From assembly GCA_034670305.1 (NCBI GenBank), contig JAXMNT010000003.1:192001-256000 (forward strand): a DNA stretch of 64,000 nucleotides. The letters run 5' to 3'. Shown piece by piece: positions 1 through 64,000 of this stretch. The DNA is from Deltaproteobacteria bacterium (GTDB lineage: Bacteria; Myxococcota_A; Polyangia; Polyangiales; Houyiibacteriaceae). Positions within the stretch are counted from its first letter, which is position 1. Each line of letters starts with the position of its first letter. The notes beneath the pieces were generated by a model. That model saw nothing but the letters and a program-made list of their open reading frames with translations, was not told the origin of the DNA and ran no database searches. The translations under genes and the position numbers were made by a program.

Positions 1-639
1 CTTGCCGGTCAGAAACCCACTCGCGAGCGCCCAATAGGGAAAGACCCGCGTGCCTTCCGGCAGAGAGGGTTCGAGCGCCGCCAGCTCTTCCGTCTCCAAC
101 AGACTGTACTGAGGTTGAACGGCCACCGGCTGCGCGAGCGTGTGTTCGGCACACAGCCGAAACGTTTCGCGGGTGGCGTCCGGCGAGAAGTTGGACAGTC
201 CGATCGCGCGCACGCGTCCCGACTGCACCAGCGTGTCGAACGCCGCCATGGACTCGGCGAGCGGCGTCTCGGGATCTTCTTCATGCGCGTAGTAGAGATC
301 GACCGCATCGGTCTGCAGCCGCGCCAGCGACTCGTCACATGCCCGTTCCAAGTTGGCGGGCGACAGACCGCGGCGACCCGGAAGTTTGGCGACCTTCGTG
401 GCGAGGAAGACTTGCTCGCGGCAACCGCGCGACGTCATCCAGCGGCCGAGGATCGTCTCGGACTCGCCACCGACATGGCCCGGCGCCCACGACGAGTACA
501 TGTCCGCCGTGTCGATGGCGTTGCCGCCGGCCTCCACATACCGGTCGAGGATCCGGAACGACGTCTCCTCGTCCGCCGTCCACCCGAACACATTGCCGCC
601 AAGGCAGAGATGAAAGAGCTCCGCAAAAGTTAGGGTCAT
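1..639 (-). CDS. Aldo/keto reductase (3' end runs off window)
   Basis: Manual translation from ATG at 639: MTLTFAELFHLCLGGNVFGW...GGNAIDTADMYS...GESETILGRW...VFLATKV, typical AKR motifs; not in the ORF track because the stop is outside the window. Confidence 0.9.
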   Translation of the reverse strand, partial: MTLTFAELFHLCLGGNVFGWTADEETSFRILDRYVEAGGNAIDTADMYSSWAPGHVGGESETILGRWMTSRGCREQVFLATKVAKLPGRRGLSPANLERACDESLARLQTDAVDLYYAHEEDPETPLAESMAAFDTLVQSGRVRAIGLSNFSPDATRETFRLCAEHTLAQPVAVQPQYSLLETEELAALEPSLPEGTRVFPYWALASGFLTGK

Positions 640-666
640 CCGCCCACCCTACCCCGACTTCGAAAC

Positions 667-735
667 CGGCATCGGCATCGGCACCAGCATCGGCATCGGC
701 ACCAGCATCGGCATCGGCGTCGGCTTCGGCTTCAG
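667..735. repeat. Intergenic hexamer tract (TCGGCA/TCGGCT type)
   Basis: Tandem ATCGGC/TTCGGC units between divergent genes. Confidence 0.85.
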
Positions 736-775
736 GCTCGCGTCGAATAGAATGCCCACGGACAGGAGTTGTGAC

Positions 776-1207
776 GTGATCCCTCAACTGGTCGTAAAGC
801 TCACCAAGACGTTCGGTCATCCCCCACCGTTCGGCGCGGACGAACTCGCCAAGGTCGAGTTCCTCGCCCTCAACGAGGTGACCGCCCTCGAAGGCATCGA
901 GCGATGCACGGGGCTGCTCGGGCTCAGCCTCGCCAACGCGCATCTGGAATCCCTCGACGGCCTGGTGGGCGTCCCGACCCTCGAGGGCCTCGACGTCATG
1001 GGCTCGCGCCTGGGCTCCATCGACGCCCTGCGGAAGCTGCCCACCCTCCGAAGTTTCGAACTCGGGAACGTCGGTATCACCGACGTGAGCCCCTTGCTCG
1101 ACATGCCCAAGCTGGGGGCCGCCAAACTGCGCAGCGTGCCGCTGGACGAGGCGTCGCTGCGCGAAGTGATTCCGGCCTGTGCGCACGCGGCCATCGGGTT
1201 CGCGTGA
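776..1207 (+). CDS. Leucine-rich repeat protein
   Basis: LEGIERCTGLLGLSL, LDGLVGVPTLEGLDV, IDALRKLPTLRSFEL, ITDVSPLLDMPKL internalin-like LRRs; GTG start inferred. Confidence 0.75.
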   Translation: MIPQLVVKLTKTFGHPPPFGADELAKVEFLALNEVTALEGIERCTGLLGLSLANAHLESLDGLVGVPTLEGLDVMGSRLGSIDALRKLPTLRSFELGNVGITDVSPLLDMPKLGAAKLRSVPLDEASLREVIPACAHAAIGFA

Positions 1208-1464
1208 AGGTCGATCCCGAAGAGCTGGTGCTCCTAAACCGCAAGGTCCACGCGCGCGGATGGCACGCCGGATTGTCCGTCGACAACCTCGACCCCGCCG
1301 GATTCGCGTTGATTCGACGCGGCCGCTGGAACGCCGAAGCCTGGCTACACCACGACCTGCGCCTCAGCGCCGCGCAGCTCGAGACCGTGCTCGCCGAGTC
1401 GACCTGGACCCTCGACGACGTCTTCGCCCGCCGCGATTCCGAGGGCCATTACCAGCCGGGCTGA
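1204..1464 (+). CDS. Small hypothetical protein
   Basis: GTGA overlap with the LRR stop; 86-aa ORF VKVDPEELVLL... Confidence 0.5.
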   Translation: MKVDPEELVLLNRKVHARGWHAGLSVDNLDPAGFALIRRGRWNAEAWLHHDLRLSAAQLETVLAESTWTLDDVFARRDSEGHYQPG

Positions 1465-1469
1465 ACGCC

Positions 1470-2513
1470 ATGGACCGCGCGACCAAGAAGCTCCTGTTCG
1501 CGTGCCGAAACGGAAACGCAGCCTGGGCCACCGAAGCGATCTCCGCCGGGGCGGACGTGTGCGCGACGGACGAAGCGGATCGACCGCTGATGGCGCTGGC
1601 GGCCGCGAACGGTCACGCCGCGATCGCGATCGCCTTGCTCGAGGCCGGCGCCGCCCCGGCAGGCGCCGCGGCCGAAGCAGAGCGCGCGGGACACGACGTA
1701 CTCGCGCGCACCATCCGGGACTGGAAGCCTGCGTCCGAAAAGGTGGGCGACCACATCTGGGATCTGGAGTGGGCCCTCTGCAAAGCCGTCGACCAAGGCG
1801 ACCTCCGCGCCGCGACGACGCTGCTCGCGATGGCCATCGATCCGAGCGCCCAGACCCAGCCGCTGTTCCCGATGGCGTGCGCTGCGCGCGACGGGAACCT
1901 CGAGATGATGCGGCTGCTGCACGCGCACTTCAGCCTGCTCCAGCGGCCGAAGTCGAAGTCGCCCCTCTCGTGGGCGATTTGGACCGGCAAGGTCGCGGCG
2001 ATCGAGCTCTTGCTCGAGTGGGGCGCCGACCCAGACGCAGCGGATGGCAATGGCTGGACCCCGATGCACGACGCGGCCGGCCAGACGCGCGTGGACATCG
2101 CGGCCCTCTTGCTCGCCGCGGGCGCCTCACCGCACCTCAGCGACTCGTTCGGCAACACGCCGCTCTCCGTGGCCACCCTTCGTCGGCGAAACACCGCCAT
2201 GGCGAAGTTCTTGCTCGCGCGGGGCGCGCCGGTTCCGCCGGGTCTCGTGACTCGACTCTGCCGCTTCGCGGAAACAGAAGACGCCGACTTGATCCGCGTC
2301 TTGCTCGAAGCCGGCGCCGACCCCGCCGAACGCGTGGACGGCCGAAGTGCGCTGGAACATCTGCGCGCCCGTGGTCAGCACGTTCTTCTGAAGCTGCTCG
2401 ACGCCGCGCTGCACCCGCCACGACAGCCGAACCCTGAGCCTCCGCCCGCTGCGCAGGGGACAGGACGTCCGCAGTCCGCTGGCTTCGACGACCACGACCT
2501 CGATTTCGACTGA
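1470..2513 (+). CDS. Ankyrin repeat protein
   Basis: SPLSWAIWTGKVAAIELLLEWGADPD, GWTPMHDAA, GNTPLSVA. Confidence 0.9.
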   Translation: MDRATKKLLFACRNGNAAWATEAISAGADVCATDEADRPLMALAAANGHAAIAIALLEAGAAPAGAAAEAERAGHDVLARTIRDWKPASEKVGDHIWDLEWALCKAVDQGDLRAATTLLAMAIDPSAQTQPLFPMACAARDGNLEMMRLLHAHFSLLQRPKSKSPLSWAIWTGKVAAIELLLEWGADPDAADGNGWTPMHDAAGQTRVDIAALLLAAGASPHLSDSFGNTPLSVATLRRRNTAMAKFLLARGAPVPPGLVTRLCRFAETEDADLIRVLLEAGADPAERVDGRSALEHLRARGQHVLLKLLDAALHPPRQPNPEPPPAAQGTGRPQSAGFDDHDLDFD

Positions 2514-2535
2514 CCTGCGCAGGTACTCTCCGCGC

Positions 2536-3606
2536 ATGTCGATTCGATGCGTTCTCGCGTTCGCGCTCACCGCGTGTGCGTCCTCGCCCACCCCCGACCC
2601 GGTGACGCCTGCGCCGACCCCCGTCGAGCCAGCCCCTACGGAAGTCCTCCAGCCGACCGTGGCGCACGTTCCGGAGGTCCCGATCCTGGTCTGGCGTCGC
2701 AGCCCGGAGGACTCGGCGGTCGGCACCATCGGACCGCTCACGGGTCCGCCGCTCGTCGATGCCGCCACGGCGCCGGGCTCCGGTTCTCTCGGCCAAGGAG
2801 CCTCCGCGCCGGTCCTCTCGCCGGACGGGCGCTGGGTCGCCTACCTCGACCCGCGCCAGGTACCGCACATGACCCAGACCGCAACCCGCTCGACCCGGAG
2901 TGCACCGCTCCCCGAACCGTGCATCGGGGCGTTTGATGTGTGGCTCTCAGCGTGGTCCAGCGACGGCGCAGGGATCGTCTTCTACGTCGCACCCACCATG
3001 TGCGAGGACTGCGATGCGCCACCGCCCGAGTGCGACGCCGCGGAGGGGTTCCGCTATTGGCCTGTCGACGGCGAAGCACGCCGGGTCGATCTGACCGCCG
3101 TCGACGCGGCCTCCAACCGGGCGGGGTGTTTTCTGTCGGCGCGCGAGCACACGATCGTCGAGGCGTGCGTGGAGGACACCGACGCCCAGCCGGTGCGCAG
3201 CGGCAGCCGCCGGGTGGGTCAGATCTCCACCAGTGGAACAGCGATCGCGTGGATGGAGGGCGACTCCGCCGGGACCGCAATGCTCTCGGGCGACCTCGCG
3301 GTGGGGGAGAACGGCGACGAGGTCGTGGTCGAAGGTGCATGGGCCGAGATCCAATGGCCGATGGCCACCGACGACGCGCGGACGTGGATGCGCCGCGTAG
3401 AGGGCGAGACGCAGTGCGTGATCCGGGTCGGCGACGCCGAACACGAAGTCCCGCTGAGCGGCCACTGGTCGCGCCGCTGGGGCCATGCCGGAACGTTGCT
3501 CTTGGCAGACGGGAGCGGCCTCCGGTCCGTCTCGCTCGCCGACGGGGCGGTCACCGTTCTCTCCGAGGATCCGGTGCATGTCGTCGAGGTCGGAACGGCG
3601 CGGTGA
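2536..3606 (+). CDS. Lipoprotein with TolB/PD40-like beta-propeller
   Basis: Lipobox LTAC; PVLSPDGRWVAY and WSSDGAGIVF motifs. Confidence 0.65.
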   Translation: MSIRCVLAFALTACASSPTPDPVTPAPTPVEPAPTEVLQPTVAHVPEVPILVWRRSPEDSAVGTIGPLTGPPLVDAATAPGSGSLGQGASAPVLSPDGRWVAYLDPRQVPHMTQTATRSTRSAPLPEPCIGAFDVWLSAWSSDGAGIVFYVAPTMCEDCDAPPPECDAAEGFRYWPVDGEARRVDLTAVDAASNRAGCFLSAREHTIVEACVEDTDAQPVRSGSRRVGQISTSGTAIAWMEGDSAGTAMLSGDLAVGENGDEVVVEGAWAEIQWPMATDDARTWMRRVEGETQCVIRVGDAEHEVPLSGHWSRRWGHAGTLLLADGSGLRSVSLADGAVTVLSEDPVHVVEVGTAR

Positions 3607-4451
3607 GCGTGCGCATCAACGACACGCAGATCCCGCACCTCGAACAGTTGATCGAGGCCATCCGCGGCCGAGCCCCCGAGCCGCGGGACCAACTGAACCT
3701 GCTCGAGACCGAGGTCGAGTACGCGCAGCGTCTCGTCCAGACCGATGCGAAGCCCGAGACGTTCATGGCTGCGATCGCCAGGGCCTCCGGTGCAGGGCAC
3801 GCGGCGGCCCGCTGCTGGTTCGATGCGGACCAGGGAATCGAAAAGGAACTCTGGATCCAGGTGCCTGGTTGGCCGCGACGGCGCGTCCCGTCGTGGCGCT
3901 CGACGTTTCTCTCGACCCATTGGCTGACGACGTGGGGGTGCGCGGTCCTCGCGGGCGACGATGCCGCGCGCCGCACCCTCGAGCTGCAAGCGACGCTCGA
4001 GGCGCTTCGGGTCGCGCCGCAGGTCGTGCCCACGGGCTGGCACACCGCCGCCGTCGCACTGAGCCGTCTGGACCAGATGACGACACCCCCGGACCACGCC
4101 GAGCTGCGCCGCTCCCTCAACGCGACGCGACACGCCAGCGCAGTCTATGCGCGGTTGGTCCCGCTCCTCGAGTGCGTCCACGGGTACGTGTTTGCACGCG
4201 TGCACGCCGCGCCCCACCGCTTGGGCAACGCACTCGAGAATGCCTTCCGGGTGCATCGCCAAGCGTTCCGCAACGAACAGCACCTCCCCACCCCGGCCTG
4301 GCCCGTCGAAGCCGCGGCGATCGCCGCCCACGCCGTCCGCACCGAGCTCGTGAAGAAAGAAGACCTCGCGGACCACGACACGATACGCAGCTCCATGGCC
4401 CTGATCACCGCAGATCCCTGCGACGAACCGACGACCGTCTCCTACAAGTAG
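3603..4451 (+). CDS. Imm49-like immunity protein (putative)
   Basis: GTGA overlap; HWLTTWGCAVLAGD and NALENAFRVHRQAF...WPVEAAAIAAHA resemble the Imm49 pattern. Confidence 0.5.
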   Translation: MSVRINDTQIPHLEQLIEAIRGRAPEPRDQLNLLETEVEYAQRLVQTDAKPETFMAAIARASGAGHAAARCWFDADQGIEKELWIQVPGWPRRRVPSWRSTFLSTHWLTTWGCAVLAGDDAARRTLELQATLEALRVAPQVVPTGWHTAAVALSRLDQMTTPPDHAELRRSLNATRHASAVYARLVPLLECVHGYVFARVHAAPHRLGNALENAFRVHRQAFRNEQHLPTPAWPVEAAAIAAHAVRTELVKKEDLADHDTIRSSMALITADPCDEPTTVSYK

Positions 4452-4600
4452 CCGAGCTTCGGCTCTCGCTTTCGCGTTCGGCGAACTTGAAAGGGAGGGT
4501 GCGTTTCAATCTAATGAACAAGCGGGTGCGTGGCTTCGTACAAATGTGGGTGATGGCAATGCCTCGGTCCAGGGCGACATCGACTATCCTGGGCCCGGTG

Positions 4601-5013
4601 ATGACGCGAAATTGCCTCTCCATCGTTGTTCGAGGCTTGTTGTTGCTGAGCTCACTGGCAACGCTGCCGGCGTGCGACGATTCTGTTTGTGACCGCATTA
4701 TTGACGTGGAAAACAGGACCCGTGGCGGAGTGTGTATACGGGCGAGTGGAACCGAAATCGTCGCAGCACCCGGCTCAGAGGTGCGAGTGAAAGCGGAGCA
4801 AACGCTGACCATTTGGTTGGGTCATTGTTCAGAACCTGGGGGCTTGAAGTAGATATGTGCTCATGGGACGGTAGCTCACGCACGAGACAATGCGGCCTCG
4901 AAGTTGAGGCTGAGATGGTAGAATTGTCGTGTGGTGGTGCGTGGCGGTCATACGACCTAGTTAACGGACAGTGGTCATTGGCAACGGATGCCCCTGCTTA
5001 CGGTCTCCACTAG
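4601..5013 (+). pseudogene. Possible frameshifted lipoprotein
   Basis: MTRNC...LPAC lipobox ORF stops at 4852; another frame continues after a G5 run (4838-4842) to 5013; lower GC. Confidence 0.35.
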
Positions 5014-5110
5014 AACATGATCCGAATGTGCGGGGCGCTGCTCCGTCCCCGGCGCGCTCCGTCGAAATCATCAACCATCTGCGCAGGCAGCGTGAGAAGA
5101 TTCATTTTCG

Positions 5111-5758
5111 ATGATCAGCGAGTTCTGGTTCCCCGACGCGGGTCGTCCCGATCCGTCGAAGTTGGATGGTACGTGGGATGTTGTGGTCAGTTCCGGGCGC
5201 AAAGTCCTCCTCGTCAGTGCGACGCGTTCGACCGAGTACTGCATTCTGACCGGAACCGACCTCGAAGTTCGCTCGGCCCTCACAGACGGGTTGGTCCGCG
5301 ACGGGGTCTTGGAGGCACAGTCCGCCGGCGCCGTGTGTCGAGTTCAACTCACCGAGCTGGAGCGCTTCGTTTCGAAGAGGACACCAGTGGTGATCCTCCA
5401 CCCGCTCTTGACCTACATCGACGGCGGGCCGGATGTTGTTTCTATCGAACGACGGCTCCAGACGCTTCTCGGGGGCTGGCACGATGGCCTTGTTGGATCG
5501 CTGACGATGTTGGAGCAGTGCGAGGTTATGGAAGCGCAGCTGGAGAACCGGGAGGGGGCCCTGGCGACGGCTGTTGGGGAGCTCGCGTTACTGCACGTGC
5601 ACCCCTACTTTCCGCAGGATGCGCCTGTCTTCTTGGAGCTGATTCGAAGCAACGGTCCAGAGGAAGACCGGCTGGCCAAGTTCGAAGCATGGAACAAGAG
5701 CGTGGACTTCAAGAAGCGCATGTCGTCCTTTATCGGAACAGGGATTTTCGGCGCCTGA
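5111..5758 (+). CDS. Hypothetical protein
   Basis: 215-aa ORF with globular composition and lower GC. Confidence 0.6.
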   Translation: MISEFWFPDAGRPDPSKLDGTWDVVVSSGRKVLLVSATRSTEYCILTGTDLEVRSALTDGLVRDGVLEAQSAGAVCRVQLTELERFVSKRTPVVILHPLLTYIDGGPDVVSIERRLQTLLGGWHDGLVGSLTMLEQCEVMEAQLENREGALATAVGELALLHVHPYFPQDAPVFLELIRSNGPEEDRLAKFEAWNKSVDFKKRMSSFIGTGIFGA

Positions 5759-5924
5759 GCACCCAGCATTCGGAAGCGATGGCCGTCGCGACTGCTGACC
5801 TTCCGGAGAGTGAGCGCCTCCACGAGCCTGCTGGCCGGTTGTCGCGGGCGATGGAGACGACTGGCCTCGGCGGACGGTGACTCGGTCGGTGTCGCTCAGG
5901 CCGGCGCGCTTCCCGCAGATCCCA

Positions 5925-7606
5925 GCAGATCCGTCCCAGGTGCTCGCAATCAGGTTGGTCTCGTAAGGACCATTTTCGCTGGTGGGCATGTTTCGAAGCA
6001 GGGAGAGCTGCTCTGCGCCGGTCACCGGCGGCCCCGAAAGTCGTGAACGAGACCCAGTTCTGCTCGGCCTGCGCTCGATCTGGGACTGCGGACGCAGCGA
6101 TGCGCCGCGTGGGACTCACGCGGCGTGTTCGCAAACGCGGATGTGGTTACTGGGGTGGGTCGGAAGTCCGGGGTGGTCGGCCGGCAGGTTCGGTCGCGTC
6201 GCCTGACGCGCGTGGTCGACCGCGGCGGGCGTCTCGCATGACGACCACGCGGCGGGCTTCGCTTGGCTGATTCTTGTCGAAGCGATGTCGGACGACCGCT
6301 TCGGGTCGGTCGCTTGTCTCGAGCAGCTCCGCCGGGACCCGCGGGGGCTCCGACACGAACTCCATCGCTTCGGCTCGCACGACAGCCGCGGCCTCGTCCC
6401 TGAACGCGGTGCCGACTTCGGCGAGTACGCGGGCGACTTGTTCGTCGTCGGCTGTGACGGGGTTGAGCCGGAGTTCGGCCTTCACCTCGTCGAGGGTGGG
6501 CTCGGGACCAGTGATGAGCAGGGCCGGATCGGCGGGCTCGACGTCGATCGGGAAGAGCTTCCGCATCTTGTACGTGCCGTACGGAAACGGGATCGGATCG
6601 CCCGCGCGGAGCGCTTTCACGCCAGCGCGGTGGGTGCGCCGAAACGTGGTGACCTCCGTCTTGGCTTGAATGTGCACGCGGCGTCCGTTGATCCCGGAAG
6701 CACCTTGCTTGTAGCTCGGCACGACTTCGCCGCCGGCCGTCCGCCGGGTGCGGGGCTCGCTGTACGGGTGGATGCGCTTGGTGCGTTGCACACCCATCAC
6801 CGGCCACTTGCGGGCCGCGTTCAGAGCTCGGATCGCTTCTCTCTGCAGCCGGCGCATGTAGTAGATCAGCTGGTCGAGATCGCCGTTGAACTTGCGGTAC
6901 AACCGGGCGGGCGGATTGAACCACACGTTGACGTACTCGTCGCGCAGCCTCGGATCGAAGTAGAACTCTGGACGCCGCACGCGGATGGGGATCCCCTTCC
7001 ACAACGAGAAGTCGAACACGAAGCCCGGCATGTCTTCGGGCCGCCTCACGAGACCAGCGGCGACGCATTGCACGGACTCGTAGACGAGGTGGGCGGCCTG
7101 CGCTTCGGCATCGAGCAGCCGCATGTGGTGGGTCGCGCGGTCGTCGAAGATCTGACCCGGCTGGTCGTACCGCTCCCGGCCGAACAGCGTATTGAGCGCG
7201 CAACTCAGCTCGCCATGAAACAGCCGAAGGAACTCCGGGCGCTTCTCCTCGTTGTCGGTGAGGTCGAGGTGGTGGTGGTTGATGACCTTGGTCGCGCAGT
7301 GGAGGGAGACCCCCGTCTGCTGCTGCGCATGCCCCAGCGCGTACAGCCACGCCTGGTCCACACCCGGATGCCAAGGCGCCAGGAACGCCTTCCGAAAGTT
7401 CGTACGACGCGTCAGCGCATAGCTCGCACCGCGTACGACTGGCCGTGCATCAGACACGCTTCGCACAGAGCACACCCCATGCCGTCTCCGTTTCTCGGAC
7501 GTTTCAACGATTTCGGCTGGCGCCCGCCACCCAACCGCCGGCGGCCCGCCACCACCAACGGCTGCGACCCAGGCAACAGACTCTCGAGCACCTGGGACTG
7601 ATCAGC
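5925..7606 (-). mobile_element. RAYT-like HUH transposase element, copy 1 (1682 bp, 22-bp imperfect inverted ends)
   Basis: Left end GCAGATCCGTCCCAGGTGCTCG; right end reverse complement GCTGATCAGTCCCAGGTGCTCG (20/22); near-identical to 18847-20528. Confidence 0.85.
6147..7457 (-). CDS. RAYT-like Y1/HUH transposase
   Basis: YALTRRT..R.AFL, INHHH (HUH), VYESVQCVAAGLVRRPED (Y..NPV.AGL-like). Confidence 0.8.
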   Translation of the reverse strand: MSDARPVVRGASYALTRRTNFRKAFLAPWHPGVDQAWLYALGHAQQQTGVSLHCATKVINHHHLDLTDNEEKRPEFLRLFHGELSCALNTLFGRERYDQPGQIFDDRATHHMRLLDAEAQAAHLVYESVQCVAAGLVRRPEDMPGFVFDFSLWKGIPIRVRRPEFYFDPRLRDEYVNVWFNPPARLYRKFNGDLDQLIYYMRRLQREAIRALNAARKWPVMGVQRTKRIHPYSEPRTRRTAGGEVVPSYKQGASGINGRRVHIQAKTEVTTFRRTHRAGVKALRAGDPIPFPYGTYKMRKLFPIDVEPADPALLITGPEPTLDEVKAELRLNPVTADDEQVARVLAEVGTAFRDEAAAVVRAEAMEFVSEPPRVPAELLETSDRPEAVVRHRFDKNQPSEARRVVVMRDARRGRPRASGDATEPAGRPPRTSDPPQ

Positions 7607-8741
7607 GCGGTCGCGTGGAGAGGGGTACGCGCTCGGGGTCGACGGCGGCGGGTTTCTGGCCATCGGGTACATCACCAACTTCTCAGACGACGACGGCGGT
7701 TTCGTGCAGCTCGCCAACCCAGGCGGCGCGTTCTTGGGACCGCCGATTCGGGTTGGCGATTCTGTGCCGGGCGTGCTTGGGCTGGTCAGCCCCAGCGGAG
7801 CCGAAGACGGACCGGGCTGGCTCCTCTTTCGATACGACCGGCTGACCACGTTCATCATGATCCGGCACCTGGCGCGCGACGGCACGCTCGGTCCCGAACG
7901 GCGGCTCGGCGACCAAACGACGCGAGAGGTACGGATCTCCATCGACGCGATGGCGGACGGGGGCTTCGTCGCTGCGTGGGAGCAGGCTGTCGGCGGACGC
8001 GACACCGTCCGCGCGCGACGGTTCGATGCGTCGCTTGCCCCCATGGGCCCGTCGCTTCTCGTGCCCACCGTGGAGGACCGCGGTGAGAACTGGCCCGCGG
8101 TGGCAGGCGATGGGGACGACTGGATCGTGGTCTTCGAGAAGGAGATGCGCCGGGAAGTCGTCACGCGGGCAGTCGAGGAGATGCGCATCCGGCGCTACCG
8201 CGGAATCACCCCGCTCGGCCCGCCGACGACCATCGGCGACGCGGTCGAGATCACTCGATGGTTCGTGAGCGGTCTGACGCCCATGAACTCTGCTGCGCCC
8301 GTCGGCGGATTTTCGCTTCGCTTCATGATGGACACGCCCGAGGGCGACTTCGCCCTGCACGAACGCATCGTCACCGCGACCGACATCACGGACCCGACAC
8401 CCATCTACACCGACGCGGGCTACCTCGACATCCAGCTCGTCCCCCGCGCGCCCGCCGATGGCCGCACGATCACCACCGACACCCCGTCGCTCTTCCAGTT
8501 CAGCCTCGCGGCCTACCCCGACGAGTCCGTTCGGTTCGGCGCATACCGAAGCACGGAGCCGCTCCCGATGCGGGAGTCGATGCTGCTCGACGCGGTGTTG
8601 TTCAATGTGCGCCGATCGTTCTCGGTCGGTGAGTCTCCGCGCGGCACGTGGGTCCTTTGGGAGGCCCTACGCTCGCACCCCTCTCCGTCGATCTCGCTCT
8701 TCCTCATGCCGCACGTGACGACGGTGGAGTCCGCAGAATGA
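7602..8741 (+). pseudogene. Beta-rich hypothetical protein, probably 5'-truncated by the element
   Basis: Frame stays open back to an in-frame TGA (7599-7601) inside the element end; no signal peptide or clear start; ATGA overlap with the Rhs gene. Confidence 0.55.
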
Positions 8742-11700
8742 CCGCGAACCAGACATCGGCCGGGCGTCCACACCGGCGCGCCCATTCTCACAGCCACACC
8801 CGTCGTCGCCGCAACCAAGCCGTCGCCGTTCTACTCTCCGTCACGACGTTCCTCAGCGCCGGCGCCCCGCTCGCGGCCAAGGCGCAAGACCACCGCGACA
8901 GCCGCGCGAGCACCCCGTCCTACAACCTGCCGTCGTCCGTCGAGACCCAACGCACCGGCGAAGAGATGCTCCTCGGCGACGACGTCGAAGGCCGCCTCGA
9001 GCACGAGTACATCGACCCGGACGCCACGTCGTTCGGCCCAGGCGGCGAACCCATCCCCCACGAAGGCCTCGATCCCGAAGCCATCGCCCGCATGGAAGAA
9101 GCGGCCGACCTTCCCGATCCCGCCGACCTGCCCGACGGCGCGACCGCCGCCGCACTCCCGACTGGCGAAGCCAAGTCCGCCGTCACCCCCTCGCGCATCT
9201 CCGTCCCGAACGCGGAAGGCTCCATCGAAGGCATGGGCGAGTCGTTCGCGCCCGTGCTCTCGAGCGGCACCGCGACCTTCAGCGTACCCATCGCACTCCC
9301 GGCCGGCCGCGCCGGGGTGCAGCCGAGCCTCGGCCTCTCCTATGCAAGCACGGGCGGCAACTCGTGCGTCGGCATCGGCTGGAACCTCTCCACCCCGATG
9401 ATCCTCCGCCAGTCCGACCGCGGCCTGCCACGCTACAACGACCGCGACCAGTGGCACGTCGAAGAAGACCGCTTCTTCTACAACGGCGGCCAGGAGCTCG
9501 TGCCGGTCGACAACACGGCCGCCTCCATCGTCGACGCGAGCCACGACGGAAGCGGCCCCCGCTACCAGGACACCCACTTCGTCCCAGGCGAGGTCAGCGA
9601 CTGGCAGCAGTACCGCGCGCGCGTCGAGGGCGGCTTCATGCGCTTTTTCCGCAGTCCCGAATCCGACCGCTGGATCGTCCAAGGCAAAGACGGCACCCGC
9701 TTCGATTTCGGCCTCGTCGACACCCATCCCTCGGATCTCGATCCCGAGAACGCGCTCCAAGCCGACCCGGCCGACCCCGCCCGCATCTACGCCTGGCGCC
9801 TCACCCGCATGAGCGATCCGCACGGGTCGACGGTCTACTACCGCTACCTGCAGGACGCGGGCGAGATCTACCCCGAGGACATCTTCTACCTCTCGCCGAA
9901 CAGCTGCGCCGGCGAGCCGGACAGCGCGCGCACCTGCACCGAGCCACTCGCCAACTACGGCGTGCGTGTGCACTTCGACTACGAGACGCGCGCCGACGTC
10001 ACGAGCCGCTACACCGCCGGCCACCGCATCGAGACCGGCCTGCGCCTGAGCCGCCTCGTCGTCACCGCCGCGGACCAAGCCGGCACCGGGCGCTCGCTCG
10101 TACGCCGCTACCACCTCGCCTACGACCCGAGCAGCCACCACTCGTTGCTCGCGTCCGTGCAGGTTGAAGGCCGCCCCGCCGACACTCAGTACGTCGGCAC
10201 CTACTTCGAGCACGACGTCTTCTCGAACGTCTCCGAAGCCGACGCGCTCTCGAGCGGCGCCGTCGGACAGATGCTTCCGGCGATGACCTTCGCGTACACC
10301 GAGCCCCCGTCGCTCGCCTCAGGGATCCCAGGTTTCGGCAGCGTGGACGCCACCGTGCACGCGATCACGAACAGCCCAGACGTCAGCTTCGACGCGGCGC
10401 GCGCGGATCTCTTCGACGTCAACACCGACGGGCTGCCGGATCTCATCGTCACCGACCCGGCCCGGTACCGCACCGCGGGCGGCGAGCCCGCGGTCGGCGT
10501 CTTCTTCAACGGCTTCTCTGGCACCGACGCAAGCCCGGCCGGAGTCGCCGGCACCTTCAGCGCGCCCATCGCCGTGCCGATGCCGAGCCACCTCAGCGGC
10601 ACCCTCAACCTCGGCTCGCAGAACCTGCTCCCGATGGACGTCGACGGCGACGGCAGGAGCGACTTGATGCACCTGCCGCGGCGCGACCGCTACGGCTACT
10701 TCGTCGTCACGCGCGAGAGCGAAGACGTCACCGGTCCGGTCACGAGCCCCGCCGACCAGGGCTGGCGCTTCACCTACGCGCAGGTCGACACCGGCGGCGT
10801 CGATCCCCGCGTCGATCTCGTGCGCGACGGCGCGCGCTACCGCACCTGGGACGTCAACGGCGACCACCTCATCGACATCTCGCGCACCACCGGCACCGTG
10901 ATGCAGACCTGGCTCAACCTCGGCTTCGTGCGGGACCAGGAAACCGGCGAAGGCGCCGAAGGCCGGTTCGGCCGAGCGACGGCCAACGACGACGGCACCT
11001 TCGCCATCGACGCCAGCCCCTACGAGACGTGTCTCCTCCACGACGGCCTGCCCGTCGACTTCTCGGATCCCGAACTCCGCACCGCCGACATGAACGGCGA
11101 CGGTCTCGTAGACATCGTGAAGATCCGCCGCGGCCACGTCGTGTACTGGCCCGGCCGCGGCGTCACCGAGACGGGCGCGCCCGTCTTCGGCGACGGCCCC
11201 CGTCACTGCGCCCGCGGCGAAGGCGACAACCGCGAACGTGTCATGGCGACGCCCCCGGCCGAGCTCAACGTGGATCTCAGCGGCGTGATGCTCGCCGACG
11301 TCAACATGGACGGTGCCACCGACGTGCTCCAGGTGCGTTTCCGGGAGCTCGATGTCTGGTTCAACCAGTCCGGCGAAGGGTTCACCGAACGCGTCACGAT
11401 CGACTCGCCCATGGCCCCAGACTTCGCGCCGCGGATCCGGATGGCGGACATCGACGGCTCCGGCACCACCGACCTCGTCTACGGCTCCTCGTCGCGCTGG
11501 GAGTACCTCGACTTGATGGGCGGCCAGCGCCCACGTCTCTTGCGCGAGGTACACAACGGCCTCGGCGCCGTCACCACCCTCGGCTACGGCTCGAGCGCCG
11601 ACGACTACGTCGCGGACCTGGAGGAAGCGGCCACCTGCTCGGACTGCGAGCCCTTCACGTGGAGCCGCGTTTCCGGCGACTGCGACTCGCGCCTCGAAGA

Positions 11701-14700
11701 ACTCAGCGGCGAGTGTGTCTACCGCAGCGGCGGCAGCCCGGTGGTTTCGACCGTCGTGCGCAGCGTTACCACCACCGACCAGTTCGATCGCCTCGGCCGC
11801 GAAGAGAACATCAGCACGACGCAGTTCGCGTACCACGACGGCTACTACGAAGGCATCGAGCAGGAGTTCCGCGGCTTCGGGACCGCGGACGCCGTTGCAG
11901 TGGGCGACATGAGCCACCCGACCGCTGTCTCGCGCACCTGGTTCCATCAAGGCCGCCGCCCGACTTCCATCGCCACGGACCGCCTCGCCGAGAACCCGTA
12001 CGAGTCGCTCAAAGGCCGCCAGTGGTTCTCGGAGACGTTCGACGAAGAAGGCACCTTCCTCTCGAGCGCCCACGCCACCGTCACCGTGCGCCGCCTGATG
12101 ACCGGACTCGACGGCCGCGACATCGCCTACGCGTACGTCAGCCAGTCCGACGAGCTCCGCTACTCGACGGACTTCGCCAGCGCCCCCGGCACAGATCTCA
12201 GCGTCGACTGGCTCGTCACCGAGCACGTGGACGACACCGGCGCGCTCGTGGCCGACGAGACCTACCCCGGAAGCCTCCCGCTACGGAACAGCAGCTACGC
12301 CCACGTTCGGAGCCGCACGCCAGAGGTCGACAACCTCGGCCAGGTCCTCACACAGGTTTCCGACGGCCGCATCACCGACACCGAGGGCTACACCCCGTCC
12401 GGCGGTTTCGACGAAGCCATCGAAAGCTACGCGGTGCCCGTGCTGGTCAACGGGAGCGCTTGGATCTGGCGCACCGCCGAGACGTGGGTCGACGGGCACG
12501 GCACCAGCGACCGGCTCGGATACGCCGTCAACACGTTCGATCCCGACACCGGCGATCTTTGGCACGCTGCCCAAGAGGCGAAGCTCCCATCTGGCGCAAG
12601 CTACGCATTCGCAGGAGACGCGGATGGGGCAGAAGCGTTCACGCTCGCTGGCGCCTACCCCACGAGCGGCGTGCAGACCCTCGAGGCGTCCACCGCCTAC
12701 GACGCCTGGGGCAACCCGACCGCCTCGTGCGCCGGCGCCGATCTCCACGGCTCGGGCGTCGGTGCCGACGACTGCCTCCGCTACGCAGAGGTCACCTACG
12801 ACGCTGCGTTCGCCCAGCTCCCCGTGACCGAAGCCATCGCCATCCACGAGGACGGCGCCGCGACCTACTGCGACGACACCGCGGAAGGCCTGTGCCTCGT
12901 CGAGACCACGGCGGCGTGGGATCGCGGGCTCGGCGTTCTGCTCTCCGCGACCGATCCCAACGCAGACACCACCACCGTGACGTACGACGGACTCGGTCGG
13001 CTGACCGCTGTCGAGCCACCGGACGCACCGAACGAGGACGCCTCCTGCGCGACCGACCGCCCATCGACCACCTTCCAGTACGAGCTCGTGAGCGAGGGCC
13101 TGCCGGTCAGCCGGGTGACGAGCACGCAGCTCTTCCAGTGCAACGTCCGCTACATGCAGAGCCGGTCCTACGTAGACGGGCTCGGTCGAGCGCGCGCTTC
13201 GCTCGCGTACACCGTCCGCAACACTGGCGGCCAGCGTCACTGGCAACAGTCTGGCATCGGCACCTTCAGCGCGCGCGGCACGCCCGTTCGTGGCTACAAC
13301 AGCCGCTACGTCGCCTCGAACGACCCACACCCCACCGACGCGGTGGGGCTCGACCCAAGCGTGCCGAGCACGCAAGCAACGTACGACGCGTTCGGGCGGG
13401 TCACCGAAGCGCACGAGCGCGATGGCTCGGAGAGCACCATGCAGTACGGCGCGCTCTGCAGCCGCAGCTGCGACCCGCTCGATCTTGGCGACACTGGCTC
13501 GGGCGACTCGGAGGCTCCACACGACGACACTGCGCTGGGCACCTGCGCGTGGGCATATGTGGATGGCCACGGTCGCGGGGTCGACCAAGTACTCCACAAC
13601 GCCATGCCCGATGGCATGTCCGTCGCCGACGAGTACTACCGGCTCTGGACGACCTACCGTGCAGACGGCTCGGTGCTCTCGGTCACCCGCGCGGAGACCG
13701 CGACGCTGTCGGTCGCCGACCGCACCGCCATCACCGGGAGCGACGGCGAGCTGCACTCCCTCACCCGCACGTTCGTGTACGACTCGCTTGGTCGGCGGAT
13801 CTCTGGCACCGACCCGGACAGCGACGGACGGAGCGGTGAGCGCTGGCGCTACCTTTACAGCCGGATCGGTGATCTCGTCGCCGTCCGCGATCCGCGCGAC
13901 TGCGGCGCCAACTTCTACTACGACCGCGCCGGCCGGTTGGTTGGCGAAGACTACGTCGGCTGCAGCGAGGCCCAGCACAGCTTCGAAGAGCCAGACCAGG
14001 ACACGCTCCCAGACAGTGGCGCCATCGCGCTCGAGCCGGTCTCGATGCCGACGCTTCGCCAAGTGGACGCCCGCTACCTCTTCGACGAAGCCCCCGACTT
14101 CGCGACCGGCGACATGGCCCCGCCCTCGGGCAGCAACTACGTCGGCCGCCTCAGTGGCACGAGCGACCGCGGTCAGCGAAGCGTGGTCGACTACGACGAC
14201 CGAGGCAGGCCAACCTGGTCCGCACGCCAGATGGTCCTGCTCCCAGACGCACCGACCATCCCCGCGACGTTGAGCGGTGACGACCCGGTCCTGTACGACG
14301 AGGGCGATCTCACCACGGTCCCGTTCCGCGAGTGGGACGAGGTCAACACGTACATCTCGACCACGCTCTACAACCGCGCCGACATGGTCTCGGACCGGTA
14401 CTACCCGACCGACCCCGATTGGAGCGGCGGTGGCTCGGCGCCCGTCGTACGCGGTGACATGCGCTACACCTTCCGCGGCATGCCGCAGGCCGGAGAGGTG
14501 TACATCGACTCGTTCTCGCAGGAGATCTTCGAGACCCACTACAACGAGCACAACCTCGCGTACCGCGTGTACCACGGGGAACAGACGGGTCTCTCCGGGC
14601 AGGTCATCAAGTACGTCTACTTCGACGAACGTTTGAGGCCCGACAGGCTCCGGCACGTCCGGACGGGCGCTGTACGCGCGGGGACCCTCCCCGAACTCTC

Positions 14701-16846
14701 CGCGTATGCCGAGGTGCTCGACCACCTCTACGGCTGGGACGCGGCCAACAACCTCGTGTCGGTTCACAACTCAGCCCCCAACGACGCCACGACCGAGCTC
14801 GAGATCAGAAAGTACGACATCTACCACGACGCCCTCTACCGGGTGAACATGGTCGAGTACGAGTACGCCGGACCGACGGGAGGCTGGAGCCCCGACGCCC
14901 CCATCTCCGATTGGCGCGACACCCAGGCCACCAACATCGGCGCCGACCCGATGCGGCGCCAGCCCGCGCCGATGCTCCCGCAGATGGCGTCGGACCGTGT
15001 CAAGACGCTCGAGTACCGCCACGACTGGCTCGCGAACCAAGTCAGCTGGATCGACGACACCCTGGGCAGCAACGGAGAAGGCACGTCGTTCTACGAGCGC
15101 AGCATCGGCCAAGAAGGCCAGCTGGTGAACGGCGCTGACGAGGACATCGACGCGCTCCGTCCGGCGGCACTCTACTTCTCCGCCCAGCTCCCAACCGCCG
15201 CGCCGAGCTTCGACGCTGGAATCGACCGAGGCGGCTGGGTCGACCTCGAGTACGGCGAGAGCGGCAACGTCGAAGAGATGACCGTCCGCGCCCAGTGCTA
15301 CGACGCAAGCGCGATGGACGTCTGCTACGACGACACCGCCCTCGCGCTGAGCAGCCGTACAGCCCACGCCATCGCCCACTGTCGCTGCGACCGAGAGCAG
15401 CACTACCAGTACCGCTGGGACGAACTCAACCGCTTGGCCGAAGCCCGCCGCTACGACCGCGAGGGCAGCGGCGTCTGGACCCTAGAGACGAGGCAGCGCT
15501 ACCGCTACGACGCTGGCAACGTACGTACCGTGAAGCTGACATCGTCAGGCGGCATCGACCGAGCCTCGCTGTACGTGTTGCCCGGTGACTTCGAGCGTCG
15601 CGGCGTCGCGGTGGACATCGACGCGATGAACGGCGATGCGTGGAGGGCGGTCGCGGGCGTGAACACCGAGACGCAGTACCTCGTCGCTGGGGCGCGTGTG
15701 GTGTGGAAGAAGGTTCCAGAGATGGATGCGGGCGGCGGAGAGAACTTCGAGACCGACGTCCGGATCACCGTGCCGCTCGCGGACCTATTGCAGTCGACCG
15801 TCGCAAGCATGGACCTTGTTTCAGGTGAGCTGCTTGAGGTCGGCACGTACTATCCGTCGGGCAACCGCGAGATGCTGGTCGCGCGGGACAGCTCGGTGGA
15901 CGGGCAGACGTTCCAGCTCGAGCCGATCGGGTTCACCGGGAAGGAAGGGGACGACGACGTAGGGGTCGTCTACTTCGGGGAGCGGTACCTGCTGCCGCAT
16001 CTCGGGCGGTGGGCGAGTGCGGACCCGTTGCAGGTGCATGCCGGTGGTGGCGGGGAGTTTGGGAACTCTTATCACTATGTGTCGGGGAACCTGCTGCAAG
16101 CTCGGGACCCGTTGGGTTTGCAAGACCCGGCTACGAACGCGGGTCGAGCCGCTGCTCAGGCCGGAGCAGCCGCCAACGCCGTTCACAGACAAGCCGCGCA
16201 GCAAATGGCGGAGCAAACGGCCCGGCGTGGGACTGAGCGCGCGCTCCAGCGGCAGGCTGTACAACGTGCGGCAGCGGCGGGAGGCTCGGGCGCTGGCTGG
16301 GGCGCGGCCCGGTTGTTGGGGGGGTGGCTATCCGTGCTCATCATGGTGTTGACTCCCACCAACACCACCGTCAAGGATGGAAGGACTCCATCCCAGTCCG
16401 AGGCATGCTTCCAGAACGCCGACGCCGGAGCGTGTACGCAACTAGCCAGGGACCGGCCCGAGGCGCGCGAACAGGCTGAAGCCCGTCGCGAGCTTCTGGA
16501 GCGACATGCTGGTGGTCCAGAAGACGACGAACCTGGAGCTACGGATGAGCCGGAGATCGACAGTGTGGACATGGAGGATATGATCGACCACATTATCGAA
16601 CACCACATTGATGACTTCATTGATCCGGATGAGTTGACTCCCGAGCAAATTCGAGAAGAGATCAAAGGCACAATTCTAGACATTCTTCGTGATAACGACG
16701 CTCGGGAAGCGGACCGGGGCCGGACTTGGTGGCGCGACAGCCAGCGAGAAATCGTGATTATTCATGACCCTAGCACTGGTGGGACTGGATTCAGACCAAC
16801 ACACGAAGGCACCGACGACTACAATGAAGACTATACACCAGACTGA
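8738..16846 (+). CDS. Secreted SpvB/FG-GAP/TcdB-mid/Rhs (YD repeat) polymorphic toxin
   Basis: Signal-like N-terminus; GTATFSVPIALPAGRAGVQPSLGLSY (SpvB); DVNGDG-type repeats; LLREVHNGLGA; YYEGIEQEFRGFG; Rhs core FTGKE..YFGERY..GRWASADP..NSYHY..DPLG. Confidence 0.92.
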   Translation: MTANQTSAGRPHRRAHSHSHTRRRRNQAVAVLLSVTTFLSAGAPLAAKAQDHRDSRASTPSYNLPSSVETQRTGEEMLLGDDVEGRLEHEYIDPDATSFGPGGEPIPHEGLDPEAIARMEEAADLPDPADLPDGATAAALPTGEAKSAVTPSRISVPNAEGSIEGMGESFAPVLSSGTATFSVPIALPAGRAGVQPSLGLSYASTGGNSCVGIGWNLSTPMILRQSDRGLPRYNDRDQWHVEEDRFFYNGGQELVPVDNTAASIVDASHDGSGPRYQDTHFVPGEVSDWQQYRARVEGGFMRFFRSPESDRWIVQGKDGTRFDFGLVDTHPSDLDPENALQADPADPARIYAWRLTRMSDPHGSTVYYRYLQDAGEIYPEDIFYLSPNSCAGEPDSARTCTEPLANYGVRVHFDYETRADVTSRYTAGHRIETGLRLSRLVVTAADQAGTGRSLVRRYHLAYDPSSHHSLLASVQVEGRPADTQYVGTYFEHDVFSNVSEADALSSGAVGQMLPAMTFAYTEPPSLASGIPGFGSVDATVHAITNSPDVSFDAARADLFDVNTDGLPDLIVTDPARYRTAGGEPAVGVFFNGFSGTDASPAGVAGTFSAPIAVPMPSHLSGTLNLGSQNLLPMDVDGDGRSDLMHLPRRDRYGYFVVTRESEDVTGPVTSPADQGWRFTYAQVDTGGVDPRVDLVRDGARYRTWDVNGDHLIDISRTTGTVMQTWLNLGFVRDQETGEGAEGRFGRATANDDGTFAIDASPYETCLLHDGLPVDFSDPELRTADMNGDGLVDIVKIRRGHVVYWPGRGVTETGAPVFGDGPRHCARGEGDNRERVMATPPAELNVDLSGVMLADVNMDGATDVLQVRFRELDVWFNQSGEGFTERVTIDSPMAPDFAPRIRMADIDGSGTTDLVYGSSSRWEYLDLMGGQRPRLLREVHNGLGAVTTLGYGSSADDYVADLEEAATCSDCEPFTWSRVSGDCDSRLEELSGECVYRSGGSPVVSTVVRSVTTTDQFDRLGREENISTTQFAYHDGYYEGIEQEFRGFGTADAVAVGDMSHPTAVSRTWFHQGRRPTSIATDRLAENPYESLKGRQWFSETFDEEGTFLSSAHATVTVRRLMTGLDGRDIAYAYVSQSDELRYSTDFASAPGTDLSVDWLVTEHVDDTGALVADETYPGSLPLRNSSYAHVRSRTPEVDNLGQVLTQVSDGRITDTEGYTPSGGFDEAIESYAVPVLVNGSAWIWRTAETWVDGHGTSDRLGYAVNTFDPDTGDLWHAAQEAKLPSGASYAFAGDADGAEAFTLAGAYPTSGVQTLEASTAYDAWGNPTASCAGADLHGSGVGADDCLRYAEVTYDAAFAQLPVTEAIAIHEDGAATYCDDTAEGLCLVETTAAWDRGLGVLLSATDPNADTTTVTYDGLGRLTAVEPPDAPNEDASCATDRPSTTFQYELVSEGLPVSRVTSTQLFQCNVRYMQSRSYVDGLGRARASLAYTVRNTGGQRHWQQSGIGTFSARGTPVRGYNSRYVASNDPHPTDAVGLDPSVPSTQATYDAFGRVTEAHERDGSESTMQYGALCSRSCDPLDLGDTGSGDSEAPHDDTALGTCAWAYVDGHGRGVDQVLHNAMPDGMSVADEYYRLWTTYRADGSVLSVTRAETATLSVADRTAITGSDGELHSLTRTFVYDSLGRRISGTDPDSDGRSGERWRYLYSRIGDLVAVRDPRDCGANFYYDRAGRLVGEDYVGCSEAQHSFEEPDQDTLPDSGAIALEPVSMPTLRQVDARYLFDEAPDFATGDMAPPSGSNYVGRLSGTSDRGQRSVVDYDDRGRPTWSARQMVLLPDAPTIPATLSGDDPVLYDEGDLTTVPFREWDEVNTYISTTLYNRADMVSDRYYPTDPDWSGGGSAPVVRGDMRYTFRGMPQAGEVYIDSFSQEIFETHYNEHNLAYRVYHGEQTGLSGQVIKYVYFDERLRPDRLRHVRTGAVRAGTLPELSAYAEVLDHLYGWDAANNLVSVHNSAPNDATTELEIRKYDIYHDALYRVNMVEYEYAGPTGGWSPDAPISDWRDTQATNIGADPMRRQPAPMLPQMASDRVKTLEYRHDWLANQVSWIDDTLGSNGEGTSFYERSIGQEGQLVNGADEDIDALRPAALYFSAQLPTAAPSFDAGIDRGGWVDLEYGESGNVEEMTVRAQCYDASAMDVCYDDTALALSSRTAHAIAHCRCDREQHYQYRWDELNRLAEARRYDREGSGVWTLETRQRYRYDAGNVRTVKLTSSGGIDRASLYVLPGDFERRGVAVDIDAMNGDAWRAVAGVNTETQYLVAGARVVWKKVPEMDAGGGENFETDVRITVPLADLLQSTVASMDLVSGELLEVGTYYPSGNREMLVARDSSVDGQTFQLEPIGFTGKEGDDDVGVVYFGERYLLPHLGRWASADPLQVHAGGGGEFGNSYHYVSGNLLQARDPLGLQDPATNAGRAAAQAGAAANAVHRQAAQQMAEQTARRGTERALQRQAVQRAAAAGGSGAGWGAARLLGGWLSVLIMVLTPTNTTVKDGRTPSQSEACFQNADAGACTQLARDRPEAREQAEARRELLERHAGGPEDDEPGATDEPEIDSVDMEDMIDHIIEHHIDDFIDPDELTPEQIREEIKGTILDILRDNDAREADRGRTWWRDSQREIVIIHDPSTGGTGFRPTHEGTDDYNEDYTPD

Positions 16847-17375
16847 TAAGGTGCCTGTGCTTCTGGGAGCCGCCGCTCTTGAAGGCGCAAGAGGTGGACC
16901 AACATTCTTGATTCGATACCGAGGAGATCTGGCGGTCAATCCACAGGATTGGATTCGAGCGTCGGGAGGGTCCGGTCCGCTAGAGGTGACCTTCAAGACA
17001 TATGGAACCGCGGAGTTTTTTGCGATTCCATGGGGTGAGAACTCGAGAATGGTTGTGCTGCACAGTAGCCGATTCTGCCAGTTCTCGATCTACTGGGATG
17101 TCCGCTTTGATGTGGGACTGCCCAAACTGCCATTTCCAAGGCACCCCGACCAGGAATGCCTCGTGGAAGATGCTGTACACCAGTCGGTCTTGGACTCCAT
17201 TCGACGACTTCGATCGGCCCAAGAGGGCTTGGCGATGGCGGTATGCGATGAAGGCTGGGGCACAATTCGGATTCCAGACAACCTCTCCGTCTACCTTCCC
17301 GCATCCATGGTACCTGAGGCGCGACGGGAATCGAGAGACTGGGTCGAAGGGTTCTACGTTTTTGATCCCTCGTGA
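16824..17375 (+). CDS. Candidate cognate immunity protein
   Basis: Overlaps the toxin stop by 23 nt; shares the lower GC of the toxin tip. Confidence 0.55.
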   Translation: MKTIHQTDKVPVLLGAAALEGARGGPTFLIRYRGDLAVNPQDWIRASGGSGPLEVTFKTYGTAEFFAIPWGENSRMVVLHSSRFCQFSIYWDVRFDVGLPKLPFPRHPDQECLVEDAVHQSVLDSIRRLRSAQEGLAMAVCDEGWGTIRIPDNLSVYLPASMVPEARRESRDWVEGFYVFDPS

Positions 17376-17494
17376 CTAGAGATCCTCACCCGCAACCCCG
17401 GCGGTTACACCCGTCCTGGATCACGATCGAGTGGGGTATGACTGGTCACCTCTCGCAAGATCTCAAGGAGCGTATCGTCCGCCGCAGCCGCGCT

Positions 17495-17662
17495 GCGCTG
17501 ATCCGTCCCAGGTGCTCCATCGTCGCAGCAGATCCGTCCCAGGTGCTCGCACTCAGGTTGGTCTCCTAAGGACCATTTTCACTGGTCGTCTGCAGCAGAT
17601 CCTGGTCGTCTGCAGCAGATCCGTCCCAGGTGCCAGGCTCCGGCAGATCCGTCCCAGGTGTT
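17495..17662. repeat. Cluster of GATCCGTCCCAGGTG element-end motifs
   Basis: Four copies at about 17500, 17531, 17617 and 17646, irregularly spaced. Confidence 0.85.
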
Positions 17663-17908
17663 GGCGGCCGATTTGACGTCGTAGTGCGCGACCGTTTTGG
17701 CGTCGTAGGTTCTTGGGCGGATGGCCGGATTGCGGTCGTATCTGTGGGCCGTTTCCGTCGTAGCGACGGGGCGGTCTACGACCGGCGCGGCCGCTCGACG
17801 GCCTGATCTCGCTCGCCGCTTGCGATGACAGTGCGGTCGCGATCTCCGGACGCGTCTGCGCCCCGCGCGGCGTTGGCGGCGCGGGGCGCGGACGCGCGGA
17901 GCGCTGTC

Positions 17909-18385
17909 TCAGAAGATGGTTTCGCGGGTCCAGTGGGGCTGGAGTAGGACGCGGTTGACGTGCTTGAGGTCGACGGTGCGGGTGCTGCCGCGGACGGCTT
18001 CGAGCAGGGTTGCGACGCAGAGGTTGCGTGCGTGTCGGAGGATGCCTTCGCTTGAGCGGACGACGAGCGCGAGCGCGTCGGGGGTGAAGACGTTGTGCGC
18101 GAGGGCGACGCGATCGAGCTCCCGGAGGATGAAGGCTTCCATGTCGTCGGGCGCGAGCTTTCGGACGAGGACGGAGTAGGTGACGCGGCTTCGGATGTCG
18201 TCGTTGATGGTCAGCGAGAGCCGGTGCAGGAGCGACGGCTGCGCGACGAGGACGAGGTTGTGGTTCTTGGGGAAGTCCTCGAAGAGGAGACGCAATCGAC
18301 GGAGCGAGTGCATGTCGAGCAGGTGCGCGTCGTCGATGATCGGGACGAGCATTTTGCCGAGGTGGTTGATGCTCGTAATGGATGC
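17909..18385 (-). pseudogene. ExeA-like AAA ATPase, C-terminal fragment
   Basis: IIDDAHLL (Walker B), LVLVAQP, IRSRV, SEGILRHARNL; Walker A region missing, cut at an element-end motif near 18391. Confidence 0.8.
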
Positions 18386-18389
18386 CTTC

Positions 18390-18846
18390 GAGATCAGTGC
18401 CAGGTGCGGCGATCTCTGTGCTTGAGGGTGTGGCCTTCGTCGGGTGGCGGACCGCCGGCGGTTGGGTGGCGGCCGCCACCCCATCCTCCACATTTTCTCC
18501 GACACTGCGGCTCGGCACGACCAGTTGTCCGGGGTGGGTGTTATGCGCTGACCCGCCGGACCAGTTTCCGAAAAGCGTTCCTCGCTCCGTGGCATCCGGG
18601 CGTGGACGAGGCCTGGCTGTACGCGCTCGGGCATGCGCAGCAGCAGACGGGCGTCTCACTCCACTGCGCGGCCAAGGTCATCAACCATCACCACATCGAC
18701 ATCACGGACAACGAGGAGAAGCGGCCCGAGTTTCTCCGCCTGTTTCACGGCGACCTGAGTTGCGCCCTCAACACGCTCCTCGGGCGAGAGCGGTACGACC
18801 AGCCGGGCCAGCTCCTCGACGATCGCCCGACGCACTGCATGCGGAC
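18390..18846 (+). pseudogene. RAYT-like element, 5' fragment in opposite orientation
   Basis: End motif AGATCAGTGCCAGGTGC then ARPVVRGGCYALTRRTSFRKAFL...NHHHID...THCMR, ending at copy 2's end. Confidence 0.85.
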
Positions 18847-20528
18847 GCAGATCCGTCCCAGGTGCTCGCGCTCAGGTTGGTCTCCTATGGACCATTTCAC
18901 CCGTGGGCATGTTTCGAAGCAGGGAGAGCTGCTCTGCGCCGGTCACCTGCGGCCCCGAATGTCGTGAACGAGGACCCAGTTCTGCTCGGCCCGTGCTCGA
19001 TCTGGGACTGGGGACGCAACGATGCGCCGCGCGGGATTCACGCAGCGTGTTCGCAAACGCGGATGTGGTTACTGGGGTGGGTCGGAAGTCCGGGGTGGTC
19101 GGCCGGCAGGTTCGGTCGCGTCGCCTGACGCGCGTGGTCGACCGCGGCGGGCGTCTCGCATGACGACCACGCGGCGGGCTTCGCTTGGCTGATTCTTGTC
19201 GAAGCGATGTCGGACGACCGCTTCGGGTCGGTCGCTTGTCTCGAGCAGCTCCGCCGGGACCCGCGGGGGCTCCGACACGAACTCCATCGCTTCGGCTCGC
19301 ACGACAGCCGCGGCCTCGTCCCTGAACGCGGTGCCGACTTCGGCGAGTACGCGGGCGACTTGTTCGTCGTCGGCTGTGACGGGGTTGAGCCGGAGTTCGG
19401 CCTTCACCTCGTCGAGGGTGGGCTCGGGACCAGTGATGAGCAGGGCCGGATCGGCGGGCTCGACGTCGATCGGGAAGAGCTTCCGCATCTTGTACGTGCC
19501 GTACGGAAACGGGATCGGATCGCCCGCGCGGAGCGCTTTCACGCCAGCGCGGTGGGTGCGCCGAAACGTGGTGACCTCCGTCTTGGCTTGAATGTGCACG
19601 CGGCGTCCGTTGATCCCGGAAGCACCTTGCTTGTAGCTCGGCACGACTTCGCCGCCGGCCGTCCGCCGGGTGCGGGGCTCGCTGTACGGGTGGATGCGCT
19701 TGGTGCGTTGCACACCCATCACCGGCCACTTGCGGGCCGCGTTCAGAGCTCGGATCGCTTCTCTCTGCAGCCGGCGCATGTAGTAGATCAGCTGGTCGAG
19801 ATCGCCGTTGAACTTGCGGTACAACCGGGCGGGCGGATTGAACCACACGTTGACGTACTCGTCGCGCAGCCTCGGATCGAAGTAGAACTCTGGACGCCGC
19901 ACGCGGATGGGAAGCCCCTTCCACAACGAGAAGTCGAACACGAAGCCCGGCATGTCTTCGGGCCGCCTCACGAGACCAGCGGCCACGCATTGCACGGACT
20001 CGTAGACGAGGTGGGCGGCCTGCGCTTCGGCATCGAGCAGCCGCATGTGGTGCGTCGCGCGGTCGTCGAAGATCTGACCCGGCTGGTCGTACCGCTCCCG
20101 GCCGAGCAGCGTATTGAGCGCGCAACTCAGCTCGCCATGAAACAGCCGAAGGAACTCCGGCCGCTTCTCTTCGTTGTCGGTGAGATCGAGGTGGTGGTGG
20201 TTGATGACCTTGGTCGCGCAGTGGAGGGAGACCCCGGTCTGCTGTTGCGCATGCCCCAGCGCGTACAGCCACGCCTGGTCCACGCCCGGATGCCAAGGAG
20301 CCAGGAACGCCTTCCGAAAGTTCGTACGACGCGTCAGCGCATAGCTCGCACCGCGCACGACTGGCCGTGCATCAGACATGCTTCGCACAGAGCACACCCC
20401 ATGCCGTCTCCGTTTCTCGGACGTTTCAACAATGTCGGCTGGCGCCCGCCACCCAACCGCCAGCGGCCCGCCACCCCGAACGGCTGCGACCAAGGCAACA
20501 GACTTTCGAGCACCTGGGACTGATCAGC
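18847..20528 (-). mobile_element. RAYT-like HUH transposase element, copy 2
   Basis: Same ends and length as copy 1 (offset 12922). Confidence 0.85.
19069..20379 (-). CDS. RAYT-like Y1/HUH transposase
   Basis: Nearly identical protein to 6147-7457; ATG start MSDARPVV. Confidence 0.8.
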   Translation of the reverse strand: MSDARPVVRGASYALTRRTNFRKAFLAPWHPGVDQAWLYALGHAQQQTGVSLHCATKVINHHHLDLTDNEEKRPEFLRLFHGELSCALNTLLGRERYDQPGQIFDDRATHHMRLLDAEAQAAHLVYESVQCVAAGLVRRPEDMPGFVFDFSLWKGLPIRVRRPEFYFDPRLRDEYVNVWFNPPARLYRKFNGDLDQLIYYMRRLQREAIRALNAARKWPVMGVQRTKRIHPYSEPRTRRTAGGEVVPSYKQGASGINGRRVHIQAKTEVTTFRRTHRAGVKALRAGDPIPFPYGTYKMRKLFPIDVEPADPALLITGPEPTLDEVKAELRLNPVTADDEQVARVLAEVGTAFRDEAAAVVRAEAMEFVSEPPRVPAELLETSDRPEAVVRHRFDKNQPSEARRVVVMRDARRGRPRASGDATEPAGRPPRTSDPPQ

Positions 20529-20581
20529 GCGACTAGATAAGGCAACAGACTTTCGAGCACCTGGGACTGATCAGCGCGACT
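20492..20581. repeat. 43-bp direct duplication of the element end
   Basis: AAGGCAACAGACTTTCGAGCACCTGGGACTGATCAGCGCGACT at 20492-20534 and 20539-20581. Confidence 0.9.
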
Positions 20582-20588
20582 CGCGCGG

Positions 20589-22217
20589 CACTGCCGCTGC
20601 GACCGAGAGCAGCACTACCAGTACCGCTGGGACGAGCTGAACCGGTTGGCAGAGGCCCGCCGCTACGATCGCGAGGGGACCGGCGTCTGGACCCTAGAGA
20701 CGAGGCAGCGCTACCGGTACGACGCTGGTAACGTACGTACCGTGAAGCTGACATCGTCAGGCGGCATCGACCGTGCCTCGCTGTATGTGTTGCCTGGTGA
20801 CTTCGAGCGTCGCGGCGTCGCGGTGGACATCGACGCGATGAACGGCGATGCGTGGAGGGCGGTCGCGGGCGTGAACACCGAGACGCAGTACCTCGTCGCT
20901 GGGGCCCGCGTGGTCTGGAAGAAGTCTCCAGAGATGGACGCCGGCGGCGGAGAGAACTTCGAGACCGACGTCCGGATCACCGTGCCTCTCGCGGACCTAT
21001 TGCAATCGACCGTTGCAAGCATGGACCTGGTGTCTGGCGAGCTGCTTGAGGTGGGTACGTACTACCCGTCGGGCAACCGCGAGATGTTGGTCGCGCGCGA
21101 CAGCTCGGTGGATGGGCAGACGTTCCAGCTGGAGCCGATCGGGTTCACCGGGAAGGAAGGCGACGACGATGTTGGGTTGGTCTACTTCGGGGAGCGGTAT
21201 TTGATGCCGCATCTTGGGCGGTGGGCCAGTGCGGATCCGCTGCAGGTGCATGCCGGGGGTGGTGGGGAGTTTGGGAACTCTTACCACTATGTAAGTGGGA
21301 ACCTGTTGCAGGCGCGGGACCCGTTGGGGCTGAGCGGCCCGGTCAAGAAGAACCCGGGTGTACAACTGGAGGCATCCACTGACTACACTGAGCGAGTGCA
21401 CTCGCAGACCGAACAGTTCCAGGTTGGTGAGTGGGAGGCGTTCCAGCGGCAGGCACGGGAACACGTTGGCTGGACAGCCATGCGCGAGCGCGCCGCAGCA
21501 CTAGTAGAAGGGAGCGCGACACTCCACGAGGCATGGTCGGCTGCCCGTGAGGCTGGCGGGGATCACGCGGAGGTATCGATTCGATATGTATGGGAGCGTC
21601 GGGCCGAAGGCGCACCAGAAACCATCGCCAGAATAGAGTTCGCTCTGATTGACGCCGCCCCAGCCCCCCCCCCTCCTCCCCCTCCCCCCGACGATGACCC
21701 CGTTAGTTATGTCGAAGAACGCGATCCGTCCGTGACGATCGAGGCACCTCGCGCTATCGATGTTCCGTACGGTGTGACACTTGGCCTCGGGGGTTTCGCA
21801 ATGATCGCTGGAGATCGGGAGCGACGGGTTCACGTCGGAGTCTATCTACAAATTGGGTTCGATGGCACCGCAAAAGTAAGCGATTTCGGTGCCTATGTGG
21901 GCGCTCAGGTCGCGATGACAAACAACCGAGGGATCGAATTTGGAGCCCAGATAGATGCGTCCTTGCAACCGGTCATAGGTGCGTTGTCCGGCGCAGAGTA
22001 CACGTTGGAGGCTGGTAACTCTGGATGGGGAGAGCGGAACATCGCCATGCAAGGAGCCCTGAGCGAAGACGGGATGGAATCACCGGATTCTCTTACGATC
22101 GGCCAGACGCACCATGCGAGCTTCAATCTGGCTCCAGTAACGATTGAAACCCACGGCGGGGTTGGGCAAGAGGCCTATCTATCTCTGCCAGCACTGGTAG
22201 AGTCATTGCTCGAGTAG
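20589..22217 (+). pseudogene. Orphan Rhs cassette (core fragment plus alternative toxin tip)
   Basis: 20589-21332 duplicates 15377-16120 up to DPLG(L), then an unrelated tip; no native start. Confidence 0.88.
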
Positions 22218-22251
22218 CAATGGCAACTAGCCGGACTGAGTTTGGTCATTC

Positions 22252-22812
22252 ATGCGACTGCATAGCCTATACCGTCTCCTCACAGAACCAGATGGCGGCG
22301 CGTTCCGCGCCGTGTTCGGCGCGACATCCGTGTTTGTAAATATGCCGATCGGATTGCGCGAACAGCTCTTGAGTCAAGGTGTACAGATTTCGAACGTTCG
22401 CGGTTCTTCCGCAATTGACCTGCGTCGGGTGCCCGCGGATCAACACGATCATCAGGGGCCAGTCGGAGTGAGAGTTTGTCCGCAGTCAGGAGGAACTGCG
22501 CGGCTGTGTCCCGTTTGGGATGAATCCAGCTCGATGCGCGATCTTAGGGACTTGAGTGCCCTGATAACGGTGGGAACGGTGCTAATTAGCCCGCCGGCGA
22601 TAGCGATCATCATTGCGCTACAGGTTGTTGGTGACCAAGCGTCGGTTGGAACAGTTGTCGCGCTGCCCATCGCTTGCGCCTGTTTGGTGCTTCTCGTCGC
22701 ACTCATGAAGCGGGTTCGAGCGAAGGCGATCGGTCAATACAAGTGGCTACGAGTGGCCTTGAACAGTGCGGGTGTGTCCGAGTTACCGTCCCCCGAAGCG
22801 ACGCCAAACTGA
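22252..22812 (+). CDS. Candidate membrane immunity protein for the orphan tip
   Basis: Directly downstream; two C-terminal hydrophobic helices; lower GC. Confidence 0.45.
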   Translation: MRLHSLYRLLTEPDGGAFRAVFGATSVFVNMPIGLREQLLSQGVQISNVRGSSAIDLRRVPADQHDHQGPVGVRVCPQSGGTARLCPVWDESSSMRDLRDLSALITVGTVLISPPAIAIIIALQVVGDQASVGTVVALPIACACLVLLVALMKRVRAKAIGQYKWLRVALNSAGVSELPSPEATPN

Positions 22813-22941
22813 CGCTGGGCTTGATGTTAGCGGCCGATTTGATGGCTGATTTGACGTCGTAGGGATTGGGGCGGACGGCCGGGTTGTGGTTTGTGGGCCG
22901 GGTCCGTCGTAGCGAGGCGCGCTTCTACGACGATGCGCAGA

Positions 22942-23598
22942 GCAGGTCCGTCCCAGGTGCTCGCACTCAGGTTGGTCTCAGAAGGACCAGTTCGGCTGGC
23001 GGGGGTGTTCTGAAGCAGGGCGAGCTGCGCTGCACGGTCACCGGCGGTCCAAAAATTGGGTGAACGAGACCCAGTTCTGCTCGGCCTGCGCTCGATCTGG
23101 GACTGCGGACGCAACGATGCGCCGCGCGGGACTCACGCAGCGTGTTCGCAAACGCGGATGTGGCTACTGGGGTGGGTCGGAAGTCCGAGGTGGTCGCTCG
23201 GCAAGTTCGGCCGCGTCGCCTGACGCTCGTGGTCGACCGCGGCGGGCGTCTCGCATGACGACGACGCGGCGGGCCTCGCTGGGCTGATTCTTGTCGAAGC
23301 TTCCTCTTGGGGGCACGGCCCCCAAACCCCGTCCGGTGACACCGCTGGCTCGCTTCGCGAGGCTGCGCGCTGTCGAGTGCTCGACCTGCGCTTCGGGTCG
23401 GTCGCTCGTCTCGAGCAACTCGGCCGGGACGCGCGGGGGCTCCGATACGAACTCCATCGCTTCGCCTCGGACGACAGCCGCGGCCTCGTCCTTGAACGCG
23501 GTGCCGACTTCGGCGAGCACGCGCGCGACTTGTTCGTCGTCGGCGATGACGGGGTAGCCGGAGCTCGGCCTTCACCTCGTCGAGGGTGGGCTCGGGAG
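22942..23598 (-). pseudogene. RAYT-like element, 3' remnant
   Basis: End motif at about 22942; diverged C-terminal codons (EVGTAFKDEAAAVV...RTSDPPQ) with a frameshift and an insertion. Confidence 0.85.
23305..23376. repeat. Miniature hairpin insertion (~72 bp), copy A
   Basis: TCTTGGGGGCACGGCCCCCAAACCCCG...CTCGCTTCGCGAG...TGTCGA; absent from the intact transposase copies; matches 43390-43462. Confidence 0.85.
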
Positions 23599-23599
23599 C

Positions 23600-24472
23600 T
23601 CAGGCAGCCGCGGAAGCGGTTGTTGCGACCTCGTCGCCGTGGAGCCAGTCCGCGGCTTTCTGGGCGGCAGACGCGGTCCTGAGTAGGACTCGTGGGTCGG
23701 CGCGAAGGACTCGAACCCAGTGGTCGAGGTAGGCCACATGCTGCAGCTCGCCTGGGAGTCCGAACTCCGCACAGAGGAACGCGGCGCCCATCTCGGCGAT
23801 GAGTTCCTCCCGCGCATACACATCGTCTCCGAAGCGTCCCTGCTTCCGGTCGAGTCGGCTGGGGTGCGCGGTCGCGTGCACCAGCTCATGCATCAGCGTG
23901 GCGTAGTAGTTGCCGTGGTCCGAGAAGGACGTTCGATCTGGCAGCTGGATCGCGTCTTCCGTGGGGGTGTAGTGCGCTTGGTCCCCTCCGTGCCGGATGT
24001 CGATCCCGGTCGCTTCCACCCACTTGTCGACGCGCTCATCGGTGACGACATCGGCATCTTCTTTGTGAACATCTGGGAGTCCATCGCACTGCTCCAAGTT
24101 GAACACGGCAGCGCTTCCCGATACCCAACGCGGGCGGGCGCCGGGCTCCTCATCCGGCGCTGGGTCCCTCGGGCGCCAGAACACGACGCGGGTCGCGCGC
24201 TCTCCCTTTCGGACGTGGCCGCCAAGTGCGATGGCTTGCCGGTAGGTACACCACCAGCGTTCTTGGAACCCACGACTTCGCATTGCGGACCAGAGGATCA
24301 GGATGTTGATGCCCCGATAGACGCGGTTCGTCGTGAGGTTGGCGGGTCTTCCGCCATCGGTTGACCAGGGGGCAATCCAGGGAGGAACGCCACCCTCCTC
24401 AAGATCTCGAACCAGCTCCATCGCTACGGTCTCGTGCAGCGCGGCGCGCGCTGCATTCTTCTTCTTTCGCAT
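23600..24472 (-). CDS. ardC: ArdC-family antirestriction / ssDNA-binding protein with zincin-like domain
   Basis: PPW..PW, YRGINIL, TYRQA..LGGHVRKGE, VFN..QC, YYATLMHELVH, YAREELIAE; AGGAGG RBS. Confidence 0.92.
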   Translation of the reverse strand: MRKKKNAARAALHETVAMELVRDLEEGGVPPWIAPWSTDGGRPANLTTNRVYRGINILILWSAMRSRGFQERWWCTYRQAIALGGHVRKGERATRVVFWRPRDPAPDEEPGARPRWVSGSAAVFNLEQCDGLPDVHKEDADVVTDERVDKWVEATGIDIRHGGDQAHYTPTEDAIQLPDRTSFSDHGNYYATLMHELVHATAHPSRLDRKQGRFGDDVYAREELIAEMGAAFLCAEFGLPGELQHVAYLDHWVRVLRADPRVLLRTASAAQKAADWLHGDEVATTASAAA

Positions 24473-24639
24473 CGTGGTCCTCCTGGGAGAACCAACCACT
24501 CGGGCTCTTCCCGACTACTTAGAAGGGGTCCCCGAATCTGAGTTTGCAAGATTGGATCGACGCTTGGACGGATCCCGCCCCCAGCGCTGTCGGCTCCTCA
24601 CGTCTGCGATGTAGACCGTGGTGGATCGGGAGGCGGCCT

Positions 24640-24830
24640 GGTCGGTCGCCCGCGTGGTCGAGGGCTGTGGCTGTCGAAGCGATGTTGGACAAGCGGCTCG
24701 GGTCGGTCGCTTGTCTCAAAGCAACTCGGCGGGTACGCGCTGGGGCTCCGACACGAACTCGAGCGCTTCGGCTCGCACGACAGCCGCGGACTCTTCCTTG
24801 AACGCTGTGGCGACTTCGGAGAGGACGCGC
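24640..24830 (-). pseudogene. RAYT-like transposase C-terminal remnant
   Basis: RVLSEVATAFKEESAAVVRAEALEFVSEPQRVPAELL, homologous to copies 1 and 2. Confidence 0.75.
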
Positions 24831-25586
24831 ATGGTAGGGAGGGTGGATGAAGGGAACGATCGAAGCGCATCTCGCGGTGGTCAGGAATGGGCAGGTGCGA
24901 TTCGACGGGAACTCGCCGGGGTCCTGAAGGTGCGGGGTGGCCAGGTGCATTTTCGACCCTCGTCGTCCGGCGTCACGATGGTCGGCCTGCACCCCGAACG
25001 ACCGCAACGCGGCAAGGGTGGCTACCGCGATCTCGCGAAGCTGGCGTCTGACTTCGACGCCGAGTTTCGGAAGCACTGCGTGGACATCGACCAAGGCCGA
25101 CCCACGGAAGAGAAGGAACTCCAAAGTTGGCTCGTCGCCCACGCCCAGACGCACGACGGAGCGCTCACGCCACTCTTCCCGAATGGCGAAGTCGTCTTCG
25201 TCACCGACGAGATCCCGGTCCCCCACGACAGCGGCCGCATCGTGTGCGACTTGCTCGCCGCAAGGATCATCGGACCAGGTCGCATTCGACCCGTGTTGAT
25301 CGAGCTCAAGAGCGAGCGCGCCATGAAACGTCTCGTCGAACAAGTCACCTCCTACGCCGCCATCATTGACGCACACCCCAAGCTCTTCGAAGACCTCTAC
25401 GGCGCCCTGCTCGGCAAACCGGTGCTGTCTGATCGAACCGCAGTCCGCTTCGAAGGGGGCGTCGAGAAACACATCGTCTGGCCAGCCCCACCATCCGGAG
25501 GCGAACCCCGCCGAGCGAAGCTCGCCACCCTCGACATCGCAGTCCACACCTACACCCGCACAGCCAACGGCTTCGCCTTCGGCTGA
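24831..25586 (+). CDS. PD-(D/E)xK nuclease-like protein (NucS-like motifs)
   Basis: EKELQSWL...DEIPV...CDLLA...LIELK...VEQVTSY. Confidence 0.65.
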   Translation: MVGRVDEGNDRSASRGGQEWAGAIRRELAGVLKVRGGQVHFRPSSSGVTMVGLHPERPQRGKGGYRDLAKLASDFDAEFRKHCVDIDQGRPTEEKELQSWLVAHAQTHDGALTPLFPNGEVVFVTDEIPVPHDSGRIVCDLLAARIIGPGRIRPVLIELKSERAMKRLVEQVTSYAAIIDAHPKLFEDLYGALLGKPVLSDRTAVRFEGGVEKHIVWPAPPSGGEPRRAKLATLDIAVHTYTRTANGFAFG

Positions 25587-25735
25587 CCTCGAGCCGAAAC
25601 CGAAAGACCCGCGGAGGATCAGGGACATCGAAGTTCTCAACCCAGACAGGTGGTTGACGTTTTTGACGTTGGTCGACGTTCGGCCACACCGCCAGAGTCG
25701 TTGTCAGATCCGCCAGGCTTGGTCGTCTTGGGAAT

Positions 25736-27583
25736 ATGACAACGAGCCACGAACAAGCGGGTGCGCGGGCCGGAGAGAGTTCCTCCCTCGCCGACCTCCG
25801 TCCCGTTTGCGACGCGAGCTTTGTGCAGAAGCTGCGCGCGATTCGCGACACCCTCACGGAAGGCCTGGTGGAACGCGAGGTGGCGGTGCGGCTGAGTCTT
25901 CTCGCTGCGCTGGCCGGTGAGCACTTGTTGATGCTCGGTCCGCCGGGAACGGCCAAGAGTCTGATCGCCCGTCGCCTTCATCTCGCCTTCAGCGAGTCCA
26001 CGTACTTCGAGAGACTGCTGACCCGGTTCACGGTTCCTGAGGAACTCTTCGGGCCGCTGTCGATCAAGGGCCTCGAAGAGGACCGCTATGAACGACTGAC
26101 CGACGCTTACCTGCCCAAGGCCTCGATCGCCTTTCTCGATGAGATATTCAAGGCGAACAGCGCCATCCTCAACTCCCTGCTGACCCTCCTCAACGAACGG
26201 GAGTTCGACAACGGCGTCTCGCGCGACGAGACACCACTCGTCGCTGTCATCGGTGCGAGCAACGAACTTCCGGAAGGGGAGGAACTCGACGCGCTCTTCG
26301 ATCGGTTCTTGCTGCGGCTCCATGTAGGTCCTGTGACCAAGGACGCTTTCCCGACACTTCTGGCTCTCCGCGATCGGGCTGTGCCCGAGGTCGCGCACGA
26401 GCTGAAGCTCGATGCCCAGGAACTGCTGGCGGTGCAGAACGCGGCGGCCGCGGTAGAGGTCCCCCCGGATGTCACTGCGCTGCTGTGCGACCTACGAGAT
26501 TGGTGCACGGCCGAGGACGTTCAGGTCTCGGACCGCCGGTGGCGCAAGGTCGTCAAGTTGCTCCAGGTCTCGGCTGCGACGCATGGACGTACTCAGGTCT
26601 CCATCTGGGACTGTTGGCTGCTCCAGCACTGTGTTTGGAACACGCCGGAGGCACGGGAGAAGGTCTTTGAGTGGTATGCCGCGCGCGTGGGAGCGTCGGC
26701 GGTCATGAACCCTGAACGTCTCACGAGAATCGTGGTCTCGTTTGAGGCCCGGCTGAAGGCGAACCGTGAGAGTCGGTCGCAGACCCGTGACGACCAGGGA
26801 CGGCTCGTGTTCAAGGATGCGCACGGTAAACGCACTTTCGAAGTGACGGGCCCGGCACAGAAGCGGCGCGGAGAGGATGTCTTGTTTCTCGCGCCGGCCA
26901 ACGGCCTGCTCGGCTGCGATAGACTTCATGACCGGACGAACGGCGGCGCGGGCTACACGCGGGACGAGCTGAACAACATTCAGGTCGGTGGGAGTCACTA
27001 TGATCGGCAACGCTTCGGCAGATGGTCGGGCAGGGACGCGTACTTGGCCGACCCGAACAACTGGCTCATGGAGGACGTCGCGTTCGCGCCGGTCTTGGAG
27101 CCGACCCGATTCAGCGGGTTCTACGTCGAAGGAGTCCGCGGCGAACTCGGGAAGCTGAAGGAAGAGGTCGGCGGGTACCTCGAAGGGCTCCTGCAGCACC
27201 TCGATTCGTTGAAGGCCGACATCTGCGATCACCTCTGGGTCTTGCCTGAGTTCGCGGAGCTCGCAGCACAGAATCTGGAGCAGACCCGAAGGGACGTCGA
27301 CGCCCTGCTGATGCGGGTGGATGAGCTGCACGCGGGTTTCGAGGCCCTACCACGCGAAGTGGCCGTGCGCTCCGTCCGGGGGACTCGCTCCTGGCACGCT
27401 TTTGAACGTGGTCTGAGGGTGTCGTTGGGTCGCTCGCGTCCTTGCTCGGCTCGTCGCTCAGTCCGCTCGGGCCAGCGAAGCGGGTCCCGAACCTCTGTTT
27501 CGCTGGTTCTGCGTTCTTGCGTCTTGCTTCGGACGCAGGTGTGCGCGGCTCGGGCTGTTGCCGGGCCGCGCTTTGGCTCTTGA
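25736..27583 (+). CDS. MoxR/RavA-like AAA ATPase (3' end reads into a repeat)
   Basis: GEHLLMLGPPGTAKS, FTVPEELFGP, FLDEIFKANSAILNSLL, GASNELP, ALFDRF, VSDRRW. Confidence 0.88.
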   Translation: MTTSHEQAGARAGESSSLADLRPVCDASFVQKLRAIRDTLTEGLVEREVAVRLSLLAALAGEHLLMLGPPGTAKSLIARRLHLAFSESTYFERLLTRFTVPEELFGPLSIKGLEEDRYERLTDAYLPKASIAFLDEIFKANSAILNSLLTLLNEREFDNGVSRDETPLVAVIGASNELPEGEELDALFDRFLLRLHVGPVTKDAFPTLLALRDRAVPEVAHELKLDAQELLAVQNAAAAVEVPPDVTALLCDLRDWCTAEDVQVSDRRWRKVVKLLQVSAATHGRTQVSIWDCWLLQHCVWNTPEAREKVFEWYAARVGASAVMNPERLTRIVVSFEARLKANRESRSQTRDDQGRLVFKDAHGKRTFEVTGPAQKRRGEDVLFLAPANGLLGCDRLHDRTNGGAGYTRDELNNIQVGGSHYDRQRFGRWSGRDAYLADPNNWLMEDVAFAPVLEPTRFSGFYVEGVRGELGKLKEEVGGYLEGLLQHLDSLKADICDHLWVLPEFAELAAQNLEQTRRDVDALLMRVDELHAGFEALPREVAVRSVRGTRSWHAFERGLRVSLGRSRPCSARRSVRSGQRSGSRTSVSLVLRSCVLLRTQVCAARAVAGPRFGS

Positions 27584-27655
27584 AGCCCGCTGAGGTAGTT
27601 CAGTCGGGGTCTTTGTCGGCTCGAGGAGTTCCGCCTGGTCTGAGGAGGTCTCGGC
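27366..27655. repeat. ~290-bp direct repeat, copy 1
   Basis: Closely matches 29265-29555. Confidence 0.9.
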
Positions 27656-29237
27656 GGACGGTGACTCGGTCGGTGTCGCTCAGGCCGGGACGGCTTCCGT
27701 AGCGGTCGCGGACGGGGTGGGGCGCCATCGGAGGTTGGATGCTCGGTCGCTTGGTGGCGCTCTTCTGCTCGTTCCGGTCCGTGGTGGCCGTGGGTGGTTC
27801 GTCGCCAAGGGGTCGTGAGCTCGACTCCTTCGCGCTTCGTTCGCGAAGCTTCTCGTACATGGTGCCGTAGAAGTCGGACATGTCGTCCGCCGACTCTTCT
27901 CGTTCGGCGAGTCGTTCATCATCACCGACGGCGCACCCAGCCACGACGACCACTTGCTTCGGCACCTCGCACTCCACGAACCGAGCGGCCCAGCCTGCAT
28001 CGAAGACACCCGGCGCCAGGAAGTACGCCTCCCCACCCGGCGGCTCCGCTTCGTTGCGCCGCTCGCGCACCGCCTTGTACGTGCCGTACGGATAGACGAT
28101 GTCGGGCTGCTCCCTCGGTGACTCGGCGTCGGGTTCGTCACCTTGAGAGTCGTCCGGCGGCCGTTCTACTGCGCGAGCAGTGGTGTCCGGTGCCGGCTCT
28201 TGCTCCTGAGCGCCGCAGTCCGGTTCCCGCGCTTCGGCGAGCTCTCGTTCCCGCGCCTTGGCGAGTCTCCGCTTCCGTGCCTGCTTCACTCGCCGCCGCG
28301 CGATCTGCGCGTTCTCTTCCAGCCGCACCTTTTCGTGCACTGCGCAGAACTGGTCGACCTCGGCCGTCACGAGCTCCCGCAGCCGCTTGCGCTCCCCGAC
28401 GTCACCCGCGCCAATCATGACGAGCGGCTTGTTCGGACTCCACCGCTCCACGAGCGTGTTCGGCTCGTCCCACGGATGCATCTTCTGATCGCCCAGCACC
28501 GGAAACGGTCGCATCGCAGCCAGCGCACGCTCCTGTGTGCGCGCATCGCTCCGCAGGTCCGCGACCATGCGTTTCGTGTCGCCGCCGTACGCGATGTACG
28601 CCGCCGGCGTCGGCCCGAACACGAGAATGACCTCCGCCGGAAACGACGGGTCGAAGAACACGTCCGGCCGCTTCACCCGCAACCGGTACCCACCGATCCA
28701 CTCGAGCGGCGTACACACCCCGTCGTAGTCCGCCGCCTTCTCACACAGCCCAGCCGCGACGGGGTTCAAGTACTGGTAGAGCACCTGCTTCAACTCCGCC
28801 GACCAATCCATCGTCCGCATGAACGAGATCTGCCGACCGTCGAAGACCTGACCAAGCCGCTGATAGCCACGCTTGGCCAGCAGCACGTTGATCGCCTTTG
28901 CGGTCCACGAATGCGCCCTGCAGAAGATCCTCGGCGCCCTCCCTCTCACATCGGTGAAGAACACATGCGGATGCGTGCCCATCAAACAGATCTGATGGAA
29001 CACCGCCTCTGAATCCCGGTCTCCCATGCCATCGTCCGCACCGAGCGCCGCCACCCCAAGCGCGTACAGATAGATCTGCGAAACCTGAGGGTCCCAGTTG
29101 CCGAGCGCGAACTTCCGCAAGTTCGTCCGCCGCGTCATCGCCAGCGTCTCCCCATGCACCCTCGCCCGCGGCCTCACGAACACCCTCATCGGCACTGCCC
29201 ACCGGCGGTTGCCATTGGCGGACTCGACGGACCCCAT
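27600..29237 (-). CDS. Second, diverged RAYT-like Y1/HUH transposase
   Basis: AMTRRTNLRKF, MGTHPH (HUH), YQYLNPVAAGL, YPYGTYK shared with family 1; true start may be near 29189. Confidence 0.8.
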   Translation of the reverse strand: MGSVESANGNRRWAVPMRVFVRPRARVHGETLAMTRRTNLRKFALGNWDPQVSQIYLYALGVAALGADDGMGDRDSEAVFHQICLMGTHPHVFFTDVRGRAPRIFCRAHSWTAKAINVLLAKRGYQRLGQVFDGRQISFMRTMDWSAELKQVLYQYLNPVAAGLCEKAADYDGVCTPLEWIGGYRLRVKRPDVFFDPSFPAEVILVFGPTPAAYIAYGGDTKRMVADLRSDARTQERALAAMRPFPVLGDQKMHPWDEPNTLVERWSPNKPLVMIGAGDVGERKRLRELVTAEVDQFCAVHEKVRLEENAQIARRRVKQARKRRLAKARERELAEAREPDCGAQEQEPAPDTTARAVERPPDDSQGDEPDAESPREQPDIVYPYGTYKAVRERRNEAEPPGGEAYFLAPGVFDAGWAARFVECEVPKQVVVVAGCAVGDDERLAEREESADDMSDFYGTMYEKLRERSAKESSSRPLGDEPPTATTDRNEQKSATKRPSIQPPMAPHPVRDRYGSRPGLSDTDRVTVRRDLLRPGGTPRADKDPD

Positions 29238-29264
29238 GGACGGGCTCCAACCGGAGCGCTTCGC

Positions 29265-29612
29265 GCGCTCGGTCCGGGGGACTCGCTCCTGGCACGCTAT
29301 TGAACGTGACCTGACGGGTGTCGTTGGCTGGCGCGCGCCCTTGCTCGGCTCGTCGCTCAGTCCGCTCGGGCCCGGGAATCGACTCCCGAACCTCTGTTTC
29401 GCTGGTTCTGCGTTCTTGCGTCTTCCTTCGGACGCAGGTGTGCGCGGCTCGGGCTGTTGCCGGGCCGCGCTTTGGCTCTTGAAGCCCGCTGAGGTGGTTC
29501 AGTCGGGGTCTTCGTCGGCTCGAGGAGTTCCGCCTGGTCTGAGGAGGTCTCGGCGCGGAGGTTGGATCCTCGGTCGCTTGGTGGCGCTCTTCTGCTCGTT
29601 GCGGTCCGTGGC
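29265..29612. repeat. Direct repeat, copy 2 (3' end of the family-2 transposase with an internal deletion)
   Basis: Matches 27366-27655 and then 27729-27785. Confidence 0.85.
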
Positions 29613-29670
29613 AGTTGTCCCGGCGACACGAGTCCAACGTCTCGACCACCGTCGTTCCCCAGACGCAGCG

Positions 29671-29703
29671 ACGCCCGGCTGAGCGGGGGCTCGAACCGGG
29701 CGT
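29671..29703. terminator. Hairpin downstream of the tRNA
   Basis: ACGCCCGG...CCGGGCGT inverted repeat. Confidence 0.4.
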
Positions 29704-29723
29704 GATCGCTTTCGTTTCTGCGG

Positions 29724-29796
<73 letters not shown>

Positions 29797-29900
29797 AACC
29801 TCCGAAGAGACGGTCGATGTAGGTGGCTTTGGGCTGGGCGTCAAGAGGCGCGGCGGACGCTCCGAACCCAATTGCAGACGGGGCGGGGTTTCAGTCCGTC

Positions 29901-31532
29901 ATGGCGTCGAGACAGCGGGTGGTTGGGGCGGGTGGGACGGGGCGACCAGGCGTGGCGCCTTCGTGCGAGGCGTGTCTCGACGGACGGCGCGACGCCAAGA
30001 AGCGAGACAAGAGGGGAGGCGCCGCCCACCCGCAGCGCAGCTTCGTCGGAGCGCTCGGCACGGGGTGCGCGCTGCTCGGTCTGCTTGCGTTCGGGCTCTT
30101 CGTGGCGCCGGCGGGACGAACCGGTTCGGCGCAGCCGGCAGTCGACTCGGCGGGCGTGGTGGGGTGGCACGTTCGGCTTGCCCGAGGGTGGTTGCGGACA
30201 CCGGCTGTGGCGGACGGACGAGTCTTCGTAGGCGGCGGGATCGGGAGCCGGTCGTTCTTTGCATTCGATGCGCGCACGGGCGCACGGCTGTGGGAGGCGA
30301 CCGTCAGCGACGTGGGCCCAACGGCGGCGCTGGTCCACGGCGGGCGCGTGGTGTTCGGCTCGGAGAGTTGCCACGTGCATGTGCTCGACGCGGAGACGGG
30401 AGAGGTGCTGTGGGAGCGGGTGCTCGGGGATCCGATCACCGCTGCGCCGGCGATCGCGGACGGACGCATCTTCGAGGTCTATCCCGGCCCGCGAGGCTGG
30501 GCGGTGGCGGCGCTGGCGCTCGACGACGGCACGCCGCTCTGGTCGACGACGATCGGGCACAACGCGATCGACGCACCGGTCGTGAAGGGCGGCGTGGTCT
30601 ACCTGACGCTGACGCAGGGCGATGTGGTGGCGCTCGACGCGCGCACGGGCCGGGTGCGGTGGCGGGCGGCGGCCGACGCGATCGGGGCGCCGTCGATCGG
30701 CGACAACGAGGTGCGGGTGGTGCGGTGGAAACGCGAGGGCGGCGTCTTCTACAGCCGCGAGGTGCAGGTGTTCGGTCAGGAGTTGGGACGCCGGGTGCTT
30801 TTCGAGGCACTGAGCGCGCGGTTGGCCGAGCTGACGGGGTGTGGCTGGAACGAACCGGTGCGGACCGAAGTGCGCGTCGATCCGGATGGCACGCTGCACG
30901 CGGACCTCGAACATTTGAACGATGCGGTGCGCGCCTGTCTGGCGCCGGTGTTCTCGGCAGCGAAGATCGACCCCATCGGCGCGCACGCGATGTTCCAGGT
31001 GGACCTCAGTCGCGGGCACCAGGAGGTGGTGCGACTCGACCGGGCGACCGGCGCGATGCGTGGTTCGCTCGGCGCGCTGGCGCTCGGCACCGTGCCGACG
31101 ATCGCGGCGCGGAGCGGAGGCAACTGGTTCTGGCACTACGAGGGGCCGCGGGTGGTGCGCGATGGCGCCGCGCAGTTCGAACTGCTCGGCGACACGCTCC
31201 GTGTGCGGGAGGACGTCTCGGTGCTGGGCGCCGATCGGGTCCGGTGGGCACACCGAGAACGCGGTGGCGCGTCGTTGCCGGCGCTGACCGGCGAGCACGT
31301 GGTGTTCGGGACGGGAGGCGGCGAGCTCGTGGTGCGGGAGCGCGGCTCCGGGAGAGAGGTGCGCCGGGTTCGGGTGGGACACGCGATCGGGTCGCAGCCG
31401 GTGATCGACAAGGGCTGGGTCTACGCGACCACCCGGGACGGCTTGCTGGTGGCGCGCGCAATGCGCGACCTGCTCGACCCCTCGGAGCGCTACCCGATGT
31501 GGGGCGGTTCGGTCTCCCGCAACGGACGCTGA
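29901..31532 (+). CDS. PQQ-binding-like (BamB-type) beta-propeller protein
   Basis: Repeated [34 protein letters not shown]-terminal membrane segment. Confidence 0.85.
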
Positions 31533-31540
31533 AATGGCGT

Positions 31541-31783
31541 CCGATTCGGGGTCGGCATCGGCATCGGCGTCGGCTTCGGATTCGGCTTCGGATTCGGCAT
31601 CGGCATCGACCTCGGCATCGGCTTCGGATTCGGCATCGGCTTCGGCATCGACATCAGATTCGGATTCGGATTCGGCTTCGGGGTCGGCATCGGCTTCGGC
31701 ATCGGCTTCGGCATCGGCATCGGATTCGGGGTCGGCTTTGGATTCGGCATCGGCTTCGGGGTCGGCTTCGGCTTCGGCTTCGT
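31541..31783. repeat. Long intergenic hexamer tract (TCGGCA/TCGGCT/TCGGAT)
   Basis: About 40 imperfect units between convergent genes. Confidence 0.9.
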
Positions 31784-31792
31784 CGCAGTCCG

Positions 31793-32776
31793 CTACCAGG
31801 GCACGCCCACGGTGAGCGACCCCCAGTGGTGGCTGCGCGGATGAAACGGCGCGTCGGGCGCGTCGAACGTGCGGGTCTGGCGGACGTGGCTGTAGCGGAC
31901 CCACGCACGTCGGCGGTGGAGCACGAACCCGAAGCGGAACGCGGCGACCCAGGCGCGCCGTTCGAGGTTCGGGACGACTTCGGCACCGTCGGCTTCGACG
32001 AACAGGTCGCGCCACACTCCGTCGATCGACCCGCCGACGAAGACCGCGCCGCACAGTCTTGGGCAACGGTGGCCGGCGACGAAGCGGGCTTCGAGTAGCG
32101 CGATGCGCGCGCCCGCATTCACGCCGAACGAGAGGCCGACGCCTGCGCCCGCACGCACGCGTCCGAACGCGTTGCCGAGGTCGGCACGGGCCGCACCGAC
32201 GAAGAAGAGATCGAGCCCGCCAATGGTGCGCGTGGGTGCGGCGGCCCAGGCAGGGGCGACGACAAACGCTGCCTGGTTCGGCAGCTGGTTCGCCCAGCCC
32301 TGCGGCCTGCGCACACCGAGCACGCGGTGCATCGCGTCTTGCACCGGTTCGCCACCGGCCGCGGGGCCGACCACGCCGGCGCGCAGGCCGAGCGAGACGT
32401 GGTGCACCCCCGTCCGCCAGAGCGCTTCGAGGTCGGCGAAGAGCCAGGCGCCGAACGCGTGGTCGCGGGTCGGCGCGTCGACGAACTGGATGTTGCGCGG
32501 GGTGTAGAGCACCTGGCCGAGGCCGAAGCGCAGTTGCAGCTCCGGGACACGCGTCTGCAGGGTGAGGTGCGCGGCGAGGTGGCTCGAGTACCAGCGGTCG
32601 AGGCCGGCGAAGGTGTCGTTGTCGAAGCGGAGGGTGAAGACGTTCGGGGTGGACGCGGCCGATCCCGATGCCGATGCCGGAGGCGATGCTGAGGCGGGGG
32701 CGGTGGCCGCGCACAGGAACGCGACGCACGCGAGGAAACCGAACGCGTGTCTTCCGGACTCGGGTCGGTGCCGCAC
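31793..32776 (-). CDS. LpxR-family lipid A deacylase / outer-membrane beta-barrel
   Basis: Signal peptide; FDNDTF..DRWYS, GQVLYTP, GVVGP, VQ..H, QGWANQL; terminal aromatic residue. Confidence 0.85.
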   Translation of the reverse strand: MRHRPESGRHAFGFLACVAFLCAATAPASASPPASASGSAASTPNVFTLRFDNDTFAGLDRWYSSHLAAHLTLQTRVPELQLRFGLGQVLYTPRNIQFVDAPTRDHAFGAWLFADLEALWRTGVHHVSLGLRAGVVGPAAGGEPVQDAMHRVLGVRRPQGWANQLPNQAAFVVAPAWAAAPTRTIGGLDLFFVGAARADLGNAFGRVRAGAGVGLSFGVNAGARIALLEARFVAGHRCPRLCGAVFVGGSIDGVWRDLFVEADGAEVVPNLERRAWVAAFRFGFVLHRRRAWVRYSHVRQTRTFDAPDAPFHPRSHHWGSLTVGVPW

Positions 32777-32829
32777 GGGGGCGATGGTGACTGGTCCGTG
32801 GGGCCGGCGCACCGCCAACCGCGTGGGGG

Positions 32830-34287
32830 TCAGTTCAGTTGGCGGCGGACGAGGCGGCCGAGGGTGCCGAGGGACTGTTCGACTTCGTCGGTCCAGGCGA
32901 GGCCTGCGTTGAGCCGCATGCACCGGCGGTAGCGCTGGCCCACGGCGAACATCGGTCCCGGCGCGATGCTGATCTTCTCGGCGAGCGCTTCGTCGTGCAG
33001 CGCCATGCTGTCGACGCCACGCGGCATCTCCACCCAGAGCAGGCTGCCACCGGCGGGGCGCGACACCCGCGTTCCGGAGGGAAAGCGCGAGGCGATCGTT
33101 GCGGTCATCCGCGCGATGTTCTCTTGGTAGGTGCGGCGGAGTCGGCGGAGGTGCCGGTCGTAGCCGCCGTCTCGGAGGAAGCGGGTGACGGCCAGCTGCG
33201 CGGCGCCGGGAGACGAGACGCTGGTGACGAGCTTGAGGTGCGCGATGCGGTCGAGCTGTTCGCCGGGCGCGACCCAGCCGATGCGGAGACCCGCCGAGAT
33301 GGTCTTGCTGAACGAGCTGCAATGGTAGACGAGGCCCTCCTCGTCGAGCGCTTTGAGCGCGGTGGGACGCACGTGGTCGTGGGCCAACTCGCCGTACACG
33401 TCGTCTTCGATGATCGGCACGTTGTGCTTCGACGCCAACGCCAAGAGCGCGCGCTTCTTCTCGTCGCCGAGCGACGCACCGAGCGGGTTGCTGAAGTTCG
33501 GGACGAGCAACATCGCGCAGACGTCGTGGGCTTCGAGCGCTTCGGCGAGGGCGTCGAGTTCGATGCCTTCGCGCGGATCGGTCGCGACGGGGAGCGCCCG
33601 GAAGCCGAGGACCTCGAGCGTCTCGAGGTGGCCGTAGTAGGCGGGCGACTCGACGATCACAGTGGCGGCTTCGCCTGCTTTGCCGTGCGTCAGTGCGCGC
33701 AGCGTGAGGTAGACGGCTTCTTGCGCGCCGCTCGTGACGATGATGTCGCGCGGACCGAGCGTGCAGCCCGCGCCCACCATGCGCCGCGCGATCTCCTTGC
33801 GCAGCGGTTCGTGGCCCGAGGCCATGATGTAGCCGTGGCTGATCGACGGACGGCGCCGCATCTCCTCGCTGAGCAGTCGGGTGATCTGACGCGTCGGCAA
33901 GAGATCCGGGTGCGGCACCGCGGCGCCGAGTTTGATGAGATCCGGATCGTTCACCTCGGCCATGAGCCGGTAGGCCATCGAGCCGCGTACCTCCCGCGGG
34001 CGCGACGCCGGGCTCGCGAGACGGGGCTCGTCGGGTAGGAGCCGGAGCTTCACGTAGTACCCGGACTTCGGTCGCGCTTCGACGAAGCCGCGGTCCTCGA
34101 GCCACCGGTACGCCTCGAGCACCGTCGAGACACTGACCGACCACTCTCGATGCAGCCGCCGCACCGAAGGGATCTTGTCGCCCGGCTTGAGGGTGCCCTG
34201 TTCGATGAGCGCGACGACGCGCGCGGCCACCTCCTCGTAGAGCGTTTCGTATTCGGTCGCCGTGGTCTGCATGCCCTTGGATGCCAT
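32830..34287 (-). CDS. GntR/MocR-family regulator with PLP aminotransferase domain
   Basis: LYEEVA..IEQGTLKPGDKIPSVR wHTH; PNFSNPLG, IIEDDVY, SFSKTIS.GLRIGW. Confidence 0.95.
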   Translation of the reverse strand: MASKGMQTTATEYETLYEEVAARVVALIEQGTLKPGDKIPSVRRLHREWSVSVSTVLEAYRWLEDRGFVEARPKSGYYVKLRLLPDEPRLASPASRPREVRGSMAYRLMAEVNDPDLIKLGAAVPHPDLLPTRQITRLLSEEMRRRPSISHGYIMASGHEPLRKEIARRMVGAGCTLGPRDIIVTSGAQEAVYLTLRALTHGKAGEAATVIVESPAYYGHLETLEVLGFRALPVATDPREGIELDALAEALEAHDVCAMLLVPNFSNPLGASLGDEKKRALLALASKHNVPIIEDDVYGELAHDHVRPTALKALDEEGLVYHCSSFSKTISAGLRIGWVAPGEQLDRIAHLKLVTSVSSPGAAQLAVTRFLRDGGYDRHLRRLRRTYQENIARMTATIASRFPSGTRVSRPAGGSLLWVEMPRGVDSMALHDEALAEKISIAPGPMFAVGQRYRRCMRLNAGLAWTDEVEQSLGTLGRLVRRQLN

Positions 34288-34304
34288 CTCTGCCGTTCCT
34301 CGCC

Positions 34305-34360
34305 AGGTACAGATGCACCCTGTTGTAACCGATACAGATGCAGATACGCAATCTGTACCC
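34305..34360. promoter_or_regulatory. Putative MocR operator
   Basis: GTACAGAT (34307) and ATACAGAT (34332) direct repeats plus inverted ATCTGTAC (34351) in the divergent intergenic region. Confidence 0.6.
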
Positions 34361-34578
34361 CCAACCAAAGCGAGCACAGGGGGCGTGGAAAACGGACGGG
34401 GTTCGATTCTGCAATACTCCCGTTGCATGGTTGAAACATAGCCGAAACCGGGTGCGTCGTCCGACCAACACACTTGAGAGAGCCCGACGGGAGCACAGCG
34501 GACCAGACTTATCTGTGCTCCTCTGCATACAAGCAACGTGCATCTGTCATGTACGCAGAACCGCGACACACTCAGGCC

Positions 34579-35793
34579 ATGTCCAAGGGCAACGAACGGT
34601 TCGGGGCACGCCACGTGGTGGCGTTTCTCATCATCTACCTGGTCTGGGGATCGACCTTCGGTGCGATCCACGTCGCGCTCGAGAGTGTGCCGCCGGTCCT
34701 GCTGGTGGGTCTGCGTTTTGCGCTGGCCGGCCTGCTCCTGCTCACCGTCTCTCGGCTCAAACGCCGAGCCGACGGCACCGCACCATCGCAGTCGCTGGGG
34801 GCACTCTGGCTCCAAGCGGTGCCGGTCGGTGTGGCGCTCTTCTTTCTGTCGGGCACGTTGCTCGCCTGGTCGGAGCAGAGCCTGCCTTCGTCGACCGCAG
34901 CGCTGCTCGGCTGTGCGTCTCCGTTCTTCGTGGTGCTCTTCGAGTGGGTGCGCACCCGCAAGGCGCCCGGCCCCTTCGTGCTCGCCGGACTCGGCCTCGG
35001 GCTCGCGGGCGTAGCGGTGCTGGTGGGCAGCGGCACGGCGCCCGCGTTGCAGTCGGTCGCCCTCTTGCTCGGGGCGGGGACGACGGCGTTCGCGATGTTG
35101 TGGCTGGCGCGCAGCCCCGAGGGCGGCCTGGCCGCGGTGGGTCGACAGATGGTGGTGGGCGGCTCGCTCGGGCTCGTCGGATCCGCGCTCTTCGAGACGC
35201 GCCAAGCGACGTGGACGACCGACGGCGCGCTCGCGCTCGTGTACTTGGTGTTCGTCGGGTCGGCGCTGGCCTACTGCGCGTTCGCCTGGCTCCTCGCGCG
35301 GGTGCCGGCGTCGCTCGTGTCGACGCATGCGTTCATCAACCCGCTCGTCGCAGTGTTGCTCGGCGCGTGGCTGCTGAGCGAACCGGTGGGCGCTTCGAGC
35401 CTGCTCGCGGGCGGACTCATCGTGGGCGCCGTGTTGCTGCTGACGCTGGGGAACCGACAGCCGAGAGAACTCGAAGACCCGGCCACCCCATCGGCCACGC
35501 TGAAACTGCCGCGGGCGCCGCGGTTCCCGGCGCTGCGCTTCCCGGCGATGGCAGCGCTCCGGCCAGCACTGCGGTTCAAGCCAGCACTGCCAGCACTGCG
35601 GTTCAAGTCGGCACTGCGGTTCAAGCCGGCACTGCGGTTCCCCAAGGCACTGCGCCTGGCCAGGATCGAACCAGCACCGGCGGCCTCGGACCTCACCCTG
35701 TGTACGTGCGCAACCGACTCGATCGGGTGCGGGCGTCCGGTGGGCCCCAGTCGAGGTACCCTGGAGCCATGGGCAAGCAGAAGAAGAAGCTGA
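34579..35793 (+). CDS. EamA/DMT-family transporter with repetitive C-terminal tail
   Basis: IYLVWGSTF, LRFALAG, YLVFVGS, INPLVAVLLG; about 10 TM helices. Confidence 0.9.
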   Translation: MSKGNERFGARHVVAFLIIYLVWGSTFGAIHVALESVPPVLLVGLRFALAGLLLLTVSRLKRRADGTAPSQSLGALWLQAVPVGVALFFLSGTLLAWSEQSLPSSTAALLGCASPFFVVLFEWVRTRKAPGPFVLAGLGLGLAGVAVLVGSGTAPALQSVALLLGAGTTAFAMLWLARSPEGGLAAVGRQMVVGGSLGLVGSALFETRQATWTTDGALALVYLVFVGSALAYCAFAWLLARVPASLVSTHAFINPLVAVLLGAWLLSEPVGASSLLAGGLIVGAVLLLTLGNRQPRELEDPATPSATLKLPRAPRFPALRFPAMAALRPALRFKPALPALRFKSALRFKPALRFPKALRLARIEPAPAASDLTLCTCATDSIGCGRPVGPSRGTLEPWASRRRS

Positions 35794-36122
35794 AGCGCGC
35801 GAAGAAACGGATCGCCAAACTGGAGAAGCGGGTCGCGAAGCTCCGGCACGCGCTCGAACATCCAGACCATGGCTTCGAGGAGAAGCGGGTGGTCGATCTG
35901 ATCGTCGGGCTCACGACCGAACACGTCGGCCGACTCCTGCAGCAACAGTTCGATGAGCGGCGTCTCGTGGACGCTGTCTCGCGCGCGGTGGTGGGCGACG
36001 TGGTGCGGGGCACCGAACGCGCGCTCGAGCGCAGCTTCAGCCCACGCCACGTCGACGCGCTCGCCGAAGCCATCGCGGAGCGTTTCGTCTACGAGGACGA
36101 GGACGAGGACGAGGACGAGTAG
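35769..36122 (+). CDS. Small coiled-coil protein (basic N-terminus, acidic tail)
   Basis: GGAG RBS; MGKQKKKLKRAKKRIAKLEKRV...EDEDEDEDE. Confidence 0.7.
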   Translation: MGKQKKKLKRAKKRIAKLEKRVAKLRHALEHPDHGFEEKRVVDLIVGLTTEHVGRLLQQQFDERRLVDAVSRAVVGDVVRGTERALERSFSPRHVDALAEAIAERFVYEDEDEDEDE

Positions 36123-36161
36123 CCCGACGAGCCCTGGAGACGAGTCGCGCCGGGCGCCGAG

Positions 36162-38639
36162 TTACTCGAACGGAGGCGGATCCATCGGCGCGTTCACCGG
36201 CGCCGCGGCCGCCTGAGCCGGCGTCGCGCTGGCGGAACGCTCTCGGGTCCGAAGCACGCGGGTGAGTTCCTCCTCGAGGGAGTCGGCGCGCGCGTCTGCG
36301 GCCGCGCGGCGCGCCCGTTCCCCGGCCCGGCCCGCTTCGGCGGCGGCCACCCGATCGGTGAGGCTGCGGACCTGCGCCTCGAGGCCGGCCCGCCCTTCCC
36401 GTTCCCGGTTGAGGGCACGCTGAAGTTCGGCCTGGGCCTCTTCGCCGGTGCGCAGTTGTTGCGTGAGGTCGTTGCGGCGTTCTTGGAGCTCGGTGGTCTC
36501 CGCTTCGAGGCGCGCGATGATCTGCTGGCGGGCGTCCACATCGGCCTCGTGGGCTTGCCGCTCCGAGGTCAGCTCCCCCCGCACCGTCGTGAGATCCCCG
36601 CGCAGTGACGAGAGGGTCGCTTCCGCGCCTGCGAGCCGGCTCTCGAGCTGGGTGCGGCCGAGCCGTTCGCTCGCGAGCCGTCCCCGGATGGCCTCGGCAT
36701 CTTGCGCGATGCGGCGGCGTTCGGCGTCCGTGGCGGCGAGGTCTTCGCGCACCGCTTCGGCCTCTTGTACCGCGAGCGCCACTTGATCCCGGTGCTGCGC
36801 GTCGCGGGCCTGGACGACCTCGACCGCCGCCACACCGAGACCGGCGAGCATCATGAGGATCGGGAAGGCCCGGCGGCGTGCGCGGCGGCGACGGCGGCGT
36901 TTGTCTTCGGGGGCCGTGAGCACCGAGAGCTGGTCGGCGAGTTCGAGCGCGGTCGGGCGCTCGTCGGGATCCAGGCTCATCCAGCGCTGCAGGTGCGGCT
37001 TGAGAAACTTGAGGTCCCGGTCTCGCGGCAAGAGCGGCATGTCGCGGGCGCGCGTCTCGATGAACGCATCCACCTGGCCGGGACCGACATCTTCTTGGGT
37101 GTCGGGTTCGAGCGCGTTGCGCATCGCCAAGACCAGGCTGAACACGTCGGCCTTCTCGGTGACGCGGGGGCGGTGCGCGACGGTCGCGAACTGCGCCGCG
37201 ACCTCGGGTGCGAAGTAGGTGGGTGTGCCGGCGACGAGCATCTCGGCTTGCGTGGCGGCCACGCCGAGATCGATGAGCACGGGCATCATCGCGTCTTCGG
37301 GCGAGCCGTCGCCCCACGCGGGGAGCTCCGCGAGAAAGACGTTCTCGGGTTTGACGTCTTGGTGTCGCAGCCCCGCGGCGTGCACGGCCGCGAGGGCGCG
37401 CGCGAGCGGCTCGAAGATGGTGCGGGCTTCCGCGCGCGTGAGCGGACCGCGGCGGATGCGGGACTCGAGGGTCTCGCCGTCGTACCAGGGCATCACGAAC
37501 CACAGGCGGCTCTCGAACCAGCCGTGGTCCTTGAGGTGCACGACGCTCGGATGAAAGACGCTCGCGAGGTGGCGGAGTTCGCGCAGGGCGGACTGCCGCT
37601 CTTCTTCCCCGTAGGCCGGCTGATGGAGGATTTTCAGCGCGACGACGTGGCCGGGGACCTCGACGTCCTCGGCTCGGTAGACGTCGCCGAAGGCGCCCGT
37701 GCCGACCTGCAGCTGGATCCGGTAGCGGTCCGCGACGAGCGAACCGACACCGAGCGGGCTCGGTCCGAGGCGCGGCTCCTCTTCGCGCGTGGTGGGCACG
37801 GTGGTGACCACGGTGAACGCCTGCACCAAGAGGTTGCGCAGCTTCTCCCCGGGCACGAGGTGCACGATCTCCGCGGCCCGGCAGGTCGCGAAGTGAAGAT
37901 CCTCGAGCACGTCTTGCACGTCCAGCTCGAGCACGTAGGCGAGATCTTCCGGCGTGAGCTCGCGGGTGTGGCGGAGTTCCAACAGCTCGGCGTCGCGTGG
38001 TTCGAGACCATCGCGCAATGCTTCGACGCGCGCGGTGATGCGCGTCTTGCCGGCTTCGCCCGGCGCCCACGGCGGGGAGCCGATCGGCCCGTCGCGTTCG
38101 TCGAGCGCGAGCTCCGCGACCTCGCGGGCGATGCGGTAGAGACGCGCGCGAATGCCGGGGGCTTGGACGAGGTCTTCGCTTCGGATGGCGGCGATGACCG
38201 CACGGACGCGACGCAGAGCGCGGTCGCCTTCGTCGGCGTCGGCGAGGCGGATCGTGAGGTACGCGCGCAGTCCCTGCACATACGGTTTGAGGGCGCGTGC
38301 GTGCAGCACGTCGACCACGGTGTGCGAACGCGCGACGACCGAAGACGCGGCGCGTAGGGGCGCGGCCGCGATGGTGCCGAGAGGCTGGTCGGAAGCGTCG
38401 ACGTCGAGGAGCGGGAGCGCGACGGGGCGCGGCTGGTGTGCGGGTGCTCCCGGTGACTGAGCGGCGGACCCGCGGGTGCTGGACGACTGGGACACCGGAA
38501 CGCCGCGGGCCACGACCGACGTGTCGCCCTGCAGATCGGACGCGCTTTGCGACCGCGATGCCGATGGCTCGGTCTCGCGCGGCGGGGGCGTGTCGGGCGT
38601 GCGCGCTTGGGTGTCGGCGAAGGGTTGAGTTCCGGCCAT
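36162..38639 (-). CDS. Ser/Thr protein kinase with N-terminal ECF sigma-like region, TM segment and coiled coil
   Basis: VGTGAFGDVY, VALK, HQDVKPENV, DLG, GTPTYFAPE, DVFSL. Confidence 0.9.
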   Translation of the reverse strand: MAGTQPFADTQARTPDTPPPRETEPSASRSQSASDLQGDTSVVARGVPVSQSSSTRGSAAQSPGAPAHQPRPVALPLLDVDASDQPLGTIAAAPLRAASSVVARSHTVVDVLHARALKPYVQGLRAYLTIRLADADEGDRALRRVRAVIAAIRSEDLVQAPGIRARLYRIAREVAELALDERDGPIGSPPWAPGEAGKTRITARVEALRDGLEPRDAELLELRHTRELTPEDLAYVLELDVQDVLEDLHFATCRAAEIVHLVPGEKLRNLLVQAFTVVTTVPTTREEEPRLGPSPLGVGSLVADRYRIQLQVGTGAFGDVYRAEDVEVPGHVVALKILHQPAYGEEERQSALRELRHLASVFHPSVVHLKDHGWFESRLWFVMPWYDGETLESRIRRGPLTRAEARTIFEPLARALAAVHAAGLRHQDVKPENVFLAELPAWGDGSPEDAMMPVLIDLGVAATQAEMLVAGTPTYFAPEVAAQFATVAHRPRVTEKADVFSLVLAMRNALEPDTQEDVGPGQVDAFIETRARDMPLLPRDRDLKFLKPHLQRWMSLDPDERPTALELADQLSVLTAPEDKRRRRRRARRRAFPILMMLAGLGVAAVEVVQARDAQHRDQVALAVQEAEAVREDLAATDAERRRIAQDAEAIRGRLASERLGRTQLESRLAGAEATLSSLRGDLTTVRGELTSERQAHEADVDARQQIIARLEAETTELQERRNDLTQQLRTGEEAQAELQRALNREREGRAGLEAQVRSLTDRVAAAEAGRAGERARRAAADARADSLEEELTRVLRTRERSASATPAQAAAAPVNAPMDPPPFE

Positions 38640-38743
38640 GAAGGCAGGGTGCCGCCATCGGTCGGTTCCACCCAAAAAGCCGCAAACGCCCCGTACTGAA
38701 CCTGCGCAGTTGGGCCGAGGGCAGGCTTCGGTATGATGCGCGC

Positions 38744-39247
38744 ATGGTCGGCCGCACCGCTTCGCCCGGGTCCTTGGTGACAGTGGCCCTGTGCGCGCTG
38801 CTCGCGATCGGCGGGTGCAAAGAGGACCCCGACGCTCCGGAAGGCAGCGCCGAGTGGCAGGCGGCGACCTGGCCCGAGCCGACCGAAGACGGCCTGGTGC
38901 TCCTCTTCGAGGTGGACTCAGCCCACGTGGCCGAGCGGCTCGCAGTGGATGCGTCGCGGTCGCTCGACTACCTGGCGCGCATCTCGGACCGCCACGAGAT
39001 CCACATCCGGCTCGAACCGGCCCCGAAGGACCTCGAGCGGGTCCGCGACATGCTTCGGCAGGGCGGGTGCTGCGCGCTGACCTCCAACAGCGAGGACGCG
39101 ACCGAGAGTGCGACACTGCGGGTGCGGCTGCCCGACCTGTCGTGCGACGTCACTCTCCCTTTGCACGAGTGGGACGACCTGCCGGGGCCGAGTTCTTGTG
39201 AAGCGCACGTGCGCTCCCTGCACGGCCGGCCGCGCTTCCGGAACTGA
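38744..39247 (+). CDS. Hypothetical lipoprotein
   Basis: Lipobox IGGC. Confidence 0.55.
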   Translation: MVGRTASPGSLVTVALCALLAIGGCKEDPDAPEGSAEWQAATWPEPTEDGLVLLFEVDSAHVAERLAVDASRSLDYLARISDRHEIHIRLEPAPKDLERVRDMLRQGGCCALTSNSEDATESATLRVRLPDLSCDVTLPLHEWDDLPGPSSCEAHVRSLHGRPRFRN

Positions 39248-39280
39248 AGCGGGACCGCGTCGGTTCGTGGCACCACCGGC

Positions 39281-41041
39281 TCAGGTGTCTTCGAGGCGCC
39301 GGCCGCCAAAGCGGGTGAGCACCACCGCGCCGAAGCCGACGCATGCCACGACGAGCAGGATCATCATGCTGACGAAGCCCGGCAAGAGCGAGACGGCGAA
39401 CAGCACCAAGGTGCCCGCGGTCAACTGGGCGACCGGGCGGTTGGCGAGCACTTCGAGCGGCAGCACCGCCCCGAGCACGGAAGCGACGACCGCAGCGCCG
39501 ACGTAGATGCCGAGCACCGCCGCGAGTCCGACCATGAGCGCGGCCGGCAGCCCGATGATCGTGATGGCCAACACCACGATGAGTAGGAGCGCGGTCGTGA
39601 GCCCGAGGGCGCCGAAGAAGCCAGCCCGGACCGGCTGTTTCACGACCGCGGCCGCGAGCGCGGCATGGCGCTCCCGCATGCCGCCGAGCAGGACGAGGCC
39701 CAGCAAGAAGAGCAGTGCGTACTTCGCGCCGACACCGGCGACGCGCTCGCCGAACCGCGACGGAGCTTCGGTGGACTCGGCGGGCTCCGAGGCCGCGCCC
39801 TCCCGCTTCACTTCGCCGCCCATCGTGACCAGTCGGCCGTCCACGGTGCCGCCCGGCGCGATCTCCACATCGCCGCCCATGGTCACCACATCGCCTCGGA
39901 CCGTGGCGCTCGGTCCGACGTGCACATCGCCGCCCATCGTGACGACGTTCGCGAGGACTTCGCCGAGGATCGTCGCGTCGCCGCCGGCGGTGGTCACGGC
40001 GCGCACGCGCTCGGTCAGACCGACGACGATGTCCTCGCCCCACGAGGTGCGCTCACCCACGATCGCGCCCACGGTGGACGTGGTCGGAGTCGCGGGAACG
40101 GCCGGAACGGCAGGGACTGCGGCAGTCACCGGGACATCGGGGACCGCCGGGACCGCCGCCGGGGCACTGGGAACGGCGGGGACTGGAGCAGCCGGCGTGG
40201 GCACGGCAGTGGTGGGTGCGCGCTGCACGATCAAGAGTTCCGCGGTGCGCTCGACGATGTAGCCGTCGGGGAGCACCGCGCGAACGACGTCTGCGAGGGA
40301 CGCATTGTCCAGGTGCACGCCGACGCGCTCGTCGCCTTCCAGCTGGCCGACGAGCCCGAGGCCCACCGAAGTCGTCGCGGCCCGCAGCACGGTGGCCGCG
40401 CGCGCTTGGTCCACGTGTACCGTCACGCTCGACTCCTGCGCTGGCCACACCCCGCGCAGTTCCTGGGCGTGGACCGAGCCGGCGCTGAGTCCGATCCCCA
40501 TCGCGAACAACGCGACCGCCACGCTGCTGCGGCGCGCGATGGCCCGGGCCGGCAACGCCAGCAGCAACACGCCGATGCCGAGCAAGAACGCGAGCCCGGT
40601 CCAGCCGCCCGGAAGAAGCGCCACGAGACGATCGAGGCCGCCGACGAGCCCCAGCATTCCGCGTCCCGCGTCGAGCAGTTCGGCGCGGGTGGGCATGCCG
40701 AAGGAGATGGCACCGAGCACCGCCGCACCGACCGCAGCCAACATGCCGGACAACGCCAGGCTGCGGCGCGAAGGCGCGGGCGGAACGGCCGCGAGCGCAG
40801 CGGAGACCATCGCGCTCACATCGGGGATCGGTGGAGGGGCGGCGTCGAACGCGAGACCGATGTCGATGGAGAGCGCACGCGCGACGGCGACGTCTTGTTT
40901 GTGGGCCGGGTCCTCTCGCCAGGCGGGATCCTCGGCATCCAGAGCCTCGAGCACCGCCTCCGGGACCAGCTCCTCGCGGCCATGCGCCAGCGCCTCGAGC
41001 AGTTGCTCCGCAGAGCGCTCGTCGCGATCGTCGGTGGTCAT
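39281..41041 (-). CDS. Putative anti-sigma membrane protein with bactofilin-like beta-helix
   Basis: ATGA overlap with the sigma gene; TM helices; (V)TMGGDV..G repeats; multi-TM C-terminus. Confidence 0.7.
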   Translation of the reverse strand: MTTDDRDERSAEQLLEALAHGREELVPEAVLEALDAEDPAWREDPAHKQDVAVARALSIDIGLAFDAAPPPIPDVSAMVSAALAAVPPAPSRRSLALSGMLAAVGAAVLGAISFGMPTRAELLDAGRGMLGLVGGLDRLVALLPGGWTGLAFLLGIGVLLLALPARAIARRSSVAVALFAMGIGLSAGSVHAQELRGVWPAQESSVTVHVDQARAATVLRAATTSVGLGLVGQLEGDERVGVHLDNASLADVVRAVLPDGYIVERTAELLIVQRAPTTAVPTPAAPVPAVPSAPAAVPAVPDVPVTAAVPAVPAVPATPTTSTVGAIVGERTSWGEDIVVGLTERVRAVTTAGGDATILGEVLANVVTMGGDVHVGPSATVRGDVVTMGGDVEIAPGGTVDGRLVTMGGEVKREGAASEPAESTEAPSRFGERVAGVGAKYALLFLLGLVLLGGMRERHAALAAAVVKQPVRAGFFGALGLTTALLLIVVLAITIIGLPAALMVGLAAVLGIYVGAAVVASVLGAVLPLEVLANRPVAQLTAGTLVLFAVSLLPGFVSMMILLVVACVGFGAVVLTRFGGRRLEDT

Positions 41042-41655
41042 GCCGCCGACCCGCGCTCGAGGGATTCCAGCGCCGCGCGCAGCTTCTTCCGGCCGCGGTG
41101 CAGCCACGTCATGACGGTGCCGATCGGCACGTCGAGCGTCTTCGCGATGTCTTCGTACGTTTCGCCGTGCACGTGAAAGAGCACGATCGCCGAGCGCATC
41201 TGTTCGGGCAAGGACTCCATGGCGGTGGCGAGGTCTTCGACGCCGATGCGCGCGAGCGCGAGCCGCTCGGGCGAAGGCGCCGGGCCGGAGGCTGCGGCGG
41301 TGCGTTCGTCTCCATCGGAGGCAAACGTGTTGCGCTCGAGACCGCGGCGACGAAGTCGATCGCGGCAGACGTTCCGGGCGACGGTGAGGGCCCAACTCCG
41401 GAAGCTCCCCTTCGCAGGATCGAACTGGTCGATCCGGGTCACGATCTTCTCGAGCGCGAGCTGGGCGGCGTCCGGTCCGTCGTTCTTGCCCGCGACGTGG
41501 AAACAGAGCCGGTGGATGTCGGCCGCGTGGCGCGTCAGCAGTTGGGCCAGTGCGTCTCGATCGCCGCCGCGGGCACCGCGCGCGAGATCGGCGTCGGCGA
41601 CCTCCACGGTGGGGGCGGCGCTGGGGCTCATGAGGGAGAGGATGCCGGAAAGCAT
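41038..41655 (-). CDS. ECF RNA polymerase sigma factor
   Basis: GDRDALAQL, GSFRSWALTVARN, LPEQMR..IVL..VHGETYEDIA..LDVPIGTV. Confidence 0.92.
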   Translation of the reverse strand: MLSGILSLMSPSAAPTVEVADADLARGARGGDRDALAQLLTRHAADIHRLCFHVAGKNDGPDAAQLALEKIVTRIDQFDPAKGSFRSWALTVARNVCRDRLRRRGLERNTFASDGDERTAAASGPAPSPERLALARIGVEDLATAMESLPEQMRSAIVLFHVHGETYEDIAKTLDVPIGTVMTWLHRGRKKLRAALESLERGSAA

Positions 41656-41890
41656 GGGTCTCTCTGGATACGAAGGGCTCGAGGCCAGTATTTCGAGAAT
41701 CCGTGGATCGGAGTCTCCGGCACGAGAAGGGGGTGTGGTGTGCCACGATTGGCACTTTTCGTGCGGGGTCCGCAAATGGCGTCGGTACGTCCGGGAACCG
41801 CCGGACGAAGGCTGCTTCCCTTGAACAATCGGTGGCGTGGGCCGTCGACGGTGATAAGCGCAGCGCCGTGGGGATCACCGGAGAGAACGC

Positions 41891-43231
41891 ATGAACAGGC
41901 AATTCCTTAGAGCAGCTTCCGTCCTGAGCGCCATCCTGGCCCTCGGCGCCACCCAGTCGGTCGCCCACGCGGAGAGCGGCAAGCTCAACCTGCATCTGGA
42001 CGTTGGATTCGCGACCCCGTTCCTCGGCGAGCTCGGCCCGACCGAGACCACTGTGACGCTCGGCGGCGCGGGCTGGCTCTCGCTCGACTACCAGCTCAAG
42101 GCGCCCTTCTCGCTCGAGATCATTGGCGGCTTCGGCGGGTTCAACAACCCGCAGCCGCAGCACGCGATGGACCGCTCCTGGGCGGCCTACGGCACGGCCG
42201 CGGTGGGCGCGCGCTTCCGGTTCCTCGACAACCAAGAAGGCTACTTGAACGAGACCGAGGGAGACTTCCTGGGCAACGTCTGGATCAGCGCGCACCTTGG
42301 CTACCACTACTTCGACGACCACCAGTTCGGCATCGACGCCGCCATTGGGTACGAGTGGTCGCTGGTGCGTCCGATGCAGGTCGGCATCTTCTTGCGCGGG
42401 GCGGTGATGTTCGCGGGCGCGAACGAGGGCGCGGACGGAATCGTCGCGCTCGGCGTGAACTTCTCGTTCGAGCTCTTCGGCAACGTCGAAGGCGTCGACA
42501 CGGACGGCGACGGCCTGAGCGACGAACGCGAGGTCCAGCGCTTCGGCACCCAGCTGAACAACCCGGACACCGACGGCGACGGACTCAACGACGGCCTGGA
42601 AGTGCGCACGGGCACCGACCCGCTGTCGGCGGACACCGATGGAGACGGACTGAGCGACGGGGACGAAGACGCGAACGCGGACGGCAACGTCGCGGACGGC
42701 GAGAGCGATCCCCGCATGGAAGACACCGACGGTGGCGGCACGCCGGATGGGTTCGAAGTGCCCGATGGAACCGACCCGCGCGACGCGTCGGACGACGACA
42801 AGGACGGCGACGGAGTGCTCAACCACCTCGACCAATGCCGCGGCACCGCCGAAGGCACCGAAGTCGATGAGCGCGGGTGCGCGATCATCCGGGAGCGCAT
42901 GGTGCTGCCCGGCATCACCTTCGAGTTCGACAGCGCGGACATTCGACCCGAATCGGAGCGCACCTTGAGAATCGCCCTACAGATTCTCAGCGACAACCCG
43001 GACGCCCGCGTCGAAGTCGGCGGACACACGGACAACTCCGGCGCCCGCGGCCACAACCGGGATCTCTCGCGCCGGCGGGCGGATTCGGTCAAAGCGTGGC
43101 TCGTCGAGCACGGCGTGCAGGCGAGCCGCCTGCGGACCCGCGGCTACGGTCCCGACCAACCGGCGGCGTCGAACGACACCCCCGAAGGCCAAGCGCAGAA
43201 CCGCCGCATCGAGTTCACCCAGATCGACTAG
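41891..43231 (+). CDS. OmpA-family protein (beta-barrel, Ca-binding DTDGDG repeats, OmpA C-domain)
   Basis: Signal peptide; DTDGDGL repeats; FEFDSA, GHTD, LSRRRA, NRRIEF. Confidence 0.93.
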
Positions 43232-43273
43232 CAGGCTGCTGAAGAACGCCCGCAGGGCGTTCTCGCAGCCTGC
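43232..43273. terminator. Long hairpin after the OmpA gene (terminator or REP-like)
   Basis: GCAGGCTGC..AGAACGCCC / GGGCGTTCT..GCAGCCTGC. Confidence 0.55.
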
Positions 43274-43311
43274 CCCTTGCCCCTGCCCTTGCCTTTGCCC
43301 TTGCCCGCGGA

Positions 43312-43575
43312 TCAGCGGTCAGATCGCTTGATCAGCGCGACGAGCATCGCGACGACCTGCTCGAGGTGGGCGAGAGCCCGTTCGATATTTCTTGGGGGCA
43401 CAGCCCCCAAACCCCGTCCCGGTGACACCGCTGGCTCGCTTCGCGAGGCTGCACGCTGTCGAATATCGGGCCTCGATGCCTCGGCCCGACGGTCCGTGAT
43501 TTCGAGCCAGGAGACGACCTCGATCGCGGAGCGCCGGGCCATCCGATAGAAGCGGGCCTTCTTTGGGACCCCTGC
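43312..43575 (-). pseudogene. Four-helix-bundle protein, C-terminal remnant with insertion
   Basis: KARFYRMARRSAIEV..WLEI and LEQVVAMLVAL; followed by GGGCAA hexamers. Confidence 0.7.
43390..43462. repeat. Miniature hairpin insertion, copy B
   Basis: Near-identical to 23305-23376. Confidence 0.85.
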
Positions 43576-43921
43576 TCCACCGCGCACACCTTCGACGGGT
43601 GGAAGTCGACGCCCAAGCGTTCTTCCGACGATTCCGCCCCGAGGATGCCAAGCGCCGGCACATGGTTGCTCCGCGTTGGGTGGAGAAAACGCGGGAGGAT
43701 CCCCATCGACGACATTGGCTACACCAAGACGTCAGGGGATCGACCCCGCAACGGGTGCCGGTTGCCCGTCAACGGTGCTCGCCCAGTGTTGTGAACCGAT
43801 GGCTGCGCGCGCCAGCACTCCCTCGGCAACAGTGCCCGTCCTGAGGCTGTTCGAAACGGCTGCTGGCCGGCGCAGCCCCTGGAGCCGGGCGCCGCCGCGC
43901 TCGCCCTGGCTAGCCCCCGCG

Positions 43922-46387
43922 TCAGAGGCCGCCGACGTCTACTTGGTAGCTGCCGAAGGAGCTGCTGAAGTAGCCGTCGACGTGCAGGACGTAGAGGCCG
44001 ACCGAGTTGACGGCCGCGCTCACGCTGGACTGCACGCTGCAGCTGTCGTCGTCGCAGGCGATCTGGCCTGAGGCGCCGTGGACGTGCAGCACCGTGTCGA
44101 AGCTCGTGCCGGTGCAGGTGGTTGCGGTGACGTTGCCGGTCACGCCCGAGCAGCGCCCGAAGTAGTAGCCGTTCTCTGGCCCGCTGCCGTTGCACGTGCT
44201 CGACAGCGTGCCGGTGCCGCTGGTGGTGCCGGTGTAGCTGCCGTTCGTCGAGATCATCGTGTACGTGCCGTTGCCGATCGGGACCGACTGCCAGCGGAGC
44301 TGGATGGCCCCGTTGGTCGTGGCCGACGAGAAGGCGTGCACGGCGATGTAGTAGGTCCCCGGCGCGAGCACCCGCATCAACCGCTCCTGGGTCACGCCGC
44401 AGTCGTCGTCCTCGCACTGGGCCGCCGCGCCGCCACAGGAGGTGCGAAGCGAGATCGAGGTGTCGAACGTGGATCCAAAGGTGTCGACATAGAGCACCGA
44501 GCGGGTCGACAGCGTGATCCGGTACCAGAGCTCCCCGCCGTTGCGGCAGTCCGTGACCGAACGGGACGCGTTCGCGTAGGTGTCGCTCATCGTGCCGCTC
44601 GTCCCAGACAGAACGGTCGCGCCGGTGCACTGGTCGTTCGGGGCGCCACAGCCTTCGTCGACCATGCCGTTGCCGTTGTCGTCGCAGCCGTTGCCGCACG
44701 TCTCGGTGGCCGCCGCACAGCTGTTGAACGAATCACAGCCGGCCTGGCATGTCTGGCTCCCACTCGTGCCGCACGAGGTCGTGCAGCTCCGGATCGCGCC
44801 GAGCCGACAGGTGAACCCATCGTCCGCGGTTCCGTCGCCGTCGTCGTCGCAGCCGTTGCAGACCTCGGTCGCGATGCACGCGCCGTAGCCGCCGCAGTCG
44901 AGTCCGCAGGTCTGCGTGCCCGAGGTGCCGCACGCGGTGGTGCACGACCGGGTGGTGCCGCGTTCACAGGCGAACCCTTCGTCTCGGAGTCCGTCGCCGT
45001 CGTCGTCGCAGCCGTTGCAGGTCTCGGTCGCGGCCACACACGCGCCAAAGCCGCTGCAGTCCGCCGCACAGCTCTGGTTGCCGCTCGTGCCGCACATCGT
45101 GGTGCAGCTGGCCGAGGTTCCGAACACACAGCCGAGGCCATCGTCGGCCACTCCGTCGCCGTCGTCGTCGCAGCCGTTGCAGGTCTCGGTCGCGGCCACA
45201 CAAGGCGTGCGCGTACAGCCCGCGGTGCAGCCCTGCATGCCGCCGGTGCCGCAGCCGGTCGTACACGCGACCGGCGCGGAGCCCACGGCGCAGACCATGC
45301 CCGGGCCGTCGTCGCTCGTGCCGCTGCAGTCGTTGTCGAGCCCGTCGCACAGCTCGGTGCCGGCCGGGTTCACGCTCGGGTTCAGGTCGTCGCAGTCGTT
45401 GCCGCCGTCGCAGCCGACCGCGGTGTAGCCGTCGCCGTCGGCGTCGCTCCCGAGGTGCTCACACATCGCGGAGGGCTCGAGGCACCGGTCGGTGGTGCAG
45501 GAGATGCCATCGCCGCAGTCCACCGGCGTACCGGCCACACAGCCGGCGATCGCGTCGCAGGTCTCGTCGCCATCGCACACGGTCGCGTCTCGGCAGAGCG
45601 AGTCGTCGGGTCCGTGCGCGCACGCGTCCGCGCCGGCGTCGCACGAGTCCACGGTGCAGGCCACCCCGTCGTCGCAGTCGGGCGCCGCGCCCGCGATGCA
45701 GTCCATCGTGGGGTCGCAGACTTCGTCGCCGTTGCAGAACGTGCCGTCGGCGCAGACGCTCGCATCCGGGGTGTGTTCGCAACCGCCCGCACCCTCGGAG
45801 CACGTGTCGATCGTGCACGACACTCCGTCGTCGCAGTCGGGCGGGTCGCTCGCGGCGCAACCGTTCGCGTCCGCGGCCGGGTCGTCCGGCGCGCACACCT
45901 CGGCGCCGTTGCAAAGGATGCCGTCGTCGCAGGGTGCGTCTTCGGGTTCGTGGGTGCACTCGCCGAGTTCGGTCGAACACGCGTCCAGCGTGCAGCCGAG
46001 TCCGTCGTCGCAGGCGGGCGCTTCGCCGCGTTGGCAGCCGGTCGATGGGTCGCAGGTCTCGACGCCGTTGCAGAAATCGCCGTCGTCGCAGGACTCGTCG
46101 GAATCACACGGCGGCCGCAGCACGCACCCCATCGCGGCGTCGCACAGCTCGGTCTCCGCACAGAGGCGGTCGTCGATGGCGTTGCTGCAACGTCCCGTGA
46201 CCAGGTCGCACACGTCTTCGGTGCAATCGATGGCGTCCGCGCACTCGATGTCGGTGGTGCATCCCATGGGAGGCGCATCCACGACGGCGCCGTCCCCGCC
46301 GGTCCCGCCGTCCGCCTCCTCCATCTTGCCGGAGGCACACGCCACGAGGACACAACAAGCCAACCCAACCCCACGAATACGCAACAT
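43922..46387 (-). CDS. Cys-rich lipoprotein with putative metal-binding repeats and PPC-like domains
   Basis: Lipobox LVAC; CDDG..CT.D.C repeats; ETCNGCDDDGDG repeats; FDT...CDDD...YVLHVDG. Confidence 0.85.
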   Translation of the reverse strand: MLRIRGVGLACCVLVACASGKMEEADGGTGGDGAVVDAPPMGCTTDIECADAIDCTEDVCDLVTGRCSNAIDDRLCAETELCDAAMGCVLRPPCDSDESCDDGDFCNGVETCDPSTGCQRGEAPACDDGLGCTLDACSTELGECTHEPEDAPCDDGILCNGAEVCAPDDPAADANGCAASDPPDCDDGVSCTIDTCSEGAGGCEHTPDASVCADGTFCNGDEVCDPTMDCIAGAAPDCDDGVACTVDSCDAGADACAHGPDDSLCRDATVCDGDETCDAIAGCVAGTPVDCGDGISCTTDRCLEPSAMCEHLGSDADGDGYTAVGCDGGNDCDDLNPSVNPAGTELCDGLDNDCSGTSDDGPGMVCAVGSAPVACTTGCGTGGMQGCTAGCTRTPCVAATETCNGCDDDGDGVADDGLGCVFGTSASCTTMCGTSGNQSCAADCSGFGACVAATETCNGCDDDGDGLRDEGFACERGTTRSCTTACGTSGTQTCGLDCGGYGACIATEVCNGCDDDGDGTADDGFTCRLGAIRSCTTSCGTSGSQTCQAGCDSFNSCAAATETCGNGCDDNGNGMVDEGCGAPNDQCTGATVLSGTSGTMSDTYANASRSVTDCRNGGELWYRITLSTRSVLYVDTFGSTFDTSISLRTSCGGAAAQCEDDDCGVTQERLMRVLAPGTYYIAVHAFSSATTNGAIQLRWQSVPIGNGTYTMISTNGSYTGTTSGTGTLSSTCNGSGPENGYYFGRCSGVTGNVTATTCTGTSFDTVLHVHGASGQIACDDDSCSVQSSVSAAVNSVGLYVLHVDGYFSSSFGSYQVDVGGL

Positions 46388-46485
46388 ATCCGGCCAGGAT
46401 ACAATTTCCCGCGGGTTCGCGCCCCCTCCCGGCCGGTCTTTCCTTGGCCATCGGATGAGTGAGCGGCAATCGCCCGAACGCCCGT

Positions 46486-48210
46486 TCAGTCGGCGGGGCG
46501 CGGAACCGGCTGCATGGCGTCGAACCCAAAGGCCCGGATGTGGTTCACGTGCTGTCCCCGACAGGTGGTCTCGTAGCGGCAGTCCGAACAGCGCAGGCTC
46601 TTCACGAAGTAGTGCTCGTCGACGTAGCGGCGGATGTAGCGGAACGGCTCGAGGGTGCCGTCGGGCGTGGTCATCGCGGTGTCGTGGGTGGAGGGCTTCG
46701 GGCGTGGCTCCCGCCCGAGCACACAGGCAGGCACCCCTTCCACCGGCGTGTCCGCGAACGGGTGCTCGGTGAAGAACGCGACCAGATCGAGGTCGTTGCT
46801 GCGCGCTTCGGTGAGCCGCTCCCAGGTGGGCTGAAAGAGCGCCAGCCGCGCTGGCACCGTCTCGAGCCGGCGGAGCCAGTCCTCGTTGTCTCTCGAGAGC
46901 TGCAGACAGACCTCGAAGGTGCCGAACCCGAGTAGCGTCTCGGCGTCTTCGAAGCCGCGCACCCGGCAGGCGGTCAGCGTCTCGAGCGAACCCGCCTCGA
47001 GCGCCGCTTCGACCCCGCTCCAATCGTCGAGTTCGAGCACCAGCTCGGGAAGATCGAAGGGCTCGACGGCGGCGAGCGCAGCGGACAAATCGGGCGCGAC
47101 CACGTGAAGCACTCGGCTGCCGCGTGCGGCGACCCCCGTGGGCGGTGCGTACTGGAGCGCGACCATCGGCAGGCGCTTCTTGCGGCGCCCGTCACTCGCC
47201 GGGTCGCCACCGAACTGCGGCCCCATCGCGGCTTCGGCGCGCGTGTCGATGCGGATGACCTCCGGCGTGTCTTCGAGCATCGCGCGCTGGCTCTCTTCGA
47301 ACGTGTCGCAGACGTTCTTCAAGTAGCAGTAGCCGCAACGGCGCGGCTCGCGGCAGTCCAGCGGCTCGCCGGTCTTGACCCAGTGCTCGAACTCCTGGCG
47401 GCGTCCGCGCACTTCGTCGTGAAGCTTGTAGGGATCCTGGATGAGCTCGTGAAACCCCTCGCAGTGCGCGACGGGGAACCGGTTGAGCCAGATGTGCATG
47501 TTGGGCTTCTTGGCCCAGCGGAACGCAGCGACCAGGTGCTCGCGGTTCTTCTCGAGGTCGTAGAAGAGGACCTCCTTGCCGTCCTTCCACGCGTTGCCGA
47601 ATGGAATCACGTGGAGGAGATCGAACTCGCGCACGCCGAGGCCGACGAACTTCTCGATCATCGCGTCGAGGTGCTTCACGTTGCCGCGGTTCACGCACAC
47701 ATCGATGTTGATGATCGGGCGCCCGTCTTCGAGCGCGTTCATCAGGCCGGTCATCTCTTCGTCGAACGCGCCTTTCACGCCGACGAGCGCGTCGTGCACT
47801 TTCGCGTTCGGCCCGTGGATCGAGAACGTGATCTCTTGCAGACCCGCGTCGAGACACGCCTTCAGGAACTCCGGGTACTTGAACATGCGACCGTTGGTGA
47901 CGGTCTGGACCTTTTCGTAGCCGGCCAGCCGGCCGAGCTTGATGAAGTCCACGTAGCGCGGATGAATGGTGGGTTCGCCGCCCGACAGGATCAGGCGCTG
48001 GGCGCCCTTGCGCCGGCCATCGAGGATCTGCTGCTTGACCTCTTCGGGCTCGCGCATGCGTCCGTCGTGCGCGTCGGTGTCGAGGCAGAAGATGCAGTGA
48101 TCGTTGCAATCAAACGTGAGGCGGACCCAGTTCCGTTTCTGGTGGGCCGCCTCTTCATGCTGTTCGACGAAGCTTCCTCCGTCCGTCAGCGCACGCTGCT
48201 CTTCGAGCAC
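46486..48210 (-). CDS. Radical SAM protein, HxsC-like, with second degenerate Cys module
   Basis: CNDHCIFC, SGGEPT, TNG, FSIHG; Cys motifs CGYCYLKNVC and CSDCRYETTC. Confidence 0.9.
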   Translation of the reverse strand: MLEEQRALTDGGSFVEQHEEAAHQKRNWVRLTFDCNDHCIFCLDTDAHDGRMREPEEVKQQILDGRRKGAQRLILSGGEPTIHPRYVDFIKLGRLAGYEKVQTVTNGRMFKYPEFLKACLDAGLQEITFSIHGPNAKVHDALVGVKGAFDEEMTGLMNALEDGRPIINIDVCVNRGNVKHLDAMIEKFVGLGVREFDLLHVIPFGNAWKDGKEVLFYDLEKNREHLVAAFRWAKKPNMHIWLNRFPVAHCEGFHELIQDPYKLHDEVRGRRQEFEHWVKTGEPLDCREPRRCGYCYLKNVCDTFEESQRAMLEDTPEVIRIDTRAEAAMGPQFGGDPASDGRRKKRLPMVALQYAPPTGVAARGSRVLHVVAPDLSAALAAVEPFDLPELVLELDDWSGVEAALEAGSLETLTACRVRGFEDAETLLGFGTFEVCLQLSRDNEDWLRRLETVPARLALFQPTWERLTEARSNDLDLVAFFTEHPFADTPVEGVPACVLGREPRPKPSTHDTAMTTPDGTLEPFRYIRRYVDEHYFVKSLRCSDCRYETTCRGQHVNHIRAFGFDAMQPVPRPAD

Positions 48211-48287
48211 GGGCGCACTGTACTCGATCCCCGCCCAGACACCCGAGAGTTGTTGACGGCCGGTTCTGTGGATGGCCCGATCCCGCC

Positions 48288-49124
48288 ATGGGAATCGTCC
48301 CCAACCCGGATGGCCACCCGGCCCGTCCAGCGCTCTTCGCGCTCGCATTGTGCGTGTTCGGCGGCTTGGGGACGGCCCACGCCCACGCACAGCCCCAGAC
48401 CCCAGGCCGGTACACCCTCCGGCCCATCACGGTGGGAGAGGGCGCGGTTCGGTTCAACGGCCAGTTCTCCGTGACCCGATTCGAAACACTCCCCGGCGAG
48501 TACGACATCCGCGTGCACAGCGCGTTGGGGGTGGCCTACGGCATCGACGACGACTTCGAGGTCGGCGCGAGTTCTCAGCCGATCATGGCCTTCGGCGGTG
48601 GCGACCTGGTGGGGGTCGAGCTCTCGCCCGATCCAGACATCTCCAACACTTACCTCTATGGCCGGTATCGGTTTCTCCACCAAGAAGCGATCGAGATGGC
48701 GGGAGAGGTCGGGATCTCGGTTCCTTGGCGCGGGGTGTTCGGGTTCGTCCTGGGTCTGCCAATTCGGCTCCGGGGCGGCCAGTGGTTCGCCCTGGACACG
48801 GGCGCGGCATTCACAGTGCGGTTCGGGGATCCCACCACACCAGGCGCCATCTTTCCCTTCCGCCCGAGGGTGAGTGCCGGGAACTTCTACTTTGGCCTCG
48901 ACACCGGCGTGTACATGGACGAACTCCGAGTCGACCACATGATCATCCCGTTGGAAGCGGAGCTCGGCGTCGCGTTCCCAAACCGCACCATCGTCTGGGA
49001 CCTGTACGTTCATGGCGGATTGCCGCTGTTTCTCAGACCCAGCCGGCCCACGCCGATCGAGGAGCAAGTCTTCCTCATCTACTTCGGCTTTCGCCTCTAC
49101 GTAGACACGCGAAGCACGCGCTGA
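48288..49124 (+). CDS. Outer-membrane beta-barrel-like protein
   Basis: Signal peptide AHA; amphipathic strands; C-terminal YFGFRLY. Confidence 0.65.
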   Translation: MGIVPNPDGHPARPALFALALCVFGGLGTAHAHAQPQTPGRYTLRPITVGEGAVRFNGQFSVTRFETLPGEYDIRVHSALGVAYGIDDDFEVGASSQPIMAFGGGDLVGVELSPDPDISNTYLYGRYRFLHQEAIEMAGEVGISVPWRGVFGFVLGLPIRLRGGQWFALDTGAAFTVRFGDPTTPGAIFPFRPRVSAGNFYFGLDTGVYMDELRVDHMIIPLEAELGVAFPNRTIVWDLYVHGGLPLFLRPSRPTPIEEQVFLIYFGFRLYVDTRSTR

Positions 49125-49171
49125 CCAAGACGGGGCAGCGGCGAACCGCCTGGGGCGGTATGCTGCGCGCG

Positions 49172-51499
49172 ATGCCTACGACCCCGCCCCAACCGACGAC
49201 CCGCGTGCTCGTCGTTCATCCGCCGATGTCGGTGGCGCGGGACTTCATCGACTACCCGTACGTGAGCAACCTCGGCGCCGCGCAAGTCGCCGCGGCGTTG
49301 GCTTCGAAACCCACCCTCGATGTCCAGTACGTCGATTCGTTTGCCCTGCCGGGTTCCACCTTCGCCTGGTTCGACGACACGAGTCCTGCGTTGGCCGGGC
49401 GCGCCTTCGCCGGCGCCACCAACGACGAGGTGCTCGCTCGGTGCCGGCCCGCGGACGTCGCGGTCGTGGCGCTCACGCCCTTCCATCGGCCCGGCGTGGT
49501 CGACGCCAACCTGCGCGACCTGATCGAGGGTCTCCCAGCCGACCGCGTGATCCTCGTCGACGCCTACCAGTCCGGTCAGCACCACGTCGACGCCGATACG
49601 GTCCTCACCGACTACCCGGCGGCGCACGCCTGGCTCCGGTACGAAGCCGAGCGCGATCTCGAAGCGTTGATCGTCGGCGGAGAAGCCGGCGTGCACTTCG
49701 GCGGCCGCCCGGACATCGACGCCCTGCCCTTTCCGGCGTGGGATCAGATCGACCTCGAGGCCTACTGGCGCTTTCAGTCGCGCTTCGTGCATGGGCTCGG
49801 CCGTGGCAGCTGGGCGTTCCCCATCGGCCGCAGGACGTTGCCGATGGTCACCTCGCGTGGCTGTCCGTTCACCTGCACCCACTGCAGCAGCAACCCGGAC
49901 GTCGCCTCGGGCGGCGGACCAAAGATCCAGCGCCGCCTCTCGGAAGCGCGGCTGCGTGCGCACCTGCAGTACCTGGCGGGGCTCGGCGCCGACACCGTCT
50001 ATGTGCTCGACGAACTCATCAACGTTCGGCGCGATCACTTCGACGTGTTCCTCGATGAGATCGAGAAGCTCGACCTGAAGTTCGAGGTCCCGAACGGGTT
50101 CCGCGCGGACTACCTCGAGCCGCGTCACTTCGCGCGCATGCGCGGCCGCGTGACCACCGTCAGCGTGAGCGCCGAGAGCGGCAGCCAGCGGGTGCTCGAC
50201 GAGGTCGTGAAGAAGAAACTCGAGCTCTCGGCCATCACCCGCGCCGCCGCCAACGCCGAGAAGGCCGGGCTGCCGCTCCTCATCCACTACATGATCGGGC
50301 TGCCCGGCGAGACCGCGGCCGAGGTCAACGAGACCTTGGCGTTCGCGCTTCATCTCTGGGACGAACACCGCGCGTGGCCGGCCGTGCAGTTCGCGACGCC
50401 CCTGCCGGGCACCGAGATCGCGCGGCAGCTGACCGCGAGCGCCGGTTCGCTTCCAGTCGTCGACGACTGGGGCCCGCGCTTTCAGGGCGGCCCATCGGCG
50501 AGCCCGGACACCGTGGACGCGGCCACCCTCGAGCAGTTCATGGCGACCTTCCGGCACCGGCTGCGCGAGAGCCAGGGCCCGAAGAAGCTGATCATGAACG
50601 TGACGTACGTGTGCAACAACCACTGCACGTTCTGTGCGGTCGGCACCCGCACCCAGGTCGATGGACACCCGACGCGGCAACGCGAGATCCTCGACACCTA
50701 CCGCAAACACGGCATCACCCTGGTCGACTTCGACGGGGGGGAACCCACCCTCAACCCGGAGCTCATCCCGCTGATCCGCTACGCGCGCCGGATCGGATTC
50801 GAGCGCATCAACGTGACCACGAACGGCCGACTGTGCGCGTACGAGGACTTCGCGAAGAAACTCGTCGAGAGCGGCCTGACGACCTTGCTCTTCAGCGTGC
50901 ACGGTCCGGACCTTCGGTCGCACGCCCGCGAGGTCGGAGTGGCGGAAGCGTTCGGCCAGACCATGAGCGGGATCGATCACTGCGTCGCGCACAGGCCGGA
51001 CAACGTCGAGCTCGGCATGAACGTCACGCTGACCAAGACCAACTACATGCGGCTCGAGGACCTGGCGCAGCTGGCGTTCGACCGCGGGCTGCCATGGCTC
51101 AACATCCAGTTCCTCACGCCGTTCGGTCGCGCAACGACCGAGGTCGCGCCGGACACCGAACATGCGGCGGAGATCACCCGCGGCGTCATCGACCGCTGGA
51201 AAGACCGCATCAAGATCCAGGTCATCAACCTCCCCTGGTGTTTCATGCCCGGCTACGAGTCCTACCTCGCCGGCGACGCGGCCAAACTCGCGCGGCACAT
51301 GGTCTTCGTGAACAACGAGCGGGTGAACCTCGCCGAGTACCTGGCGGCGCGCCGCGTGCGGAAACCCGTGTGCGAGACCTGTCCGCACGCGTGTTTCTGC
51401 GGAGGCTTCTACGAGCTCGAGGACGTGCCGGAGCCGGAGTGGCTCGTGTCGGCCGAGTCGCTTCTCAAACGCACCGATCCCGACGTACGTCTCCGCTGA
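49172..51499 (+). CDS. B12-binding-type radical SAM fused to a second HxsC-like radical SAM
   Basis: SRGCPFTCTHC, AESGSQRVL, MIGLPGET, TPLPGT; then CNNHCTFC, GGEPT, TNG, LPWC, CETCPHACFC. Confidence 0.92.
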   Translation: MPTTPPQPTTRVLVVHPPMSVARDFIDYPYVSNLGAAQVAAALASKPTLDVQYVDSFALPGSTFAWFDDTSPALAGRAFAGATNDEVLARCRPADVAVVALTPFHRPGVVDANLRDLIEGLPADRVILVDAYQSGQHHVDADTVLTDYPAAHAWLRYEAERDLEALIVGGEAGVHFGGRPDIDALPFPAWDQIDLEAYWRFQSRFVHGLGRGSWAFPIGRRTLPMVTSRGCPFTCTHCSSNPDVASGGGPKIQRRLSEARLRAHLQYLAGLGADTVYVLDELINVRRDHFDVFLDEIEKLDLKFEVPNGFRADYLEPRHFARMRGRVTTVSVSAESGSQRVLDEVVKKKLELSAITRAAANAEKAGLPLLIHYMIGLPGETAAEVNETLAFALHLWDEHRAWPAVQFATPLPGTEIARQLTASAGSLPVVDDWGPRFQGGPSASPDTVDAATLEQFMATFRHRLRESQGPKKLIMNVTYVCNNHCTFCAVGTRTQVDGHPTRQREILDTYRKHGITLVDFDGGEPTLNPELIPLIRYARRIGFERINVTTNGRLCAYEDFAKKLVESGLTTLLFSVHGPDLRSHAREVGVAEAFGQTMSGIDHCVAHRPDNVELGMNVTLTKTNYMRLEDLAQLAFDRGLPWLNIQFLTPFGRATTEVAPDTEHAAEITRGVIDRWKDRIKIQVINLPWCFMPGYESYLAGDAAKLARHMVFVNNERVNLAEYLAARRVRKPVCETCPHACFCGGFYELEDVPEPEWLVSAESLLKRTDPDVRLR

Positions 51500-51508
51500 G
51501 ATGCTGAG

Positions 51509-52471
51509 ATGACCGCGTCGACACGGCCCGGAGCCGACGCCTCCGACCTCGCGTTGCTCGACGTCGTGCTCGACTACGACTGCAACCTCGGGTGCCGCTA
51601 CTGCACGTTGACCGCCGAGATGCGTCGGCGCGGGCTCCGGACCGACACGGTGCGGCGGGCGATGCGGGCCGCCCGGCGCGATGGGTTTCAGGCCATCTCC
51701 TTCACCGGGGGCGAGCCCACCATCCGCCCCGATCTGCTGCCCCTGATCCGCGAAGCGCGCGCGCTCGGATACACATCGATCAAAGTGCAGACGAACGGAC
51801 TGGTGTTCGCGGAACGGAAGAACCTCGAGCGGCTGCTCGCCGCGGGCACCACCGAGATCCACCTCTCGATCCACACCCACCTCGCCGAGGCCTACGACGA
51901 TCTGGTCCGGCGCGAGGGTGCCTACGAGCGGATGAAGCAGGCCGCGGCCAACCTCGCGGGCGTGTCGGATCGGGCGACGGTGTTCTCGGATCTGGTCGTG
52001 CTCCGCAGCACGCTGCCAGTGCTCGCCGACGCGGTGGACTGGTGCGCGGACCTCGGCTTCACCGCCGGACACCTCTGGTACTACTCGGCGACCGACGAAC
52101 AGGCCGGGCGGACCGACCAGATGCCGAGCTTCGAAGAGGCGATGCCGTCGATCCTCGCAGCGCTGGAACGGGCGGAGGACCGCGGCTTCGATCTTCGGTC
52201 GCTGCACATCCCCCATTGCCTGCTGGGTCGCTTCGCCGACCAGGGCACGGACCCCACCGCGCGCACGGTTCGGGTCGCCACACCGGACGCGGTGTTCGAC
52301 CTCGCCGACAGTCCGCTCACCCCCAACGCGCGCATCCCCGCGTGCGTCGACTGTCCCCGCGCGACACGCTGCCGCGGCGTGCGGCGCGACTACCTCGCAC
52401 AGTACGGCGACGCGGAGATGGCCCACGCGCGCGGCCAAGCGCGTACCCTCTTGCCGGTGGTGCCCGGCTGA
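51509..52471 (+). CDS. Radical SAM protein, HxsC-like
   Basis: CNLGCRYC, TGGEPT, QTNG, IPHC, CVDCPRATRC. Confidence 0.9.
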   Translation: MTASTRPGADASDLALLDVVLDYDCNLGCRYCTLTAEMRRRGLRTDTVRRAMRAARRDGFQAISFTGGEPTIRPDLLPLIREARALGYTSIKVQTNGLVFAERKNLERLLAAGTTEIHLSIHTHLAEAYDDLVRREGAYERMKQAAANLAGVSDRATVFSDLVVLRSTLPVLADAVDWCADLGFTAGHLWYYSATDEQAGRTDQMPSFEEAMPSILAALERAEDRGFDLRSLHIPHCLLGRFADQGTDPTARTVRVATPDAVFDLADSPLTPNARIPACVDCPRATRCRGVRRDYLAQYGDAEMAHARGQARTLLPVVPG

Positions 52472-52519
52472 GCCGCCTCGTCCGCCACCAGGACCCCAAC
52501 CCCAGAGGAGATCTGATCC

Positions 52520-52696
52520 ATGCCCAAGTGTCAGGGATGCGGCGAAGACGTCGAGGAGCTCGAAGCCCGCAAAGTGGCCGGCAAACGCAAGAAGCTGTGT
52601 GAAGACTGCGTGGAGCTGGCCGAAGAACAGGCGGAGATCGCCGAGATGAGCGAAAACGCGATGCGGGACATGATGGAGTACAAGGGCAAGTACTGA
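52520..52696 (+). CDS. 58-aa Zn-ribbon-like protein
   Basis: AGAGGAG RBS; MPKCQGC...LCEDC...MMEYKGKY; too short for the ORF track. Confidence 0.75.
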   Translation: MPKCQGCGEDVEELEARKVAGKRKKLCEDCVELAEEQAEIAEMSENAMRDMMEYKGKY

Positions 52697-52750
52697 CGCG
52701 GGCGCATCTCCGCGTCCCCTCTTGGGGGGTGTGTCCGGGTAGGTTATCCT

Positions 52751-54343
52751 GTGCGCGTGAGCGACCCATTCCTCAGCACGCGGTCGCCCCTCGGTCCAGC
52801 CTGGACCCTCTGCGCGGTGATGCTGGCCGTGCTGGTGCCCACCACTGGATGCGCCAAGGGATCCGGGACCGGGTTCGACGTGAGCGTCGACCTCCGGACC
52901 GATCTGGTGCCGGGCGTCGAGTTCACCGCGGTGCAGGTCCGGCTGGAAGGCGAGACCACCACCCTCGAACCGGCGCACCCCGAACGCGACTACCTCGAAG
53001 GGGTCCGCGTCGCCGAGTTCGAGGGCGTCTCCGGCGGCGCGATCGAGCTGATCGTCGACGTCTCGAACGGATCCGGCGTGGTGGTGTCGCGGCGCGTCGC
53101 GGTGACCGTGCAGAACGACACCGCCGTGACCGTCGTCATCACCCGGGACTGCCGGGGCGTCGAGTGCCCGGGCGACGGCAGCACGAGCAACACCGCGTGC
53201 CTGGGCGGCGAGTGTGTGGATCCCTCGTGCACGCCCGAGACGCCCGAGTTGTGCCCGACCGCGGATTGCACCGTCGCCGCCGACTGCGACGCGCCGATGC
53301 AGGCGTGTTTGGAAGCGAACTGCATCGTCGGCCGATGTCTCTACGCGGACCGCGGCAGCTGCGGCGACGGCCGGTACTGCGACGAGCGCTCCGGCTGCGT
53401 GGACGTCGGCGTCGACGCCGGACCGATCGACGGCGGCGGCATGGATGCTGGAACCGACGCGGGTCCGTGCGGTTCGATCATGTGCGAGGGGTTCTCCATC
53501 TGCGATCCCTTCATCGGCGGGTGCGTGAGTCTGCGCGGCTGCATCGGGCCCGACGAGTGCGACAGCGGCGACATCTGCCGGAACTCGTACTGCGTGCCGG
53601 AGGACTACGACGTCGATGGCGACGGAGTGCCCGCCTCCGAAGACTGCGACGAACGAGACGCCGCCATTTCGCCCGACGCGACCGAGGTGTGCAACCTCGT
53701 CGACGACGACTGCGACATGATGGCGGACGAAGGCAACATCGGCGATCTGTGCGCGAGCGCGCCGGGCGGCGGCGAGTGCATGGACGGTGTGTGCGGCTGT
53801 CCTCCAGACCGGTTCGACGTCGATGGCGTGTCGAGCACCGGTTGCGAGTGCATGGCGTCGCCCGTCTCGACCGCCGGTCTGACGTGCGCGGAAGCGATCG
53901 ACCTCGGCTCGGTCTCCGACGTCGGCGAAATGACCATGGCGATGGCGAACGTCTTACCGGCCGACCGCGAAGTGTGGTTCCGCATCCTCGCGACCGACGC
54001 CGCGGACACCGCCTGCGACAACTTCCACGCCCGCATCCAGTTCCTCGAGAACCCGGACGACCGCTTCGAGTTCACGGTCTTCCGCGGCGGGTGCGGCGCC
54101 GCGACCTGTGCGGACATGGGCTACACGGACTTCAGCTGGGCCACCGACTTCCGCGCGACCATCGACGCGACTGAGACGGGGCAGTGTCCGTGCCTGTCGA
54201 CCGCACGCGCACCCGACGGGGTGGCGACGTGTTCGGACGACTCGTCGGTGCTGCTGGTGCGGGTGCGCCGCCGGGCGGCGGGTCCGATGCCAAGCTGCGA
54301 CGGTTTCGTCCTGGAGCTGAGCAACGGGGTCTACGACACCTGA
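52751..54343 (+). CDS. Cys-rich lipoprotein with putative metal-binding motif
   Basis: Lipobox TTGC; DCDE.DAAISP.ATEVCNLVDDDCD. Confidence 0.8.
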   Translation: MRVSDPFLSTRSPLGPAWTLCAVMLAVLVPTTGCAKGSGTGFDVSVDLRTDLVPGVEFTAVQVRLEGETTTLEPAHPERDYLEGVRVAEFEGVSGGAIELIVDVSNGSGVVVSRRVAVTVQNDTAVTVVITRDCRGVECPGDGSTSNTACLGGECVDPSCTPETPELCPTADCTVAADCDAPMQACLEANCIVGRCLYADRGSCGDGRYCDERSGCVDVGVDAGPIDGGGMDAGTDAGPCGSIMCEGFSICDPFIGGCVSLRGCIGPDECDSGDICRNSYCVPEDYDVDGDGVPASEDCDERDAAISPDATEVCNLVDDDCDMMADEGNIGDLCASAPGGGECMDGVCGCPPDRFDVDGVSSTGCECMASPVSTAGLTCAEAIDLGSVSDVGEMTMAMANVLPADREVWFRILATDAADTACDNFHARIQFLENPDDRFEFTVFRGGCGAATCADMGYTDFSWATDFRATIDATETGQCPCLSTARAPDGVATCSDDSSVLLVRVRRRAAGPMPSCDGFVLELSNGVYDT

Positions 54344-54357
54344 CCTTGGTGCGCGCC

Positions 54358-54963
54358 ATGATCGTCACTCTGCATGCCAGCCGAGCCGCGCCCCACAACT
54401 GGGTCGCCGGAGCGGACACCTTCGACGCCGCCTGGGCCGAGATCCACGCAGCGAAGCGGTGCACCGCGTCCGTGCGGGGTTCGGCGGACGTTGCCCCGGC
54501 GACACGCGTCCTCACCCTGGTCGAACGTTCGAACATGCGGGAGTTGCTCGCCCTCGCCGAACAGCTTCCGGCCGGCGCCGAGTGGTGCCTGCAGCTTCGG
54601 AGGGACGGCACCCGCAGCCCGCGGCTCGCGATGGCCGCGCCTCGGATCTTGCGGGCGGCCACCGCGGCTCAGAAGCGCGGTCTGCGGGTCGCCGTGCGCG
54701 CCGTGCCGCTCTGCCTGCTCGGGCCCTACACCGACCTGGCGCTGCCGGCGGTCCCCGTCGAAGCCGGGGGTCCCTGTGCCGAATGCCGCGCGCGTCTGCA
54801 GTGTGCCGCGCCCCATCCCGCGTATCTGACCCGGTTCGGGCCGTCCGAAGTCAGGGCCCGCGGGCCGGTCGAACTCGACGTCGCGCAACTCGAGCGCTTC
54901 GCTTGGGTGTTCGAGGACATGAACCCAGGGCCGGACAGTGCTATCTTGGGTCGCGATGGGTGA
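54358..54963 (+). CDS. Degenerate HxsC-like protein lacking the CxxxCxxC motif
   Basis: Only C-terminal features: TLHA..APH, RSN..EL, VPLC, CAECRARLQC, YLTRFG..E. Confidence 0.7.
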   Translation: MIVTLHASRAAPHNWVAGADTFDAAWAEIHAAKRCTASVRGSADVAPATRVLTLVERSNMRELLALAEQLPAGAEWCLQLRRDGTRSPRLAMAAPRILRAATAAQKRGLRVAVRAVPLCLLGPYTDLALPAVPVEAGGPCAECRARLQCAAPHPAYLTRFGPSEVRARGPVELDVAQLERFAWVFEDMNPGPDSAILGRDG

Positions 54964-55240
54964 CCACGACGATTGGGGCGACGACTTCGAAGAGGAGCTG
55001 CCTGCGTTCGCCAAGGACGCAGAAGGCGCACTCAACGGAGAACAACGCGATGTCTCGCGGCGCGCACTCGAGACCGCGGACGACGCGGTCGCCGGCGCGG
55101 ACCAGCACGGCGCACAGCACTGCAGCCACGGCAGCCACGGCTCCCATGGCTCTCACGGCAGCCATGGTTCTCACGGAAGTCATGGAAGCCACGGCTCGCA
55201 CGGAAGCCACGGCAGCCACGGCAGCCACGGTTCCTGGTAG
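54956..55240 (+). CDS. His-Xaa-Ser repeat precursor peptide (HxsA-like), 94 aa
   Basis: Acidic leader, then HCS+(HGS)x12-W with varied synonymous codons. Confidence 0.9.
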   Translation: MGDHDDWGDDFEEELPAFAKDAEGALNGEQRDVSRRALETADDAVAGADQHGAQHCSHGSHGSHGSHGSHGSHGSHGSHGSHGSHGSHGSHGSW

Positions 55241-55243
55241 CGC

Positions 55244-56317
55244 TTGGACCCCCGCGTACGATTGCCGTTGCTCGATGGCCCAGAGCTCGATGCTGGGGTG
55301 CTGGACGTCGTCGGCCGGATCTCCGAGAAGCGCGAACGGGTCCACATCCTCACCGGCGCGGTCTGCAACAACAACTGCATCTTCTGCATGGAAGAGGATC
55401 GGGACGGACGAAAGGTCCTGAACTCGCAGACGGACGACGCGATGGTCGCCCGCATCCTGAAAGAGAACACCGAGGCTGGGTCGATCTGCGAAGAGATCTG
55501 TTTCACCTCCGGCGAACCGACCACGAACCGGCGGCTCATCGCCTGGGTGAAGATGGCCAAAGCGGCGGGCGTCGAGCGCATCAGCGTGATGACCAACGGC
55601 CGGGCGCTGTCGTACGACAAGTTCACGCGCGGACTCGTCGCCGCGGGCATGAACCGCTTCTACGTGAGCATTCACGGCCACACCCAGAAACTTCACGAGT
55701 CCCTCGTGCGCACGCCGGGCGCCTTCGATCAAACGGTCGCGGGCATTCGCGAGGTGGCCAAGCTGCGACGCTACGGGGTCGAGTTGCACACCAGCACCGT
55801 GCTGACGAAGCGCAACCTTCCGCACCTGCAGGACATCTACGACTTTCTCCGTGGGCTCGGCGTGGGTCAGGTGGTCTTCAACGTGATGCAGGCCAACGGC
55901 CGCGCGGACACCCACTTCGAGCGCATCTTCCCGCGGTACTCGGACATCGCCGCGCAGGCGGCCGAGTTCGTGACGGCTGCCCAGGCCGCGTCCGGCGACG
56001 CCGAGGTGCCCGCGTTCTTCATCGACATCCCACTGTGCACCACCACCGAGCTGCCGGACTTCAACCGCGGCTACGTCGAGTCCTACAAACACTACGAACC
56101 CGACGACGGCGGCGACGGCGGCCACGACCAGCGGCTCTCGGTCCTCGACCGAGTGCAGGGCGATCTGGTCGAAGTGCGCCGGAGCGATCTGGACGACGAC
56201 CTCAGAGAGAAGCGCGACGCGTGCAGCCGCTGCAAGTACGACAAGGCCTGTGAAGGCGTCTGGGTGAACTACCTGCGCCGCTTCGGCTGGGACGAGATGG
56301 TCCCGGTCATCGACTGA
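55244..56317 (+). CDS. Radical SAM protein, HxsC-like
   Basis: CNNNCIFC, TSGEPT, TNG, VSIHG, IPLC, CSRCKYDKAC, YLRRFGWDE; starts 3 nt after the precursor stop. Confidence 0.92.
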   Translation: MDPRVRLPLLDGPELDAGVLDVVGRISEKRERVHILTGAVCNNNCIFCMEEDRDGRKVLNSQTDDAMVARILKENTEAGSICEEICFTSGEPTTNRRLIAWVKMAKAAGVERISVMTNGRALSYDKFTRGLVAAGMNRFYVSIHGHTQKLHESLVRTPGAFDQTVAGIREVAKLRRYGVELHTSTVLTKRNLPHLQDIYDFLRGLGVGQVVFNVMQANGRADTHFERIFPRYSDIAAQAAEFVTAAQAASGDAEVPAFFIDIPLCTTTELPDFNRGYVESYKHYEPDDGGDGGHDQRLSVLDRVQGDLVEVRRSDLDDDLREKRDACSRCKYDKACEGVWVNYLRRFGWDEMVPVID

Positions 56318-56442
56318 ACCACGGCAGGTGCAGCACAGGCCTGCACGACCGCCCTGGCTCGATCCGAGAGCCTGAACCCACAACTTTCACTGCTCAGCAC
56401 GGTTGCGATGGAATCGTCGCTCGTGGTGCACTTCGGGGACAG

Positions 56443-57552
56443 ATGGCGCGGATCATCGAGATGCTCTGGGACTGTTCGTCCTGCGGCACCCGCAACCGCG
56501 GGCGGGACATGCGTTGCACGATGTGCGGCTCTCCGAAGGAGGACGACGAGCGCTACGTGATGCCGGGCGACACGTCGGCGGCCCCGAGCGTGACGGACCC
56601 GAAACGACTCGCCGAAGCGCGGGCCGGACGCAACTGGCAATGCCCGTACTGCGACGGTTCGGTCCGCAACCTCCACGGCGAGTGTTCCGTGTGCGGCGGA
56701 CCGAGGACCGACCGCGCGGCGGCCGGGGAGCCGACCATCGACCTGAAGGGTGCCGCGGGCCGGCGCGCGGACAACCCGGACTTCGACAGCGAGGGCAAGG
56801 TCGTTTACCCGAGCGAACTCGACCAAGCGATCCGCCGGTTTCGGAGGGGGCGTTGGTTCGGCGTGAGCATCGTGCTGAGCATCCTGGCGGTTGTGGGCCT
56901 GTTCCTGCTCTGGTGGTTCCTGCCCCACGAGGTCGAGGTCGAGGTCGCGAGCATCGGCTGGGAACGCACGGTCGAACTCCAGCGGCGCCAGACCAACTCG
57001 GGGAGCGACTGGCGCGACCAGATGGCGGGCGGCGCATTCAACGTGTCGTGCTCGACTCGGCAGCGCGGTACCGAGAACTGCCACCCCTACACCTGCAACT
57101 GCCATCAGGTGACCGACTACTGCTCCGAGTCCTGCAACTGCCATGAGGTGTGCACGGACAACGGCAATGGCTACGCGAGCTGCAGCACCGAGTGTTCGAG
57201 CTGTCAGCACGAGTGCGGCAGCCACGAAGAGTGCGACACCTGCTACGAACAGTGCCCTGTGTACGCGGACTGGTGTTCCTACCAGTACTACACCTGGCCC
57301 ACGCTCGACCGCGAGACGACGCGGGGCAACGACCACGCGCCCTACTACAGCGACCGCCTCTTGGCCGACCCGGCCGTGAACGAGCGGCTCGTGTACGCGC
57401 AGCAGTTCGACGTGCAGTTCGAGGAGGACGACGACGTGTGGAACCACCGCCCCGATACCCTCGAGGAGTTCCTGCGTTACGACCTACACGAGACATGGCT
57501 CATCGAGGTGAACCACGCGGGCCAGGTCTGGCCACAGCACGCGGTGGAGTGA
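56443..57552 (+). CDS. Membrane-anchored Zn-ribbon / Cys-rich protein
   Basis: WDCSSC..CTMC and WQCPYC..CSVC ribbons; one TM helix; Cys-rich extracytoplasmic segment. Confidence 0.75.
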   Translation: MARIIEMLWDCSSCGTRNRGRDMRCTMCGSPKEDDERYVMPGDTSAAPSVTDPKRLAEARAGRNWQCPYCDGSVRNLHGECSVCGGPRTDRAAAGEPTIDLKGAAGRRADNPDFDSEGKVVYPSELDQAIRRFRRGRWFGVSIVLSILAVVGLFLLWWFLPHEVEVEVASIGWERTVELQRRQTNSGSDWRDQMAGGAFNVSCSTRQRGTENCHPYTCNCHQVTDYCSESCNCHEVCTDNGNGYASCSTECSSCQHECGSHEECDTCYEQCPVYADWCSYQYYTWPTLDRETTRGNDHAPYYSDRLLADPAVNERLVYAQQFDVQFEEDDDVWNHRPDTLEEFLRYDLHETWLIEVNHAGQVWPQHAVE

Positions 57553-57586
57553 CCCAGCGCGCACGCGGTCCAGCGCCGCCGACGCA

Positions 57587-59824
57587 TCAGGTCACGAGCA
57601 GGCGGGTGAGGCGCTCGCTGAACGTCAGCATCGCCTCGACCTCCGGTCGCGTGGCCAGTCGCATGAACTTGAAGACGACCAGATCGGAACCGTTGCACTC
57701 CAAGTGGTAGACCTCTTCCTCCTCCAGGAAGGCCAGTACGTCGTCGGTCAGAAACTCGCGCACCTTCTCGCTGCTCTCGCCCTTCACGACGAACCGGCGG
57801 GAGAAGTCCGTGTAGTGTTCGAAGTCCGCGTCGCGAAACCCCGCCACTTGGAGCACGCGGTCGAGCAACTCTTCCTTCTCGACGATGAGCTCTGGAAGCT
57901 CCATCGGCAGATGCAAGACCTGCGCGGTCGTGTGGTAGACCTCGGGGGTCCCCACCCCTTCGTCGAAGGTCACGTCGCAGAGCGAGAACTCCACCCGCGG
58001 GTGCTCTGCGCCACCGAGTTCGTACACCCCGCGAACGACCGTGTCGCGGTACTCGACCGGGTGAAGCCGGAAGAACCGGAAGTCGCCGAGGTCGTCGGGA
58101 TCCCACACGCGCCGCGCGTCGAACTCCCACTTCCGTTCGGCCGCGAGCTTCTCGATCTTCTTCTGCCGCGGGGTCAGGCGACGGGTGCGCAGCGGCCCTT
58201 CGATGACGTGCAGCGCGTCCGGGTGATCTGAGATCGCACGGTGGGCTTCGAGACCCAGCACGTCGAAGCGGCCACCCTCGTTCTCGCGTTCGTAGCGGCG
58301 CCCGAACTCGTGCGTGAACTCGAGGAGCGTGTGGTCCACCAGAAGCGACTGCGTGAAGTCGACGATGACGTTCTGCACGCCGCTCACCGGTTGAAGCGCT
58401 TTCTGGAGCCGGGGGATCATCAGGTAGTTCGCGACGCCTCGAACCCGCAGCAGATACGGCTTGCCCTCTTCGTGCACGGTCTCGACGGAGGTCTGCCAAA
58501 GGCGCATCAGGGACTCGCGCGCGGGCAGGTTGAGAATGATCAGGTGGCTGACCAGTTCCGAGACGAGCCCGATGAAGATGCCCCACAGCAGGCCCCAGAC
58601 CAGCGTGGCCGCCAGGGTCACGCCGAAGATCAAGAAGTGGTCCGGCCCCTTGTTGAGCGTCTCGCGCACCACGTGCGGGCCGGCGAGTTTGTAGCCGGTG
58701 TAGATCAGGATCGCGGCCAACGCCGAGAGCGGGATCAGCTGCATCACCGGCGAGATCAGAAGCACGCAGAGGCTGAGCAACAGACCCTGAAAAAAGTTCG
58801 ACCAGCCGGTCTTGGCGCCGTGGTTCAGGTTGACCGAGCTGCGCGCGATGACGGTGAGCACCGGCAACCCGCCGAGCATGCCGGACGCGATGGTGGAGAC
58901 GCCCATGCCGACCAGGTCGCGGTTCATCGAAGACTCGCGCCGGTACGGGTCGAGTCGGTCGACGGCCTTCACGCTGACGATGTTCTCGATCGAGTTCACC
59001 AAGGTGAACGTCATGACCACCATCCAGAAGCCGGCCTCTCCGATCCGCGAGAAGTCCGGCCGCACCAAGCTGCCGATCAAGTCCGCCGGGATGCTCACGC
59101 GCAGATTCTCCGCAACGCTGAGCCCCTCGAAGAACTCGACCCGTGGGCCCAGCTGCTGCACGCCGACGATCACCCCGATCGCCAGGGACACCACCCAAAG
59201 CGGTGCCGGGATGAACCGGACGAACTTCTTCTTGGTCTTGGGGTGCAGGATCAGGATCGCGAGACTGAGCACGCCGAGGATGCTCACGAACGGATCGAGC
59301 GTGGCGATCGTCGCAGGCAGCTCCTGGAACACGCCGATGGGGTTGCTGGCGGTCGCCTTCTGTCCGAGCAGCACGTGGAGTTGCTTGCCCACGATGATGA
59401 GCCCGATCGCCGCGAGCATGCCCTGGATGACAGCGCTCGGAATCACGTCGCCGACGCGGCCGAGACGGAGCACCCCGAAGAGCACCTGGACCGCGCCCGC
59501 CACCACGATGGCACCGAGCACATGCGGGAACGCTTCGGCCCCCCCGCCAAACGCCAGGAAGGCGGAGGCGACGATGACGATCAGGCTGTTGCCGGGTCCG
59601 TTGATCGCGACGTGGGTTCCGCGGACGAAGGTCCCGATGAAACCCGCGACGGCCACCGATACGAGGCCGGAGATCGGGGGCGCACCGGCCGCCATCGCGA
59701 TGCCGAGCGCCAGCGGCAGCGCCACGAGCGCCACGCTCAGACCGGCGATCGCATCGTTGCGCCAGTGGTCTCGGAGCCCGCGCAGATTGGTTCGCGGAAC
59801 CTCCGACGCGTCGATGCTCATCAT
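57587..59824 (-). CDS. SulP-family anion transporter with STAS domain and C-terminal extension
   Basis: DAIAGLSVALVALPLALGIA.A.GAPP..GL, GMLAAIG, LGGLP...VIARSS.N; STAS VIVDF. Confidence 0.93.
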   Translation of the reverse strand: MMSIDASEVPRTNLRGLRDHWRNDAIAGLSVALVALPLALGIAMAAGAPPISGLVSVAVAGFIGTFVRGTHVAINGPGNSLIVIVASAFLAFGGGAEAFPHVLGAIVVAGAVQVLFGVLRLGRVGDVIPSAVIQGMLAAIGLIIVGKQLHVLLGQKATASNPIGVFQELPATIATLDPFVSILGVLSLAILILHPKTKKKFVRFIPAPLWVVSLAIGVIVGVQQLGPRVEFFEGLSVAENLRVSIPADLIGSLVRPDFSRIGEAGFWMVVMTFTLVNSIENIVSVKAVDRLDPYRRESSMNRDLVGMGVSTIASGMLGGLPVLTVIARSSVNLNHGAKTGWSNFFQGLLLSLCVLLISPVMQLIPLSALAAILIYTGYKLAGPHVVRETLNKGPDHFLIFGVTLAATLVWGLLWGIFIGLVSELVSHLIILNLPARESLMRLWQTSVETVHEEGKPYLLRVRGVANYLMIPRLQKALQPVSGVQNVIVDFTQSLLVDHTLLEFTHEFGRRYERENEGGRFDVLGLEAHRAISDHPDALHVIEGPLRTRRLTPRQKKIEKLAAERKWEFDARRVWDPDDLGDFRFFRLHPVEYRDTVVRGVYELGGAEHPRVEFSLCDVTFDEGVGTPEVYHTTAQVLHLPMELPELIVEKEELLDRVLQVAGFRDADFEHYTDFSRRFVVKGESSEKVREFLTDDVLAFLEEEEVYHLECNGSDLVVFKFMRLATRPEVEAMLTFSERLTRLLVT

Positions 59825-60064
59825 GTTGTACGCCCCACGCGGCGGGACCCTAGCAGGCTCGGGCGAAAGTCCCACCGAGGGTGCCTGGAGGTTTGCTCGG
59901 AGAAACCGCCGATCGACGGAGATGCTGTCCTCAGGGCGGAGCGGAGGGCAGCCACGACCAACTCGAAGCCGGTTGGACCATGCGGTACTGGGATCCGCTC
60001 CGCGCGTTCCTGGCCTGACCGAACGTTGCTCGCGCGGGCATGGGGGCCGTGATACCGAAGACGG

Positions 60065-60787
60065 ATGCGCACCTTGGTCCTCGCGTCCAGCCTCTTCACG
60101 TTGGCTTGCGGCCCGTCCGATGGGACGCCCGTCGAAGCCGAGCCGGCCGAACGGGAACCGCTGACGGAAGTGGAGGCGGCCGAGACGCCAGCGGCCAACG
60201 AAGCCGAAGCCGAAGCCGACGAAGTCATGGCTCGGCCGCGCGAGGACATGCTCGCCACGCGACTGACGCTCGCCGCCGGACCGATCGAGGCGGTGGCGGA
60301 GCTCCGGTTCACGTTCGTGGTGACCGTCGGTGGCGAAGAGAGGGTCCGGCGCGCACACGCGTGGTGCCCCGAGCGCGCTTCCGCCCGAGTGACCGCAGGG
60401 GAGACAACCACGCTTGTCGCGACGAACGCCGAGCCGGACGACGAACGACGCGAAGCGTACGAGCAGTTCATCAACGACTCGTACTGGCTCCTTGTCCCCA
60501 CGAAGCTCTTCGATCCAGGCGTGCATCGCGCGATGGAGGGCGGCGACCTTCGACTCACGTTCGTGGACGTCGGCGTCACACCGGGCGACACCTACTGGCT
60601 CGAGACGGAGGGTGACCACATTTCGGGCTGGCGCTTCCGGCTCGAGAGCGGCCGCGAGGGGTCGTTCGCCTTCGAGGACCGCACGACCGTGGGCCCACTC
60701 ACGCTCGCGCTCACCAAACGGTCCCGCGACGGCGACGCCGTGATCGCGTTCGAAGAGGTCGCCGTGGCCGACACCTGTTCGCTCTAG
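60065..60787 (+). CDS. Hypothetical lipoprotein
   Basis: Lipobox TLAC; FINDSYWLLVP.KL.DPGV, GVTPGDTYW. Confidence 0.8.
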   Translation: MRTLVLASSLFTLACGPSDGTPVEAEPAEREPLTEVEAAETPAANEAEAEADEVMARPREDMLATRLTLAAGPIEAVAELRFTFVVTVGGEERVRRAHAWCPERASARVTAGETTTLVATNAEPDDERREAYEQFINDSYWLLVPTKLFDPGVHRAMEGGDLRLTFVDVGVTPGDTYWLETEGDHISGWRFRLESGREGSFAFEDRTTVGPLTLALTKRSRDGDAVIAFEEVAVADTCSL

Positions 60788-60963
60788 CCACCTGCGAACC
60801 TCTCACCCGAGCCGAGCTCGGACCTTGATGGTCGAACTATCCACCCCTACCGAAACCGATGGGGTCCGCCCACCGCGGGTGGGCGATCGGCCACACGCAA
60901 AGGTGCGAAGATCCAGCCGTTTTGGGCGGCGGGGGTGTGCATGGATCTTGCGTTGTCAGCAGT

Positions 60964-62448
60964 GTGGCGGACACCCTCGACTACCAAGAATCGCACAAGA
61001 TCCTACTGGACAGCGCAGACCATCTGCTCGACTCCGGGCATCAGGACGAAGCGCTCAAGCTGTACGCCAAAGTGCTCGATCGGAACCCCTCCGACATCGA
61101 AGCGCTCGATGGATTCGCTGCGGCCGCTTCTCAGGCAGAGCCCTTCGCGTGGGTCGCCGACGACGATGGGGACGCGTCCCAAGTGCAGTCGCTGGGGAGG
61201 GCGCTGGATCTCCCCACGCTCCACGCCCGCGTGCTGACCCTGATCGAGCGCAAGGACTACGAAGCCGCATTGATCATGCTTTCGCAGGGCCGCCAGCGCT
61301 TCCCCGACGACCGCGCGATCTCGCGGAGCATTCGCGCGATCAAAGCCCACCTCGAGCGGCGCTACCTGCGCCGCCTCGGATCCCTCGATCGCGTGCCTGC
61401 CCTGGTCGACCGTCCGAGCGAGAAGGCGTCGCGGGATCACGAAGACGTGGCTCGATGGGTCGACGGCGTGGCGACGCTGGGCGATGTGCTCGAGGTCACC
61501 AACCTCGGTCGATTCCGAACCCTCCGCGCACTGGACCAGATGCGGAGCGCGGGGAGGATCCAGCTCGCACCCCACGTGCGCGACACGATCGTGGAGTCGC
61601 GGCAGGCCGAGCCCGCCAGTGGTGAGGAGGCGCAAGCGCCGTGGTCGGAGTCTCGACTCTTGAGCGGCGACACCCTTACCCGCACCGCGCTGCTGCTGGT
61701 TCGGGCCGAGCTCCGGGCGTCCGCGCCCGCCACGCCTCCGGCCGCACCGACGGCCCAAGCGAGCCAGCCCCCGCGGTTCACGCCCCAAGCGATCCGCGCG
61801 CCCGTTGCTGCCAAGCCGGAGGCTCAGCGCGCACCCCGTGCCGCCGAGCCGGCAGCCCAACCCCTTCCGGCCCGCACCCGGCCGCCCCTGCCGCCCCTGC
61901 CCGAATCCACGGGCCCAACGCTGGCCGTCGAGCCATCGACGCCAAAGCCGAGGCGGACGCTCTTGTGGGGGGCGGCGCTTGGCGTGCTCGGGGCGGCGGC
62001 GGTCGTGTTCTTCTTGCGCGCGGACACAGCGACGGCACCGGCGCACCCACCGGCCGCACCCATGTTCGACACCGAGGCGCAGCCCACACAGGGGCCTGCC
62101 GCGGGACCCGTAGAAGAAGTGGCTGGTGCGCCGACGGTCTCCGACACGGCCGTGACGCCGACGCTGGTGATCGAGCTCCGTTCCGAACCGAGCGGCGCCA
62201 TGGTCGAGATCGACGGACGCACCTATGGACCGACGCCGGCCAGCATCGAGTTGACTGGCGACAACGTCGACGGTCGCCAGATCGACATCCGGTTCCACCG
62301 GGACGGCTTCGAGGATCGCAGCGTCGCGCAACGCCTGCGGCCGGGCACCGCGACGGTGTTCACGACGCTCGAGCCGACACCGGTTCGGCGGGTGCGCCGC
62401 CGCCGCGCGCCGACCCCACCGTCTGGCTTCAAGAACCAGCCCTACTGA
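60964..62448 (+). CDS. TPR / TM / PEGA-domain protein
   Basis: EALKLYAKVLDRNP TPR; Pro-rich linker; TM helix; SEPSGAMVEIDG..YGPTP PEGA. Confidence 0.75.
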   Translation: MADTLDYQESHKILLDSADHLLDSGHQDEALKLYAKVLDRNPSDIEALDGFAAAASQAEPFAWVADDDGDASQVQSLGRALDLPTLHARVLTLIERKDYEAALIMLSQGRQRFPDDRAISRSIRAIKAHLERRYLRRLGSLDRVPALVDRPSEKASRDHEDVARWVDGVATLGDVLEVTNLGRFRTLRALDQMRSAGRIQLAPHVRDTIVESRQAEPASGEEAQAPWSESRLLSGDTLTRTALLLVRAELRASAPATPPAAPTAQASQPPRFTPQAIRAPVAAKPEAQRAPRAAEPAAQPLPARTRPPLPPLPESTGPTLAVEPSTPKPRRTLLWGAALGVLGAAAVVFFLRADTATAPAHPPAAPMFDTEAQPTQGPAAGPVEEVAGAPTVSDTAVTPTLVIELRSEPSGAMVEIDGRTYGPTPASIELTGDNVDGRQIDIRFHRDGFEDRSVAQRLRPGTATVFTTLEPTPVRRVRRRRAPTPPSGFKNQPY

Positions 62449-62500
62449 GCGCCATCGGTCGCGCGGGAATGCGGCCGCCCGCGCGGACGTATTCCGACCC

Positions 62501-63181
62501 GTGCCGCCCGCGCCTCCACGCTTCGCTCTCCCGTTCCCCGGAGCCCTCCTCGGAGTGGTGGCGGCGGGCATGTGCGCGGGGTTCCTGTACACCGCGGTCC
62601 ACACGTTCTTCGAGATGTGGCGGGCCACCGATCCTCCCCCCGCGCCGACCCACGCCGAGATGACCGAGCGGTTCCACGCGGAGCGGATCTCGTTCGAGAG
62701 ACTTCGGGACATGTTCGAGCAGGATCACCCGCACCAGAGTCGGCCGAGTTGGGACATCCGCACCGATTGCCATTCGTGGATCGAGCCCTGCACCGACTGC
62801 GGCTCTTCGGGGGGCTTCGCGGTGGTCGGAGGCCAGAGCGGCGACGCGTGCACGCACCCGGGCGGGTGCATGCGCTGGGTCGACGAACCGCCCACCCCAG
62901 CGCGACTCTCGGAGATTCGGCCATTCGGCCCCGCCCGGGCGGCGGAGTACCTGCGCACGCTGAACCGGCTCGGGGTGATCCAACTGCACGCGCTCGACAT
63001 CGCGCACCGCAACCAGATCCAGTCCACCAACCGGACGATCGAGTTCGTGGTCGACATGCGCGGCATGATGCTCTCCGGCACCACGACGGCCATCGTCTGG
63101 GCACCCCACGAAGACCAACGCCACTCGAGCGACCGCCCCATCGACCACGCCCCCGGCTGGTTCACCCGAGTCCACAACTGA
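62501..63181 (+). CDS. Hypothetical membrane-anchored protein
   Basis: N-terminal TM helix; Cys-containing body. Confidence 0.55.
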   Translation: MPPAPPRFALPFPGALLGVVAAGMCAGFLYTAVHTFFEMWRATDPPPAPTHAEMTERFHAERISFERLRDMFEQDHPHQSRPSWDIRTDCHSWIEPCTDCGSSGGFAVVGGQSGDACTHPGGCMRWVDEPPTPARLSEIRPFGPARAAEYLRTLNRLGVIQLHALDIAHRNQIQSTNRTIEFVVDMRGMMLSGTTTAIVWAPHEDQRHSSDRPIDHAPGWFTRVHN

Positions 63182-63191
63182 CGCCGCTCGA

Positions 63192-63276
63192 GTCGGCATC
63201 GGCATCGGCTTCGGCTTCGGCTTCGGCTTCGGCTTCGGCTTCGGATTCGGCTTCAGCTTCGGCTTCGGCCTCGGCT
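63192..63276. repeat. Intergenic hexamer tract (TCGGCT)
   Basis: About 14 units. Confidence 0.88.
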
Positions 63277-63288
63277 ACCGTTCCAACC

Positions 63289-63672
63289 GTGCGAGCCATC
63301 CTCTCCCTCCTCCTCCTGCTCCCAACCGCGTGCAGCACACCCAGCGCCACGGCCAACTCGATCTGTGCCGACCTCGTCGAAGCCGGGGTCGCCTCGAACT
63401 GCGAACCGGAGGTCGAACGCGGCGCGGGCACCACCGCGGTCCGGTTCACCCTCACCGGAAGCGGCTCCCACGGGTTCGTGACCGCATGCGCCGACGACGA
63501 GGCCTACGAGCGGACTCAGGAGACCTACCGCCGGTCCGACGCGTTCATGGGCCAACACGACATGCGTCCGCACCGCTACACCCACGCGGGCCGTCGAGTC
63601 GACATCATGCTCGTGGTGTCGGCCGATGCCGAAGCGCAGCGTGCGGCGCAAACCGTGATCGACCAGCTCTAG
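63289..63672 (+). CDS. Small lipoprotein
   Basis: VRAILSLLLLLPTAC lipobox. Confidence 0.65.
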   Translation: MRAILSLLLLLPTACSTPSATANSICADLVEAGVASNCEPEVERGAGTTAVRFTLTGSGSHGFVTACADDEAYERTQETYRRSDAFMGQHDMRPHRYTHAGRRVDIMLVVSADAEAQRAAQTVIDQL

Positions 63673-63711
63673 CCTGCCGTGCAGCGACCGGTTGGGTCGC
63701 GGCCCTCTGGC

Positions 63712-64000
63712 TCAGCGACGGCGACGGCCCACGAACATCAACACCAGCAACCACGCCGCCGCCGAGCCGCCCGACGTACCCGCGGCACAGCCGTCCGCGG
63801 GAACCTCGACCATCGGTGCGCACGCATCGCCTACCCCATCGGCGTCGCCATCCTCCTGCAAGCGGTTCGGGACGCGCGGACAGTTGTCGTCCTCGTCCGG
63901 CACGGTGTCGCCGTCGAGATCGGACTCGCACACATCGCCTTCCCCGTCCGCGTCGAGATCGAGCTGCAGCCGGTTGGGCACGAGCATGCAGTTGTCGACG
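63712..64000 (-). CDS. Thrombospondin type-3 repeat protein with MYXO-CTERM-like tail (5' part outside window)
   Basis: DNC..VPN..Q.D.D.DG.GD.C repeats; GCAAG...[13 protein letters not shown]. Confidence 0.88.

Follow-up and report, generated by a model that had tools for sequence, protein, structure and literature searches.

An HxsA4/HxsC4 gene pair with additional radical SAM genes: a probable arm of a dispersed Hxs-type system in Myxococcota

The window analysed here is a stretch of 64,000 nucleotides from a Deltaproteobacteria bacterium (GCA_034670305.1). Its region 46486–56317 is probably a rearranged arm of a peptide-maturation system of the His-Xaa-Ser (Hxs) type, whose genes are dispersed and which occurs widely in Myxococcota; this judgement, drawn from sequence comparison, is made jointly with the mechanism proposed below.

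Gene content of the region

A preliminary description of the region had listed five CX3CX2C domains, an (HGS)12 peptide and one gene for half a radical SAM protein. All of these were recovered, the five motifs in reading frames supported by GC3. As two of the motifs (CPFTCTHC and CNNHCTFC) lie in a single stop-free reading frame, the five domains belong to four genes. The gene rSAM1 (46486–48390, minus strand), coding for an HxsC-like radical SAM protein with CNDHCIFC at residue 95, is oriented divergently to a co-directional block on the plus strand. This block starts with the gene for a fused two-domain radical SAM protein (49160–51499; 779 residues, CPFTCTHC at 235 and CNNHCTFC at 485). It is followed by rSAM4 (51509–52471; 320 residues, HxsC4-like, CNLGCRYC at 25), by the gene for a probable secreted protein or lipoprotein with 41 Cys residues and one MopE-type ‘putative metal-binding motif’ (lipoCys, 52751–54343), and by ‘half’ (54349–54963; 204 residues), which encodes an N-terminally truncated radical SAM-like protein lacking CX3CX2C. 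These four genes are located upstream of the precursor gene hxsA4 (54956–55240, plus strand; 94 residues) and of hxsC4 (55244–56317, plus strand; 357 residues, CNNNCIFC at 41). The packing is operon-like, neighbouring genes being −8 to 279 bp apart. The start of rSAM4 is 9 bp past the end of the fused gene and that of hxsC4 is 3 bp past the end of the precursor gene.

Membership of the radical SAM superfamily was defined by CX3CX2C together with a PF04055 score above 29.5 bits. This assigns rSAM1 (72.0 bits), the fused protein (117.9 bits over two stretches), rSAM4 (75.8 bits) and HxsC4 (69.2 bits) to the superfamily, while ‘half’, having neither a PF04055 match nor CX3CX2C, is not a catalytic member. 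A CX2CX5C tail is common to all five proteins, as had been described. The P-x-C said to accompany it is found 20–75 residues ahead of the tails except for the first tail of rSAM1, which has AHC instead. As described previously, neither a protease nor an exporter was seen in the window.

The precursor and HxsC4 belong to catalogued families

The precursor matches the NCBIfam model for HxsA4 (NF038313) over profile positions 1–93 of 93 with 91.8 bits (E = 3.7e-26; curated cut-off 55 bits). The protein encoded directly after it matches the HxsC4 model (NF038332, rSAM_rare_HxsC4) with 567.9 bits (curated cut-off 500 bits) and has its tail, CSRCKYDKAC, at residue 327. Both members of the pair pass the curated cut-offs and the subtype is thus already catalogued in NCBIfam, so that the earlier term ‘distinct variant’ was overstated. 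The models cover this pair only, whereas the window adds the fused protein, rSAM1, rSAM4 and ‘half’. A literature search revealed no publication mentioning the two models. The word ‘rare’ in the model name is outdated, as 225 relatives were confirmed by tblastn in species-representative genomes.

The precursor consists of an acidic 54-residue leader (16 Asp and Glu, 4 Lys and Arg) followed by HCS, (HGS)12, a Trp and the stop codon. The core therefore has 13 consecutive HxS units, and 15 of the 94 residues are His. The leader carries the conserved pattern LPxF...QR(E/D)(I/V)S.RA...AD, after which come QHCS and the repeats. The repeat tract in the DNA (55118–55230, plus strand; period 9 bp, 12.6 copies) shows only 71% matches between copies, so that codons vary synonymously while the peptide remains constant. 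Neither a hydrophobic signal segment nor a Pfam peptidoglycan-binding domain was found in the precursor, the sole Pfam match being a sub-threshold collagen repeat. Its NCBIfam matches at E ≤ 0.01 comprise NF038313 and three collagen-like adhesin models, but not HxsA of the TIGR03979 type. Runs of at least four HxS units occur in 67 of 80 related loci. Together with the two family scores and the synonymous variation of the repeat, this shows that the arrangement goes beyond coincidence.

Comparison with the canonical HXS system

The canonical HXS system, HxsD-HxsB-HxsC-HxsA, acts against phages by blocking entry of their DNA (Li et al., Nat Commun 2026, PMC13128918). According to that report, it has four genes in fixed order, and 99.7% of the systems are from Pseudomonadota. 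The E. coli effector HxsA is described there as a protein of 214 residues, exported and anchored to peptidoglycan, with five spaced repeats. HxsB, HxsC and HxsD introduce a C1H-4 (+8 Da) change on its SHRSS motif, the HxS repeats are indispensable, and once matured the protein binds DNA (PMC13128918). The earlier statement that no product of such systems has been characterised is therefore outdated.

The system described here resembles the canonical one in its HxS-repeat substrate, in having at least two radical SAM maturases and HxsD, and in the presence of bona fide HxsB and HxsD in its own genome. It differs from the four-gene arrangement by having at least 10 components distributed over at least four contigs, and its substrate is a 94-residue peptide with contiguous units instead of a 214-residue peptidoglycan binder. 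Further, the window contains no adjacent HxsB, no HxsA of the TIGR03979 type and no HxsC at the level of the canonical model (TIGR03977 of the set TIGR03976–03979). With this model HxsC4 scores best (97.5 bits), followed by rSAM1 (86.5), the C-terminal domain of the fused protein (68.2) and rSAM4 (51.1), all below the cut-off of 267.9.

HxsB and HxsD had been reported as missing. This is correct for the window but not for the genome. HxsB is encoded on contig C55 (519.2 bits against the TIGR03978 cut-off of 370), with neither HxsA nor HxsC beside it. The same contig codes for HxsD (51.4–52.8 bits; TIGR03976 cut-off 50) and for an HxsD-like protein (NF038315; 64.1 bits, cut-off 41). A second copy, on contig C2, scores just below the HxsD cut-off (48.8–49.1 bits). 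Contig C2 also carries a second HGS precursor (71.9 bits with NF038313), which adjoins an HxsD-like gene and a gene for a PhyH-like/TPR protein. A partner of the radical SAM methyltransferase type (rSAM-MT) is encoded in the genome outside the window.

The additional radical SAM proteins

A search against the NCBIfam Hxs models, as had been suggested, placed HxsA4 and HxsC4 above their cut-offs, whereas the fused protein, rSAM1, rSAM4 and ‘half’ are far below the HxsC4 cut-off or without a match to any family. For each of the extra domains the best match is HxsC4 (71–103 bits); this is far below 500 bits and they are not members of the family, but it agrees with the earlier view that the His-Gly-Ser system is expanded here and includes several paralogues resembling HxsC. 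The rSAM1 protein has a long C-terminal extension, and the CX2CX5C tail occurs twice in it, at residues 352 and 601. Alignments of its orthologues begin near residue 58, and the true start is therefore probably near 48240. These orthologues (50–77% identity) adjoin the fused gene in related loci. The tail of rSAM4 is CVDCPRATRC at 279.

The fused protein combines about 470 N-terminal residues of class-B (B12-type) architecture with about 300 C-terminal residues resembling HxsC4, the latter having the tail CETCPHACFC at 738. The AF2 model of residues 1–473 (pLDDT 88.3) consists of a Rossmann-like domain and a radical SAM barrel. A Foldseek search with this model ranked AprD4 at the top (E = 1e-18), with the cobalamin enzymes MgmA, CysS, TsrM, TokK and OxsB next (to E = 1e-12, about 450–530 alignment columns). 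AprD4 is not known to use cobalamin. The predicted structure, together with the NCBIfam matches, upholds the earlier assignment to the cobalamin type as far as the class-B architecture (Rossmann-like domain, then barrel) is concerned, with cobalamin binding and use putative. The fold is that of the class-B enzymes and of their look-alike AprD4, but the protein differs from these families in several respects. Its matches to the Sden_1168, PhpK, AprD4, HpnJ and BzaD families are all far below the cut-offs, residues 1–220 give no Pfam match to a B12-binding domain even at E ≤ 5, and a second, HxsC-like domain is attached. A class-B module fused to such a second radical SAM domain is not known to us from any characterised enzyme.

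By BLASTP, the ‘half’ protein aligns to the C-terminal third of rSAM4 (E = 9e-6), and it is homologous to about the last two-thirds of an enzyme of the rSAM4 type. Four Cys residues (C122, C143, C146 and C152) are invariant in an alignment of 19 sequences (A1). With its AF2 model (pLDDT 83.7), VIA-align gave C-terminal halves of radical SAM proteins as the top seven matches, at middling Z values of 7.0–8.0. The possible assignment of lipoCys as a lipoprotein was made solely by eye, from a hydrophobic stretch followed by TTGC.

Gene neighbourhoods and co-occurrence in Myxococcota

Gene order is shuffled among related loci while the content of the neighbourhood is conserved. In the closest relatives (L009, L010 and L011), the genes for rSAM-MT, HxsD, HxsB, HxsA4, HxsC4, ‘half’, lipoCys and rSAM4 form a single cluster, which in L011 also includes the fused gene; rSAM1 is found in L015–L021 as well. 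For 44 related loci, at least 8 kb was available on both sides. At least one orthologue of the extra radical SAM genes is present in 22 of these and all of them in four; individual counts are 17 for rSAM4, 11 for the fused gene and five for lipoCys. Ten of the 44, among them loci of cultured Nannocystis species, have HxsA4 and HxsC4 alone within 10 kb. These ten loci speak against the proposed reading, as do genomes in which the fused gene is far from hxsC4, either 2.9 Mb apart (G225) or on another contig (G270, G295).

Co-occurrence was analysed in 301 Myxococcota genomes, overlaps between the tables being counted manually. HxsB was found in 112 genomes and an (HGS)4 DNA pattern in 111, with both in 104. 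The fused protein occurs in 74 genomes, all of which have HxsB and 73 of which have the HGS pattern, and in none of the 189 HxsB-negative genomes. For the rSAM1 type, 103 of 105 genomes contain HxsB. All 18 genomes with the rSAM4 type contain HxsB as well as the fused gene, and in 10 of them rSAM4 comes immediately after the latter. This complete or near-complete confinement to HxsB-positive genomes indicates that the extra radical SAM families travel with the His-Gly-Ser system, although the counts overstate the support because related genomes are not independent. That the homologues might occur mostly without HxS peptides, which the preliminary description had named as a finding that would speak against it, is not what we observe: they co-occur with HxS systems.

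We consider it unlikely, but worth weighing, that HxsC4 alone (with HxsB and HxsD in trans) modifies the HGS peptide, and that the fused protein, rSAM4, rSAM1 and ‘half’ serve another substrate, such as the 41-Cys protein, or a non-peptide molecule, sharing just neighbourhood or regulation. Radical SAM enzymes of the QhpD type cross-link a Cys-rich subunit before export. The genes for lipoCys and ‘half’ are a conserved same-strand pair, and in L009, L010, L011, L013, L015, L016, L017 and L021 the gene immediately preceding ‘half’ is a lipoCys orthologue (42–51% identity). In addition, no HGS peptide is encoded in seven stretches of ±10 kb around the fused gene in family f18 (seven of its 23 genomes), where genes for a giant protein with MopE motifs and an OmpA protein are nearby, and a second HxsC4-like group (about 40% identity) in clusters rich in radical SAM genes has no HxS repeat nearby in any of 10 loci. 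Against these points, all five f18 genomes tested encode an HGS precursor elsewhere, and nothing in the window is homologous to the f18 neighbours apart from the generic OmpA and MopE motifs. The lipoCys orthologues are less frequent than those of the fused gene and rSAM4 in the 44 loci, and the complete or near-complete confinement of the radical SAM families to HxsB-positive genomes also argues against a separate substrate. In f18, HxsB is located 9–25 kb from the fused gene whenever both share a contig.

Proposed mechanism and role

We propose that the extra enzymes act on the HGS peptide. In the cytoplasm, the leader would be held by a module of the HxsB/HxsD type while the HxsC-like paralogues, one after another, modify the side chains of His and Ser in every HxS unit. 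The analogy behind this is the +8 Da change on E. coli HxsA described in the report cited above. The class-B-type domain would most likely provide a one-carbon (methyl-derived) step, and the truncated ‘half’ protein would most likely be a non-catalytic Fe–S partner. This would yield a rigid peptide with many imidazole groups (poly-imidazole) and extensive modification. Compared with phage defence, we think it somewhat more probable that the system has a housekeeping role connected with the envelope or with metals, as it is near-universal in positive families (23 of 23 f18 and 13 of 14 f26 genomes in the HxsB and HGS pattern searches) and the precursor has neither signal peptide nor peptidoglycan-binding domain.

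In a far-reaching form of this proposal, to which we give only a small chance, the HGS genes would be an inherited pathway with a housekeeping function, and neither a defence island nor a secreted RiPP of the classical kind. Each His-Gly-Ser unit of the ribosomal peptide would be rebuilt by at least seven radical SAM domains, among them the fusion of a class-B-type one-carbon module with a cross-linker resembling HxsC, and ‘half’ would be a dedicated Fe–S scaffold subunit. If true, the repeating poly-imidazole heterocyclic polymer would represent a peptide-derived cofactor, or an envelope material, of a new kind.

The mature product might bind metal (Ni, Zn or Cu) as a chaperone, a store or, as the preliminary description had suggested, a metallophore. 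The His-rich core is consistent with this, as is the recurrence of a MopE-type metal-binding-motif protein as neighbour; but proteins with this motif abound in these genomes. Further, none of the recurrent neighbourhood clusters of related loci is a transporter, a TonB-dependent receptor or a leader protease, and the downstream SulP permease has no homologue among the 80 related loci. We regard a metal-binding peptide as improbable, though not negligible.

We also think it unlikely that the system acts against phages, its mature His-rich product preventing phage DNA from entering. The closest characterised relative, E. coli HxsD-B-C-A, does so (PMC13128918) and the HxsB and HxsD core families are common to both, but the precursor with its acidic N-terminus lacks the export signal and peptidoglycan-binding domain described there for the effector. 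PADLOC, in a library of 2023 that predates the HXS description, gave generic viperin-like radical SAM matches only. The region is flanked by genes for OmpA, SulP and TPR/PEGA proteins rather than by defence genes, and the distribution within f18 and f26 looks inherited rather than island-like.

Gene content of the 46.5–56.3 kb block

At a G+C content of about 67% the window opens many spurious ORFs, and real genes were chosen by third-position G+C in each frame. This measure supports the radical SAM (rSAM) gene rSAM1 (46486–48390, minus strand) and, on the plus strand, an ORF of 278 aa with a signal-peptide-like start (48288–49124), the fused rSAM gene of 779 aa (49160–51499), rSAM4 (51509–52471), lipoCys, whose product combines 41 Cys with a MopE-type motif (52751–54343), ‘half’, an N-terminally truncated rSAM-like gene (54349–54963), the His-Gly-Ser (HGS) precursor gene HxsA4 (54956–55240) and the rSAM gene HxsC4 (55244–56317). 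All genes from 49160 to 56317 share the plus strand, with successive gaps of 9, 279, 5, −8 and 3 bp. A promoter and terminator scan of 46–58 kb gave sites no more numerous than in shuffled sequence. Four DNA sequencing runs, perhaps the source of the window itself, and no RNA runs were listed as containing its sequence.

The five CX3CX2C motifs quoted in the preliminary description were all found in the window. They do mark five rSAM domains, but these belong to four genes, as CPFTCTHC and CNNHCTFC lie within one ORF without an intervening stop. A CX2CX5C tail is present in all five genes (rSAM1, fused, rSAM4, half and HxsC4); rSAM1 has two.

The 278-aa ORF lies between rSAM1 and the fused gene, a divergent pair that is directly adjacent in relatives. 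No family matched this ORF, and it has no counterpart among 80 related loci; a search of 5.8 billion proteins gave just two homologues, at 46% and 29% identity. It is likely a lineage-specific insertion. Directly after HxsC4 (56443–57552, plus strand) follows a protein of 369 aa that begins with a RanBP-type zinc ribbon, has a single hydrophobic segment and is rich in Cys throughout its C-terminal half. Neither this protein nor the SulP permease has a counterpart in the 80 related loci; both are therefore excluded from the system, as is the 278-aa ORF.

Upstream of the cluster are an OmpA-family protein with TSP3 repeats (41891–43231, plus strand) and a further Cys-rich protein, in which Pfam detected a MopE motif (43922 to about 46400, minus strand). 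In distant genomes of one Myxococcota family, f18, a giant protein with MopE repeats and an OmpA protein are likewise found near the fused gene, without homology to the window's neighbours beyond those generic domains.

The HGS precursor and its partner HxsC4

NCBIfam identifies the precursor as HxsA4 (91.8 bits against a cut-off of 55) and the rSAM protein after it as HxsC4 (567.9 bits against 500). The precursor consists of an acidic leader of 54 residues (16 D+E, 4 K+R), followed by HCS, 12 HGS units and a terminal Trp. Copies of its 9-bp DNA repeat share only 71% identity, which means that codons vary while the HGS peptide repeat is preserved.

An HxsC4 scan of species-representative genomes yielded 225 confirmed relatives, the best 80 of which were examined. 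These 80 show 59–74% identity, are all filed under myxobacterial or older deltaproteobacterial names, and include cultured Nannocystis species. A run of at least four HxS units, usually ending just upstream of HxsC4, was found in 67 of the 80 loci and was not found in the other 13; in five of the 80 it lies on the opposite strand, 5–7 kb away. Across the related loci the precursor end ...(Q/T/G)H(C/A)S(HGS)nW-stop does not change apart from n, which ranges from about 4 to 20, and the leader pattern LPxF...QR(E/D)(I/V)S.RA...AD is kept in 66 precursors. Some relatives carry tandem HGS precursors upstream of HxsC4 (two each in L017 and L018, three runs in L021), which differ in repeat number, e.g. 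13 versus 18 HxS units.

Neighbourhoods of the related loci

De novo clustering of the neighbours in these loci revealed proteins that qualify as true HxsB (559 bits against a cut-off of 370) and HxsD (64 bits against 50). Further clusters were an rSAM protein with a C-terminal methyltransferase (rSAM-MT), an HxsC-like rSAM of 315 aa (cl3), an aKG-HExxH hydroxylase and a DUF483-like protein. Components were counted in the 44 related loci flanked by 8 kb or more on each side. HxsB and HxsD each occur in 23 of these, rSAM-MT in 18, rSAM4 in 17, the N-terminal domain of the fused protein in 11, cl3 also in 11, rSAM1 in eight and lipoCys in five. One or more of the window's extra rSAMs have an orthologue in 22 of the 44 loci, and all of them do in four; ten loci, cultured Nannocystis among them, have HxsA4 and HxsC4 only.

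The three closest relatives (L009–L011) combine rSAM-MT, HxsD, HxsB, HxsA4, HxsC4, half, lipoCys and rSAM4 in a single cluster, to which L011 adds the fused gene. In L015–L021, rSAM1 is present too, divergent to the fused gene. The neighbourhood is thus preserved, while gene order and strand vary.

Dispersed parts of the system

The window's own genome (7.9 Mb in 105 contigs, 96% complete) carries further components elsewhere. Contig C55 encodes HxsD, an HxsD-like protein and HxsB, without HxsA or HxsC alongside; C38 has a full-length rSAM-MT orthologue (50% identity), and C51 and C33 contain further HxsC4-like paralogues. A second HGS precursor with 16 repeats and an HGSW end is located at about 263.1 kb on contig C2 (8090–8389, plus strand, of the fetched locus L095) and scores 71.9 bits to NF038313. 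It is preceded by an HxsD-like gene (48.8 bits, slightly under the cut-off) and followed by a gene for a protein of 1256 aa that has TPR repeats at its C-terminal end. With HxsD, HxsB, rSAM-MT and a second precursor on other contigs, the window is a rearranged arm of a system that has all its parts, scattered over the genome. As to the 1256-aa protein, an ESM Atlas feature search described its N-terminal 350 aa as phytanoyl-CoA dioxygenase-like (score 0.97); Pfam, run on the full length, found only the TPR repeats, and the PDB contained no sequence match to these 350 residues.

Results from other genomes also argue against one compact cluster. All 23 f18 genomes in a sample of 301 Myxococcota genomes are positive for HxsB, the HGS pattern, the fused gene and rSAM1, but in none of the seven fetched was an HGS peptide found within 10 kb on either side of the fused gene, and these surroundings revealed no informative conserved neighbour. 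Proteins of 1150 and 290 aa found there have no Pfam family and no homologue in the window. Where both are on one contig, the fused gene lies 9–25 kb from HxsD-HxsB. In five of five f18 genomes tested, a different contig carries the precursor as an orphan gene; its leader is basic, and it too ends in HCS(HGS)nW. These orphans are often found at contig ends, which suggests that the HGS repeat breaks assemblies. In another genome of the sample, G225, 2.9 Mb separate the fused gene from HxsC4. A second HxsC4-like group (about 40% identity) is found in rSAM clusters, with an HxS repeat nearby in none of ten loci. A regex search for HxS together with ORF reading, upstream of this group and downstream of the f18 HxsB, found nothing. 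Blocks of rSAM1-like, cl3, HxsD and HxsB genes, or of up to about seven HxsC-like domains, without an adjoining HxS repeat gene were seen in other Myxococcota families, at L120–L124 (from f18), L110, L118 and L119.

Co-occurrence across the Myxococcota

The same 301 genomes served for every co-occurrence search, and overlaps were tallied by hand from the tables. HxsB (E ≤ 1e-80) was found in 112 genomes (110 over the cut-off) and a DNA pattern of four consecutive HGS units in 111; the reversed control of this pattern gave 0 in all except a few genomes. HxsB and the pattern occur together in 104 genomes, HxsB alone in eight and the pattern alone in seven, two of which have HGW or HGR runs. The NCBIfam label of HxsC4 as ‘rare’ therefore understates a system present in about one-third of the sampled genomes.

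The preliminary description had linked the extra rSAMs to HxS systems, and their distribution bears this out. The fused protein (E ≤ 1e-40; 74 genomes) is accompanied by HxsB in 74 of 74 and by the HGS pattern in 73 of 74, and was found in none of the 189 HxsB-negative genomes. HxsB is likewise present in 103 of the 105 genomes with the rSAM1 type (E ≤ 1e-50) and in all 18 with the rSAM4 type (E ≤ 1e-55). The latter also have the fused gene, with rSAM4 directly after it in ten of the 18. HxsC4 exceeds its cut-off in 18 genomes (41 at E ≤ 1e-60), all 18 of which contain the fused protein. The positive genomes are spread over more than twenty families; related genomes are not independent, so that all these counts overstate the linkage.

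The additional rSAM enzymes and the truncated paralogue

The three other HxsC-like domains of the window have HxsC4 as best NCBIfam match, at only 71–103 bits, and no domain in the window reached the cut-off of canonical HxsC. In the fused protein, the first 470 residues match the class-B families Sden_1168, PhpK, AprD4, HpnJ and BzaD, all far below cut-off. An AlphaFold model of this domain, built from 22 orthologues (pLDDT 88.3), resembles AprD4, MgmA, CysS, TsrM, TokK and OxsB (Foldseek E 1e-18 to 1e-12). Together, family and model matches confirm class B as the predicted architecture. Of the earlier designation ‘cobalamin-type rSAM’ the architecture thus stands, and the binding of cobalamin is unconfirmed, because Pfam found no B12-binding domain in residues 1–220.

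The half protein has no family match in NCBIfam or Pfam but aligns with the C-terminal third of rSAM4 (E 9e-6). Counterparts, also without CX3CX2C, are present in 18 related loci, and four Cys, H16, R60, W79 and R92 are invariant in the 19-sequence alignment. Its model (pLDDT 83.7) gave nothing at E ≤ 0.001 in a Foldseek search of the PDB; in an exhaustive VIA-align search, the top seven matches were C-terminal halves of rSAM enzymes, with middling Z of 7.0–8.0. A profile search detected short proteins (166–233 aa) without Pfam domain and full-length enzymes of the rSAM4 type. We take half to be a paralogue that is truncated yet conserved, not a broken gene.

Comparison with canonical HXS and possible function

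The statement in the preliminary description that no product of such systems had been characterised is outdated. The text of PMC13128918 describes the canonical HxsD-HxsB-HxsC-HxsA as an anti-phage system whose HxsA is processed, exported and altered by +8 Da (C1H-4 type) on an SHRSS motif, dependent on HxsB, HxsC and HxsD. Canonical systems are given there as 99.7% from Pseudomonadota, with the order D-B-C-A in 99.6%; Myxococcota or subtypes are not mentioned in the text, and the supplements may list non-proteobacterial HxsA variants.

Hence the Hxs rSAM system as a kind is already known, as is the HxsA4/HxsC4 pair, which is catalogued in NCBIfam and undescribed in the papers found: a full-text literature search retrieved none naming HxsA4, HxsC4 or the HGS repeat, and literature on myxobacterial radical SAM or histidine-rich RiPPs yielded nothing on this system. 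Also undescribed in print, as far as found, are the combination of several rSAMs, the fusion enzyme (class-B::HxsC-like) and the truncated four-Cys paralogue, together with the system's dispersal within genomes and its spread across the phylum.

The window encodes both substrate and enzymes, and their families co-distribute; a precedent from E. coli is the modification of an HxS motif by rSAMs of the Hxs type (text of PMC13128918). HxsC4 very probably acts on the HGS peptide, and the extra rSAMs may well do so, with somewhat better than even prospects. The leader, with its conserved pattern, would dock on the HxsB/HxsD module, and the HxsC-like paralogues would work successively on each HxS unit; the class-B-type domain could supply a one-carbon step and half could be a non-catalytic Fe-S partner. 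If each extra rSAM adds one step, the HGS peptide would end up as an extensively remodelled poly-His product without a described counterpart, and the fused enzyme would be an uncharacterised two-rSAM architecture.

A metal-related role of the product seems doubtful, its entire basis being the His content and the neighbour with the MopE motif. Phage defence, as in canonical HXS, is still less probable, given that the precursor has neither an export signal nor a domain for peptidoglycan binding and that presence inside positive families is near-universal. When ten proteins were scanned with PADLOC, in a 2023 library older than the description of HXS, the matches were weak and of the generic viperin-like rSAM kind only.

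The four-gene HXS, with its +8 Da, C1H-4 change on one HxS motif, was assigned a function only in 2026. In comparison, the myxobacterial substrate is simpler, with 5–21 identical HGS units on a short peptide, and the enzyme set is larger and partly separable. Cultured genera, Nannocystis for one, also carry the myxobacterial version. The chemistry can therefore be tested directly, through stepwise co-expression followed by mass spectrometry.

An aKG-HExxH-type peptide beta-hydroxylase (TIGR04267) is encoded near HxsC4 in about six to eight of the 80 related loci, for example in L082 (1607–3217, minus strand; 77.5 bits, cut-off 40), which hints at hydroxylation as an optional added step.

Follow-up and report, generated by a model that had tools for sequence, protein, structure and literature searches.

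A peptide gene of the HxsA4 His-Xaa-Ser repeat family within an enlarged Hxs cluster of a Myxococcota genome

The window, that is the whole stretch of 64,000 nucleotides that was analysed, comes from a Myxococcota genome of the order Polyangiales (assembly GCA_034670305.1, contig JAXMNT010000003.1). Its G+C content is 67.4%, and it holds many long spurious ORFs. On the forward strand a short gene, hxsA4, runs from the ATG at 54956 to the TAG at 55238-55240 and encodes 94 aa. Residues 1-54 (54956-55117) form a leader, which is acidic, with 16 Asp+Glu against 4 Lys+Arg. The core at 55118-55237 consists of one HCS unit (55118-55126), twelve HGS units (55127-55234) and the C-terminal residue Trp, W94 (55235-55237). 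There are 13 His among the 40 core residues, and the Cys of the first unit is the only one in the peptide. An alternative start is the GTG at 54938; orthologues opening with M(S/A)DHD...WGDDFEEELP support the ATG as the likely start. The upstream ORF stops at 54961-54963 and shares 8 nt with the start of hxsA4 (ATGGGTGA), while only 3 nt separate the hxsA4 stop from TTG 55244, the earliest candidate start of the next ORF. A preliminary description of this DNA had pictured an HCS+(HGS)x12-W core behind an acidic leader, overlapping a "half-rSAM" gene upstream and lying 3 nt before the next radical SAM gene. The ORF and the codon recount bear out the first part, and the coordinates agree with the second.

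Is the repeat array kept as DNA or as peptide? In the twelve HGS units His is encoded by CAC nine times and by CAT three times, Gly by GGC, GGT and GGA (7, 2 and 3 times), and Ser by AGC, TCC, TCT, AGT and TCG (6, 2, 2, 1 and 1 times), which matches exactly the mixed codon list drawn up earlier. Nine of the 12 DNA units of 9 nt are distinct, and the differences between units are synonymous without exception, serine codon-box switches included. Tandem Repeats Finder reports a 9-bp period for the array with matches of only 71%. The GC3 phase gives coding support for the neighbouring genes and is indecisive over the short repeat ORF. As to transcripts over 54300-56400, no RNA run with this stretch was found; the full matches were four DNA runs of one study, possibly from the source sample itself.

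The next gene, hxsC4 (55244-56317, +), encodes a radical SAM enzyme that matches the NCBIfam model NF038332 with 567.9 bits (cut-off 500). Its start might be 55244 (TTG), 55262, 55268 or 55298, and the choice is uncertain. The protein has a CNNNCIFC motif at residues 41-48 and a C-terminal CxxCx5C motif at residue 327, and in 46 HxsC4 sequences the Cys residues 41, 45, 48, 86, 265, 327, 330 and 336 are invariant. With the canonical HxsC model (TIGR03977) the HxsC4 of the window scores 97.5 bits, under the cut-off of 267.9. HxsC4 is presumed to be a maturase acting on HxsA4. A scan for HxsC4 in species-representative genomes gave 225 relatives, and the best 80, all titled Myxococcota, were used for the comparison of loci. 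These best 80 of 225 come from Polyangiaceae, Sandaracinaceae, Nannocystaceae, Archangium and Kofleriaceae, and several belong to cultured Nannocystis strains.

On the other side of hxsA4, the gene at 54358-54963 (+) encodes a protein of 201 aa which is a paralogue of the C-terminal ~60% of HxsC4. The term half-rSAM, by which it had been described, is borne out by homology: in hhalign, its alignment with 24 relatives matches the HxsC4 alignment with probability 99.0 and E 4.7e-18 over columns 134-349 of 351. It has no Pfam or NCBIfam match, and its GC3 phase supports coding. It is without the CxxxCxxC SAM-cluster motif and keeps four invariant Cys (C119, C140, C143 and C149), which correspond to C265, C327, C330 and C336 of HxsC4 and probably hold an auxiliary Fe-S cluster. 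Of the best 80 of 225 loci, 25 have a relative of the half-rSAM within 6 kb of HxsC4 at a looser threshold, and 14 at a stricter one. In most relatives this gene stands after a MopE-like gene and convergent with hxsC4, not 5' of hxsA4. Its product may be a partner protein, a scaffold or a remnant.

The half-rSAM gene is preceded by one for a putative lipoprotein that is rich in Cys and bears a metal-binding motif of the MopE type (52751-54343, +; PF11617, 33.9 bits, cut-off 27). Relatives of this type occur in 9 of 21 HxsA4 contexts and, within 6-kb flanks, in 10 of the best 80 of 225 HxsC4 loci; the lipoprotein is a recurrent, inconstant neighbour. Cys-rich MopE-motif proteins at 43922-46400 (-) and 52751-54343 (+) bracket the radical SAM genes.

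Three further radical SAM genes lie between these two, and their relatives were counted within 6-kb flanks of the best 80 of 225 HxsC4 loci. The nearest to hxsA4 is an HxsC4-like paralogue of 320 aa at 51509-52471 (+) with CNLGCRYC and CxxCx5C motifs; the NCBIfam model that fits it best, HxsC4, gives 71.1 bits and stays under its cut-off, and the paralogue has relatives in 22 of these 80 loci. Before it lies a two-domain radical SAM protein of 779 aa (49160-51499, +) with two CxxxCxxC motifs. Its N-terminal half resembles B12-binding radical SAM enzymes and its C-terminal half is HxsC4-like, a natural fusion with relatives in 11 of the 80 loci. The start at 49160 was chosen from the change of GC3 phase near 49150. 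The 296 codons of the same open frame 5' of it (48272-49159) show no coding GC3 phase, and a coding GC3 signal without family match lies in another frame at 48288-49124 (+). The third gene, at 46486-48390 (-), encodes an HxsC4-like paralogue of up to 634 aa with a Pfam Radical_SAM match, which scores 103.3 bits with the HxsC4 model and 86.5 bits with the HxsC model, both below the cut-offs. With the product of the radical SAM gene 3' of an HxsA4 in locus L045 it shares 67.6% identity over 142 aa, and it has relatives in 3 of the 80 loci. In all, five SAM-cluster motifs in four genes and a half-enzyme surround one peptide gene, and the locus in the window is an enlarged Hxs cluster.

The product of the gene directly 3' of hxsC4 (56443-57552, +) combines a RanBP-type zinc ribbon at the N-terminus with a membrane segment and a C-terminal region rich in Cys. 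Both this gene and the downstream SulP gene were considered as partners and set aside, for neither has a relative at the reporting threshold in the best 80 of 225 HxsC4 loci. PADLOC, run on nine proteins of the window and on the HxsB encoded elsewhere in the genome (see below), gave generic viperin-level radical SAM similarity and no defence family.

To which family does the peptide belong? It matches NF038313, the NCBIfam model named "His-Xaa-Ser repeat protein HxsA4", with 91.6 bits (cut-off 55) and E 4.3e-26 over profile positions 1-93 of 93; a six-frame search of the genome gave 91 bits. Proteins named HxsA4 already exist in public NCBI records. Therefore the gene belongs to a curated family and its kind is already known; the preliminary description implied more novelty than there is, since the catalogue of His-Xaa-Ser families already includes this one as HxsA4/HxsC4. 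Four NCBIfam families match the peptide at E <= 0.01, and the canonical HxsA model, which we take to be TIGR03979, is not among them. The sole Pfam match is collagen, at 25.5 bits against a cut-off of 27.2, and an NCBIfam collagen-like adhesin model is far under its cut-off; both identities were rejected as reflections of the Gly-x-x periodicity of the repeat. The protein collection searched contains no exact copy of the window peptide, nor of the two other sequences looked up, a Nannocystis orthologue and the HxsC4 of a relative. The leader search proposed earlier was run with residues 1-58 against word-indexed proteins and returned 1 candidate and none at E <= 0.001; such a search needs shared exact words of 5 residues and says little. 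Orthologues were instead gathered via the HxsC4 enzyme and the NF038313 family model. Taken together, we consider it very likely that the ORF is hxsA4 and encodes the ribosomal substrate precursor in a myxobacterial form of the His-Xaa-Ser system for radical SAM maturation.

The gene order around the orthologues is consistent with this assignment. Among the best 80 of 225 HxsC4 loci, an HxS-repeat ORF ends just 5' of HxsC4 on the same strand in 60, and the complete order hxsD-hxsB-hxsA4-hxsC4 is found in 28. In contiguous relatives the order is D-(D-like)-B-A4-C4, with the HxsD-like gene flanked by hxsD and hxsB in 30 of the best 80 of 225 loci. In 22 of the same 80 of 225, counted with full flanks, the A4-C4 pair has no HxsB within 6 kb; cultured Nannocystis strains are among them, and the window is alike. 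The number of repeat units per peptide is 5-21 beside HxsC4 in the best 80 of 225 and 11-37 in a wider sample. It varies freely among orthologues, while the unit sequence stays HGS. Two Sandaracinus-like contigs (loci L112 and L113, about 5300-5975) carry tandem hxsA4 genes of 13 and 18 units before hxsC4. Absence of the ORF from orthologous clusters had been named beforehand as an observation that would speak against the peptide; the related loci were looked at, and the ORF is present in most of them.

An alignment of 39 orthologues, 54-78% identical to the window peptide, shows what is kept. All 39 retain the frame, the leader motifs and the terminal Trp, at least 90% have C56, and the leader follows the pattern LPxF...L...QRxISxRA..NAD. 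The Cys is not universal, since Nannocystis HxsA4 begins its array with HAS. Note that the serine boxes AGY and TCN are not interconverted by one synonymous step; both are present in 31 of the 39 arrays. In a few, the DNA units are almost all alike, for example with 2 distinct units of 12. Slippage thus alters the number of units while selection keeps the peptide. It was claimed in the preliminary description that the precursor is kept at the protein level and that selection acts on the peptide. The family match, the adjacency to a radical SAM gene in 60 of the best 80 of 225 loci, the invariant Trp, the nearly invariant Cys and the use of both serine codon boxes support this. Could the ORF still be a chance open frame, or a slippage-prone microsatellite with no peptide function? 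The GC-rich window, its spurious long ORFs and the indecisive GC3 over the ORF would allow it, and the nearly uniform orthologous arrays indicate recent slippage. However, a frame, leader motifs and terminal Trp kept in 39 of 39 orthologues at 54-78% identity, unit differences that are all synonymous even across serine boxes, and a curated model exceeded (NF038313) make a meaningless frame hardly credible.

The rest of the Hxs system lies elsewhere in this genome (7.9 Mb in 105 contigs, 96% complete). On contig C55, the radical SAM/SPASM maturase HxsB is encoded at 47133-48542 (519.2 bits, cut-off 370) and the small partner protein HxsD at 48988-49248 (52.8 bits, cut-off 50), with an HxsD-like protein of 75 aa between them (NF038315, 64.1 bits, cut-off 41). 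The order there is ferredoxin, HxsD, HxsD-like, HxsB and a PLD-family gene (locus L102, 10089-13127, -). No peptide gene follows HxsB on this contig, and the group is unlinked from both peptide genes of the genome. The second of these lies on contig C2 (locus L010, 1405-1704, +) and encodes an HxsA4-like peptide of 99 aa that contains 16 HGS units, ends in Trp and lacks Cys. Upstream of it stands an HxsD-like pair (584-1105 of the same locus), one gene of which is just under the HxsD cut-off of 50 at about 47.8-49.1 bits, and downstream a gene for a TPR protein of 1256 aa; there is no radical SAM gene beside the second peptide on contig C2. The scattering of the Hxs genes is real and not an assembly gap, because the sequence is contiguous on either side of each locus.

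Is the scattering peculiar to this genome? In a sample of 401 Myxococcota genomes, HxsA4 is over its cut-off in 124, HxsB in 140 and HxsC4 in 22, or 52 if matches at E <= 1e-60 are counted for HxsC4. A strong HxsA4 match (E <= 1e-12) is present in 121 genomes, 118 of them with HxsB, and 256 of the 401 have neither, kin in this sample not being independent. In the phylum sample HxsA4 thus tracks HxsB almost perfectly. In this same sample of species representatives, a peptide lies within 1.5 kb in only 4 of 21 other HxsC4 loci over the cut-off, thus the A4-C4 adjacency is not universal. In some of 20 wider HxsA4 contexts the peptide has HxsB on one side and, on the other, a different radical SAM enzyme that gives no HxsC match; in four it lies among housekeeping genes. 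These contexts indicate that the enzyme after the peptide is lineage-specific and that precursors are often unlinked.

How does this form compare with known systems? Haft and Basu are reported to have predicted the canonical His-Xaa-Ser system computationally in 2011 (cited in PMC9062424). According to Li et al. (Nat Commun 2026, PMC13128918), the canonical system HxsD-HxsB-HxsC-HxsA is anti-phage: it gives broad phage protection, blocks phage DNA entry and has a periplasmic product. The same study states that processing of the HxS-repeat protein in E. coli depends on each of HxsB, HxsC and HxsD, that HxsC binds HxsD and that function needs every HxS repeat; the modification given there is +8 Da with a single SHRSS motif, not -2 Da and not per unit (PMC13128918). 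The DNA-binding model of canonical HxsA rests on basic repeats, the genes form a contiguous four-gene operon, commonly D-B-C-A, and 99.7% of the canonical systems are in Pseudomonadota (PMC13128918). The genome studied here shares with it members of HxsB and HxsD, a tandem His-x-Ser target and two classes of radical SAM enzyme. Unlike the canonical target, the one here is a protein of 94 aa whose 13 uniform units follow an acidic leader and which contains a single Cys and ends in Trp; compared with the canonical effector it is without the peptidoglycan-binding domain, the basic repeats and any export feature. The cut-offs of the HxsA and HxsC models are not reached while those of the variant HxsA4 and HxsC4 models are; the genes are split over three contigs rather than joined in an operon; extra HxsC4-like paralogues and a half-enzyme are present; and the host is a member of Myxococcota, not of Pseudomonadota like the hosts of nearly all canonical systems. 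Within the variant itself there is no difference at the family level: NF038313, NF038332 and NF038315, which are annotation models without experimental work, are all exceeded in this genome. The names HxsA4, HxsC4, HxsA2 and HxsA3 were not found in the literature searched. Together with the predominance of Pseudomonadota among canonical systems, this leaves the myxobacterial HxsA4/HxsC4 form as catalogued by annotation models and unstudied in the literature searched.

What chemistry might HxsA4 undergo? The FxsA/FxsB pair is a Phe-Xaa-Ser system that has been placed beside the triceptides. Radical SAM/SPASM enzymes of triceptides join the C2 of His to the C-beta of residue 3 on H-x-x motifs, and HaaB and HtkB accept His as the first residue (PMC11499958). 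The thirteen H-x-S units of HxsA4 fit such a tandem aromatic1-X2-X3 motif, and HxsB is a peptide maturase of the SPASM type. However, HxsB scores far under the cut-offs of the cyclophane families. The nearest solved relatives of HxsB are 5wgg/5why and the anaerobic sulfatase maturase, and a relative's HxsB scores about 45-58 bits with the GrrM/OscB, YhhB and FxsB models against cut-offs of 310-445, a likeness at the superfamily level only. A link between the side chains of His and Ser within each H-G-S unit, by analogy with the triceptide enzymes, is the chemistry we favour, though at odds below even. The published +8 Da is at odds with a simple cyclophane in each repeat unit. Another comparison is TvgA/TvgB, which makes a poly-cyclopropylglycine peptide and whose published network also holds HxsB and HxsC clusters (PMC9062424). 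In that case too, one precursor carries a short motif many times over and a radical SAM enzyme works on it, but the motif, the chemistry and the enzyme cluster all differ.

A route of maturation might then be sketched as follows. The maturation proteins would grip the peptide by its conserved leader (LPxF...L...QRxISxRA..NAD). HxsC4, together with the SPASM-type HxsB supplied in trans, would modify the HxS units one after another, and HxsD, by homology to the canonical system, would act in trans with HxsB on HxsA4. The local HxsC4 paralogues may take part, and the leader would be removed afterwards. The strict register of three residues and the free number of units suggest that each HGS unit could be an independent modification site. 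Iterative modification, as put forward in the preliminary description, would fit known radical SAM systems that act on repeat peptides. A complex prediction with HxsC4, the HxsD of contig C55 and HxsA4 residues 1-69 gave a score of 0.02 against a mark of 0.32 in a run without controls, and is given no weight for or against the route.

There is a further question, what the product of HxsA4 may be for. One reading makes HxsA4 the myxobacterial counterpart of the HxsA defence effector, which, once matured, would block phage DNA entry at the envelope. The maturation enzymes HxsB and HxsD are common to this genome and the canonical system, and the four-gene canonical system protects broadly against phage and needs every repeat (PMC13128918). 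Yet HxsA4 has neither a peptidoglycan-binding domain nor a signal peptide, its X residue is Gly or Cys and not basic, its leader is acidic, and PADLOC places no defence model among the neighbours except the generic viperin-like radical SAM similarity; the 99.7% share of Pseudomonadota among canonical systems (PMC13128918) also counts against it. We regard a defence role as possible but doubtful. Alternatively, the (HGS)n core, modified or not, might be a polyvalent chelator of Ni, Cu or Zn for storage, buffering or delivery; polyvalent metal binding had also been suggested in the preliminary description. The 13 His per 40 core residues with one Cys would suit such a task, as would the MopE-motif Cys-rich lipoproteins which flank the cluster and recur in 9 of 21 HxsA4 contexts. 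However, a MopE-like neighbour is found in only 10 of the best 80 of 225 HxsC4 loci, there is no conserved metal transporter or regulator nearby (SulP is below threshold in all 80 of these), and for binding alone neither the set of radical SAM enzymes nor the strict register of three residues would be needed. Metal handling as such is in our view unlikely.

A bolder reading unites the chemistry with the peptide: rather than a defence effector, myxobacterial HxsA4 would be the precursor of a so far undescribed natural product, its HGS units (5-37) being closed into small His-Ser rings or otherwise modified by HxsB, HxsC4 and its paralogues into a rigid poly-imidazole rod that binds metals or ligands, with the Cys and the Trp as end caps or anchors. 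We think this rather improbable; if true, such a product would be made by about a third of the sampled Myxococcota species. The features of the canonical effector, the peptidoglycan-binding domain and the basic repeats, are absent in HxsA4, and a use of the product other than phage defence or metal handling is a real possibility, though we would stop short of calling it probable.

As a gene, hxsA4 of the window is an ordinary member of a catalogued family, and it opens no new category. The HxsA4 type is nevertheless common in Myxococcota (124 of 401 genomes), tracks HxsB, is often scattered and is unlike the characterised HXS in every effector feature. It is therefore a good test of whether one His-Xaa-Ser maturation chemistry is used for several purposes. 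The cultured Nannocystis strains with an A4-C4 pair are possible carriers for experiments. The NCBIfam HxsA4 family reaches beyond the myxobacteria, and its members from Omnitrophota and Elusimicrobiales have a hydrophobic leader segment and mixed X residues, whereas the myxobacterial form is acidic and uniform. In four such HxsA4-type proteins, from Omnitrophota, Elusimicrobiales and metagenomes, the N-terminus is basic and the repeats are preceded by an FL.SEEGK motif and a hydrophobic segment; these proteins resemble membrane-anchored or secreted ones, which the myxobacterial form does not. In these four the X residues are a mixture of A, G and S, and most end in Trp.
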